64,000 bases of DNA, from NCBI RefSeq assembly GCF_037042905.1, contig NC_087250.1:12588001-12652000 (forward strand), given 5' to 3'. Under the pieces are notes generated by a model, which was not told the DNA's origin, made no database searches, and saw only the letters and a list, made by a program, of their open reading frames with translations. The position numbers and the translations under genes are program-made. Below, one piece after another: positions 1-64,000 of this stretch (position 1 is the stretch's first letter; every line of letters begins with the position of its first letter). The DNA is from Lytechinus pictus. Taxonomy: Eukaryota.

Positions 1-349
1 CGTCATAGCTACCCCATATCTTTAGGTTCTAGCTCTCATATTTTTCAGCTCCCTGGTTTTTTGGAAGAAAAAAAAACGAGGCGAAAGAAAAGAGTGAAAT
101 AAATTAAATACGATTAATCAAAATTTGAGTTGTTTGAAAGAATTATACTTATCAGAGAAACTAAATTAAATTCTACAACCATGAAGAATAACAGCAATCT
201 TGATAAATTCTATTTTTTTTCAAAATCAGAACCAATCAACCTTTTTCTGATTATTCTGTCACTTTCCATATTTTGGAGAAAAAAATAAAAGTGTTCATCG
301 ACGCCCTGTACTGCATGATGAAACTGTATCCCCACTCGGCCCTCGTAAC

Positions 350-2724
<2,375 letters not shown>

Positions 2725-4026
2725 CTCGTAACCCCCCCCCTCTCCCTCTCCCCCTCCCCCACCACAATGCCCCTTGCTCATTTCTCTTATCTCACCTTGA
2801 CCTTAATTAATTAATCTTAACTATTTGGCGGTACAGTCAAACGTGACTGGTCGCCATCATAGTTTCATCCCCAACAAACAAGGAACAAACAATAACAATT
2901 CTGTTTTTCGACCCAACATCATTCCTTTCAATACGCGTAAGGCTATATACGTGGGCATGCACAAACAACGTGGGTTAACAAAAACTGACCCGCGTTTGGA
3001 CTAAAATTGTGATTAAAATAAAAATGTTATAAATATGAAAAAAATATGTGTATAATGAAGGATATCTGATAAACGGAAAAACATCAATCGCTAATTCATA
3101 AAAATGCTGGAAAAGATATGACAGAGGTTTTTAACAACGGTAATCAAGGGGAATTAGTGTATGGGTGAATGGCGTTCGAGCTTTAGCCGGAGAGGGCGCG
3201 GGCCAAATCTGCCTGAATCTGGCAATATGGCGTCGTCCATTAAGCTGACGTTAGCCAGCGGCGACTGCACGTACGTGGACCATAAATTGGTTTCCACGGA
3301 AGCAGAATACAGGGTCATGATCGGAAAGGTCACGATATCCTTATATGGAAATTTCATGCACATATTTAGAGTGTAACATGTGAGGATCGTTGATTTTTCT
3401 GAGGGGATGTTTTTAGTCATTTTCAGGGCGTTTTCAAAAATACGCGAAGTTAAGCGCCACGCGTCATTTCCCCCCAAATACCGGCGGTGTGCTTGGAGTT
3501 AAATATTGATTAGAAATATGAATTCTTCATGAAAAAAGGTGAGAAGCGAGACAGAGCATATTGACAATACAATAAAAATGGAGGTAAAGAAATTAAAACT
3601 ATATACTTATTTTTAAACTCACAGGAATGTTTTAAAAAGTAACAAAAAATTATGTTCACGCAGGAATGGATGAATTTAGCATTTCAAGCAGACTGTGTGC
3701 GCATACGCTGTGCTATGCCTACAGTCATACGTAGCTCAAAATTTTCTGCTCATGCTCAGTGCATGCATTTTTTAATTTTGTTCCTAAAGTGTGTGAACTA
3801 AAAAAGGTCAAATTTCTTGATTTTGATCACTTGGACCAAGTTTAGGCTTTCTGTATTATTGTCAAATATTTTTTTTTTTTTTTTCAAACTTGAAAATTCC
3901 AGGAAATGTCTATGAATTTCGCGAAATTCGGGATTCAGTTATGGGAAATTTGTTTTAGATCTGTGGAAACACTGATGTTGTCTTCTGCATCCTACCGTAT
4001 AACCATTAATGATGAGGCAAACTTAC

Positions 4027-4177
4027 ACAGCGAGTCGTCCATTGCAATCCTGTGGAAGCGTTGGCAGGTCAGCGCACACTGGACCAGCATGTGTTGTGGA
4101 AGATGGGAGAAGATAAGTAGCAGGATCTCATCGGGCAGGAGCTGCCAGATTGACAGTGACTCGGATCCTCTAGGACT
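4027..4177 (-). CDS. F-box protein, coding exon 3 (F-box domain); gene continues downstream
   Basis: Acceptor ttctgctcAG, donor GTaagt; 151 nt, phase 0->1; SPRGSESLSIWQLLPDEILLLIFSHLPQHMLVQCALTCQRFHRIAMDDSL(W) fits the F-box consensus LPxEILxxIFxxL...VCxxF...SLW. Confidence 0.9.
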
Positions 4178-4865
4178 CTGAGCAGAAATGAAAGGATAAA
4201 AGGGTACGTCGCCACTTGGTCAAAATTGAGGCCACAGGAGAAAATAGTTTCAACTGTAAAACTACTACTTGGTCAATAAACACTTCACTTTGTCTTTTTT
4301 GTGTTTGGACTCATGGCCATAAGTTGAGCATTTTTTTAATACAGTTTTTACCAAAAATTCTCACAAAATTCACCATAGTGTGCACCAAATCTTACAATTT
4401 CCCTTTAGAAAATGCAAAAGTGCCCTATGTCAAGCTTTCTCAACACCCAGTTTCTTCCAAAAATGCACCTTGCTCCCCCCCCCCTCCCCTCATTAGTATG
4501 GCAATGTTGCCAAGAGCTCTATTGGGGATACCCAAGAGGAAAATTGTTGGAATAGAACTGTTTTAAGTGATGGAACCAACATATTTTATTTTATTACAGT
4601 GTAAATGGTAGAAAGGAGGACCAAAAAAGACCAATAACGGGCACTCTTCTCATTTTGAAATAGAAATAGTAACGATATTGATTGATTCATGGTGTTGCAT
4701 GAATTCATGTGGTCGACGAATCTCTCAGGATTAAGACGAAAGGGCGACATCACAAGAAGAGTGTATGTTGCACGCTTGTTTCATGAAACATACAAATTGC
4801 CCCGCCCCTCCCATCTTTAGTAAGGTCAAAACATTCCACTACGTAACACTTTAGTGCCTACTTAC

Positions 4866-4942
4866 ATCTTGAATGAGTTGTAAAGTTAACGGGGGAACAC
4901 CAACAGATCCACGTCCTTCTAACACCCTAGACACGGTGCCAT
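4866..4942 (-). CDS. F-box protein, coding exon 2
   Basis: Acceptor cctgtAG, donor GTaagt; 77 nt, phase 1->0 exactly bridges the flanking exons; (D)GTVSRVLEGRGSVGVPPLTLQLIQD. Confidence 0.8.
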
Positions 4943-5371
4943 CTACAGGTATTGGGGAAGAATGTAGAAAATCATAGATAAAAAATGTTTTCTGGGTGTG
5001 GGTGCTACTTAAGGCAGCACAAATTCATACATTGAATACTGCTGACACCTATAGTGATATGCAAAAATTGAAATTCTCCATCAATGAGAGCAATTATATT
5101 TTAAAACATGAATCAGATGAGTGTTCTAACACTCATTGACTTATTGCAAGGTAGGACAACAATTTCATACGGGAGAGCATTTATAATGAAAGCAAAATGA
5201 AGAACAAATGTAAATTGAGCAAATTGTCTGAAAATAATGAGTTTATACCAATGAATGAACAAATCCTGCTTGTAAACTGTTATCAAATTGGCATGCTTTT
5301 AAATAGTAATGTCTGCTTATATGTAAATGTGTAATTAGTGATATCATTGCACATTCATAACAATTGCTTAC

Positions 5372-8300
5372 CAAATATCTTAGAAGACCGTACTCTGACA
5401 AACTCCCCATCTCTCTTAGACATCGGACCTGCAACTGGAGGCTTGCTCTTCCTTGCAAATTCTCTGTTGACCCTCGACTGACCTACTTTGACCTTTGAAC
5501 CTGAGGCTGAAAGGTCACTGATAGAGCGGTCGCCTTCTAAGAGACTAGAGGTGAGTTTGTGTTGGGTCATCCATGCCATACTTGACTGGGGCCACTTCCT
5601 GTCATAGCTCTTGTCTGGGGAGGAATACATCTTTGAATGGGCACTGGTGGGGCGGGCGTTACCTTTCTTAGTGGCAGTTCTCTTTGGGTTGGCACTGCTT
5701 GGTCTTGGTTTGCTTGTCTTTTGGAAATCCTGTCTCTGCTCGCGAGAATCTACATCATCTTTCGAGACTGAGAAGCTCACTCTGTTCTGGTCAAACGTTT
5801 CACCAACAGTGTCCTGGCCCTCAGGAACCACAAAACTGGATGCTGCGGGAGGGTTGAAGTTAGATATTCTGTCGAGGACTTCATTCTCGTCTTCCAAGGG
5901 TGCTTCATACCTTGGTGAATGCATGAAGGGGGCCCCGACTTCAATGTCTATAAGACTATCGTGGCTGTCTTCAAGCTGGGCAAGTACATCAGCGTCTGGT
6001 CTATCCGTTTGCATGCTGGACGATAAACTCAGTCTCAGTGATGGCTGGTTTTCACTGGTTGAGGAAGACTCTGATGCTAGATTCCTCACTGGGGACACTA
6101 TAGCTCTTGGTGAGGAAAGCTTTCTCATTCTCCTGTCCTTTTCATGGTACTGTCTGATTTCATCCCTGTGGGCATCTGGTGTCCTAGGACTCTTCCTGGG
6201 TCTTGATCTCTGTGGAGAGTTCCGCCTAAGCTTTGGAGAACCCCTATTTGGTGTTGTTAGCCTAGTATTACTTGGCTTAGACGATGGAGGCGGCTTAGGT
6301 TGTTTCCTGGCTGATGTCAGGTCCACTTCAAAAGCAACACCTTGCTTTGCATTTCCTGGCACTTGTTTAGGTTGGGACATCGCATTTATTGCAGCATTAG
6401 CTTTAGTTCCAGTAACATAACTTTCAGTGTCTTGAGGATCAAAGACAAAGGACACACCAAATTTGGACTGTTGAATGTGAGAATGGAACGGAGTGTTGAC
6501 ATTGGGATCTGCCAGGTTGTTTTCACTAACATCTTCAGATAGATCGTAGGTTCTCCTCAATGCTTCAGTTTCAGCTCTCGATTGTCTTGAAATTGTTGTT
6601 GCATCCAGTACTTCTTCAATCATATCTGTGGAGTCTAGGTCACTTGTTGTCAAGACACCAGCCTTGCTGTAGTCCCTCACTTCCTTGAGGGGCGAAATAG
6701 CTCGACTATCAGGCCGAAAAGTTTCAAGCCCCAGGTCAGAATCGAGTGTTCTGTTCGCCACCTGAATAGTGGCATCATCAGTAGAAGAATCAGCATCATG
6801 GCTCAAAAGAACACTGGATCCCTTACTATAACATCTCATAGGATCTGTCAGAGGGGATTCTTTGGAGTCAAACAATCCAAGCTTTTCTAAGAGATCAGCA
6901 GTAACTGCTGGTTCTCTAACCTTACCAACTACACTGGAATTTTCCTCCTCGAGGACATCTCTAACAGAAAATTCTTCACAAGCATATTCTGATTCCTTTT
7001 CTCCTTGGTGCAAACCATCTTCTCGGCCAGAAGGAAGTACTCCAGAGCTGTATGTTGCTTCCTTGCTTTCAAAAGGTACAGGATCGAACTGATTCACTGA
7101 TTTATCCGAATAAGGAACAATATCATTCTCCTCTAATGCTTTCGCTGAACCATTCTGTAAATCGAGCTCATATTCTTCGGCACTGAGTTCTGCTTCCGTC
7201 TTCTTTATAGCATCATGTACACTGTATGATAGTAATGAACTCTGATTTAATGGCGGGACAGTTTCGTTTTCACACACAGAAGCAATTATTGATTTCTCTT
7301 CAAATTTTCTTTCTGGCATCTTCGGCGCAAACAGCGAATCAATCTTTCCAGAACTTCTGGAAGACCGATCCTCAACGGCAAATTCGGTAGGGTGAGTTTC
7401 CTTGTCTTTCTTTGATTTGACCTTCTCTGTCAACCCTCTGATGTACTGCCTCAGTATATCATCCCCTTGTTTGGCAGCATTACACAAAGCCCCCACATCA
7501 AAGCTCAGATCATCCATTTCTACCCCGCTTTCTTCTCCTTCATCCTTGCTTCTTCCTGCAGATTCGTCATGATCAACCCTCTCGTCCGTTGTGGTTGGAA
7601 AGGATTGTTCAGTGACGCTCTCCTGTGTCTCTGGTTGGGTTGGTCTCTGTAGAAGAACCTCATCTGATGCTGACGGTACAGGAGATAACATGTCCTCTTT
7701 TCTCTCATGGTTGGATGCCCCTTCTTTCAGCCGAGCCATGTCTGCATCCACCTCATTCCCATTAATGTCTGGTCGTCTCTGTTTCAAAGTGTCGTCCCTT
7801 GGTTGCAAACTCTTCCTTTTAGAAGAAAGTATTGATTTATAGTCTTCATTTTCAAGGAAGGATGACAGCAGTTCATCATGCAGCTTTGCCTTGACCTTGC
7901 GGATACTGAGCAAGGACTGGAGCATGTTCTCTGCAGAGTAGGCACTGTGAAACTCGGATGCCTGGAGGGCTTCACTTTCTACCTGTGAACCCAACTGCGA
8001 TTGGATGCGCCTTGATATACCCTCTTCCAGGTTGGCTTTACTCCTTAGCGCATAGCCATCCTCCAGCTCTGGTCTACCTTCTGATGATACTTGAAAATGA
8101 TGGCCTTTTCCTTGATCACTGAAGAAACTATATGATTGTGTCCCTCGGGCATCCTTCCCACTTTCAGTAGATGACGGGGACATATCATTGACAGAAGGCT
8201 TGCGATTTTCACGCAATCGGAAGAAATCTTGCAGTTCCCTATCACTGCGCGTACTCTTATCCTCTGAAGTATCTTCCACAACATAACGTGAGCTTTCGTT

Positions 8301-8921
8301 GGCTCTCTTTCTGAAGTCCTCAAATTCCGACTGTCTCCTAGAATTTGCATTACTACTTCGATACACACTGGCTGTCAATGGTCTTTGTGCAGTTTGTTCA
8401 CGATCCTGAGCCTTCTGTGGCTGTTTGGGTCTGGCTCCAGCCTTGGCACTGGAAGGCCTCAGATTATTCTTAGTAAGCCTGCTACTATCTCCTATATCTA
8501 ATCTGTAATGATCACCACGGGCTGAGGGAATAGCACTAGATGGCCTATTCTTCTTTCTTTTGAGAGGTGTCACATTCATGTAGTCATCGCCAGAAGGGCC
8601 TTGAGGATATTGGTGACCATGTCGAGGATTACCAGATCTAGCAGATGATGGACGGCTACTCTTGACGCTCGGCGACTTGTCGCCTCTTGTCCTGTCATGG
8701 AAAACTTGCTGTTGATGTATGCTTTTGCCTTTTCTGGTAGTTCCACTCCCCATTTTAGTCCTGTCTTGCAAAGAATCTGTTGACGGACTCTTGGACTGAT
8801 GAAACCCATGGTACAAGACATCTTCCTGATGTTCGGGTTGATGTGAAGCCAAGCTCTGCTCAAAGTAGGCAAGTCTCTTTTCCCTCACTTCCCTCCTCAG
8901 CTTTGTCCTAGATGTCTCCAT
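5372..8921 (-). CDS. F-box protein, giant coding exon 1 (~1183 aa, Ser/Arg/acidic, likely disordered)
   Basis: 1188-codon ORF; acceptor ttctaaAG (exon starts 8948); in-frame stop just before GCCATGG start; donor TTTG|GTaagc at 5372 (phase 1). Confidence 0.9.
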
Positions 8922-9041
8922 GGCTTATCCGTTACTTCCATCCAGTACCTTTAGAATAACAAGCAAACAAACAAAAAACGTGAAAATGAATTGTTAGAAT
9001 AAACTGCCTCTCAAATACTTGATATGTCAACATGTATGTAA

Positions 9042-12000
9042 TAGTCTAGGAGATGGGGGGCTTTATTCAGAATTTTTGGTGGGGAAGGTTTGACAGGCTT
9101 ATCTGGGGTAAAATTGTGTGCTGATTCCAAAAATGTCAGTCTTATTGACCGTACTCACGACATTTTAGCCATTTTGGCCAATTATTGACCAAAAATGACC
9201 AATTTGACCACGCTTTGGAAAATGGTCCCTTAACAGAATGCTTATGTGCCCACATCCAATTAAAAGGGTCTATCCTAAGTAAAAATTCACCCAGATTCCA
9301 GATAAAGTGGTTTCATTTGCCAAATCACAATAGAAGTGGTCATTTTGGCCATGTTTTGACCAAAATTGACAATTTTCATGAATTTTTTGTCCGAAATGTG
9401 TTACAAATATTGATCAGAACTACGATTGGATGTCTTTAGAAATCCACATTTATTTTCAAAATGTGTGCTAGATCATAACAATCAACCTCATGTAATTTAT
9501 TCCGTCAGTTTTGACCTATGAGGGTCATTTTGGGTACTTTAGACATAACTGACCATTCGCTCAGTTTTGCATAATAAACTGCAAATCGGAAGGAATTTGA
9601 GGTCTTCAGCTTGTTTTATATTCTTCCCTTATAAAATGAGAATGCATTTAAAGGTCTATCTTGTGTAGAATTTTATGCTGATTCCAAATATATCAGTCTT
9701 AATGACCCTATCCAAGAGCTTATGTCATTTTGGCCACTTATGGCCCTCAAAATGACCAATAACAGTTCAAGTTATCTAAAAATGTTTCAGTATTACCAGG
9801 ATCGTTACAAAGGTGTGCCGTGACACCAAATATTGGTGTATTAATTCTTTAAATTGAACATCTCAAAAGTATTTTGATCTCATGTAACTAATTCCATCAG
9901 TTTTGACATTTGAGGGTCATTTTGGGTACTTTAGACATTACTGACCATTCGTTCAGTTTTGCGTAATAAACTGTTCAAATAGGCAAAGATTTGAAGTCTT
10001 CAGCGTGTATTATTTTCTTCCTTTATAAGATGGGAATGCATTTAAGGTCTATCTTGTGTAAAATTTTATGCTGATTCCAAATATGTCAATCCTAATTACC
10101 CTATTCAACAGCTTATGGTCATTTTGGCCACTTATGGCCCTCAAAATGACCAATAACATAAGTTCAATTAATCAAAAAATACTTTGAATGTTACCAGAAT
10201 CGTTACAAGGGTGTGCTGTGACACCAAATATTGGTGTATTAATTCTTTAAATTGAACATCTCAAAAATATTTTGACCTCATGTAAATTATTCCATCAGTT
10301 TTGACATATGGGTTCATTTTGGGTACTTTAGACATTACTGACCATTCGCGCAGTTTTGCGTAATAAACTGTTCAAATAGGCAAGAATTTGAGGTCTTCAG
10401 CGTGTATTATATTCTTCTCTTATAAGATGGGAATGCATTTAAGGTTCTAACCTTTGTAAAATTTTATGCTGATTCCAAATATGTCAATCCTAATTACCCT
10501 ATTCAACAGCTTATGGTCATTTTGGCCACTTATTGCCCTCAAAATGACCAATGACATCAGTTCATTTTATCAAAAAATACTTCGGATGTTACCAGAATCG
10601 TAACAAGGGTGTGCTGTAGGATCTAACATTTGTGTAAGAAACCTTGAAATTGAACATCCCCAAAGTATTTTGACTACCTTGGTCATTTTGGCCACCTTGA
10701 CCCCTGGGCTTGACCCCTGTCCAATGTGAATGTTAATTCAGCCTGTAGCGAACATGGTGAGGAGACAATCAGGACTGCGTTAATATTAGCTTCAATTATT
10801 GTTAAATGGGGAAAGTTTGAAAGCTTTTAGGTGAAAATCAGTACAATCATTCCACATAATCCAGTGTTATTGGCCTAACTATTGGACCCTGTGGTCATTT
10901 TGACCACTTTATCCTCACCAGAGACCATTCATGCTTTGATGATTAAAAAAGGGCTCAAATGTTGGTTAGTATCATTATCAGCAAGAACTACCAATAATCA
11001 GTGAAGAGTGTTGATAAATGTGATAAAATCCTTTACATCGAGCATATAAGGTGTTTGACTATGCACTGTGGTCATTTTCATGATTTTAGCCACCTTGACC
11101 ATATAGTAAATGTAAATAGAAACTTCACATATATGGGACAGCAAATTCAGGAATGAGACATTTTAGCATCATTCAGTGTTAGGACATAACCCTAAACTTT
11201 CTGAAGTAGATTAATTTAATGATTCCATATATACATATCAGTCTTAATGACCATTTATGAGCTAGTGGTCATTTTGGTCCCGACAATGACCAATGACATC
11301 TAAATGTATCAAAAAAGATTCAAATGTTGTTGTTGCTCTGTGTTGTTAATAAGATGTTTTATATCAATTATAATAAGTGACGAATTACTTATTGATTTCA
11401 ATATAATATTACTAACAGTACGTAATCAAAATGTTGTGACCATTTTGGTCATTTGGGCCACTTTGACCATTTTATATAATGTACACTGCAAAAACTCCGG
11501 TGTTGATTTAACACCAGCCCGGAATTTATATATGTCCACACCAGAGAAGTGTTAAACAGCACCAGTTACGTTTTGGTCTAACACCAGAAAGGTGTTTATA
11601 CAACACCAATTAGTATTAAAACAGCATCGGCTTGATTCAAAACTGGTGTTGTTTCAATACTTATCTGGTGTGGACATATATAAATTCCGGGCTAATGATA
11701 AATCAACACCATGCAGAGTTTTTGCAGTGTATAACTTTAGCAGTAAATAAACATGACTGTGGAGCAATTATGCAAATGCGTTCAATCCCTTTCGATTAGA
11801 AATATTACAAGCTCACATTGAGTAACTTTTTTTCCAAATACCTATCTACGGTCTATTGTGGCCCAATTGGTCACTGCCTGCTCCTTCAACAGCCAGAACA
11901 TCATTCCATATGTTCTGGATGAAGGCACTAATCCTCAATTCAAAGGTGCGTCATTACAAAGCAATTGGTCAAAGTGAATTTCATGAATAGATTTAACTAT

Positions 12001-14910
12001 CATGCATTCTACCACCTTTGCCATATGTATAATGTTTCACAAACCTCACATTGGCATGATTGGTGAAGTTGAAAGTGGAAAACTTGCCCTAAATTGTTAG
12101 AGTGGCCAAAAATCGGCACAGAGAATAATTTCATATAGAATGTGTTTTATTACCAAGCATTTCTTCAAAAGAATTCAGGGTAAATATGAGGTTTTTGAAG
12201 CGTTGTACAAAAAACTCCAAGATGGTCAAAATGAATGATGGTCAAAACTCTTCATGAAGTCCACTGTGACCAATATTGCTTTGTAAAGATTCTCAGTATA
12301 ATTTGACTTTAAAGAAGGTAAATATTGCTGGCTTTTTAGGACCATACAGTGACCAAAGGGGCCACGGTAAACAGTCGCAAGATATTTGGTACAATTCTTA
12401 CTCAAGGTGAGCCTTTAAATATTTCCAATAAAAGGGATTGAACGCACTTTCATAGACCTACAATTGCTGCTCAATCATGTTTATTTCAAAATTCACACAT
12501 TGGATAAATGGTCAAAGTAGCCAAAATGACCCAAATTGTCAAATTTTGATTATGTACCATTGATCATACCATATTGAATTAAACGATTTGTCACTGATTC
12601 AAAAATACACAACAAAATTTGATTTTTTTTATTCATGCAATTGTAATTGGTAATTGCAGGGACCAAAAGCGACCAAAATGACCACTAGTTTGTAAATAGT
12701 CATTAAGACTGATATATTTGGAATCATTGTATTAATCTACTTCAGAAAGTTTGGTTATATGTCCTATCTAGCATTAAATTATGTAAAAATATCTAATTCC
12801 TGAATTTGCTACCCGCTATAATTGAAGTTTCCATTAATATTTACGAAGAGGTCAGTGAGCCTAAAATCATGAAAATGACCAAAGTGCATGGTCAAACAAC
12901 CTTATGTATAGGTACTCGATTTGAAGGTTTTATCATATTTTTCAACACTTTTGATTATTGTTGTCGTAGCTCACGCTGATAATGATATTAAGCAACATTT
13001 GAGCCCTTTTCAAACCAAAGAATGTGTGGTTACTAGTCATATTGAGGAAAAAATGATCAAAATGACCACAGGGTCCAATAGTAATAGGCCAATAACACTG
13101 GCTTATATGGAATCATTGCATTGATTTACACCCCGTAACTTTCAAACTATTCACATTTAACAATAATTGATGCTAATTTTAACGCAATCCTGAATGTCTC
13201 CTCGCCATGTTCGATATAGGCTTAATTAGTATACACATTGGGTAGTGGTCAATGTGGCCAAAATGACCAAGGTGTTCAAAATACTTTTTGGATGCTCAAT
13301 TTAAAGGATTCATAAACACCAGTGATAGGTGTCACGGCACTTCCTTGTAACGATTGTAGTAACATTCAATTTTTTTTTGGATAAATTTCAGTATTGAACT
13401 GATGGAATTGGTCATTTTGAGGGACAAAAAGTGGCCAAAATGACCATAAGCTATTTAATAGGCTTGTTAAGACTGATATATTTGGAGTCAGCATAACATT
13501 CTACACAAGATTGACCTTTAAATGCATTTCCATAGAAGAAAAGATACGCTGAAGGCCTTAAAATCCCCACCTATTTGCACAGTTTATTATGCAAAACTGC
13601 GCGAATGGTCAGATACATATATGTCTATAGTATCCAAAATGACCCTAGGTCACTTACATGAGGTCAAAATACTTTTGAGATGTTCAATTCAAAGGATTAA
13701 TACACCAATGTTAGGTGCCACAGCACACACTTTGTTACGATTCTGGTAACATTTAAAGTATTTTTGGATAAACTGAACTGATGTCATTGGTCATTTTGAG
13801 GGCAAGAAGTGGTCAAAATGACCACACGCTGTTGAATAGGGTCATAAGACTGATATATTTGGAATCAGCATAAAATTCTACACAAGAAGGACTTTTTAAT
13901 GCATTTAATTTTATAAGGGAAGAAGAAAAACATGCTAAAGACCTAAATTTCCTGCCTATTTGAACAGTTTATATTGCAAAACTGAGCGAATGGTCAGTAA
14001 TGTCTAAAATACCCAAAATGACCCTCACAATTATGTCAAAACTGATGGAATAAGTTACATGAGATCAAAATACTTTTTGAGATGTTCAATTTAAAGAATT
14101 AACACATCAATATTTGGTGTCACATCACAGGCTTGTTACGATTCTGGTAACATTGAAAATATTTTTAAATAAATTATTGAACTGATGTCATTGGTCATTT
14201 TGAGGGCCATAAGTGGCCAAAATGACATAAGCTCTTGGATAAGGTCATTAAGACTGATATATTTGGAATCAACATAGAATTCTACACAAGATAGATCTTT
14301 AAGTGCATTCCCATTTTACAAGGGAAGAATATAAAACAAGCTGAAGACCTCAAATTCCTTCCGATTTGCACAGTTTATTATGCAAAACTGAGCGAATGGT
14401 CAGTTATGTCTAAAGTACCCAAAATGACCCTCATATGTCAAAACTGACGGAATAAATTACATGAGGTTGATTGTTATGATCTAGCGCACATTTTAAAAAT
14501 AAATGTGGATTTCTAAAGACATCCAATCGTAATTCTGATTAATATGTGTAACACATTTCGGACAAAAAATTCAGGAAAATGGTCATTTTTGGTCAAAACG
14601 TGGCCAAAATGACCACTTCTATTGTGATTTGGCAAATGAAACCACTTTATCTCAAATCTGGGTGAATTTTTACTTAGGATAGACCCTTTTAATTGGATGT
14701 GGGCACATAAGCATTCTGTTAAGGGACCATTTTCCAAAGCATGGTCAAATTGGTCATTTTTGGTCAATAATTGGCCAAAATGGCTAAAATGTCGTGAGTA
14801 CGGTCAATAAGACTGACATTTTTGGAATCAGCACACAATTTTACCCCGGATAAGCCTGTCAAACCTTCCCCACCAAAAATTCTGAATAAAGCCCCCCATC
14901 TCCTAGACTA
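9042..14910. mobile_element. 5.9-kb palindromic (foldback) non-autonomous DNA transposon, tentatively Academ-like
   Basis: Termini TAGTCTAGGAGATGGGGGG...CCCCCCATCTCCTAGACTA; 3-bp TSD TAA (9039-9041/14911-14913); arms are inverted copies to about 12120; ~395-bp subrepeats x3 per arm; no transposase ORF. Confidence 0.85.
11484..11729. mobile_element. MITE with CACTG termini inserted in the left arm of the palindromic element
   Basis: CACTGCAAAAACTC...GAGTTTTTGCAGTG flanked by TA; absent from the right arm; partial copy at ~1409-1475. Confidence 0.8.
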
Positions 14911-16384
14911 TAATCACAGGCTTATCACTGCATTGTATGTGCTAATATCTTCCATCAGAGCTTGACCTTTATCATTCATCTGTTTTTCAAATTACAAGTA
15001 TGGGATGCAATTGACCATGAAATCATGTATTCTGTTTTTGATGGAATTTACATGTACTTGTAGACCCTAAATAAAATCATAATTATTTTCACTCCAAAAT
15101 AAGTAATAACACATTTTTTCACACAAGTTCCAAAATTGGCAACGTCAGTCAAAATTACACAACATTTCTTAAAGGTCAAGTCCACCCCAGAAAAAAATCT
15201 TTGAATAAATAGAGAAAAATCAAACAAGCGTAACACTGAAAATTTCATCAAAATCGGATGTAAAATAAGAAAGTTATTATGACATTTTATAAAGTTTCGT
15301 TTATTTTTCACAAAACATTGATATGCACAACTCGGTGACATGCAAATGAGACAGTCGATGATGTCCCTTACTCACTATTTCTTTTGTTTTTTATTGTTTG
15401 AAAAATACAATATTTAATATTTTTACAGATTTGACAACAAGGACCAACTTGACTGAACCATATGAACAATGCTAATGTTCAGGGGGAATAAATCGTTGTT
15501 TCACTTGACAATGAGGATAAAATTAGAATATTTCACAGGGCATAAATTAATCGACGGCCAGGCCGTCGATGCCCCGATAACTGGCCGGGATGCCCTTACA
15601 AAAAATTATCAATTCATAGCCAACAAGGCCGTGCCCTTTTTTTCTGACTGGCCGACGTGCCCTTTTTTCAAAACTGGTCATGCCCTTTCTCAGTGTGAGA
15701 TTAAAGTTTAAAAAGTTCTCCCATATTTCACAAGCAAAAATACAGAAGAGAGAGATAAAAAAATCAAAGTTAACAACTTCTCTCAATTCAAACTGCAAGC
15801 CATTTTCCGAGATTTTCTTGGATCTACACACAGACACACGCAAAGTCAGCATGCAGTGTACATACATACTAGCTGCTGCACGTGGCCTGGCCTGCCTGCC
15901 TGTGTTGTGTGTGGCAGGCTTGCATGATCGGAGGAGATTTGCTAACTCTGAATGAAGTGAACAATCTCACATGATTAACAGTTTTTCCAACAAAATAATC
16001 ACATAATCGGCAGGAAATTTTTATAATTACATGTAATAGATTCTCAGATTAATCATTTGGTGATGTAATCGGAGGAGCAAGTTATTGAGTTTTCATTACT
16101 AGATCGGTCTCGTTGTTCAGCTTTTATTTTGAGTCTTCTTCGCACCGATAACAAGACACGGCGATGGGAAGAGAGATGCCTATCCTGTGTAGGTGTGATG
16201 CCGCGATGTTTCACCTAATTTTTAAGTTTGACAATGTTTTACTTTGAAATTTTATTCGTTTCAAATACATTTTAGTTTTCTATTTCTAACAATTTTTAGA
16301 AATATTATTAAAAAAAGCAAATATCAGTAAGATTTTTGTTAGATGATTACATTTGTTTTGTTTGCTTGAAGTTTGACAATTTTT

Positions 16385-17610
16385 TCCTCTTTAATTCTTT
16401 CTTCATTTCTTTCTTTATTGCATTCTTTCTTTCATTTTTCTTTCTTTTTTATCCTTTTTTTCTTCATCCTTTCTTCTATCCTTCCTGCTTGATTTTTTTT
16501 TTGGTTCTATCTTATTGCAGATCTTTCCTAGCTTTCTTTCCTGATCATTTCTCTCTGTTCATTTTTTGTTATTTCCTTCCTTCTTTTATTTCCTTTCTTC
16601 TTTCTTTCCTAATTTTTTTGCTCCCTTCCTCTCTTCTTTTCTTTTCATTCTTTCTGTCACTCCCTCTTTCTTCTTTCCTACTTTCATTCTTTTCTTGCTT
16701 TCACTCTCTCTTTGATTCATTCTTTTCTTCCTTTCATTCCTTTTCTTTTCCTTTCCCTTATTCTTTCTTATCTTCCTGATTTTTCTTTTTCTCTTTCTTT
16801 TTTCCATTCCTTCTCTCTCGTCCTATCTTTTCTGAATTCCCTTTTCCATTCCATCTATCTTTATTTCTTATTTCCTAGCTTTCCTTCCTATTTTTCTGTG
16901 TTCATTTATTTTCTTCCTTCTTTCCTTCTTTACATGTCCCTCATTGTTCTTTTTTCTTTCTTTCTTTCCTTCTTTCTCTTTAATACTCTCCTTCTTTTTT
17001 TATTTCCTTCATTCTTTCTTTTCTTAAAATTTTCTTTGCTTCCTTTTCCCTTCCTCTCCCTTCTCTTTTTATTCTTTCTCTCCTTCTATTATTTTCTTTT
17101 TTTTCATTCTCTCCTTCCTCTCTTTTATCCTTTAAATCTTTTTTTTTCTTTTTTTTTCCTTTTTGCTATTCCCTTCCTTCCTGTTTTTCTTCTTTCTTTT
17201 TCTCAAAGAAGGAAACATTTTTCTTTCCTTCATTCCTTCATTCATCCTGTTTTTTTCTTACCTTCTTTTTTTTTTCTCTCCTTTTTTTCTTTCAAACATT
17301 CATTCATCATCCCTTCCTTTCTTTTTCTTTCCTTTTTCTTTTTTATTTATTTCAAAGAATGAAGGAACCTTTTTTTCTTTCCTTTATTTTTTTCATCCTT
17401 CCTTTATTCTAACTTTTCTTTTCACTGTTTTTATTTTTTTTCCCTTCATTTTCTTTACTTCATTTTTCCCCTACACTTTTTCTTTCTTTCTTCTCCATTC
17501 ATCTCTTTTCTTTCTCTCCTTCATTCTTTATTTCACCCATTTGTTCACCCTCCCTTCCTTTCTTTTTTTTCCTCTCTTTGTATATTTCTTTCTTTCTTTT
17601 CTTCTTTTAT
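16385..17610 (+). repeat. CT-rich low-complexity tract
   Basis: ~1.2 kb of degenerate TTTC/TTCC; explains the Phe/Leu/Ser ORFs. Confidence 0.95.
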
Positions 17611-17845
17611 AATTATTTTCAGTGATTCCCTTTTTTATTTTGTGCCACGGTCACAAAAGTACATGAAAATATATGAGAGAGGAAATCATTAAAATGGCAT
17701 ATCAACACACTAATTTTGGTCATGGACGGCAAGATAAAATCACTTTGAAAAAAAAAAAAAATTTACAAATACTGTACAAGGGTCAAGGTACATCAGTTCA
17801 TGTTAAAGAGGAAATGGTACATGTACATAGAAGATCAATCCCCGG

Positions 17846-20800
17846 CAACGTTCTCGCCAGGTTCACTCTGACGCTTGGCGGCGCGAAGCGACGCAAGCTG
17901 CACAGCGGCCTCGGTGCGTGCAAAGCACGCACGGGGGGAGGGTTCGGGAGGGGGGTGTCCCCCCTCCCGCGCAAAGCGCGGTAGCTATCGAAAATATCAA
18001 TATCGACGAGCTTAGATTGCTGCTAAATGCACCACATTTTATGTCTATTTAATGCTTCTCCGGCCACACAGCCGTAACGGTTGCGCGAATTGCGATTAAA
18101 GCAGAAAGGCAATTACTGATAACTTAAAAATTGAAGTCAATCTCATTTTATACTTACAGTTTATAGACTATTTACATCGATGAATTAACTCCATACTTTC
18201 CAATGTTCAGATCGATATCGCTACATTCTTAGAAAGTGCGATTAATTTTGTGAATGCGTGTTGTTTCTTATGTCAATGACCGACTGCATCTACGGACCGC
18301 ATGCGTAGCCCTTTGAGCTTGCGCTGCGTCACGCCCTTATTAAATCCAAAGATTGTTCCGACTTTATACCTCGGTCACATTTGTTCTACGGCGGCCGTAC
18401 GGCGAGTCGAAAACAGCCGTTTTAACATTTTTTGTACCAGCTGAATATAGGTGGTTACTGTGGTTTGAATAAAAATGAATAAAACGGCTGTTTTCGACTC
18501 GCCGTAGAGCAAATGTGACCGAAGTATTATTTGGAAATCCGAGGCTTCCAAATAATGGGCATCGGTATTCATGAGACGGGGTCCCCAACTTATATAATTT
18601 GCATGGTTTTTTGTTTGGTTTATTCGATACTCACTGAAACTATAACTCTTATAAGACTTCTGTTGATGATGTTTATACTAATAATTTCCAATCGAGATTC
18701 TTTTATCACAGTCAATTATTGCTGTGTTCCTTTGTATTGTTCGTTACTCACCTATAAAATAATGAATGTGCTGTGCTCATCACGAGCGTGAGAAATATTT
18801 TTAGTCATTCATTATACTCTAATATTACGAATTTGTTTTTCTTAACTGCGATTTAAAATGTTTTGAAAGTATAGGTTAATTGACAGGAAATAAGATTTCT
18901 ATTTTTACATAATACATTATGTAGGCCTACAAATACAGCGTGTGTGAAAGAGAGGAAGAGGGGTGGGGTTGTAGGATGGTCGAAGGGAGAGAGCGATAGG
19001 GGAGGGGTCGTGGCGTGGACAATGACAAGGGGATGTTGAGATCGTGTGTGTGGGATTGGTGAAGAAGTCAATATTCGAAGCGAATACATTTTTATAGACG
19101 TGTCTATACTTCTACCGATGATGACGGCCGAATAATCTTTCTTACATGTATATTTTGGTGAATTTAAAAAATATTTTCTTGCACCATGAGTGGGATGATC
19201 GAGGTACGTGATTCAATAAATTGCATCACAATATCACCATAGGTGTAGTTTGAAAATCACGAACAGTTTATTAAAAATGAATAAAAGAGAAAGATCTTCT
19301 TAATTTCATAGCCCCCATCCAGCGTAAACACCATGAAGAGTTTTTGAGGTCACGAAATCAGCTGATTCGCACTCAAACAACAGGTTAACAGGTCACACAC
19401 GTGGGACACATTCCAAGGGCGGGAATTCGGGGAAACCCGTTTTCAAGCACAATGATTGGCTCAACCCAGAAAGTGAATACTAATTAGATCACGTGCCATC
19501 GGCTTTGGGGCGTCTCGTTCACATTCCAACTCATTTCATAAATATCATCCACTCGCAGTATAATTAGGCTAACGACGTTGCCAAGATATAACTCATATAT
19601 TAAAAGCACAATTCCGATATAAAACATAAAGACATAAGTGAACTTGAAAAATTCATCCAACGATATTAAAATTATACTAGCAACTCATTGTGGGCGTGAA
19701 AAAACGATATACATCCGATATCCTCTAAAACGTTCACACATATCAACTTCAATAATTCGTACTTGAAACGAATATCTGTGAATGAATTGCCAATTCCACT
19801 TTGTTGAATGTGTACTTCTATCGAAATCTATTGAATCACGTACCTCTCCCGACCCAAGGTGGATTTTCCGATCGCCATAAAGATTATGCAGCCATAATCA
19901 CAGTAGACACATCCATAAATGAATATCAATTTCATTCGCTACGAACTTAATCCCCTCCCCACAAAGTCACAAACATTCCATCTTTTCATCTACATTGCCC
20001 ACGGCCACCCCCATTCTCTTTTTTTCCTTTACACAAATTAATTTCAAATGATATTTTGTTTTAAATCGTAGTTAAGCAATTGTACAACAAATTCATAAAG
20101 CATTCACTGTGATGACTAAAAACATTTCTCAGGCCCGTGACAGGTGCGCTCATTATTTAATTGGCAGGCAAAGAGTAATAAAGGACAATACAAATGAAAA
20201 TACACTGTACGTATAACTCACATAAAAAAAATGAGTCGTAATGTTAAAAAATGTGAATAATATTAATAAAGATTATTAATTATGAAAATTATAACAGATT
20301 CAATGAATATATGAAAAAAATCAAATTAAATTAGTTTTGGATCCCATCTAATCTTGGAAGACTATCGGATCCCCGGATCAAGGATTTTGATGCCATGTGC
20401 GATTTGTATTATGAATGTGACCGTTGCGAGCGCGAGTGCAGTGGCACAGAACTTGGTAGACACGCCGTCGCGAAATTAATCAACAGTTTCAAAAGATCGA
20501 CGTAGAGATCAAGACTTTGGAAATAATGGAATAAAATCGGAATTTAAATGTGAATAAATCATTTTTGATGTAAGTAAATGAGTTGGACATTATATCAATC
20601 CATTCCATTGGCTTTGTCATTATTAACGTGATCTTTGAATAGTTTTTCTCAATTCGCTCTACGACAGTGTCATCAGAAATGCATTCAATGAATTCATGTA
20701 GATGTAGCTATAAAGGCTGGGGCCTGGGACGAGATGAAACTATATTTCGATCGAATTTTGATAGTAATTTTGACACACTTTATTTTTGACATAATAAGTG

Positions 20801-21258
20801 ACAATATCAACTGAAATTCGTATTAATCTAAATTACATTGCCCAAGCCAGTAACCCACGATACCCCCTCTCCCCTCACTTGTTTTTGAGCGTATTTACTA
20901 CCATTTTAAAGACGTAAATAATGTGAGCAATGCGATACGCAAATGCGAGGTAAACATCTTCGCGCTTCCCACAAAAGAGATTGGGCCTCGAGTCGAGGTC
21001 GTATCGTATAGACTAGTAGTGAGTGAGTCAAAGAAATCCCGGGAAGAAATCGTGGACGAAATAATCGACAAGTTTATTTTAGGATCTGAAAAGCAGATTA
21101 TTTATTTTTATATATTATTCAGTTTTTGTGTAGATCTAGGCCTGCTTTACAGTTGTCGGCCACGGTTGTCGGGGAAGTTCAGGGTTGGCGGATTTGCCCT
21201 GAAAATTTTCAGGCTTGGCGGCGCCCGCCAACCGTGACGCGTGGTAGCGAGAACGTTG
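17846..21258. mobile_element. 3.4-kb non-autonomous TIR element with 8-bp TSD (hAT- or P-like)
   Basis: TIRs CAACGTTCTCGC...GCGAGAACGTTG; perfect TSD ATCCCCGG at 17838-17845 and 21259-21266. Confidence 0.85.
18367..18526. mobile_element. PIF/Harbinger-like MITE
   Basis: Palindromic TACCTCGGTCACATTTG...CAAATGTGACCGAAGTA with TTA TSD (18364-18366/18527-18529). Confidence 0.75.
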
Positions 21259-21576
21259 ATCCCCGGGAAAATCTTGTTTTGAAATATTTTTTGGGGGGCA
21301 AGTGAAATAATTCGGGCAAGTATTGTCCAACTATTTAGAAATAAAAAAGGTTATGTAGCACCCTTTACAAGTTTAAATACATTCGACATCTAAAAAAAGG
21401 ATACCGAAAAAAATGGCCTTTGATGCCCTTCTTGGAAAAAGATTTTGGCCTTGGTGCCCTTTGTAGTGGCCTTGGTGCCCTAAAAAATATGAGGTATTTC
21501 AAGGCCAAACTGGCCTTGCCCTAAAAATGACGAAATTTAAGGCCTGATTTCATATACTAAATACAGAATAAATAGT

Positions 21577-22023
21577 CAGTAGAGGCGCACGGCCAATATG
21601 GGAGACTCTCTCCAATAGGGGAGACAATCTCCCACATTGGAGACTTGCTTTGCAAAAGGACAAAAGAAACAACACCAACAAAAGCATGATTTTTTCCACC
21701 CAAAATTTTGTCTCACTGAGGTCAGAAGCCCATTTGTTTTGTGTGTGATTGACAACAAAAATCCTTATCAAAACAAAAGTAGATGGTGAATTTTTAAAGT
21801 AGACGGTGAAAAGGGGTAATTTTTCATGAGGAATCTGCTAATCACATTTTTATTTGCCGCCAAGGTAATCCTTTTGCAGCAAATGTAAACAAAGGAAATT
21901 GGTATCCAAAACTGGAGACTGTCTCTGAAATTGGATACCCAAATTCTTTACAAAAGTCTCTGATATTGGAGATAATCTCCCACATTGGAGACAGTCTCCA
22001 ATATTGGCCGTGCGCCTCTACTG
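21577..22023. mobile_element. MITE with 5-bp TSD, unclassified
   Basis: Perfect TIR CAGTAGAGGCGCACGGCCAATAT; TSD ATAGT (21572-21576/22024-22028). Confidence 0.8.
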
Positions 22024-22848
22024 ATAGTGAGTGGATGACGTCATCAGTCTCCTCATTTGCATACCAATCAGGTCCAGGATGTGCATATAATGTTTTTGTG
22101 AAATTAAGCAAAACTTTAAAATGCAATAACTTTCTTATTTTACATCTGATTTTGATAAAATGTTCAGTGTTAATTTGTTATGCTTAATGTTGGATTTCTC
22201 TCTTGACTTGAGTCTTGTTATTCAAATCATTTTTTTGTTGGGGTGGACTTGTCCTTAGTTTAAGTGCATGACAGCCCAAAAGTGCTAAAACATATATATA
22301 TATATTTTTTCAAATCCAATCAATGGCTGCAATGCAAATTGAGTTTTTCCCCAAACTCCAAAAGGCAAAGACTCAAGAGTCCAAAGACAAAGTCAAGTCA
22401 TTCAATGATTCATGACATGACATTGTATCAATCATCATTTCTATAATTAACAGCTGAACAGAGACCGAAGCTTTTGGTCTAGCTCTAGATCATGCCTGGC
22501 CCTGGCCTGGGTCAGAATCAGATGGCCATAGTCATAGACAGGTATGCAAATTGTTATTTCCACTGATTTCATTCGAAAATAGACCTCGCGCTCGCGATCG
22601 CGTCTTGAGGTGACCGCATACCCTCCCCGAGACCACGAGCTCCGCCCCAGCCTCCCACGGCGGCGGATCTCCCTAGTAAAAAGGCTACGGCTAATCCTTG
22701 CCCGAGAAACGACAGACTGCTCCGCGGCCGCGCGGACTCTGTTAATTTTTCTTACTTTTTTTGAACTGACATGATTAACTAGGCATAAAGGCAAGTTCAC
22801 AGTCACACAACCACACATCGTTACCTACAGTAAAACTAATTCACTTAC

Positions 22849-23050
22849 CACGATAAAGTCTGTCATCCAAATACGACCATCAAAAATTGCTGAAGTGCTT
22901 TAAATCACCGTCGGATACTGGATTGAGCTTTTTGTAATTTACAGTGCGCGGCCATATTGTTTGGACGGTTGTTATAGTCGTTGTCCCATGATGCAACGCG
23001 CGCTATAATTGATTGGCGCTGTCGATCGTGCGCGCGTGGACGTACGTGAG
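22849..23050 (-). promoter_or_regulatory. Probable promoter and non-coding first exon of the F-box gene
   Basis: CpG-rich region (~22580-23050), strong donor GTG|GTaagt at 22849, YY1-like AATATGGCCGC at ~22950, CCAAT at ~23012; TSS not determinable. Confidence 0.55.
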
Positions 23051-23827
23051 TGGAGGAAACAAGAATTAGGCCTACAGTTCTCGACAAATATATATATTTT
23101 TTTCAACTTGACATGGGATTTCTATCCATCAGTTGTGTGAAAGTCGACTTGGCCTTTCATTCATTTTACATTATTTACATCCCCAATACATATATCTCAT
23201 AAAAGTACGATGAAAGGTTAAAAATAATTTTACATTCCTTAATCCCCATTATATCACATAAAATTATATATGCCTATTACTAGTATCTTATTCCTCCTTC
23301 TTCTCCTCAGTGACGTTCTTCTTCTTCTTAATTCTCCTCCAGCTCCTATTTCTTTTTCTTCTTCCTCTCCTTCTCCTCCCTCTCTTTCTTAGCTTCTTCT
23401 TCTTAGTCTTCTTCTTTTCTATTACCTTCTCATTCTCCTCCTATAGCTCCCTCGCAGCCTCACTCATTAAAGCTCCCTTTCCTTTCACCAGGCCGCCATG
23501 CAACCCCTCTCGGGTCCCTCTCTCATTTTGATCTGGAGCAGTTCAATTTAATTCAACCTCATTTTCTTGAAAAGATTTTCCATCCCGTTTTACTCTTTAT
23601 AATTCTTCGTTCTTGTTTCCAATTAAATGTTTTATCTCTTTTTATCCTCATCCTGGTCTTCATTTTATTTTTTGTAAATCCCCACCCCCTAATTTCTTAT
23701 AGGTAATGCCTATTAAAATCCTGTCTCCTATGCATGTATACTGGTAAAAATGTGAATCACTTCTACCAAAATCATTAACAGGTGAGTAGGCCTAATAACA
23801 ATATAATAATGATAATACTCATTATTA

Positions 23828-23959
23828 CAGGGGCCGCGGAACGTTTTTCAAAGAGGGGGGACAGAGCCAAAAGTGGGGGTCCATGCAAAAAATCACAATC
23901 ATATGGTCATTTTTACGTTTTTGTACCTGAAGCCCCCCCCCCCCTGCCCGTGGCCCCTG
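23828..23959. mobile_element. Short hAT-like MITE
   Basis: CAGGGGCCGCGG...CCGTGGCCCCTG with near-identical 8-bp flanks (cattatta/tattatta). Confidence 0.6.
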
Positions 23960-26900
23960 TATTATTATTACTTTTATTCTTAATTTTATCAATATTATTG
24001 GCATTATTATCATCATCATCATCATCACTATTATTATCATCATTTTAATCATCACTATCATTATATCATTAATATTATCATTACTATCATCATAATTATT
24101 ACTATCTACTATATTTTTAATATCATAATTGTAGCTTCTTGCACGGTTAAGCTACAGCTAAGGATTAACTTAGGCTCGTGGATAGTCAATATCCGAACGC
24201 ACCAGCACACTCCAAAGATAAATGACCAATCACACAGTCATGTAGGTTAAGACATCCATTTAATAATAACAGTAAACTTGGCGGACGAAATAACGGCGTG
24301 TTCACACAACGCGAAAATAAAATGATCGATGATACATAAGAAATGGCGAAGTAGAACAGAACGATAAATAACTTGAAGTGATTGACAAACGTGAGTGAGC
24401 GAGCAATTGGTGGTTCGCTGCAATAAAAATGAAAGTGTAATTGCAAATTAGTATGTCGTCAACATAGAGAAATTTACATGAAAGAATGATCATAATATTC
24501 TGATGGATAAAGAGATTATTATCATCTTATAACCATGTCGGTATTCATCTAATTGTTATAATAAAACTAGTAAAAAACAGAAGGTATAGATATATACATA
24601 ATAACATGAAAGTCAATAGCAATTAATCATAACTAATGCTAAAAGAATAAACTTAATTCTGTATAACTAATAACCCGTCTGAACACACCTCTACTCAAGC
24701 TGTGCCATAAACAAGACTATCTCCTTTGGGATAGCATTGACCATGGGCCTATACACATTAATAACTCTCAGTAACAGTGGCATTGAAACCATCACTCAAC
24801 AAAGCACTTTTGTTTGCTTATTAGCTGTACAGCTTGTATACTCTCAGTGAGGATTACACATACCCTATTCTTCCCTACAGTATACTTCTAACCAGTGTAG
24901 TGTCAAAAACTAATTAGCAACATATAGAATTATGGATGTAAAACATATATAAAATACATAAATGAATACTCAAATATTACTTGTTACCCACTTAAATATT
25001 CTCAACAATAAACTTCATATACAACTTCTGGTATGACGTAGCAAAGAAAGAATGAGAGGTAGAGAGAGAGAGAGAGAGAGAAAGAGAAAGAGAGAGTGAG
25101 AGACTCAGTACAAAGATAAACTTATCCCTCTGAAACTTGAAATATATATATACAGTACAAACTTGACATAACTTGTATAATATTAATATAGTAAACATAA
25201 CAATATTCTATATATCAGATATGAGAACTTACCAATTGTTTGACCTCCTGGTTTCACAATATCAGTAACTTTTGATCGAATGTATAACAGCACAACTTGT
25301 TGCAATGAAACTTTTCTTCCTTCTGAGGTGGAAGATGCAAAGGGCTTATCACCCTTCTGAGATGCTTAGGCTAATTTGCATATCAGCCTAAGTCTTGACC
25401 AATGGGTTTATTGTTACTATGCTGCACCCTTGGTCTGACCAGGGTGTGGCTGACCAACCAGAATTGACATTATCATAAACAACCTTGTTACTAGGCCAGA
25501 AAACATACCCAGTGACCAACTGGCAATGACTTTACCTTATTTGGGAAACAGAACATGAATTAATGAAGGTTAAATATATAGTCTTGACTTTCAGCCCACT
25601 TGTGGTTTATGCCGCTACAATAATTATTAATGATATAGAAAAAAAAATAAGAGTACAAACACATTCAGTTGACTGTAATGATTTTGTTGTTTTATTGTAT
25701 ATAACAACCACATTTATCATGATAGTAATATGCATATATATATTAATTTTAATTTCACTATACTTCGGACCTGTGTATTTGAAATACCAAAACGTATCTC
25801 AGCACAGAGAAAAAAGGGGTGAAGAAAACTTACATCAACATCAATACAAGTCAAAACTCATCCAGAAACAGAATACAAGGTTCCCACAGAAATTTGAAAA
25901 CAGAATTCCAGGACTTTTCCATGACTAAATTGCTGCTTTCAATGACACCCGTGTCGTCCCGGGAGTTATGTAGAATTTGGGATGTCACAAAACTGGAAAT
26001 CATGAACACCAATCTGGCATTTTTTAGCCATTAGAATTCAAATTTGGCATCTAGGTCCCTTTGTCGGTAAAGTTTTACTTTTATTGTAAAATAGCCCCCC
26101 TGATAATTCTTTTTATTCACACAATGAGGCAGACCTTAAACTTTTCAAACCATTCAGATATATACACTTTTTGTTTGCTTATAGCTCATCATTTCCTGTT
26201 AATTGAGACCTTGTGGAGTTGAATACATACCTACAATAATCATAAATAAGAATAAAATAAGCCATGTAGAAAAGGGAAATGTACAAAATACAACTCATAC
26301 ATACAAAGATATCTGGTAATGGTAATTTTGTGATCTATAATCATATATCTTTTTAGACAAACATATATTATAACACATTGATATTTAGTATTAACCTTAT
26401 AAAGTGGGTTACATCAAAATGAATCATATACATATGTTTCAAATGAATATATTTGATGGATGAAGAAGATGAAACAGAGGTCCGTACAATTAACCCGCTG
26501 CCGACTGGAACCGGGTGATCCCTGTACAAAGTCTATGGGAATTACTCAATTCAGTATTCAACAGGTTAAGCAGACAGTCTTATTTGACGCTTGTAGCCCA
26601 ACTGCCGAAGGCTAAGCTCCTAGAATTGACAATTGCTAATTTTTGTTTCTTTTTCATACTTAAAAAAACCAAAACATGTGTCATGGATGTAACACTTGAT
26701 ATTTACCATTAATACAACAATTTTCACTGAAATATATGATTATATTTAAGTTTTGGAAATAATCAGAATCTAGTATTCAACACCATCTATTGTGCAATTT
26801 GCAATTTTGTAACGATTCTGAAAATCCTTAGAACCAAAACCCCAAATTTTGGGAGAATAATACATTGAGCCTATGGGGCATAGGCCTCTGACACTGTGGA

Positions 26901-28849
26901 AGATGACTCGTCATCTGTGTACCAGGAGAAACCAGCAGGTTTTTATAGAAAAAAATGTTTAGAAACTCCTCTAAGTAGACAGATTTCAGCTGTCTAAATG
27001 GTTGATAGTTACTTCTAGACTCCAAGGGTCATAGACCTCGGCAAAGCCCATCACAGATTCAAGCGTGAAATCATTGAGCCTGTCGTTAGTATGGTAATTT
27101 CGTTATTCTGAGGCATTAATGTGCTAAAATTGTCTCATGTCATTCTGTTTGACTGCATACAGTTCTTATGTGTTACCTATGCAATTTTATGCAACATCAA
27201 TATGAGCAAAAAAAACTTCCACACTGTGGAAAATGAAATGAAATTGAATTGAAAACCGCAAATTCCACATCCATCTTCAGTTTGAAAAAAAAAGGTCTGT
27301 ACTACGAAAGTGATTTCTCATTGACACAATAGGAATACAAGTAATTGCTAGATATATTAACTTATATTTATACAACATAGTTCATTGAATAATACAATAA
27401 TCATGAACATTTTCCTACTCATGTACACACAGTGGAACATACTGTAAGAATGTATATTTCAAATATAATGATAATAGAAAGAATTGCACATGTCGGTATA
27501 TCGTTAAAACAAGAAATATGAAAGTCCCTGTACACAATTTACATGTACATGTCGATTACGCCGCACAGGTATCACAATCACATTGCATGTAATGTACAAA
27601 ATATAAATAAACCACATCAGGGGAGCTTTTCATGAAACAAACAGTCAGTGATTTTTCAATGACAACTGTTATAAGCTACCAAAATCCTTGCATCTGATTG
27701 GCTAAGATTGACTCAGCTGGTGTAAAATCACTGATTGTTTGCTTCGTGAAATACTCCCCAGGAAAGTCAACTTCAAAATGGAAAGTGTTTCAAAAGATGA
27801 AAGTCTAACTCTTCTTTTTCTTGAACTTTTTACATAATGTATCGTGGAGCATTTCGCGAAAGGACTTGTCAGACGTTTTATCCGATAGTTACTATGTAGC
27901 AGTGCCTCTCAACCAGCCATTATAAAGGAAAGTTGTCAGACCCGACAACTTGTCGGACGTAAATGTTGATGAAACGCTCCCATTAAGAGCTAAAATGTTA
28001 AACTCAAACCATCCTCCACCTTCAGCAAAAAGAGAATTAAGATGATGAAGAAATGTATACTCTTTTTTTTCTATTTCATTCTCTGCTCATGTATACACAG
28101 GGGTGTGAGTGGTCACAATTAAAAAGTTCTGAAAAAAAAATGAAGAGTGTTGAAAAAAGTTTGAAATAGAAAGAGCTCCCATACTTCTTGTACAGAGGAA
28201 AGCCAAAAATAAGCTGATAGTAAGTTGAAAATCAAAACAAAAAAATCTGAAATCAGCTAAAAAATCTCAGTTCTCACATCCCTGTATTCAGCAACTTGTC
28301 AAACGTCTGTCACGTCTTCTAGCAGAGATCCCGCAGCTATAGGGATGCTGTGTGTCTATTCATTGCAGTTTTTCGGCAGTCCCAATCGTTTTGTCTATGA
28401 TGATTTGTAATGACAAACTGCTTGCATGATTCCTGCGGGAAGGATGCAGCTCTGACTTTTGAGAAGGTGCCTAGTTCGGCCCTCACGCTATTAAAGGGGA
28501 AAATCACCGACAAAAAGTTTTTTTGTAAAAATATCAGAAAAAAACAATAAAAAATAATGCTGAAAGTTTGAAAAAAATCCATCAAAGAATTCAATTATTA
28601 GAATTAGTCATTTGATTTGTGACGTCTTATGCGAGCAGCATTCCTACATAGCGAATGGTAAAAAAATCAATGAAAATAATGTAATTTTCTCAGCAAATTG
28701 AAAATGGTTTTTCCTGTAGCTTTTGTATATCGATTGACAAATCACTTCTTACCAGATCATGAAAAGAAAACAAAAGTAAGTCATCAGGAACCATAAAAAA
28801 TGAAAAATAAAAAAATGAAAACAGTAGCGTGGTATTAAATGAAATTTGT

Positions 28850-29870
28850 TAATACAGGCCATCGCTGGGGCAGGTATATATCTTATTAGCAAATGTTGGA
28901 TAGCAATTATCATTGTACATGCATTTCAAGATAACATACCCACAGAAATAACTGGCCACATATACAGCAGAGAGGTATATTATCTTGATTACTGTGGGGT
29001 ATTTGGGGAACAGGGTAATATCCCATAATAGCACATGATGGATAGCAAATATTATTGTACATGTACCTGATAATAACATACACATAATAATAAATGGCTA
29101 CCCATAAATCACAGAGGTGATCCTTTTCATTGACAGAGGACAGTGTTTGGGTACAGAAATATTCCATGAGTACATGTTGGATAGCAAATATTATTGTACA
29201 TGTACCTGATAAAATAGCATGCACATAGTAATAACCGGCTACCCATAAATCACAGAGGTGATCCTTTTCAATGACAGAGGCCAGTGCATGGGTGCAGAAA
29301 TATCCCATGAGCACATGTTGGATAGCAAACATTATTGTACATGTACCTGATATTATAGCATACACATAGTAATAAATGGCTACCCATGAATCACAGAGGT
29401 GATCCCTTTCATTGACAGAGGACAGTGTTTGGGTACAGAAATATCCCATGAGCACATGTTGGATAGCAAATATTATTGTACATGTACCTGATATTATAGC
29501 ATACACATAGTAATAAATGGCTACCCATAAATCACAGTAATCACCTCTGTTTAAATAGAGGCCATTGTTTAGAAAAGGCAATATTCCAATAGCACACATT
29601 GGATAGCAACTATTATTGTACATGTATTTCATAAAAAATACACAATAGTCATATCTGGATACCTATACAATGTGTGTGTGTGTATTTGAGTTTTGTCAGA
29701 CGTGTATCAATCAGATATGATTATTTACTTCTGGGACCGACCTTTAACGTCACCATCCGAAAGACGTATACCTATACAATGCTAAGGAAATGACCTTTTT
29801 ATTAAGGCCCGTGTCGGGACAGGGCAACACCCCCATAAGAACGTGTTGGATAGCAAATATTATAACATGA
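28850..29870. repeat. ~141-bp tandem repeat (about 7 units) immediately 3' of the MINDY stop codon
   Basis: GTTGGATAGCAAATATTATTGTACATG-like core recurs at ~28895, 29038, 29177, 29318, 29459, 29600, 29845. Confidence 0.9.
29673..29767 (-). mobile_element. 5'-truncated copy of the 7SL-headed SINE
   Basis: Reverse complement of 56161-56250 with 2 mismatches plus (CA)n tail; TSD ATACCTATACAAT(G) at 29659-29671 and 29768-29780. Confidence 0.9.
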
Positions 29871-29919
29871 AGTTATACTCATTCAGTTGTAGGATGATCT
29901 AGCCACTCGATGGGAATCC

Positions 29920-29943
29920 TCATAGTATGCTGCAACTTTTCTC
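29920..29943 (-). CDS. MINDY1/2: MINDY1/2-like deubiquitinase, last coding exon (EKSCSIL*, CaaX)
   Basis: Acceptor cccctacAG; phase 0; CaaX-type end as in vertebrate MINDY1/2. Confidence 0.8.
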   Translation of the reverse strand, partial: EKSCSIL

Positions 29944-30559
29944 CTGTAGGGGCAAAGAAAAAAAGAACCAAAATAATGAATCAAAATCAAAATTAAGAAA
30001 GTAATGTCAACATTCGGGCCTGAATTTACAAAAAGAAATTGCATTTGTTCACCAGCAGGTACCAGGTTTGAAGACAGAGGTTTTTCCTCATTTGTAATTT
30101 ACCTGTCTTGTACATCTCTAAGTTCTCTTTACTTTTATGTTTTGCTCTCTTCTAAGCACCTTGAGCATTTAAATGGAAAAGACTATAAAAATCATATGTA
30201 TCATTACCCTTATTATTATTATTTCAATTGTACCATCATTAAAAAAAACAAAAAGTTTTAAGTTTGGGATTCACACAAGCATGAGCTGTACACACTGTAC
30301 GATCTATGCAACTTCAAAGCAGTCCGGAAAATGTGGCTTCAAAGACCTCTTGTATTTTTTTTTTCATTCAACTGTAACAATTTGACATTTTGACAGTATG
30401 CAGAAGAAGAATCTTTCCTTCAGAATAAGCTTCTTTTTCTCTTTTTAAAGACTAAATTACTATTTTGGATATCTACAGAGATCCCTCCCTGCCGACTTAT
30501 CGTTGGTGTTAGGGTGGCAGGTCCCATATAGAAAAGCATGGCCCTACCCTAAAAATATT

Positions 30560-30941
30560 TATTTCCAATTCGTCCAATTGCCAACTCGTCTTCTATCATT
30601 TGGTCTACCATCAGTTTGTCCACTCACCATATGGTCTACTTTCATTTAATCTAATGCCATTCACTCTAATAACCAGTTGGTCCAATGGCCATTTAGTCCA
30701 GATACCATTTTGTCTAATTGGATTAAGTATTAAATGTGTAAAATGAATGAAAATGAAATAGATATTAGACCAACTGGTTATGAGACGAAATGGTCATAGA
30801 CGAAATGGTGATTAGACAAAGTGATGATTGGACCAAATGGTTGTTAGACGAAACGTTGATGGATGAAATGGCATTAGACTAAATAAAGGTAGACCATGTG
30901 GTGAGTGGACGAGTTGGCAGTAGACGAATTGGCAATTTACC
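30560..30941. mobile_element. Palindromic MITE (CCAATTCGTC...GACGAATTGG)
   Basis: Inverted arms built of ~20-bp subrepeats; CCCTAAAAATATT on both flanks. Confidence 0.65.
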
Positions 30942-30973
30942 CCTAAAAATATTGAAATTCAAAACCTGCTTAC

Positions 30974-31208
30974 CTCTTTTCTTCTTGACCCTTCGCCATC
31001 ACCATCACCATTAGGAGCACCTTGACCCTGCGGCCTCGGCGACGACCTAGTTGACCTTTGACCTACTGGCCGAGCAGCGACCTGACCTGAAGGGCTACGG
31101 CGAGGTTGCTGCTGTTGTCCTTGTTGTTGCTGTTCCTGCTCATTTTGGCTGATCTGTTGTGCTATTCTGTAATCTTCCTCCTGTTGCAGCTGCATTGCTA
31201 ATTGGTGG
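30974..31208 (-). CDS. MINDY1/2: MINDY1/2-like, coding exon 8 (MIU-like motifs, Gln-rich)
   Basis: ctctccAG / GTaagc; 235 nt, phase 2->0; (D)HQLAMQLQQEEDYRIAQQISQNE... Confidence 0.85.
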
Positions 31209-31219
31209 CTGGAGAGAAC

Positions 31220-31495
31220 AAATAATAATAATGATGATAGCAATACTAATGATAATAAAAATAAAAATAATAATGATAAGAATAACGATAATGATAATAA
31301 TGATAAGAATAACAATAATGATGACAATAATTATTATAATAATAAAAGAAATAATAATAATAATGTTAATAATTATAATAATCATAATGATAAAAACAAT
31401 AACAATGATAATCATCATAATTACAATGAGAATAAATATGACAATGAAGATGATGATAATAATAATAATCATGATAATAATAATAATAATACCAA
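31220..31495 (+). repeat. (ATA)n degenerate microsatellite
   Basis: Direct inspection. Confidence 0.95.
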
Positions 31496-32160
31496 AACTA
31501 CTCATGCTGTTGCTAATACTAAATTTACTACTGCTGCTGAAAGAATATTAAAATACATGTATATGTTTTTCTGATTTGTTTTTTATTCATATACTTGATT
31601 AGAATCCAACAAGGAGTAGACAAACAAAATTTTAAAGTTCAAGCATAATTTTTAGTTTACAGGTTAATTAGAATATAAAATCTGATTAAAAGAAATGTAA
31701 GCTCTCTGACTGCACAGAATGCATCATTTTCTATCATTGTCTGCAGCCAGGATATGAGGGGAGCCACAATGCCACCACCCCCCCTCCTGACTTGCAAGAC
31801 TCAAATTAATTTGCCGTGGGACACAAAAGACAAGTGAGCCTGCGCTTGTCAGAGAAATGCCAAATGGCCAAGACTGTGAAATTAGTCTTGGGGTTTCTAG
31901 TCCAAAATATGATTCATTTTGTTAAATATATTTGTTTATAATTTCCAATGCTCCAGATACACGTATTGCATTATACATAAGGAGCTTAAGAGCTGCTACC
32001 CCTGAATCAACCGTTTGAAAATGAATGCTGCAATCATAAAATTTAAATCAAAGAATAGTAATAATTAGTTTTCTCCCCGTAGCCATTCTTTAGAAAAGCT
32101 GCCACATTAATTATTTAGCATTTCAAACAGCAAACAAAGAACCATAACATTACAAAGATA

Positions 32161-32766
32161 TGAGATAAAAAAGCCTCTCCCGCTGCATTCCTGAAACTAC
32201 CTCAAAAATATCGCGAAAACAATTTTCATTGCTATTCCCCATAATTAATTAAGCATGCAAAGAGTTGGGCATTTTTCGGGAAAGTTGGGGGATGTGAAAC
32301 TTACTCTGTTAACATGTCCTTGGGTAGCTTCACATCTGCTGGAGGGGTTTCCCCTGGTTTTGGGCTGTTGAGATAAAAAAGCCTCTCCCGCTGCATTCCT
32401 GAAACTACCTCAAAAATATCGCGAAAACAATTTTCATTGCTATTCCCCATAATTAATTAAGCATGCAAAGAGTTGGGCATTTTTTTTTGGGCTTACTCTG
32501 TTAACATGTCCTTGGGTAGCTTCACATCTGCTGGAGGGGTTTCCCCTGTTTTGGGCTGTTGAGATAAAAAAGCCTCTCCCGCTGCATTCCTGAAACTACC
32601 TCAAAAATATCGCGAAAACAATTTTCATTGCTATTCCCCATAATTAATTAAGCATGCAAAGAGTTGGGCATTTTTCGGGAAAGTTGGGGGATGTGAAACT
32701 TACTCTGTTAACATGTCCTTGGGTAGCTTCACATCTGCTGGAGGGGTTTCCCCTGTTTTGGGCTGT
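32161..32766. repeat. Three tandem ~208-bp copies spanning the 3' half of MINDY exon 7, its donor and intron start
   Basis: Units 32161-32368, 32369-32559 (internal deletion), 32560-32766. Confidence 0.92.
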
Positions 32767-32829
32767 TGATTGTTTGACGCACCCTCCCCTTGAGGATTGG
32801 TGTCTTGCAGTGACAATGCTAAAAGTAGG
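32704..32829 (-). CDS. MINDY1/2: MINDY1/2-like, coding exon 7 (MIU-like DLLLALSLQ)
   Basis: tttcatacAG / GTaagt; 126 nt, phase 2->2. Confidence 0.85.
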
Positions 32830-33082
32830 CTGTATGAAACAGAGGAAAGGAATACGAATATACACATTGACCACAGTAAAATGCTTGCCTTACGTACAGA
32901 AGTTGTGGGCTGGAAGATAATCATAATAAAGACCTGTTTTAATATAAAAACAGATGGAACGAGTCTGGCATACTTGCCTGCATTACGCAATTCAATATAG
33001 CAGCAGTGCTGACTTTGAAAATGACTATTGAATAATTTTTCACAAAAAACACCATTCATATGATGATAAAATACTGTGTTCA

Positions 33083-33440
33083 CTGACCCTAAATGACATT
33101 TGATGATCAGTGATACTTGATTACCCTTATGTCCACATTTTATGAACTAGATCCATAAACTTTCAAAGTTATGATGGCAATTTCACAATACCCCTCCAAC
33201 ATCCCAAAGTTCATTGACCTTAAATGACCTTTGACCTTCGTCATGTGACTTGAAACTCACGCATGATGTTCAGTGATACACCACTACCCTTGTGTCCAAG
33301 TTTCATGAACTAGGTCGATATACTTTCTAATTTATGATGACATTTCAGAAACTTAACCTTGGTTAACATTTCATGTTGACGACATCGCCGTCGGAAAAGC
33401 GGCACCTATAGTCTCGCTCTACTATGCAACCCAGACAAAA
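33083..33440. mobile_element. Fragment of a repetitive element with TGACCTTTGACC subrepeats (Helentron/HINE-like)
   Basis: Duplicated CAGTGATAC...ATGAACTAG blocks and TGACCT motifs. Confidence 0.4.
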
Positions 33441-33664
33441 ATAGAGCCTTCTCCCTTCTTGATAGAAGCTTGGCATGATACAATATGTGTTGAAGGGCCT
33501 TTCTGCAATAAAACAGCTGATATTTAAAGAAGAAGTACATGTAGGTCCAGGGGAAGAAGAGGAAGAGGAGAAGAAGAAGAAGAAGGAAAAGAGTGAGAAG
33601 AAGAAGATAAGGGCAAAGAAAACAAAGAAAAAGGAAAATAATTTTTTTTTCATCAATTACTCAC

Positions 33665-33849
33665 TCTGTGTCTATTTGTTGAGATGTACTCATAGGAGGG
33701 GGTGGGTTCAGGGGTCCAGACGTAACCGCTCTCCGTCGGAAAGTGCCATCAACAAAGTAGCTATCGCCCTCTACGTTAGACAGTGTCTCCCAAACGACAT
33801 TGCTTTCGGTCAAGAAGCCCTGGTCTGTCACTAACACATAAAGTTCATT
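33665..33849 (-). CDS. MINDY1/2: MINDY1/2-like, coding exon 6
   Basis: ttgtttatAG / GTgagt; 185 nt, phase 0->2; NELYVLVTDQGFLTESNVVWETLSNVEGDSYF matches the MINDY LYLLVTDQG...VVWE motif. Confidence 0.92.
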
Positions 33850-33938
33850 CTATAAACAAAAAGGAAAACACAAATAATTCTGACTTTTTATATAAAGATT
33901 CTGAGCAAAATAATAACAATAATAATAATGATAATAAT

Positions 33939-35646
33939 AACTAGAATTTTAATTCGTCATGAGGACGAATTTAATAGGTGATCTGTCTCTGATTTCATGA
34001 TCAGGAAGACAATCAGCATGTTTATTGACATCAATATGATCATTATGATGAAAACTGAACTTCTCTTACGAAAAGAACGTGTTGAATACTCTTGAAAAGA
34101 AAGAAATGAGAAACTTTGGAAAATAGGTGTAAATGAAACACATGGTACATGTACATGTTATATTAAAAGGATTTTTTAAAACTATTTTATTGTGCAATGT
34201 TTTAACTTATATACCTTGTAATGGTCATGAAGGACCATTTGTGAAATGATGAAAAGAAAAAAAAAATAAATAAAAAATGTTCACCCCGAGGTTCCAACCC
34301 TCGACCTTAGGATTGCAAGTCTGATGCCTTATCAACTGAGCTACACTATTTCCCATAGACTTTTACACATAAGCACTATTTCCCATAGACTTTACACATA
34401 GCAAATTGAGAGGATCTCAAATCCAATTTTGCAAGTGAAATACGGGCATGATCTCGGCATCTGATTGGAAAATGGAGACCACACTGGCGATAGCTTACAA
34501 TCTCAGCTACAACATACTCTAAGCTCAGAGAAAACCGACAAAAAGAAATGGAGATATGGCTCGCGAAATAGAAGAATGTAAAATCCAGTTTTGAGAAAAA
34601 GTCATTTCCCATAGAGATTGCACACAAAATGAGCGAAAATGACATGCCTCTATAACTTGCCATTTTTCAGGATGATTCATTCCTTTAAAAGAAAATGTAG
34701 CCATCAAATTAAAAAGAGTATGTCCTCAGCTACAATATATTGAAAACTGAGCGAAAATTGGCCAATATTTGAGGAGTTAGTGTCAAATTTGCATAACTAT
34801 GATGACGTCATACATGTAGGTAGCAAAGTGGGAATTTTGAGTTTCGACGCCACTTTGATGACGTCATGATAAAATTAAGGGTCAAATGTGACATGAAATC
34901 ATATCTCCCATCTATACACTATTGGAATATGAAAAAAAAATCGGGGGTCAACGGACTATCTAAAGAGCTATAATGAATTTTGTATAGGCATGTTTTTGCA
35001 CATATATTGTCTATGGTTAGTGCGCGCGCACGTGCGTGCTGGCAACTTTGATGGAGGCTTATTCCGTTATTACTTGTCGTAAAAGGTTGATCAAGGTATC
35101 AAATTATTCAGAATTATATTATCAATGCATTGATATAAAGAAAATGGCAACCCTATGCTCTATAGTGCCGTTACGCGCGAGAACGCGCGCGTAACCGTGC
35201 GCGCGCGCAAATTTTTGAAATGCTTAAAATGACCTGATTCGTACTCTACTTTGGTCAAAAAGTGATTTTGAGCATTTTAAAATTTTGTGACCTTTACATG
35301 ACCTTTAATGACATGGACAGTTGACCCTTAACCTGAAGTTAATGTGATGTAAATATTGTTAATTTTTGATAATTGATGATGAAGATATGATTGATAATGT
35401 GATTTTACAAAATGGCGTCTAGATGACGTCATGATGACCTTTTGACCTTGAACTTGTCTTATACACATCACATGATAAGTCTTCATATCTGATGATATTT
35501 TGAAGATACTTGATGGTATAGATTTGGAGATTTTGTGCTAACAAGAAAAGGGTGGAAAATAAAAATAAATAATAAATAAATAAATAAATAAAAAAGAAAA
35601 TTTGTACGAAATTAATAGTTGATCTGTCGATTGACAGATCACCTAA
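33939..35646 (-). mobile_element. Helentron-associated (HINE/DINE-1-like) non-autonomous element
   Basis: Subterminal inverted repeat TAGGTGATCTGTC (~33975) / GACAGATCACCTA (~35633); hairpin GATCTGTC-GATT-GACAGATC, adjacent (TAAA)n, opposite-end stem-loop AATTCGTC-ATGAG-GACGAATT and terminal CTAG. Confidence 0.65.
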
Positions 35647-35654
35647 TAATATTA

Positions 35655-35891
35655 ATGACATTAATAATTTTAACGTTTTATTTACCAAGGGTGCCAATTC
35701 AATTAGAAAACTGGTCTTCCAGTGGGCCCTTCCTAACAAAATATGTTACTATTACCCTTCTCCAATCCAAATGCTGAGTGCCTAAAGGGAAGGCAGAAGG
35801 TCCCATATTTATGAGTCTCTAGTATAACTCGGGCGGGTATTGAACCCATGACCTCCTGTTCATGAGATAGGCACTCTACCACTGAGCCACC
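35655..35891 (-). mobile_element. tRNA-derived SINE, degraded
   Basis: Minus strand GGTGGCTCAGTGGTAGAG (A box)...GGTTCAATACC (B box); 3' end resembles the tail of the SINE at 60473. Confidence 0.6.
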
Positions 35892-36392
35892 TTACAGATG
35901 TATTTCATCCCCATTTACAAAAGACTAATAATGGAAAAGGAGAACCCTTGGAAAAGCCTGGCATGGCTATGCAAAATATAAGTTCTCACAAAAATATATA
36001 ATTCATATTGATATTTTAGAAGATAGAGTATACATCAAAACGTTAAAGGGATTGACAAAAAAATGAACAAAGCCATATTAAAGAAACAATGTACAAGATA
36101 AAAAGAAAACGGGTGGAGGAAATATCATTGATACTTTGAATACAAAGTTTAAATTTATCAACAGGTCATAGAGTTTTATCCCTCTTAGATAACAGAATGC
36201 TGTTTCATAATCTATAAATCTTGTGTACACGTATATAAAGTTGCAAGAAGTAAATTCATTGTAGTCTTTACCCAATAGGGTACCCAGTAGGATTTGAAAG
36301 TCGATGTGATTAGATTGGCATGTGTGAACTGATTGACGGTTGCCTAACCAGGATGGCAATCCCAAGGCAGTGAAGATGGTGGACTGTATGCA

Positions 36393-36575
36393 TGGAACAG
36401 TGATGGATCAAATGACCGTGATAATTAAAATTACATGTAAAGCGCTTACAACACAAAGTATGAAGCGCTACATAAATTATTATTATCATCAATATTACTA
36501 CTACTTCTACTACTACTACTACTACATGTACTACTACTACTACTACTATTACTATTACTATTATTATTACTATTA

Positions 36576-36606
<31 letters not shown>

Positions 36607-37015
36607 TATTAATATTAATACTTGCATTGTGTTTATAGAGCGTGCTGAAGTGGTTATTTCTGAAGAATACACACAGCTCTTCTTCTTTTATGGTCGAGTT
36701 CAGTTGGAACAGTGATGGATCAAACCACCATGATAATTAAAATTACATGTAAAGCGTTTACAACACAAAGTATGAAGCGCTACATAAATTATTATTATCA
36801 TCAATATTACTACTACTACTACTACTATTACTATTACTATTACTATTACTATTGTACTATTACTATCATTATTATTATTATTAATATTATTATTATTATC
36901 ATTATTATTATTATCATTACTATTATTAATACTTGCATTGTGTTTATAGAGCGTGCTGAAGTGGTTATTTCTGAAGAATACACACAGCTCTTCTTCTTTT
37001 ATAGTCGAGTTCAGT
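36393..37015. repeat. Tandem ~311-bp duplication of the 3' part of MINDY exon 5 plus donor and microsatellite
   Basis: Units 36393-36704 and 36705-37015. Confidence 0.9.
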
Positions 37016-37079
37016 TCACACAGTCCGTGGTATGTAAGCTGAGAAGCGTTGCTGGCAAGAAACTGCTCTGCGAGAAGAC
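36937..37079 (-). CDS. MINDY1/2: MINDY1/2-like, coding exon 5 (catalytic His, FFRNNHF)
   Basis: acacgtAG acceptor; GCaagt donor required by phase; 143 nt; (G)LLAEQFLASNASQLTYHGLCELNSTIKEEELCVFFRNNHFSTLYKHN. Confidence 0.92.
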
Positions 37080-37488
37080 CTACGTGTCAAAAATAAGAAA
37101 AAGAGAAAAACATATTTTGTTGGTGGGTGGACACAACCACTTATCCAATGAAAATGATCAGTATTTCCCCCCCCCCAAAGAAGAAACTCCTCCCCCCCCC
37201 CGACATTTTTAAAACCAGCCACCCCAAATCCGACTAAGTCGCCAGGATAGTTTCTCTGTAAATAGGCAAAATAGTAATTTTGTTTTTGAAAAGCAATGAT
37301 TAGAAAATGAACTTTTCTGAAAGAGTTATTCTTCTTCTTTATACTACCAACATTGTAAAGTGGAATAAAAGACAAGATATTTTAGCATTTCCTTGACATC
37401 AATTTTTGCAGATTAGTTTTTCACCGAGATGGTACAGTGCGCACATCTCATCTGCCAACTCTGTAGTCGGGGACCAATCCATATTTAA

Positions 37489-38053
37489 AGGGGAATCCAA
37501 ATAAAAAGTTGTTTTTAGGGGATTCAGACAAGTTGATAGGTGAAAGTCTGAACAATAAGAAAGTTATGAATTTTTTAAAGGTGTGAAAATTGGTAACCAC
37601 TATACCCATGGAGACTTCAAATTGGCCGCATATGTGATGTCATAGTGATGTAAGGCAAGGGCTACTCTTCCATGTACTCCAATACATACAATGGCTAAAA
37701 AGTCATTTTTTCAAAAGCTATACTTCAAATTATATTTTTCTTTCATGAGGACATAAAACAGTATACTACCTGGGTTATATTTAGATTACTGCCCCAGGGG
37801 AATGGGTACTTAGTAGAAAACCACATATCCCTGATAATTAAGTACATGGCCTATGGGAAAGTTGTCCTTGCCCCTTGTCATAATTTACTTACCAAGTTGC
37901 CAATTTGAAATCTACCTAGTCTGAGGGATCTCAATTTTAAAGCACCCATAACTTTCTTCTTGCTTGTCTGATTTCTTTCAAATTTTCACCATTATGTCTT
38001 CTTTATTTTTCTCCTTTCCAACACAACATTCATGACCAAGGCTGGGTTCCCCT
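37489..38053. mobile_element. TTAA-TSD MITE (AGGGGAA...TTCCCCT)
   Basis: TTAA|AGGGGAATCC...GGTTCCCCT|TTAA with inverted subterminal arms. Confidence 0.7.
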
Positions 38054-38114
38054 TTAAATGCTAGACAACTTCTATTAAGTACTACACAGTAATACTCTTG
38101 ATACTCGAGCTCAC

Positions 38115-38305
38115 CTTTTCTCACGTCTTCGTCATTTGCTGATGACTTGGTAGCGATGATGCGCTCCACCAGCTGGTTGTAGCTGCATGTCCCTACAGCG
38201 GAGACCACCTCGAGGTTCTGGGGGTCGTAGAGCCAGCCATGGTAGAGGGCGATATTTAGTAGATCAAAGACCACGCACTCCTGTGTGTACTCAAAATCTT
38301 TCACC
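38115..38305 (-). CDS. MINDY1/2: MINDY1/2-like, coding exon 4
   Basis: ctaccAG / GTgagc; 191 nt, phase 2->1; VKDFEYTQECVVFDLLNIALYHGWLYDPQ...SYNQLVERII. Confidence 0.95.
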
Positions 38306-38475
38306 CTGGTAGATGCGAGAAATACGAAGGAAGAGGACATACGATGCTATTCAAAAATTGTTAACATTCTTTTAAATATCCATAATATTCAATGAGGAAA
38401 TGGTACAATGATTGTTTTCCTATTTGAGAAGACGTTGATAACGTAACAAAGCACTTATATGTTTATAAACACTGT

Positions 38476-39322
38476 ATGATGACAGCGATCATGATGATGA
38501 GGATATCAAGGCTGGTGAGGAGGATGATTATGATTATGACGATGGTGGTGATGATGGGGATGATGATGATGATTGAGATGGAGATGAAAATGATGATGAT
38601 AATGATCATGACAAAATTGATAATATTGATGATAGAGGTGACGATGGTGATGATGTTGATGGTGGTGGTGATGATGATAATGATGATTGAGATGATGATG
38701 GAGATTATGATGATGATTATGTTGGTGACGATGATGATGATGACGATGATGATGGAGATTATGATGATGATGGGATGATGATAGTGGTGGTAATGATGAT
38801 GATGATGTTGGTGGTGATAATTGGATGTTAAGAATTATGGTGGCAGCGATGACGGTGATGACAATGATGATGATAATACAATTGGTCATATTGATGATGG
38901 TGGTGCTGATCAGATGTTGATAATTATAGTGATGATACTGATGATGGAGCTGATGAGGATGATTTTGATCATTACCATGATGAGTGAGGTTATCATTATG
39001 ATCATCACCATCCGCACTGTCACCATCACCATCATCATCATACTCATTATCATCATCACCATTATCATCATCACCATCACCATCAACATCATCATCATCA
39101 CCATCATCATCATCATTATCATTATTATCAATATCATCATTATCATCACCATCACCATCATCATCATCACCATCATCATCACCACCACCATTATCACTAT
39201 CATCATCATCACCATCATCATCATTCATCACCACCATCATCACCACCATTACCATCATCGTCATCATCACTGCCACTACCAGCATCACCACTAACAACGC
39301 CACCACCACCATCATCATCATC
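38476..39322. repeat. (GAT)n tract followed by complementary (CAT)n tract
   Basis: GAT/GGT-rich 38476-~38970, CAT/CAC-rich ~38990-39322. Confidence 0.95.
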
Positions 39323-39356
39323 CCCTGACCCTATCTCTGGATAAAGTTGGACTTAC

Positions 39357-39463
39357 CCTGTGAATTTAACATTAACATCTAGCCCAGTCTGAAGACGTGA
39401 CATGATTTCCATGGCATCATGCATATTCTGCTCGTAATTCTTCTGAATGTCATCCGATGCATC
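39357..39463 (-). CDS. MINDY1/2: MINDY1/2-like, coding exon 3
   Basis: ctctttAG / GTaagt; 107 nt, phase 0->2; ...NYEQNMHDAMEIMSRLQTGLDVNVKFTG. Confidence 0.95.
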
Positions 39464-40196
39464 CTAAAGAGGAATAGAAGAAAAGCCAATAAACTGAGAT
39501 TGGTAACTTACATGCAGTGTTATACATGTAGCTACAGTGGTCGGCAGTGGTCAACCAAACTGGCACAGAATATTTCTGACCACAACTCATCATGACAAAC
39601 ATCATTTCCGTCCGTCACTATTTTCAAATGAAGTTTCAAGGACAACTCCTTGCAAAGAAGCATTGTGCCGCATTGACTTCCTTCTTTAATCTTGTTTTAT
39701 TTGCATAATTTACAATAAACGTTCCTAGATATTTGATAAATATTGAATTATTTTGAAAGATTTGCTAATGTCACTAGCTTGGCCTAAAACAATATGTATT
39801 GGCGTGAAATTGCGACCACCACTAAAAAAGGCTCTAGCTAGAACACTGCCCAGGTATCAGACAAAATGCATACATTGCAAGCAAAAATCCAACACCCAAA
39901 TAATAAATGATGATCTGTAAAGTGCTCTGAAGCATGAATTGTCAGGTCCACAGAACTACATGTAGCTTTTTTGAAAATTGTCACTCAAAAATTAATCTAA
40001 CAAATTCTTGTGCATACAGGTGACTCTTCCGGTGACCAAGGAAATCTGATCAACCATATACAGAGATCACCTGAGGAGATATATGATTATTCATATTTTG
40101 AATGTTCTGTTGTGAAATAATGCTTTGAATTAGACGAATATCAGCCTCATGGAAGGTCTACATATGCGCCGTCTACTGAATTGTTAAAAAGGGTAC

Positions 40197-40462
40197 CTTT
40201 GGCATTCTTGAAAGCAGATGGTCTCCGAGATATTCAAAGAGCTGACTGGCCGACACCATCTCCACCATCTGTGGTATCTGAATGGTTTCTCGTAGCAACA
40301 TGACATTCACGATCGCGATTAGAGGGCACGGGCCATTCTCGTTCTGCGTGATGATCGGCGTGTTCTGGTTGCGCCACGAGACCCACTTGACATGGTAAGC
40401 TTGGACCGGTTGTGCCGCAGAACGAGGGCTGGCGGTGGCGGAACCCGACGCAACTGCATCGG
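40197..40462 (-). CDS. MINDY1/2: MINDY1/2-like, coding exon 2 (catalytic Cys, QNENGPCPL)
   Basis: YHVKWVSW...PIITQNENGPCPLIAIVNVMLL; donor AAG|GTacc; acceptor at 40462 (an in-frame alternative exists at 40453). Confidence 0.93.
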
Positions 40463-40904
40463 CTTCATTTGAAAACAAAATAGAGAACGAATATTAAAAG
40501 AATGACCAAAATCCATTATAGTTCATTCAAGTAAATAGTATATACTTTTATGTATACATGTTCAAGTATCAATTTGCTTACTTCTTTAATTTCAGGCACT
40601 TTTTGGGTGGAATTGGGATATGAATTACACACAAAAATATGAATTTGATCAATAGTTGGGCTTGTGTCATTTTTCCTTTCATTTATGTGTACTCATGTGG
40701 TTAAATTTCTTATTTTGAACTATCAAACATCTTCTTATATTTTTAGAAGATATCATATCACATCTTATAAGAAATTATAAATTAGCCATTATCATTCAAG
40801 CATTACTGATTTGTAACTACAGGTAGGTGAAAAACCAAGGCTACGCTCTTCTCTGTACGTAAGCAATTCTCTGACACACTGAGAAGTACATGAGACCATC
40901 TTAC

Positions 40905-41292
40905 ACATCACGGCTACAGCAGCACCTGTGCTTTCTTCTGGAATGCCTCCCTCTGCTCCTCTCACTTCCCCGGTTTCAGTGTCCATCGCACTGCAGGCTG
41001 CACCTGCTCCTGCGTCCTGTACTTCACTCATGTCCATTGGCTGATCCTTCAATTTCACACCCTCCCCCTGCTCTGGCCCTTTCTCTTCTTCTGATTGCTG
41101 TTCCACTGTCTGAACATCCTCCAACTTCTCAACCGGCGAGGAATCTGCCATGACAGTTATATCGTTTCCTATGGAATTGTCCGTGCTTGGTGTTTCGTCT
41201 GAACTGCACGTCGCCGTGGTCTCTTTAGGAGATTCTGCCACAACTCCTTGCTCGATTACAGTGTCCGATATCGAAGATGGTTCCTCCATCAT
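40905..41292 (-). CDS. MINDY1/2: MINDY1/2-like, coding exon 1 (acidic N-terminus)
   Basis: ATG at 41292; exon acceptor ccttccAG (exon starts 41540); donor GTaaga at 40905, phase 1. Confidence 0.8.
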
Positions 41293-41302
41293 GGGCACAG
41301 AT

Positions 41303-41536
41303 CAGCCAATCGGTGTAGATCTTTAATTCAGCCAATCGGTGTAGATCTTTAATTCAGCCAATCGGTGCAGATCTATAATTCTGCCAATCGATGTAGATCT
41401 TTAATTCAGCCAATCAGTGTAGATCTTTAATTCAGCCAATCGGTGTAGATCTTTAATTCAGCCAATCAGTGTAGATCTTTAATTCAGCCAATCGGTGTAG
41501 ATCTTTAATTCAGCCAAATGATGTAGATCTTCAATC
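41303..41536. repeat. Nine tandem 26-bp units CAGCCAATCGGTGTAGATCTTTAATT in the MINDY 5' UTR
   Basis: Direct inspection; head-to-tail, no spacers. Confidence 0.95.
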
Positions 41537-41619
41537 GTATCTGGAAGGAAAAAGTGGGGCAATGATTTATTGGTACATGAAACACTAGTAAATAATGGGG
41601 TCAATTAGAAAGTGTGACT

Positions 41620-42132
41620 GGGGTGCCATTTCATAAAGCTGTCGTAAGTTAAGAATGACTGGTGATCCTTTCTTGTGGATATTCACCATTAAATGTTCAT
41701 TGGTGATTATCAAACACAGTATAAGAAGGGTTCACCAGTCGTTCTTAAAGTCGCTCTTAAATTACGAACAGCTATATGAAACACCCGCCGGAAGGGTGTT
41801 TCATAAAGCTATTCGTTAAGTTACGAGTGACTTTATTTACGACTGGTGATCCTTTGTTATGTGCTACATCCAAGGCAATGAAAATATGGTGCGCATAATT
41901 CCCCTCAAGTAAGGGTCACCAGTCATTCGTAAATTCGCTTGTAACTTACGAAAAGCTATATAAAACACCCACCAGTTGGGTGTTTCATATTATGCATGAC
42001 TTTATGCACGAATGTTACATGTCCTTAGGTCCTAAATCAATTATGTAGGGATATATCACTTAGCACAAGAAAGGATCACCAGTCGTGCGTAAAGTCACTC
42101 GTATCTTACAAACTGCTTTATTTAACACCCAC
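41620..42132. mobile_element. Three adjacent ~165-bp palindromic MITEs (GGGTGTTTCAT...ATGAAACACCC family)
   Basis: Repeated inverted ends and GACTGGTGATCC / GGATCACCAGTC arms. Confidence 0.7.
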
Positions 42133-43240
42133 CAGAATGATTTAGCCAGTGTACATAATCACTGGCATAAATCCAATTGGCTAACCTATTTTTCGGTGGG
42201 GGGGATGATCTATTGTTTCATCAACCCCCCCCCCCCACCTTGAATCTGATGTCACAGATCATGAATGAACTTCTTTGGGATTTTTTTTTCCATTCTTTTG
42301 AAATATGAAAGGCGCGCAGCTGAGCGAAGACGTCCAACGTTTAGAGCCGAAAGAGGTCCGTTTGGTAAGTAAATAGTTATAATCTTATATACCGATTTCT
42401 ATATCAAAATTATTGATTGTAATAATTTAAATATCAAATTATTGATTGTAATTTTAAATCGGCATTTGCGCAGCTGATATAAGTTATTTTCTCAACAATC
42501 ACGCAATTATTTTGGGGTTTAGAGCGCGATTTAAATCACCGAAATTGATCGCACAACTTTGCGTGCCCGATATTGAGAAACTGGGTCCAATATTTGGCAA
42601 AAAACAAGCTTCTGAAGTTCTGGTAGTAGTAGTACATTGTAAGTCCATTTACCATAATTTTTTCAATTCAAAATTTTTACATTAATATTCAACATTTGTA
42701 CTACGGAAACACACATGATTTTTGGGTTGTTGTTTTAACTTTTGGTCCAATTATGCTTAAGACAAGTCAAGTGTCCGATATTTGAAAGATTTTCTTTTAG
42801 GCCTACTTTCTTTTTGCAAGAAAATCATATATTTTGCTCAAAATAGTCAAATATTTTGATTTTTTTTTTTGCAAACTTACTCTTTGGAATATATGAAAGA
42901 ATATCGACCCGAAACTTTGTGTAAATTGAGAGAAATTCAGATTTGATCCTCAGTTCAAATATAGATGCGTAGTCGATATTTGAGTTTTTTTACCCTTTCA
43001 TACAATTTTCCAACCAGCATGACATAGAAATAAATACGTGGGACTTGAATGAAAAACTAACAAACAATCAAACGGTTTTAAAACTCATTCAACATAAATA
43101 TTCACAATAGATGATCGAAATCATACTATTCAAATTAGGGAGTTTGGTCATAATTACCAGTTACTGTAGATAAGATAACGATTCCGTGCTTAATCAAGGC
43201 AATACGGCGACAGATAATTTGATTCTTCTACTTCACGTAC

Positions 43241-43330
43241 CCGCAGATACAGAATATGAAAGGTCAACGCACTTTCTTCTGTGACAGTGCCAAGATCACG
43301 CGTGACATACTGTATCTCTGTATCTGTATT
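43241..43330 (-). promoter_or_regulatory. Probable non-coding first exon/promoter of MINDY
   Basis: Donor-like GCGG|GTacgt at 43241, local CpG enrichment, palindromic TCACGCGTGA at ~43297. Confidence 0.4.
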
Positions 43331-43374
43331 CCGGTACATCAAAGAAGAGAAAAAGGGACAGCAAAATAACTTAA

Positions 43375-43979
43375 AGGACAAGTCCACCCCAACAAAAACT
43401 TGATTTGAATAAAAAGAGAAAAATTCAACGAGCATAACACTGAAAATTTCATCAAAATCGGATGTAAAATAAGAAAGTTATGACATTTTAAAGTTTCGCT
43501 TCATTTCACAAAACAGTTATATGCGCATCCCGGTCGGTATGCAAATGAGGGAACCAATGACATCACTCACTCACTATTTCTTTTGTATTTTATTATATGA
43601 AATATGAAATATTTTGATTTTCTCGTCATTGTCATATGAAATGAAGTTTCATTCCTCCCTGAACACGTAGAATTCCATTATTTTAACATTTTGTGGTTCA
43701 GGCAATGAGGTCCTAATCGTCAAATTCGTAAAAATTGAAATATTGTTTAATTCAAACAATAAAAAACAAAAGAAATAGTGAGTGAGTGACATCATCGACT
43801 CTCTAATTTGGACGTAACTGGCTCGTTCATGTAACTATTTTGTTAAAAATAAGCGAAACTTTGAAATATGTCATAACTTTCTTATTTTACATCCGATTTT
43901 GATGAAATTTTTAGCATTGTGCTTGTCTGATTTTTCTCTATTGATTCAAATCAACATTTTTCTGAGGTGGACTTGACCT
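43375..43979. mobile_element. Intact TTAA-TSD MITE (Kolobok-like termini AGG...CCT)
   Basis: TTAA|AGGACAAGTCCACC...GGTGGACTTGACCT|TTAA; related fragments at ~47100 and ~58100-58500. Confidence 0.85.
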
Positions 43980-46085
43980 TTAAGGAGGGGGGGGGGGGGG
44001 GTTCAGACAAAATATTCTCCTATGTAGGAGAGAAAACGTGAGGTCACTTTTTAGGGGAGGGGGTTGGTTTGGTGTTCTTTTCGACGATAACAAGATAATC
44101 AATGCGGACAGCTCTTAAGAAGTTGGTGGCTCAATTATTATTTTTTTCTTTCTTAAGTTCTTTTTTTTTATCGGGTTGTTCGAAGTCAAGCAAAACTAAT
44201 CAATACCCTCTCACCCGCGACTCATCCTCTCGGTTTTCTAGATGACAATATATCAATGGGAATCAGGCATTGTAATTATTCTTTACAAAAATTAAGTTTG
44301 ATATAGGCCCCGTGTTCTTTGTTGCATCTATTTGCTTGAATTTTGTTACTATATTTCGTTGTTTTGTTAAATGCCATAACTTTTTTTTCATACTTAAAAA
44401 TGTTTCAATTTATTCATAATTTTTAGAGTTTTTCAGCACTGGCTAATAAGCCTCAAACTTCCTCCCTGCCTGCTCTTTCTAATTAAGTCAATTTCCAACA
44501 AAAAAAAATCCATCAATTAAATTCAATTTATCCGAGTCAACGGCCGGTGCACATACATAGTACCATTATTTGTATTGATAAACTAAGAAAAGGGAAAGTA
44601 TTTTGTGTAACATTTACGTTACAGCGTTGATAAAACGTTTAGTGAAATGGACACATTAAACCACAGAATGAAACATGTAAAAAATACTTTTAATACTATA
44701 AATATCCGAACATTAAGTGAAAACCATTTCTGAGAACTTTCTGAATAAAAAAATAGTAAGGTCTATCTGCATAAAACATAGCTGGGAAAGGGCATTTTCA
44801 TTCCCTTGTCAATCTTAATTACCTTTGATAAAAAAAAAAGTGGAGACCCTTTATACCATTGCAGAGATGCCCAAATATATTTATTAGAGGGGGCGGTAGC
44901 ATGAGACAAAATTTGTATGGCATGAGGCAAATTTCCCCCAAAGCTGCAAGCGAGTGAACAAAAACAAAATACATCTTTAATACAAAAATCTTGTTATGAT
45001 AAAGTTGAAATATTCAGAATACACCATATGTCACCCCTTTTCCTTTCCTTTTTCTTACTTCTCCCTTTCTTGGTCATGATTTTTTTTTTTAGGGTCCAAG
45101 GCAAGCCCCCCCCCCCCCCCCCCCCTGTATGCCAGTGAAGGGAGGAGGCAAGATGACCCGAGGTGACGTCATTTTATATTCTCAATTAAATAGTAGGACC
45201 TCTTGTATATTTCATTCTCCTATCATTCATTTCTCCCTCTTTTCTTCTCCTTTCTGCAACGTGGAAAATCAAAGGGCGCCCTCCTTTCATGTGTCGCCAA
45301 TATTGCTACCAATGTTTTATGTCTTCTGAAGTCATAATTCCAAAATTTCAAAAAGTCACATGAAAGAAACACATAAAAATAAAAATTGAATTCATATAAT
45401 TTATTAAATTCTACATACATTTTTAAAGAGAAAATTCACTTCTGTTATTTTATACAAGTTATATACAAGTATTTTTTTTGTATTTACAGTTTTCATGGTA
45501 ATTTAAGTATGAAAAATGCAACAAAATATAAATGGCAGTTTCATACTAAGACCACTGGAAATAGACCTCCATAATATTGAGATAAGATGATGACAATTTC
45601 TGTACAATATTCAAAATTCAATATCTTAATTTACATACCATTTTACATGTACATACAATTTAAAAAACAAATTTGTACAAATGTATTTCAAATGCTTCTT
45701 TCAGTTCCCACAGTTTAATTAGGAAAATGTTTAAGATAATACACATGGACATGTAGTATTATTGACTTCAAACGTATTCATGGTTGATTGGGAACGATTT
45801 TTTAAGAGGGGTGCTGAGCTGAACAAAGAATGACCATCCCCCCCCCCCCCCCCCCCGAAGAAAAATGTAAAAACAAAAATGTTTCTTCCAATGGAATCTC
45901 AATCATGATTTTTTAAATATCGTCATTTGTAAAAGTTTAAGACCATCTGAAAATTTGTGTGTATTGCATATGTTTAAACTTTTGCAAATGATGGTAAATG
46001 TACACACACAAGGGGTCTCCAATCCTAGTTTTAACATGCTTGTGTATACTCCAAGTTTCCTTATAACTACATGTATAGACTTTCA

Positions 46086-46397
46086 GGCCTGTATTCTGAA
46101 GTCAGGTTTAACTTAGACCATGGTCTAACTCTGTGCTAATATTATGGGAAGCCAAAAGTGTCAAATTTTGTATTAAGTTGTAGGTTTCTTATGTTTACTG
46201 TGCTCTTTCCTGATTCATCCAAGGTGAAGAAAATCATCTTTTTATACTTTCTAGACAATTATGAATGATTTGAGAGCCAAATGAGCTGAAATATGTTATC
46301 TCTACCGTTAGTGATATATGTAACAATCGGCTATCCATACTTAAACTACAACTTCAAAACCTGAGTTTAAGTTAAACCCGACTTCAGAGTACGGGCC
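46086..46397. mobile_element. MITE (GGCCCGTATTCTGAAGTC family), copy 1
   Basis: Inverted ends; similar to copies at 49519 and 50298. Confidence 0.8.
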
Positions 46398-48429
46398 ATA
46401 CAATTTACAACTGGGGAGTTTTTCATGAAACAAATAGCACTTTTCACTGACAAATTTGTTCTGATCCAGTCAGATGCAGGGACTTTGATAGCTTATAACA
46501 AGTCAGACAGTGATTTTTACTTGTGAAATGCTCCCCTGTACTGCATGATATTGTGCGTTGCTGAATGGCTTAGTCTCGCGTTACAAAAATAAAATCAAGG
46601 TACTGTAAGTGATAATTTAAAAACTGCCTAAACGCTAGTCGCTACCCCAAAGTCCCTGCGTATTGAAATTGAGCATGATGAAAATATTTAAAATAACAAA
46701 TTACAAATCTACACAAAGATTAGAGCTAATCTGAATACAGATAAAATAAATTTTTACTCTTGAGAATCTGTAACTTAGGGAACAGTCTTCCTGAGCATGT
46801 ATCGGAGTCTACGGATCTTTTACAAATTGAACAGGATTGATTTGTGGTGGCGTAATGCAAATTTGATTTACATGTTAGGTCCCTGCCCTAGACCATGCCA
46901 ATTCTTCAGACGTCACTGTATATCACCAGGAGCAGGACATAGAGGATCAGAACATCATGCGTCCAGGACTGAACCTTATTTTGTTAATAGCACAACAGAA
47001 ATGGAACTTAAATACGGCCAACATCACATTTACAGAATGATGCACTGAAGCACAAAAAACACTCTTACCCTAAAACAAATGAGACATAAAATTGTTTAAA
47101 GGTCAAGCCCACCCCAGAAAAATGTTGATTCGAATAAATAGAGAAAAATCTAACTAGCATAACACTGAAAAATCCAATTTTTTGGGGGAAAATAAACAAA
47201 AGTTGTTTTTTTTTATAGAAGAGGGTATTGTATCTGATGATATATCTTCCGCAGATAAAATTGCTCTTAATACATTAAGAAAATGGCCTTATGGACGAAC
47301 TGCTTGGATGTGATGTCACAAAATCAAAACTTTAAAAATGAATGACTGTAAAGTAGGATTTTCATAAACATTCATCCATATCGTTCTCTATTTCTTCTGC
47401 TTTTAATAAATACATGTACAGTGTACCTAGTATCGTCAGAGCGAATTTCCACTTTAAGACCTTTATACATAATTTTCTGATAAAATGTGAGATATCAGGC
47501 ATGATTGTGAAGCGATAGGAAGAAAATCACAAATATTCTCCATGAATTGTCACTTTTTTGTCAAAACGATGTAGTGAAATATTGCATGGTTAACTGTACT
47601 CTCCGAATCAATTTATCAATATTAAAGCTCTCTACATATACTTTATTGAAGAAAAAAAACCACCATAAATATTTCACAAATTTTTTTAAATACTTCAAAA
47701 CAATGTCCAATGAATTTTCATTATTTCTATAAAATGTTGAAGTAAAAGATAAATACAAATTATTTCTTTACGGGATATTTGAAAACATACAATATACAAA
47801 AAGAGTTTGAGCATTAACAGCACTAGAGCAGCACCATGAAAGACTTCCATTCTACATGTGTATACTAAAAAAAAAAAATAGGGGGGAAAAAAAATGCTAT
47901 GTTTTTGTAAATTTAACCTCTAGTACCATCCTCAAGAGAGAAAGAAAAAAAGATGTTAATTAAAATGAATGTGTGAATAGAAAGGTAAAACCGTTTGCTA
48001 TCAGTATCTAATAAATGACTCTAATAATAATGACACGTTTCTTGAATAGTGTATTAAATATCGCATAAAACATCATTTCATATTACAAGTATTGTTACTT
48101 CTGATCCTATTTCATGACTTGGCCATTTCTCCACCCTTGGTAACATTGTTTGAAAAAAAAGTTTGCTAATATGCTTTTCACACTGCAATTTCTTAACACC
48201 ATATTATCCTTAAAGTTAAACCAGGACTATCTTTAAACCCATACTTTCTTTTTTTGGTTTCACACCGCCTTTCTTATCCCCATACTTAACCTTAACCCTG
48301 GACTATCGCACAGCTCATGGATAATGAAGATTTTGCTACACAGAGCGGGATTAACTTGCAATTTCAACTTCTGTGATTGGCTAATGCTTAGCCCGGTTTC
48401 GTTTCACACTGCATCTCTTCGCACCGCAA

Positions 48430-49040
48430 TTGTGGTGCATTCCACGAGGAGAGCAGCTGTTCTGCAGAATAACAGTCTTTGTTACCAAGCACCAATGGTA
48501 ATTTCTCCACCAGTTCGCAACACCGTTTCTTGTAAGATTGTTGACGCAAAGGTTCCTACGTGTTCATCCAACAAGGAAAGGAGCTGTTCTGCAGAATATC
48601 GGCCTGTGACTGAACATCAATGGTCCTACAGTATGTCCACCTTTTGGTAACATTGTTTCTTGAAAAGATGAAACCGTTGAAGGTTCCTACACGTTCATCC
48701 CACAAGAAGAGCAGCTGTTCTGCGGAATATCGGGTTGTGACCAAGCCTTCATGATAATCTGTCCACTTCTTGGCAGCATTGTTTCTTGACAAGATGAAAC
48801 TGTTGAAGGTTCCTACACGTTCATCCCACAAGGAGAGCAGCTGTTCCGCAAACGGTTTGCGACCAAGTGTCGATGGTCATCTGTCCACCTCTTGGCAAAA
48901 GTGTTTTTTGAAGAGATGATACTGTTGAAGATCCTCCTACATACATGTACAACCAAGTTGAAGGATCCTCAGCATCTGTGAGATGTTCTGCAGACCATTT
49001 TGTGACCAACCATTAATGGCCACTTGTCCACCTCACAGAT
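48430..49040. repeat. Degenerate ~130-bp tandem repeat just 3' of the PHF stop codon
   Basis: GAGCAGCTGTTC and GAAGGTTCCTACACGTTCATCC recur at ~130-bp spacing (~5 units). Confidence 0.8.
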
Positions 49041-49112
49041 ACACTATCTCCACAAAAACTTACAAAGTTTATAACTGCCAATGTTCAGGATAAAGTTGGA
49101 GCTTTTGCCCTG

Positions 49113-49363
49113 CTAGCTTTCACCGGGACCGTAGAGCTCTGAGAACTGTTTCTTCGGCTCCCGCTGCCGGTTCGACTTGCGGATGCTGCTTCGAGTGTCT
49201 CTACACTGAGTGCAAATGAAGATATCTGGCACGTTCGTTTTACGGATCTTGGCACAGGAAAGGTGGACCCACGTCATGCACTCGTTGCATTCGATCATCG
49301 GACGACCAGCGAAGGGTTTGTTGCAGAAACATGTGATAAGGTTCCAGTCCTCGTCTCTCTCAC
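49113..49363 (-). CDS. PHF13/PHF23: PHF13/PHF23-like, last exon (PHD finger)
   Basis: ttgtttc[51 protein letters not shown] is the family-specific C4HC3 PHD. Confidence 0.93.
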
Positions 49364-49518
49364 CTGAAACAAAACAAAATGCATAACACAATCTTATAGA
49401 ATCAAATAGTAATTATACTTGCTAATAAAAAACACAGCACTCATCACATGTACTTCATCAGAAGTCTCTCAGGGCTCTACAGTGATGTAGTATGACTACC
49501 TTGGCTGTTAAGGACACT

Positions 49519-49819
49519 GGCCCGTATTCTGAAGTCATGTTTAACTTAGACCATGGTCTAACTCTGTGCTAAAATTATGGTGAGCCAAAAGTGTTCACAT
49601 TTTTATTAAGTTGTATGTTTCTTATGTTTACTGTGCTCTTTCCTGATTAATCGATGGTGAAGACAATTATCTAGTTATACTTCCTACACAATTATGAATG
49701 ATTTGAGAGCCCAATGAGCTGAAATATGATATCTCTACTGTGATTTATGTAACAATTGGCTATCCATACCACAACATTAAACCCGAGTTTAAGTTAAACC
49801 CGACTTTAGAATACGGGCC
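49519..49819. mobile_element. MITE (GGCCCGTATTCTGAAGTC family), copy 2
   Basis: GGCCCGTATTCT...AGAATACGGGCC. Confidence 0.8.
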
Positions 49820-50153
49820 ACTGTGTTTCAATTCCTACCACCTGTTCACATCACCTGGATTGAGTGCAGCACAATGTCCATCAATTTCTTGGGGGAGGGG
49901 GGTTATACCATGGCTGGGATTCAAACCCACGGCCTGTTTCAAAGCCTACCTTTTGTTGCTCGTTTCGAATAATTTTGTTTACGATCTAAGAACTCCAGAA
50001 AACTGAAATTCACATCCAAGAAATGATTGTCAAACAAATAGAGGCTTAACGTTTGGAGCCAAGCACAGATGTACAGATATAGTAGATCACATTGTTTAGG
50101 TCACATGATTTGACTATCTGAGAAGTGGACCGACTGCTTGTACACCAAATGAT

Positions 50154-50814
50154 ATAGAGTACCGAAGTGTGAAGTCATTTGTCATCAATTTTCCGTTTTT
50201 GCATACTTTTTAGCGTTTTTTATGTATATTTTGGTAGAGCATGATGAAAACCCACCACAACCCGAATTTGCCCATAATTACCCCCACTGAAGTCAATGGC
50301 CCGTATTCTGAAGTCGGGTTTAATTTAAACTCAGGTTTAAAGTTATGGTTTAAGTATGGGAAGCCACAAGTATCAACATTTTTAATTAAGTTGAACGTTT
50401 CTTATGTTTATTGTGCTCTTTCCTGATTCATCGATGGTGAAGACAATAATATTTTCATATTTCCTAGACAATTATGAATGATTTTAGAGCCAAATGAGCT
50501 GAAGTATGATATCTCTACTGTTTGTGATTTATGCAACAATTGGCTGTTCATACTTAAACCACAACTTTAAACCTGAGTTTAAGTTAAACCCGACTTCAGA
50601 ATACGGGCCCCAGTATTTAATATACCTGTGTACATTGACTTCAATGGGGCTAATAAACATGTATGTATTCACGAGGTCATATCTAAGGCCACCATGGACC
50701 GATTCCCACCAAATTCTGGTCGTGGGGGTTTTTCATCATGCTCTACCAAAATATACATCATAAATGCTGAAATGCAAACAAAGTTTTTTGTGATGTCATC
50801 ATTGCAGTACTCTA
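50154..50814. mobile_element. Palindromic MITE containing nested copy 3 (50298-50607) of the GGCCCGTATTCT family
   Basis: Outer arms ATAGAGTAC...TTTTGGTAGAGCATGATGAAAA / TTTTCATCATGCTCTACCAAAA...GTACTCTAT. Confidence 0.65.
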
Positions 50815-50940
50815 TTATAACCAGGTAAATAGCCCGTGTACATAGTGTTTCTTCATTGGTGTAAACGGAAAGTTATTTTTACATATCATGCCTACTCCTG
50901 GAAGAGTATTAAAAAGACAAATATCAAGTGATCAACTTAC

Positions 50941-51064
50941 GTATATTTGACATTTTTCCTTTCTTGGAATATCTTTCTCTCGGGCTGATATCTGAATCTG
51001 CTCCACTTCCAACGCTGTTTCCCTCGCTGTCTAAGGGACTAATACTTCTCTTCTTCACACGTTC
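50941..51064 (-). CDS. PHF13/PHF23: PHF13/PHF23-like, coding exon 4
   Basis: cttatcAG / GTaagt; 124 nt, phase 0->1; ERVKKRSISPLDSEGNSVGSGADSDISPRERYSKKGKMSNI. Confidence 0.8.
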
Positions 51065-52850
51065 CTGATAAGAAAAAAATATCATGTTTCATGTTAGTTC
51101 ATTAATTTGGATTAAATTGATTTCTTCAATTACAGCCTTTTCCAATTAAATGAAATAATTGATACTTTCGCATCACTTGCTAAAATTAATATTTCTAAAT
51201 AAATTTATATATTAAATATACATTAATTGGATCATTTTCTAAAATTTATAAGACAACTTTAATTAATCTATTCATCTACATACATATATATTCATTTATC
51301 GAAATGGATATATTTACAATACAATGAATCATAAATAAAATGAATAAATTATATATATGTAAATGAATACATAAATAAATATTTAAATTAATAAGCAAAA
51401 CAATAAATAAATAAACTAATTAATTAATAATCAAAGAATATATAAACAATAAATATTATCAATAAACAAACACGCATACATGTAGTTTTAAATTCATCTA
51501 TATACATATTAATTAATCGAAATGGATATATAACAATACAATGAATAATAAATAAAATAAATTATACATGAATACATAAATAAATAGATAAATTAATAAG
51601 TAAAACAATAAATATTAAATAAACAAATTAATAATCAAATGAATATAAACAATAAATATTATCAATAAAAAAACATGCATAGTTTTCAATGTACTATCTA
51701 TATTCAATATTTCACCCTCCACTATCATTTGATCCCACACCCCTGTAAAGAAAATGAACTGTTCCATCTTTCCTGTGATGTCATGCCCCCAATCCCAAAT
51801 ATGGAAAGCATGACCCAGTGCGTGGGAGAGCTCTTGGTAAACAGAGTGGTGAATAAACACAACTCTGTGATACCTAATGAGCAAATGGCATTATAATAGA
51901 CATACAGACAAGTTACCAGTCTTCTTTGCTATCTTCTCTCAATTTCAATATCATAATCAGGGAGGCCAGCGCACTGAAAAGACCAGTCATATGTAAATAA
52001 GGACCTATTGAAAATGAATATTCATGATTTCAAGGGAAGTGGATTAAATACATGTCAGTTTTCAAAGAACTTGCTATGGTTGAATGGTTGAGAAAAAAAT
52101 AAAACTCTTCAAAAGTGAAAATCTAACCATAAATCAATTCTTTAGATGGCCACTTTTTTTTTAATTATAGTTACATTGATCATCATCATTGTTGGTGACA
52201 AGGGATAACTTTAGCCCTGGCAGACACTGATTCTTAGGTGCTTTATGATCAAAATTTGCCAATCAATATGAAATATTTCATTCCATTATTCAATGTTCTA
52301 ATATATTCAAATTAGTAGATTGAAATCTTTTGCAGGCTAATCTGCAAAAATCTCTTCAACTTTGCCCCCCCCCCCCAAAAAAAAAAAAAAAAAAACCTCA
52401 GATGTGTTTGCATTACTTCATCTGAAAAAGGTAGACTTAGGGATTTTTCAACTAATGTAAGGTCGACTTTAATAAGCAGCCCCACTAGACTCAACTTTTA
52501 TGGGCAAAATTAAAGGTGAAAAAACATTGGCTCCTGCCACAATTGCTCCAGGCGTTATTTCATATAAAATGTACATGTAGGGTTGGGGTTGTATGAGGGA
52601 ACTTTATGTTAGGTGTAAGGTTAGATTTACATGTACGGAAGGGTACAGTATAAACTATAATCCAGGGTTTAAATTCTAGTCATTTGATTAGTGTGTGGAA
52701 TTTATAGTGGAGGTATTGTTGCCGGAGCACTTTCATGGAACCACTTTACCAGTTCCTGTTAATCTACCTTAGGATCAAACAAATCTACATGTATTAAACC
52801 TGAGCTTTGAAGAATCTACATGTAATGTATTACAACAGGATGATGCTTAC

Positions 52851-52964
52851 CGGTGTTTTAGGAACATAGGGTATGTCTCCGTTGTGTAGAGATGCTTCAT
52901 AGTCGAGAACCCATGTACAGAACGTACTGAAATCAGTCAGGACAGGCTGCTTGGCCACCAAATC
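52851..52964 (-). CDS. PHF13/PHF23: PHF13/PHF23-like, coding exon 3 (conserved N-terminal helix)
   Basis: ctattAG / GTaagc; 114 nt; LTDFSTFCTWVLDYE resembles the family motif EDFNKFCSFVLAY. Confidence 0.85.
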
Positions 52965-53041
52965 CTAATAGAATACGAGTATAGATTCAAATGTGAATAA
53001 GAATGTACATGAAATGAATGATATTAAGATATCAACCATCT

Positions 53042-53400
53042 GGGGCCCGTTGCAGAAAGAGTTGCAATCAATCGTGACTCTAAAAATCAATCGCAACTCT
53101 AAATATCATGCGCAACTTGATTTTCAACCAATCATCAGCGCACATTTGGGACTTGCGATTTATTTTTTTACTTGCATTTAAATGCAACTCTTTCTGCAAC
53201 GGCCCCCTGGGCCCCGTCTTACAAAGAGTTACGATTGATCCGATCAATCGCAACTATGGACAACCAGCATCGTCAACATCTTTTATGCATGTTTGTTCAA
53301 AACATTCTCTAGTGCTCTATGGTGTATGTTCATGCATGGATTACTACTTTAGACGAATTGAATTATTACCAGCAAAAACAGCATAGTACTTTAGAGGGAC
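53042..53400. mobile_element. Adjacent MITEs (GGGGCCCGTTGCAGAAAGAGTTG intact; GGGCCCCGTCTTACAAAGAG partial)
   Basis: Inverted ends 53042-53207; second element matches 62237-62517. Confidence 0.7.
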
Positions 53401-53593
53401 TGAAAAGTGAAAATGTGAGAACTATGCATTTTAAAAAACAATTCTTTAAATGACAGACCATACAGGTTTTATAATGAAACATAAAATAAACAAAGTAGGC
53501 TGGTTATCAACGAATGTTGTTTGATTCTAGTGGGGTAAAGGGTTGATAATGCTTATTTTGAGGTCTAAAAAATGTAAATGTTTACAAACTTAC

Positions 53594-53640
53594 CTCTTTC
53601 TCTGCTTTTGGCTTCTTCATCCCCCTCGAAGCAATGGGAG
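53594..53640 (-). CDS. PHF13/PHF23: PHF13/PHF23-like, coding exon 2
   Basis: ttgttacAG / GTaagt; 47 nt, phase 1->0; (A)PIASRGMKKPKAEKE. Confidence 0.7.
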
Positions 53641-54095
53641 CTGTAACAAAAAAATGAAAAAAAGTATTTGCATCAAGAACATGGACCATGCTTTAGTTTG
53701 CTGTAAACTATACTCCTTTCATACTTTTTAATGAGCTCCTTCGCCTTAAATTTCAGTGGGGAAAGCCAGCGAAACTCGCAGTATGAAAGGCATGATGGAT
53801 GAAAAAAGTTAACCTTGCAGAGCTAGGATGATAAGAGTTTCTGTTCATGAGAACAGATCGTGCTGAACATGCCTCAGCCTACTGCAAGCATCCAGTCTTT
53901 ATACGAGGCCATAGCAGGGGCTGCAGGGCTAAACAAAATTTGACGCTGTTTGCATATTGAAGTGGGATTTAACAAGGTATTACCCCTCCCCCCCCCCCCC
54001 CCCCCCGGTAGTCAGTATACCGGTATTGAAGCAATTAATTTAGTGATACCGGTATTGAAAATATGATATCAATACCGAAAAAGCTTCTAACTATA

Positions 54096-54420
54096 GAGAA
54101 AACCTCGCACTGCTCACAAGGTGGAGGACAAAGTGGTGAAGTTGCAGGGGAGGGGAAGCAATCTACCAGAGCTCTGGTAAACTTTAATAAACTTTCAGGG
54201 AGAATTTACTGAGGAAGGAAGATCTCACTCAATCATATATAACGCATGAACCCTGCAGAACTTGGACGAGAAAACCTTGCATTGCTCGCAAGGTGGAGAA
54301 AAAGTGGTGAAGTGGTGAGGGGAAGCGATCTACCAGCTACTGCAGAGCTGGTAGCTTGATTAACCTTTCAGGTAGAATTTACTGAGGAAGGAAGATCTTA
54401 CTCAATGTCTATAACACACA
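54096..54420. repeat. Two tandem ~170-bp units
   Basis: GAGAAAACCT...CAAGGTGGAG...GAATTTACTGAGGAAGGAAGATC occurs twice. Confidence 0.8.
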
Positions 54421-55626
54421 AACCGAATGTAAGAAATCAATGAACAAATCATGGAAATGTTGAAAATCTACAGTTCTTGAAGGATAGTTTTTTTTCTTCT
54501 CTCTTCTAAGTTCTAACTCGAACTGTATGGCAGTGAGTCCAAACTTCGCGTGTGTCCATACTTCGCGGACGGTCATTATCTAAAAAACTAGACAATATTC
54601 TTAAAATATGACATCAATCATCAACGTGAAAAGCGACTTAAAATTACCTTTTGGCGTAATTTTTTTTAGGATGAGTTCAGTATTCATGAAAATATTGACA
54701 AAAGATCGGCAAATTTGTCACCGTTATCGCCCGTTCAGAAGAAATCTGATATTCTCAACAAGCATCACGATATCATCAGTTTGCAAGCAGATATCATCAA
54801 AAATGTGAGTTAAATGTGGTACTGACTGATTCTATAGCATTTTGTCGTCAATTTGATATAAATATCTCATCTTTTGAGCTTGAGTTTTTGTTTAAATCTC
54901 CTCAAAAACTTTGGTCCGCTAAGTTAGGTCACACTTTTTCAGAACGGTTTTCCAGCACAGTGCGCATTCGTCGATGGGATTGGAATTTTGAGATCGCGAT
55001 ACCGACGAAACCCCTTGACCTACTTCACATTTTCGTCAATGATTTTATAATTTACGATCTTGCCGTCAATGTGGTAACTATTTTTTAAATTCATTTTGTA
55101 TAAATTGTTAATATATTGTAAACAAAATTAAGCCTGAAGAATATTTTTGAAAAGTCCGCGAAGTTTGGACACCCCATCATTACAGGGACTCAATGACAAT
55201 GGCCATATGTTTTTGTATTAAGTTCGGATCCACTCTAGTTACCAGGAAAGTGGGACTCTGGAGTTGCGCGACAGCTGAAGTTAGTCACTGTTTTCCCCCT
55301 TTTAACTGTTTTTCCTGTTTTGGTTCGTATCAGGCCAAAACGGAATAATAATCTTTATTTTGGTCCAGTTCTTTAGATATATTTATATGAAATATAGACA
55401 AAAATCGATGAGCCGCGTCGGGGGGAATTTGCATTGTTAACCCCTAAAATGGTGGATGCTCGATCGCGAACCGACTGTGTACGAGAAACTTTTTAAAAAT
55501 TGTTTAAACTCCTCGAAACAGACGGCTGCCATGGCTGCCAGCTGTATACTACAGTGTATTATAATATATGATCAGATATACAGCTGAAAAAAGCGAGAAA
55601 ACACTGTAATCAAATGGTCTCCCACT

Positions 55627-57190
55627 CAGTGGCGTAGCTAGGATTTTTTTTCCTGGGGGGGCACTGGGGGGTCCTTGCTTTTTCTGGGGGGGGGCACCAT
55701 TTTTCCGTTGTGTGTGTATGTGTCACAAGGGCGGATCCGATTTCGCCAATAGGGGACGGGGCCCGAAATTATCTTCACCTATATTTCCCCCGATCAGTCA
55801 CTTCTTAGATTTATTCTTAGAGAACAACATAAACATAAAATAATCTCATAAGCCTTATAAAAAGTGCGAGCGCGAAGCGCGAGCGATTTTTTTATTTTTA
55901 CTTTCATGTATTTTGTCCTGAAAATGTAATATTCTGTGCAATGTTATGTGTGATCCTGAACAAGATTCGTATGTAACTAGATGGTTACTGCGAAGGCCAA
56001 GCGCGAGCAGAAATTTTTATTAACTGTTCTAGCATTATCGAAAAGGGACCTGTTAAGGACTGCTTACAGTTACCCACGAAGACTGGGCGTTGTGGCGTGC
56101 GCCTGTAATCCAAGCTATGTGGGGAAGTTACAAATTGATGCAGAGGTTCGAGCCCTGGTCACGTCTTTCGGAGGGTGACGTTAAAGGTCGGTCCCAGACG
56201 TAAATAATCATATCTGATTGATACACGTCTGACAAAACTCAAATACACACACCCACGAAGACGGTATATATTTCAATAATGCGAGCGGGATGCGCGAGCA
56301 AATTTTTTTTTGACATTCCGACCTAAAAAATTGTCATTCTAAGCACTTTTTGTATTAATAAATGGGATAGGTATGTAACTAAACAATTGATGCGAGCGCG
56401 AAGCGCGAGAGGAAGAAAATTGAGATTTTAGACCTAAAAGCGGGACACTCTATTCATATTTTGTAAATCATAAATGTGATATAGTTAATTGGGTATCATT
56501 AATAATGCGATCGTGAAGCGTGAGCAGACAATTATTGATATTCTGATGTGAAACTGGATAATTTAAGTACATTTAATATAAAGAACATGCAGGCTATCGC
56601 GCATGTTTTAGATTTAGACCTAGAATCTGGGCAGTCTGAATACATTTGTTTAATGGAACATTATGAAATACACGTAGACAATAGGAACTTGGCAAATCAA
56701 ACAATTTGACCACGCAGCGTGAGCTTAAAAATGCTGATATGTAGACTATAAAAGGGACGTTTTACAGCTAGAACGCTTAAATTTGTTAATGAAAAAGAAT
56801 TGATGAGAGCTCGATGTCCGAGCTAAAATATATTTTGTATTTTGACTTCAAAACTTGCTCCATATCACTTATCAGCCTATTGAGCAAGATATGAATTTCA
56901 TCGAACAGGCAATTCTGGCGCGAAGCGCAAGCAAAAGTTTTATATAGTAACATGAAAGATTTTTTTTTTTTGCAGGTCTTCCCTTCACATTATTTCATTC
57001 ACTCGTCTTCCTCCTCTTATTTTCCTCTTCTTTTTTTTTCTTCTGTCTTTCTTCTTCTTTTCCTTTTTTTTCTTCTTTCTCCTTTTTTTTTTGCTCTGCC
57101 AATTTTTTTCAGGGGGGGCACTTGGGGGGGGCACACCAAATCTCAGGGGGGGCACGTGCCCCCCCAGGCCCCCCCGTAGCTACGCCACTG
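55627..57190. mobile_element. Non-autonomous hAT-like element
   Basis: TIRs CAGTGGCGTAGCTA...TAGCTACGCCACTG; perfect 8-bp TSD CTCCCACT (55619-55626/57191-57198); GCGAGCGCGAAGCGCGAG subrepeats. Confidence 0.9.
56081..56250 (+). mobile_element. SINE with 7SL RNA (Alu-domain)-like head, B box and (CA)n tail
   Basis: GACTGGGCGTTGTGGCGTGCGCCTGTAATCCAAGCTA head; GGTTCGAGCCC B box; TSD ACCCACGAA(GAC) at 56072 and 56251; second copy at 29673-29767. Confidence 0.85.
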
Positions 57191-57654
57191 CTCCCACTCT
57201 CCCTTTTTCACGATTTTACCTCTTTTTTTTCAAAACAGGGACGCCGAATCGTTTTTTATTTTACCTCAATCAACCTCAGTCAGATCGGGCTCAGCGCGCA
57301 GCGCCGCAAGACTGTCGAAAATATAACCAAAAACAAGTAACATGATCAAAGAAAAACACTGCATATAAATTATCTATCATGCATCACACAATAAGTTTAG
57401 TAGGAACATGTAGCTAAAATATTAGATTTTCAAGATTCGGGTAGCTTCTAATGATACACAGTTGTAAAAAGCGAGAAAACACCGCAAAATATGGTCTCTC
57501 TTTTTCACTAACTTCACTTTTTCAACAGGGACGCCGAGCCGTTATACACGCACAAGCCATTGAGACGACCGAAATTGGGCGAAAATCAGTCCGACGACAG
57601 GGCATAAAAATGCTGTTTTCAAATGTATTAGATAAGAAAAATACCAGGACTCAC

Positions 57655-57676
57655 CAGAAAGGAGATCAGTAGACAT
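57655..57676 (-). CDS. PHF13/PHF23: PHF13/PHF23-like, first coding exon (MSTDLLS)
   Basis: ATG at 57676, donor CTG|GTgagt, phase 1 matches exon 2; CpG-rich surroundings. Confidence 0.6.
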
Positions 57677-59505
57677 GTCTGGTCGTTGTTTCACTAGTAG
57701 ATCAACAAATTAATCGAAGGATCGTCCAAAAACAGACCTTTTCTCGACGTTTTACGTTCCGACTCTCGCAAAATTGACAGCGAAAAACCTCAACAATACG
57801 CTTCAATTGAATTGATCGAGTTCAAAGGGCGTGACCCGTAATCTCATTTGCATCCGTAATGACATTCGACGATTCCATTATTTATTAGAGGGGTACATTT
57901 ATTCCGCTGCACTTCGAGTGAATTTGGATGCATGGCAAGGTGAACTCTTTTTTCAGAATTCAGATATGGGGAGGCCTATCTTTATGGGGGGGGGGGCTAT
58001 AACCGCCCTATCCACAAATGAAAAAAAAAGGTAGGGAAAATACTCAAAAGGGGAAAAGGGAAGAGAGAGAAAAAAGAGCTGTATGCTGCATGTCGGTCAG
58101 TGAAGCTCACCCCACAAAGATGTTTTTCATAAAATTCGGATATAAGAAAGTTATGGCATTTTTAAATTTCGCCTCTTTTTCACATAACAATGTATTATGC
58201 ATAACAGATATGCAAGTGAAATTGTTGCTGATGTCCCTCACTCACTATTTCTTATATTGTTTGAATTATAGGCCTACAAATATTTCAAGTTTTACAGAAT
58301 ATGACTTGACTGAAGCACAGAATGATATACCATGTTAACTCGACATGATCAGGGCCAATTAAAACTTAATTCAATATTTTTTTTATTATTGTTTTTTTTT
58401 TCAATTCAATTGTTTTATATTGTTATCAGATTTTGGTGAAGCGTTTTGCTTAGTAAAATTAAGTCTATAGATTATTTTCAACCTGGGGTACCCTTTCAAT
58501 ACGGCGCCAGGGAAAATGGTATAGATCGAGTAAGGTAGCAGAGGTAAAGGTTGCAGAGGAAGTAGTGGAAACAAAAAAAAATGGCATAGGTTAAAATTGC
58601 AGAGGAAGATTTCATGTGGCAACGGGGAAAAAATGACAGAGGTAAAGATTGCAGAGGATATAGGGTACAGGAAGAGATAACACAGGTAAAAGATGTAAAA
58701 GTAAAATGGCAAGAGTAAAAATGCCAGAGCTAAAAATGGTAGAGGTAGAATAATGGCAGAGTGCAAAGGACAAATGTAAAATAATTCGTGAAAAGAGATA
58801 ATTGTGAATCAATGTAACGGAGGATATCTTCATTGTGTTATTGCGAACCCCATCCCTTCAAAAGTAATCTAATAATGAAAAAATATAATTTTAAAATTTT
58901 ACAGGTAAAGAAGAACGTGAACAAAAAAATAAGATAAGAAAAAAAAATACAAGCCCGGGATACAGGGGGGGGGGGTGTGGATTAACACCCAATCCCCTTT
59001 CCCTTTCAATCTAAAAAAATTAAGACATCAGACACTAGCTCGCCTCCTAAAAAAAAATCAAAACTGTTCTGCAGCCATCCCTTGGATTTTAGGCAAAAGA
59101 AAAACCAAATGCACTGTATTTTGCCTATAGGGCCTACAGGTCCTGTTATTAGTGATCCTGGATTGGGGAGCGCCATCTCTTGTTGAATCATTATCGAAAT
59201 TTAATTCAAGTATAGAGAAAACATTTATTTTTCTTCCAAATGACAAAGTGGCATATAACGAGCAAATATTTTTTGAGGGGGCTAGATTTGATGTATCGCG
59301 TATAATTTCTGAAAAGTTGCGAGTGAGCAAAAATTTCGATTTTTTTTTTTTTTTTTTTTTTTTTTTTCATTACAAAACTCCAGTTATGTGATATATTTTG
59401 ACATGATATTCAGAAATTTTGATATCACATTTCACCCTTCTCTTTCCTTTTCTTTATTTTTACTTGGTCGTGAAAAATTCTTGCCCCCATCTGTACACCA
59501 CTTAA

Positions 59506-60441
59506 GGACGTTCCACAGTTAAAGTGAAATCCATGTCATTTTCACCAAACTTTGCACATAGATACTTTAGAACCTGAATATTCGAAATATGCAAAAATTA
59601 ACATAGGTCCATGTGCTTGATTTTTTGCTATAGAGCTTCAAAGTTCACCTAAATGGATGTTCTTAAGAATTGCGCATTCAAAAGAATTTGGCATTTTTAG
59701 ACCTCGCAATATCACTACAATGAGTTTAAACCTATAATACTCAGTCAAGATACATGAAAAAGTCATCAAATTTTGCAAAAGAGTTAATCATTGTATTGTT
59801 AGAATGGAGAATCTATTTATAGTGCTATTTGTTTGCAATTTTAAGTCTAACAGCACTGTCAGTTCTTAAAAATGGCGTAAGAGATAACAAAAACCAAATC
59901 TCAAAAATGTGAAATTACAATAACAAACTACAAAAGTACAAAAAATGTTGCACTTTATTCAAAATCCATGTCATATTCACCAAAATTTGCAAAGTTGTAG
60001 AGGAAGGTATACATAAGAGGTGCAAACATTAAAAAATAGGGGTTCATGTGCTTGTTTTCAAACTATCAGTATTTTTATTAGAGCAAATGTGCTTTCTAAA
60101 ACACCAAAAATGCGCCAAATGCTTTGTATCTATGTGAAGACAAAAAACAAAGCCACTCTACCATTTATTCAAACTCGGGGTCATATTCGTGATTCTTGGC
60201 AGCATTACAGAGTAAAGTATTTCAAAATTGTAGACATATTTTTAAAAATGGTCCATGGAATAATTCAATTTTTTAGCTTCATAAAATAACGCATCGGATC
60301 TGTAATTAGCATGCAGATGATGAGAAAAATCAGCTCATAACCACAGCTAATTAATCGCCTGTTCATCCATTGTGACGTCAGCGCGCAGAGTGTAAAATAT
60401 GCGCAGATCATAATGCGCACAAACATAACTGTGGAACGTCC
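59506..60441. mobile_element. TTAA-TSD non-autonomous DNA element
   Basis: TTAA|GGACGTTCCACAGTT...AACTGTGGAACGTCC|TTAA. Confidence 0.85.
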
Positions 60442-60472
60442 TTAATTGACATTTACTATATTTTTCATATAT

Positions 60473-60700
60473 GGAGCGTCGTGGCCCAGTGGATTAGTCT
60501 CCGGACTTTGAAACAGAGGGTCGTGGGTTCAAATCCCAGCCATGGGTCGGCAGGAAAAAAATCCTCAAAAAAGCTGTGTGCACCGAATAGGTAGCCTATA
60601 GCCTAGCCGGGTAATAATAATAGCAGGGCCCGCTGGGAGAACAGTTGTTCGGAACTGAAGTGGCTACCCTGGGTAAATATACCTTTATTTTTATTATTAT
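60473..60700 (+). mobile_element. tRNA-derived SINE (internally deleted)
   Basis: A box TGGCCCAGTGG, B box GGTTCAAATCC, (TTA)n-like tail. Confidence 0.75.
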
Positions 60701-61639
60701 ATACTATACAAAACAATGAATATGAATACATGATTTGCATTATGTGTAGGGCATTAGGCGATAAAACCCAGGAAAGAAGGGGCTTGTGTCGGAATGCGAC
60801 TATATACTGATTATTGTATATATCAAGGACCATAGAAGGGTCCAAGATATAAATATATTGCGCGTTTTTACAAACATTTTGTATGGTTTTTAGTGCATGC
60901 CCTATTTCCATCCATTTGTTTGAACTAAATTATGTGCCAATAATTATTTTACTATTACCACTCTTGTATCGTTAATGTACTGTTAATACCTTTGTTTTGG
61001 TTTATTTATATTTTCTTTGTCTATAAATAAAATTGTCCTCAATGTGTTCATTTAAATTAATTTGTAAATAAATTCTTGAATTGAAAAAAGTAAGCCACCT
61101 TCAAAGATACGAATTTATCACAAAACACGCCAAACAATGAGGATTAAAAAAAAATGAATGTACTTTATTTACAAAAAGAAAATACGAACATGGCAACAGG
61201 CTCATATAATTGACAAAATAAAGACAAATAATCATGCTCTTGAGAAATAGCTCAAATGAAATAAACGAGACATGATCAAAAGATGCCGGCGGCCTATAGG
61301 GCCATATCTATCTAGCAATGCTGAAAACAAGCAAACCGAGAAATATGACACCATTATATACAGATGAATAATGATTAAAAATACGAAGTTCAACATAATT
61401 ATAGAACGAAAAGAATCATCTAATCGAGTATTTTAAAACAGCAAACATACAAAACGAATAATGAAAATGTAGACAAATATAATTGTGCTTGTAATGTTCA
61501 ATCATATACATGCATATGACCCATTTACCCCCCCCCCCCCTCCCCGTTTACCTTGTAACAAAATTACACACTGCAGCAACTGTCAAATTTAAATTTCGCA
61601 CATTATAACAATGCAGTATGTACGCATCACTATATTTCA

Positions 61640-62190
61640 AGGGATGGTCCGGGCTAAAAAAACTTATATCTTAATACATAAAGTAGAATTCACTGAGCAA
61701 ATTGCCGAAAATTTCATCAAAATCGGATAACAAATATTAAAGTTATTGAAGTTTAAAGTTTAGCAATATTTTGTGAAAACAGCCGCATGAATATATACTT
61801 TCCGTTTTCTTATGTTATTACATAAAATCACATTTTTTCATTATTTCATACTTGTGTGAATAATATGTCTCCCTTATAATGAAATAAGTTGCAGCAATAA
61901 ATATCTAATGCACTAAATCAGTTGTCAATCAAATTTTTCTAGTTCTTGGAGGAAAAAATTGAAATAAACCTAATTTCATATAATAAAATACAAAAGAACA
62001 AGTGGGGATGTGACATCATCAGCCTACCTAATGAATATTCATGACGACTATTTTCACAAAATATTGCTGAATTTTAAACTTCAATAACTTTATTATTTGT
62101 TATCCGATTTTGATGAAATTTTCGGCATTTTGCTTAGTAAATTCTACTCTATTTAATAGGCTATAAATACTTTCAGCCCGGACCATCCCT
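61640..62190. mobile_element. TTAA-type MITE (AGGGATGGTCCGGGCT family)
   Basis: Long inverted arms ending CAGCCCGGACCATCCCT|TTAA. Confidence 0.8.
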
Positions 62191-62236
62191 TTAAGGATGG
62201 GGAGGGGGGGGGGGATTTATGCATCCTGAAAGACCA

Positions 62237-62517
62237 GGGCCCCGTCTTACAAAGAGTTACGATTTATCCGATTGACCACTATGGAAAGCCAGTAATGTTA
62301 ACATCTGTTATGCGTGACATTTTCGTTCTAAATATTTTCTAGAAATGATGTACATTTACACATTCATTCTTTTCCGGAGAATTTAGTGTGCTTCTCTTTG
62401 TTCACAATGCAGGCCTACATTGTGCAAATTTTCTGAAGAAAAAACATATGAAATTGATGGATTTGAATATACTTGACATTGATTGGATCAATCGTAACTC
62501 TTTGTATGACGGGGCTC
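62237..62517. mobile_element. MITE (GGGCCCCGTCTTACAAAGAGTTACG family)
   Basis: Inverted termini ...CGTAACTCTTTGTATGACGGGGCTC. Confidence 0.75.
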
Positions 62518-63011
62518 AGTAATACATTCAGGGCCTTGGGGTCCTGGTTTCAATTCGACAAGCCCCCCCCCAAAAAAAAAGGGGGAGGGTCGCTACAAAA
62601 TGACGGTGATTTTGGTCTAGGACAAGCCCCCCCCCCCCCCCCCAGGGGGAAAAAAAAAATATATATATATATACAGCATTATTTCAAAAAAAAATAAAAA
62701 GGTTTCACTACAAACTGTAGGTCATTTTCGTTACAAATCTGCTATTTAGCATAGGCCTATCTACCATATTTCCAGGGGTGCTGCCTAATGGAGAATAACA
62801 CACGCAGCATGCACCCCCCCCCCCCCTCCCGCCACCGGTAGCAAAATCCGTTTCCCATGCAAGGCAATGAATCCATAATGATTGGAATACAACGTTTTAT
62901 TTGTTTCTTTTAACAAAAAATCGACTTCATGGCAATTACCAATGAAAATTACATGTGAAGTAAATTAAATGACAATGTTAACCAATATATATACATTATA
63001 TATATATAATA

Positions 63012-64000
63012 AGACCGTCTTATTCTACTGCCACTTGTCTAACTGAGATACAGACTTTTTGTATGATAAAATGGACCGAAAACATGTTACTGGTGGTATT
63101 TTCTTGGACTTACGCAAAGCTTTTGATGTTATTCCTCACAATTTTATACTTGCAAAACTTAAGTACTATGGTATTACTGGCAATGAATACAACTGGATGG
63201 AATCGTATTTAACAGACAGAAGGCAATTTGTAATGATTAACAGTTGTCGCAGTGAATTTTTGAAGATAAAATCAGGTGTCCCACAAGGATCTATACTGGG
63301 TCCATTGATATTTCGTATTTTTATTAGTGACATGTGTAATTTGAAATTGCATGTACATTCTAAAATGTCTCTTTATGCTGATGATACCACCATTTTTAAT
63401 CACGGTGAATCAATTAAGGAGGTACAAAAGTATTTGCAAGATGATTTTGATTCAATAAGTAAATGGCTAGACTTAAATATTATGCATTTACACCCGCAAA
63501 AAACAAAAGCCATGGTATTTGGTCAAAAGAAAAAGTTGAGGGGTGCTCATTTGTCAGTGAAATTCAGGAACATACAATTAGAAAATGTAAAAAAGATTAA
63601 ATACTTAGGTGTCATGCTCGATCCGGGCTTGACTTGGTGCGAACATATTACTAATATCGTTTGTAAAATATCTCGGGCAATAGGTTGTGTAAGGCGGATT
63701 AAGCACTTACTGGCCTTTGGTATTATGAAGAAGCTGTACTTTTCTATTATTTTACCTTACATTGATTACTGTATTACATCTTGGGGAAGCAGTGCAAAAA
63801 TACATTTAGATAAGATACAAAAACTTCAAAATAAATATGCCAGAATGCTTTTGAAAAAAGATTATAATACATCACAAATTTCTTTGTTGCAGTCACTGAA
63901 GTGGCAATCAGTAGATCAGCGTATAAAATATCAGTATTGTGTTCTTGTATATAAAATAATGAATGATTTAGTTCCAAATTATTTAAAACCTTTAGTATGT
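63012..64000 (+). mobile_element. 5'-truncated non-LTR retrotransposon, CR1/L2-group reverse transcriptase; runs off the window
   Basis: Frame from ~63059 reads ...FLDLRKAFD...SGVPQGSILGPLIF...LYADDTT...KYLGVMLD...LPYIDYC...; absent from the ORF track because no stop falls inside the window. Confidence 0.92.

Follow-up and report, generated by a model that had tools for sequence, protein, structure and literature searches.

The window analysed here, a stretch of 64,000 nucleotides of the sea urchin Lytechinus pictus, contains a copy of a short interspersed element (SINE) at positions 56082-56250, which lies within a non-autonomous hAT-type DNA transposon (55627..57190, no strand given). The transposon has terminal inverted repeats (TIRs) of 14 nt at 55627-55640 and 57177-57190, and a perfect 8-bp target-site duplication (TSD), CTCCCACT, is located outside these TIRs (55619-55626 and 57191-57198), confirming the nesting described in the initial annotation. 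The SINE is read on the forward strand, and an exact 12-bp direct repeat, ACCCACGAAGAC, is found twice, at 56072..56083 and 56251..56262, in agreement with the insertion, TSD and (CA)n tail reported earlier at this position; the last 2 nt on the left side may just as well belong to the SINE itself, as its first bases. From 5' to 3', the element consists of a head with helices 2, 3 and 4 and the U-turn of the host 7SL RNA (56082..56128, found with cmscan and RF00017), a linker between head and B box to which we assign no source (56129..56144, delimited by alignment of copies), a tRNA-type B box GGTTCGAGCCC (56145..56155), a Deu/Nin-like body with a 5-bp GUCAC/GUGAC hairpin (56158..56197, from by-eye comparison and folding), a 3' stem-loop which is a candidate recognition element for a LINE reverse transcriptase (56196..56230, from folding), and a 3' tail GACAAAACTCAAAT(AC)n (56231..56250), with this copy ending in ...CTCAAAT(AC)3. 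The RNA-coding unit is approximately 165 nt followed by a variable (CA)n run; its B box is perfect, an A-box-like motif is also present, and there is no T4 run inside the unit. A second, 5'-truncated copy is present on the reverse strand of the window (29678..29767), comprising the last 90 nt at 98% identity (blastn) and flanked by a 13-bp TSD, ATTGTATAGGTAT.

The head is not restricted to a single copy, and the initial annotation had named such a restriction as evidence against its reading: a SINE-specific 21-mer spanning the head junction has 852 exact copies in the genome, and a 16-mer from the body has 1105, distributed over many contigs. These marker counts and the median length of 178 bp (tail included) are in the range that SINEBase uses for SINEs, and all of the 40 full-length matches scored (from 1710 candidates) were 99-100% identical. 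In a position-ordered sample of 54 copies, 47 contained the 7SL head and seven were 5'-truncated or decayed, with none carrying another head. Only 63 of the 1105 body sites passed a filter excluding the head at its three usual spacings, and by our reading about 40 of these still bear an indel-shifted head. The TSDs vary in length from 0 to 14 bp, and are at least 6 nt long in 29 of 89 full-length copies versus 1.4% of shuffled flank pairs; 5' truncations are common and have many different truncation points, and the flanking sequences of most of the 89 full-length copies are unrelated. With TSDs, 5' truncations and a simple-repeat tail, all the marks of retroposition are present, and together with the abundance and uniform head-body junction these bear out the SINE family proposed from the window sequence. 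On the sequence evidence the family is young and has recently been active. Locus L043 was considered as a sign of an older subfamily, but represents a lone old copy, as its closest relatives are members of the ordinary family at 80-82% identity.

Some copies have multiplied passively inside other repeats, and the copy counts therefore overstate retroposition. Five loci (L039-L042 and L044) have long identical flanks around one or two SINE copies, and the tandem pairs in L039, L041, L042 and L044, which could be taken for a dimeric SINE, all have these flanks in common, as does the single-copy locus L040, and thus represent one carrier repeat rather than a dimeric family. A 7SL gene cluster that has been duplicated contains four copies. 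Upstream of three 7SL genes, at a distance of 38 bp, there are copies whose position raised the possibility that this was the birthplace of the family, but these are ordinary insertions into the 7SL promoter, which is split by the SINE into a distal half upstream and a proximal half downstream, and the SINE variant beside the 7SL genes was found at 0 of the 100 head junctions listed.

The derivation of the head from 7SL RNA, as claimed in the initial annotation, was supported by several comparisons. Using permissive thresholds, cmscan aligned 56082-56128 with positions 1-44 of the Metazoa_SRP model (RF00017) at 29.6 bits (E-value 6.5e-6), the alignment covering helices 2, 3 and 4 and the UGUAAU stretch. 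The Rfam gathering score of this model is 70, and the head is missing from a scan at the gathering threshold because 44 of the 299 model positions score far below that value. The alternative that the head would fit a tRNA better than the host 7SL found no support, since cmscan gave no match of the window SINE to the tRNA model at E≤10, and no tRNA was predicted within the window by ARAGORN. RF00017 positions 1-44 were also matched in five of seven further SINE copies, the exceptions being a copy with a decayed head and a 5'-truncated control, and none of the seven matched the tRNA model at E≤1. The Metazoa_SRP search for host genes suggested in the initial annotation gave seven full-length 7SL genes (272-283 bits), six of which have a 28-nt exact run in common with the head, while the variant gene L037 on C12 shares an exact run of 31 nt; for the GCTG-type head, 42 of 48 aligned columns are identical to L037. 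The first 60 nt of the SINE are identical to the major 7SL type in 44 of 61 columns (72%) and to the variant 7SL in 47 of 63 columns (75%), with almost all identities falling within the first 47 nt; both values are above the SINEBase threshold of at least 60% identity to tRNA, 5S rRNA or 7SL over at least 60 nt (PMC3531059). With blastn, only positions 1-37/42 of 7SL were aligned to the SINE, and in shuffle tests the remainder of the SINE had no significant similarity to 7SL positions 48-300. We conclude that the head derives from the 7SL RNA of its own host; a 7SL-derived head is the feature that defines the SINE1 class of Repbase.

Helix 2 pairing is maintained in all SINE subfamilies seen, and its ACU/AGU variant is common to the SINE head and, among the 7SL genes, L037 only. 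The compensatory change from ACC/GGU to ACU/AGU is, by this comparison, inherited from the variant 7SL gene, and did not evolve within the SINE. Since the head shares host-specific bases and the helix 2 variant of one 7SL paralogue, an origin separate from that of the families in mammals and hagfish looks like the simplest reading, as was also proposed in the initial annotation. One loop base of mammalian SRP RNA forms a tertiary pair; this base is a C in the host 7SL, and is either a U or absent in the SINE subfamilies. Folding was uninformative for the 5' part, with z-scores of -0.38 for the whole element, 0.26 for the head and 0.24 for the 5' end of the host 7SL, and minimum-free-energy folding did not single out the Alu-type fold in either the head or the host 7SL itself. 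A 15-nt identity between the end of the head and the consensus sequences of bivalve V-SINE3 was taken as chance, because in two older SINE copies this segment is more similar to 7SL.

The SINE subfamilies are defined by indels in the linker region, one of 8 nt in the linker and a 7-nt duplication of the B box just after it, with the B box being single in 25 and duplicated in 23 of the 48 full-length copies sampled. The B box with its flanks resembles the T-arm and acceptor strand of a tRNA. The description of a B box followed by a body unrelated to 7SL stands, with the similarity of the body to 7SL not significant by shuffling, and by eye this body resembles the beginning of the Deu/Nin core in alignments from published supplements, where about 31 of 43 columns are alike with BivaMD-SINE1 and about 20 of 30 with the start of Lottia_Nin. 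This likeness is confined to the first 40 nt or so of the core, the central domain of the Deu/Nin superfamily comprising about 120 nt for the Nin part and up to 330 nt in vertebrates. Searching the genome with a pattern built from the Deu core of bivalves gave 0 matches.

At the 3' end, the stem-loop at 56196-56230 has a predicted stability of -9.6 kcal/mol (z-score -2.95, with 1 of 200 shuffled sequences as stable), and is followed by an (AC)n run ranging from 4 to 30 nt between copies. The comparison of the tail with LINE 3' ends, recommended in the initial annotation, was done by genome scans with tail anchors in which the SINE body was excluded, and did not find a LINE sharing this tail: there was none in the 65 matches to a 17-nt exact anchor, in the 95 matches to a 20-nt exact anchor, or among the 100 listed of 239 matches to a 24-nt anchor with up to three mismatches. 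The matches listed were indel variants, 5'-truncated SINE copies or copies with five A's for four, and they had no recurring LINE-like sequence upstream of the tail. Three tail matches with a common upstream sequence are insertions into a satellite-like repeat of approximately 115 bp, and not a LINE.

Three other readings of the structure and spread of this element were weighed. The region from the linker through the B box into the first part of the body could descend from approximately positions 49-101 of 7SL, with the B box having evolved from 7SL as in Alu instead of from a tRNA-derived SINE. In a copy with a duplicated B box, the segment that follows the head does align collinearly with the adjoining 7SL positions 49-101, and, according to the scoring scheme used, between 15 and 29 of 500 dinucleotide-shuffled sequences scored as high, but in the same test the z-scores were 0.2-0.9 in the young subfamily and approximately -0.7 in copies next to 7SL genes, and a separate shuffle test gave 1.7 and -0.1. 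As by-eye comparison also places the body closer to the beginning of the Deu/Nin core as published, and the B box and flanks look like a tRNA T-arm and acceptor strand, we consider such an extended 7SL origin unlikely; in two copies with a duplicated B box the cmscan alignment spanned the whole model, with a gain of less than 1 bit and many non-standard pairs. The tRNA-type B box and the resemblance of the head to Alu might suggest a diverged tRNA head, human Alu contamination or new 7SL/retroposon chimeras at each insertion, to which we attach virtually no weight given that the tRNA model has no matches, that the head contains host-specific 7SL bases and the helix 2 of the variant gene, and that the junction is identical in 852 copies and common to the subfamilies. 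It is also very improbable that the copies spread mainly as passengers or by segmental duplication instead of by their own retroposition: while the window copy lies inside a hAT element, five loci have identical long flanks and four copies are in the 7SL cluster, most of the 89 flanks are unrelated, 29 copies have their own TSD of at least 6 nt, and truncation points and tail lengths vary from copy to copy. We think it highly probable that the element is one copy of a recently active, non-autonomous SINE family with a 7SL-derived head, a B box and a Deu/Nin-like core, whose spread would be driven by a LINE.

For such a SINE, RNA polymerase III would transcribe source copies by means of a promoter inside the element, formed by the B box and the A-box-like motif inside the 7SL head (about 56085-56095, at the usual spacing from the B box). 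The partner LINE would be one recognising its own 3' end, probably CR1/L2-like, which would read the stem-loop and repeat tail and reverse-transcribe the SINE RNA at a nicked target. The family itself may have arisen when a Deu/Nin-type SINE had the 5' half of its tRNA head replaced with a 7SL 5' fragment, a swap of the same kind as proposed for the 5S-headed DeuSINEs and hagfish SINE1-1_EBu; this tRNA-headed parent is hypothetical, because the search for a sister family combining this core with a tRNA head found none, the 63 head-filtered body 16-mer sites showing no second kind of head. By analogy with the proposal for Alu, the head may in addition bind SRP9/14 and bring the SINE RNA to ribosomes translating the LINE, which we put at about an even chance. 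An SRP14 exon was found in the host genome, and a six-frame family search for SRP9, a small intron-containing gene, found none in this genome or in control genomes. The head could instead matter only as promoter and 5' end, by providing an A-box-like element and perhaps stability, with SRP9/14 and ribosomes not involved. Most SINEs, such as those derived from tRNA, work without an SRP-like head, LINEs recognising their own 3' end can pick templates by stem-loop and tail alone, and the SINE has a stable stem-loop, a perfect B box with an A-box-like motif in the head at normal spacing, and one tertiary-contact loop base unlike that of the host 7SL. A purely promoter-related role is a real possibility, but we are inclined to doubt it, as the retained piece is the whole 5' Alu domain (model positions 1-44) rather than just the A-box region, the helix 2 pairing is preserved in all subfamilies seen, and a piece of approximately 46 nt is the SRP9/14-binding and retrotransposition-promoting unit in Alu (PMC12199147).

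The element shares with the Alu, B1 and Tu families of Euarchontoglires and the Urop SINE of the shrew mole a 7SL-derived head with the 5' Alu domain, as well as the RNA polymerase III-type structure, abundance and recent activity. These families are described as keeping both the 5' and 3' ends of 7SL after a central deletion of approximately 183 nt, and as having A-rich tails and using L1 (PMC13023118), whereas the sea urchin SINE contains about 47 nt of the 7SL 5' end only, without a detectable 3' 7SL part or complete Alu domain, and is further marked by a separate B box of tRNA type, a Deu/Nin-like core, short variable TSDs and a (CA)n tail after a stem-loop, in an invertebrate host. It resembles hagfish SINE1-1_EBu (Eptatretus burgeri) in being a young, non-mammalian, 7SL-headed SINE with a simple-repeat tail; SINE1-1_EBu is reported to be an independent 7SL-headed chimera with an older tRNA-derived SINE, with approximately 99% identity among its top copies, a few thousand copies and a non-L1 partner (Kojima 2020, PMC7245038). 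In the hagfish head, 96 nt from the 5' part and 44 nt from the 3' part of 7SL form a full Alu domain, and it is combined with a bipartite RTE sequence tail, (AAC)n and TSDs of approximately 17 bp (PMC7245038), while the sea urchin SINE has the 5' domain alone, TSDs of 0-14 bp and a (CA)n tail.

In the 5S-headed DeuSINEs (AmnSINE1 and SINE3), an RNA polymerase III RNA was put before a partial tRNA, probably by template switching (PMC4824008). The sea urchin SINE likewise appears to have a Deu-like core after the remnant of a tRNA head, with 7SL rather than 5S as the added head, and with approximately 40 nt of recognisable core versus 120-330 nt in the group of AmnSINE1, SINE3 and SINE2-3_SP. 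The latter is a tRNA-headed DeuSINE of S. purpuratus listed with a CR1 partner (PMC3747384). With a B box and a T-arm-like remnant in place of a tRNA-like 5' region with A and B boxes, the element differs from SINE2 families, and with approximately 47 nt of 7SL and a tail that is not poly(A) it also differs from 7SL retropseudogenes such as P7SL_MD and P7SL_Cpo, which consist of full-length 7SL and poly(A). The head also corresponds to the laboratory construct SA46 / AY46, which contains the same part of 7SL at the same length. This minimal 46-nt 5' Alu domain was necessary and sufficient for association with SRP9/14 in HeLa cells and supported retrotransposition at about 73-86% of the full Alu level (Moldovan, Yin and Moran 2025, PMC12199147), using an external promoter as its own RNA polymerase III promoter is incomplete according to its authors (PMC12199147), whereas the sea urchin SINE is a natural family in which this domain is joined to a foreign B box and to a tail that is not of the L1 kind.

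SINEs derived from 7SL are described as extremely rare and limited to supraprimates, hagfish and one mole lineage (2026, PMC13023118), and our full-text literature searches gave no sea urchin or other invertebrate 7SL SINE. We tentatively suggest, at somewhat less than even confidence, that this is the first 7SL-derived SINE from an invertebrate, with a further independent origin next to those in supraprimates, hagfish and shrew mole, the only one in which just the 46-47-nt 5' Alu domain was kept, and with docking to ribosomes if the head binds SRP9/14. The family may already be present in Repbase or Dfam, unnamed or misfiled, which would reduce the novelty and leave the biology unchanged. It extends the range of 7SL SINEs to the invertebrates, and provides a natural experiment, since the other 7SL-SINE lineages retained the whole Alu domain after nearly the same deletion, whereas the sea urchin kept the 5' domain only. 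If the head binds sea urchin SRP9/14, evolution would have arrived independently at the minimal Alu domain that experiments defined in 2025, the remnant of a tRNA SINE supplying the half of the RNA polymerase III promoter that this domain lacks, and docking to ribosomes via SRP9/14 would assist a SINE in hijacking a LINE other than L1, of the type recognising its own 3' end. This leads to the testable question of whether such docking is a general route for SINEs to the proteins of any LINE clade, for which the host is available as a laboratory animal whose eggs can be injected and whose genome is assembled to chromosome level. Given the youth of the family, its insertions may also be polymorphic and useful as markers.

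The insertion reads as the region 56072-56262, flanked by a 12-bp direct repeat (ACCCACGAAGAC; 56072-56083 and 56251-56262) which encloses approximately 167 nt with the 3' terminus ...CTCAAAT(AC)3. It lies within a 1564-bp hAT-type element (55627-57190), whose 14-nt terminal inverted repeats start with CAGTG and are bordered on the outside by a perfect 8-bp duplication (CTCCCACT), as is typical of non-autonomous hAT transposons and in agreement with the nesting claimed in the initial annotation. A second copy of this transposon (locus L114, near position 24102261 of contig C1) contains a SINE of the duplicated-B-box subfamily with the same 3' junction as the window copy. The target duplication differs in length (6 bp, ACCCAC, vs 12 bp). 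We read this as a separate insertion into a favoured site, suggesting that a CA-like target is reused via microhomology with the tail.

Using cmscan with permissive thresholds (551 nt searched), positions 56082-56128 aligned to positions 1-44 of the Metazoa_SRP model (29.6 bits, E 6.5e-6), spanning helix 2, helix 3, the UGUAAU stretch and helix 4. This score is far below the gathering score of the family, which is inevitable with 44 of 299 model positions, and the element is therefore absent from the gathering-threshold scan. The same model positions were matched by the heads of five of seven further copies (29.6-31.6 bits), the two misses being an old decayed head and a headless truncated copy. 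The only additional cmscan match on the head at E≤0.1 was mir-1268, an Alu-like hairpin family; the tRNA model gave no match on the element at E≤10, and ARAGORN found no tRNA in the window.

The host genome (G000; 812 Mb, 368 contigs) contains seven full-length 7SL genes, scoring 272-283 bits. In six of these the gene begins with ACC and helix 2 is closed by GGU, vs ACU and AGU in the seventh (L037, C12:4895279-4895577), a compensatory pair of changes between 7SL paralogues; this variant gene is identical to the major 7SL type in 288 of 301 columns, and its helix-4 loop is also altered. The ACU/AGU helix 2 is present in every SINE subfamily seen, the longest exact run shared with the head is 31 nt for L037 vs 28 nt for the other six genes, and for the GCTG-type head the identical aligned columns are 42/48 with L037 vs 40/53 with the major type, L037 being the 7SL type most like the SINE head. 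These sequence comparisons indicate that the head originates from 7SL of the host lineage and not from a mammalian or hagfish element, with the variant, L037-like type as its most likely source. The 7SL-derived head proposed initially is thus borne out by the cmscan score and the exact run with L037, and by its alignment to the host genes where tRNA models gave no match. Over its first 60 nt the element is identical to the major type in 44/61 columns and to the variant type in 47/63, which exceeds the formal SINEBase threshold for SINE assignment, here to 7SL, of 60% identity over 60 nt (PMC3531059), and by the Repbase definition, a 7SL-derived head, its sequence places it in SINE1.

Directly 3' of the head follow a 16-nt linker and a perfect B box (GGTTCGAGCCC, 56145-56155) whose flanks resemble the T-arm and acceptor strand of a tRNA, after which the sequence continues as GTCACG-TCTTTCGGA-GGTGACGTTAAAGG-TCGGTCCCAG. 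The comparisons of this body with published sequences are by-eye alignments. Approximately 31/43 columns, including an 11-nt exact run, match BivaMD-SINE1 (consensus sequences in file 2 of the MetaSINE paper supplement, PMC4824008), in a region which we take to be the start of the Deu/Nin part from its location 3' of the 66-bp Meta domain. Approximately 20/30 columns match the start of the Lottia Nin-DC domain, which begins with a TCGGATGG-GAC motif (Matetovici et al., PMC4758252, file 4) that is also present in the SINE body. This by-eye likeness extends over only ~40 nt at the start of a domain at least 120 nt long, and to that extent the initial description of a B box followed by a non-Alu body resembling the Deu/Nin start stands. 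A 35-nt stem-loop at 56196-56230 (-9.6 kcal/mol, z -2.95, 1/200 shuffles as stable) is directly followed by GACAAAACTCAAAT and the AC run. Separately, a 15-nt stretch at the 3' boundary of the head (56116-56130, CTATGTGGGGAAGTT) recurs in bivalve V-SINE3 consensus sequences (paper supplement), an identity that is probably due to chance.

The part after the head might also descend from 7SL (positions 49-101), a minor alternative for which the best case is a duplicated-B-box copy aligning to these positions in the same order, with a score reached by 15-29 of 500 shuffles, but the alignment was not reproduced by other subfamilies. Local alignment of the post-head part to 7SL 48-300 or 48-140 gave z -0.8 to 3.3 relative to dinucleotide shuffles, varying with subfamily and scoring, and blastn of the element against the 7SL genes matched only 7SL positions 1-37/42. 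On these alignments the rest of the element is not demonstrably 7SL.

The element belongs to a young SINE family. Of 1710 first-look candidates from a genome search with the 167-nt element, 40 full-length matches were scored, each 99-100% identical, with one further match at 93%. In exhaustive pattern counts, a body 16-mer had 1105 exact occurrences and a 21-mer across the head junction peculiar to the SINE, where one A is inserted relative to the 7SL genes, had 852; the element, initially annotated from one copy, is thus not single-copy. In a positional sample (the first 54 body sites in order along contig C1, one being kept of four tandem duplicates), a 7SL head was present in 47 copies and seven were 5'-truncated or decayed, with no head of any other kind among the 54. 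Median identity of the 48 full-length sampled copies to two reference copies was 96.3% (range 81-98.8%), and the B box was single in 25 and carried a 7-nt duplication in 23. A search with the divergent copy L043 found no abundant older subfamily, its best relatives being the ordinary family at 80-82%.

This family has spread by retroposition. Direct repeats of 6-14 nt were found at the junctions of 29/89 full-length copies with enough flank (0-5 nt in the remainder), vs 1.4% when the 5' and 3' flanks were paired at random by shuffling. Copies most often begin with (A)AC and continue with UGGGCG; this start, with C at -1 in 81, A at -2 in 62 and A at -3 in 50 of the 89 copies, mirrors that of the 7SL genes. 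The AC run ranges from 4 to 30 nt among copies, many matches in the filtered scans have differing 5' truncation points, and the window holds a second, 5'-truncated copy with a 13-bp duplication (29678-29767, minus strand). Besides retroposition, some copies multiplied passively: four loci with two tandem SINEs, the second abutting the first at its (CA)n tail (L039, L041, L042, L044), and one with a single SINE (L040) have identical long flanks at all five, a pattern indicating amplification of a carrier repeat in which one or two SINEs are nested. Several SINEs, both full and truncated, lie in a satellite-like tandem repeat of ~110-120 bp (GGGTCTGGAG.AAAGACTAC.CTATATTTCCATGTTATTCAACAT...; L017, the whole 3.2-kb locus; also C6, C8 and C10), which may be an insertion hotspot. 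The body 16-mer also recurs in five copies of a ~2.4-kb tandem repeat (C15:24317236-24326849), where the surrounding sequence is otherwise unrelated.

Beyond the architecture, head origin, abundance, youth and retroposition marks documented here, a mechanism can be proposed from what is known of SINEs. Pol III transcription would be directed by an A-box-like motif in the head and the B box ~50 nt downstream, an internal T4 terminator being absent; the stem-loop and repeat tail would then be recognised by the reverse transcriptase of a LINE whose template choice depends on its own 3' end, with priming at the nicked target. The clade of the LINE partner is a guess by analogy, the S. purpuratus tRNA-headed DeuSINE being listed with a CR1 partner and a Nematostella Nin-DC SINE with L2 (PMC3747384); genome scans with tail anchors (20-nt exact, 24-nt with ≤3 mismatches, 17-nt) gave no LINE sharing the SINE tail among the matches listed. 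The family may have originated when, in a Deu/Nin SINE, a 7SL 5' fragment took the place of that half of the tRNA head which carries the A box, with parallels in the 5S and partial-tRNA heads of vertebrate DeuSINEs (PMC4824008) and in the proposed 7SL and tRNA-SINE chimera of hagfish (PMC7245038). No tRNA-headed sister family with the same core was found using the body 16-mer scan excluding the head or a bivalve Deu-core pattern.

We give about even odds to the head binding SRP9/14 and carrying the SINE RNA to ribosomes. The piece kept in the sea urchin SINE is the same 46-47 nt as the minimal Alu 5' domain which Moldovan et al. describe as necessary and sufficient for SRP9/14 association, as supporting ~73-86% of Alu retrotransposition, and as being without a full Pol III promoter (PMC12199147); in the sea urchin SINE the foreign B box would complete that promoter. 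SRP14 is present in the genome, and SRP9 was not detected in a crude six-frame search which also gave no match in control genomes. Against such a role, ribosome docking may be dispensable for LINEs that recognise their own 3' end, and one head loop base differs from host 7SL.

According to a 2026 paper, supraprimates and hagfish were the only groups with reported 7SL-derived SINEs before the shrew-mole family (PMC13023118), and all those described share an Alu-type pattern, with both 7SL ends kept and a central deletion of ~183 nt (PMC13023118; PMC7245038). The sea urchin element, with the 5' domain only, does not fit this pattern, and no 7SL SINE of a sea urchin, echinoderm or invertebrate was found in full-text searches of the literature. 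It is an invertebrate 7SL-headed SINE of independent origin that retains the 5' domain alone and combines it with a Deu/Nin-like core and a tail of non-L1 type, and the overall reading of the initial annotation, a chimeric SINE with a 7SL head and an origin of its own, holds.

A duplicated 7SL gene cluster on contig C10 contains four divergent SINE copies with 79-87% identity to that of the window (L031 877-1045 and 1290-1458; L035 1294-1462; L036 1315-1462), a further case of passive multiplication. In these copies 8 nt of the linker are missing, and their insertion points, 38 bp upstream of three 7SL genes in tandem, divide the conserved 7SL upstream sequence into two halves, one distal (CCCTCAATA.GACAATAAA) and one proximal (TCCTTAATTTCGC). 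All 7SL genes but L037 (L031-L036) have a tRNA T-arm-like B box (e.g. CCTGGTTCGAGTCCAGG) followed by GGTGTC, 10-45 nt past the TTTTT terminator, which could be a half-tRNA remnant or a downstream TFIIIC site, as known from yeast U6 genes. Elsewhere in the window, the sole Rfam match above gathering score (tRNA, 33.2 bits, 35825-35896, minus strand; no ARAGORN call) is probably the head of an unrelated tRNA-derived SINE. The genome is that of a sea urchin, Lytechinus pictus or something very near it, judging from an open frame of 1189 codons (5355-8924, minus strand): over the 501 residues compared it is 100% identical to a protein named from L. pictus, with 88% identity to L. variegatus and 57% to Strongylocentrotus purpuratus. 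The frame codes for part of a serine-rich protein of F-box/LRR type (PF00646, PF13516 and other Pfam domains on its database match).
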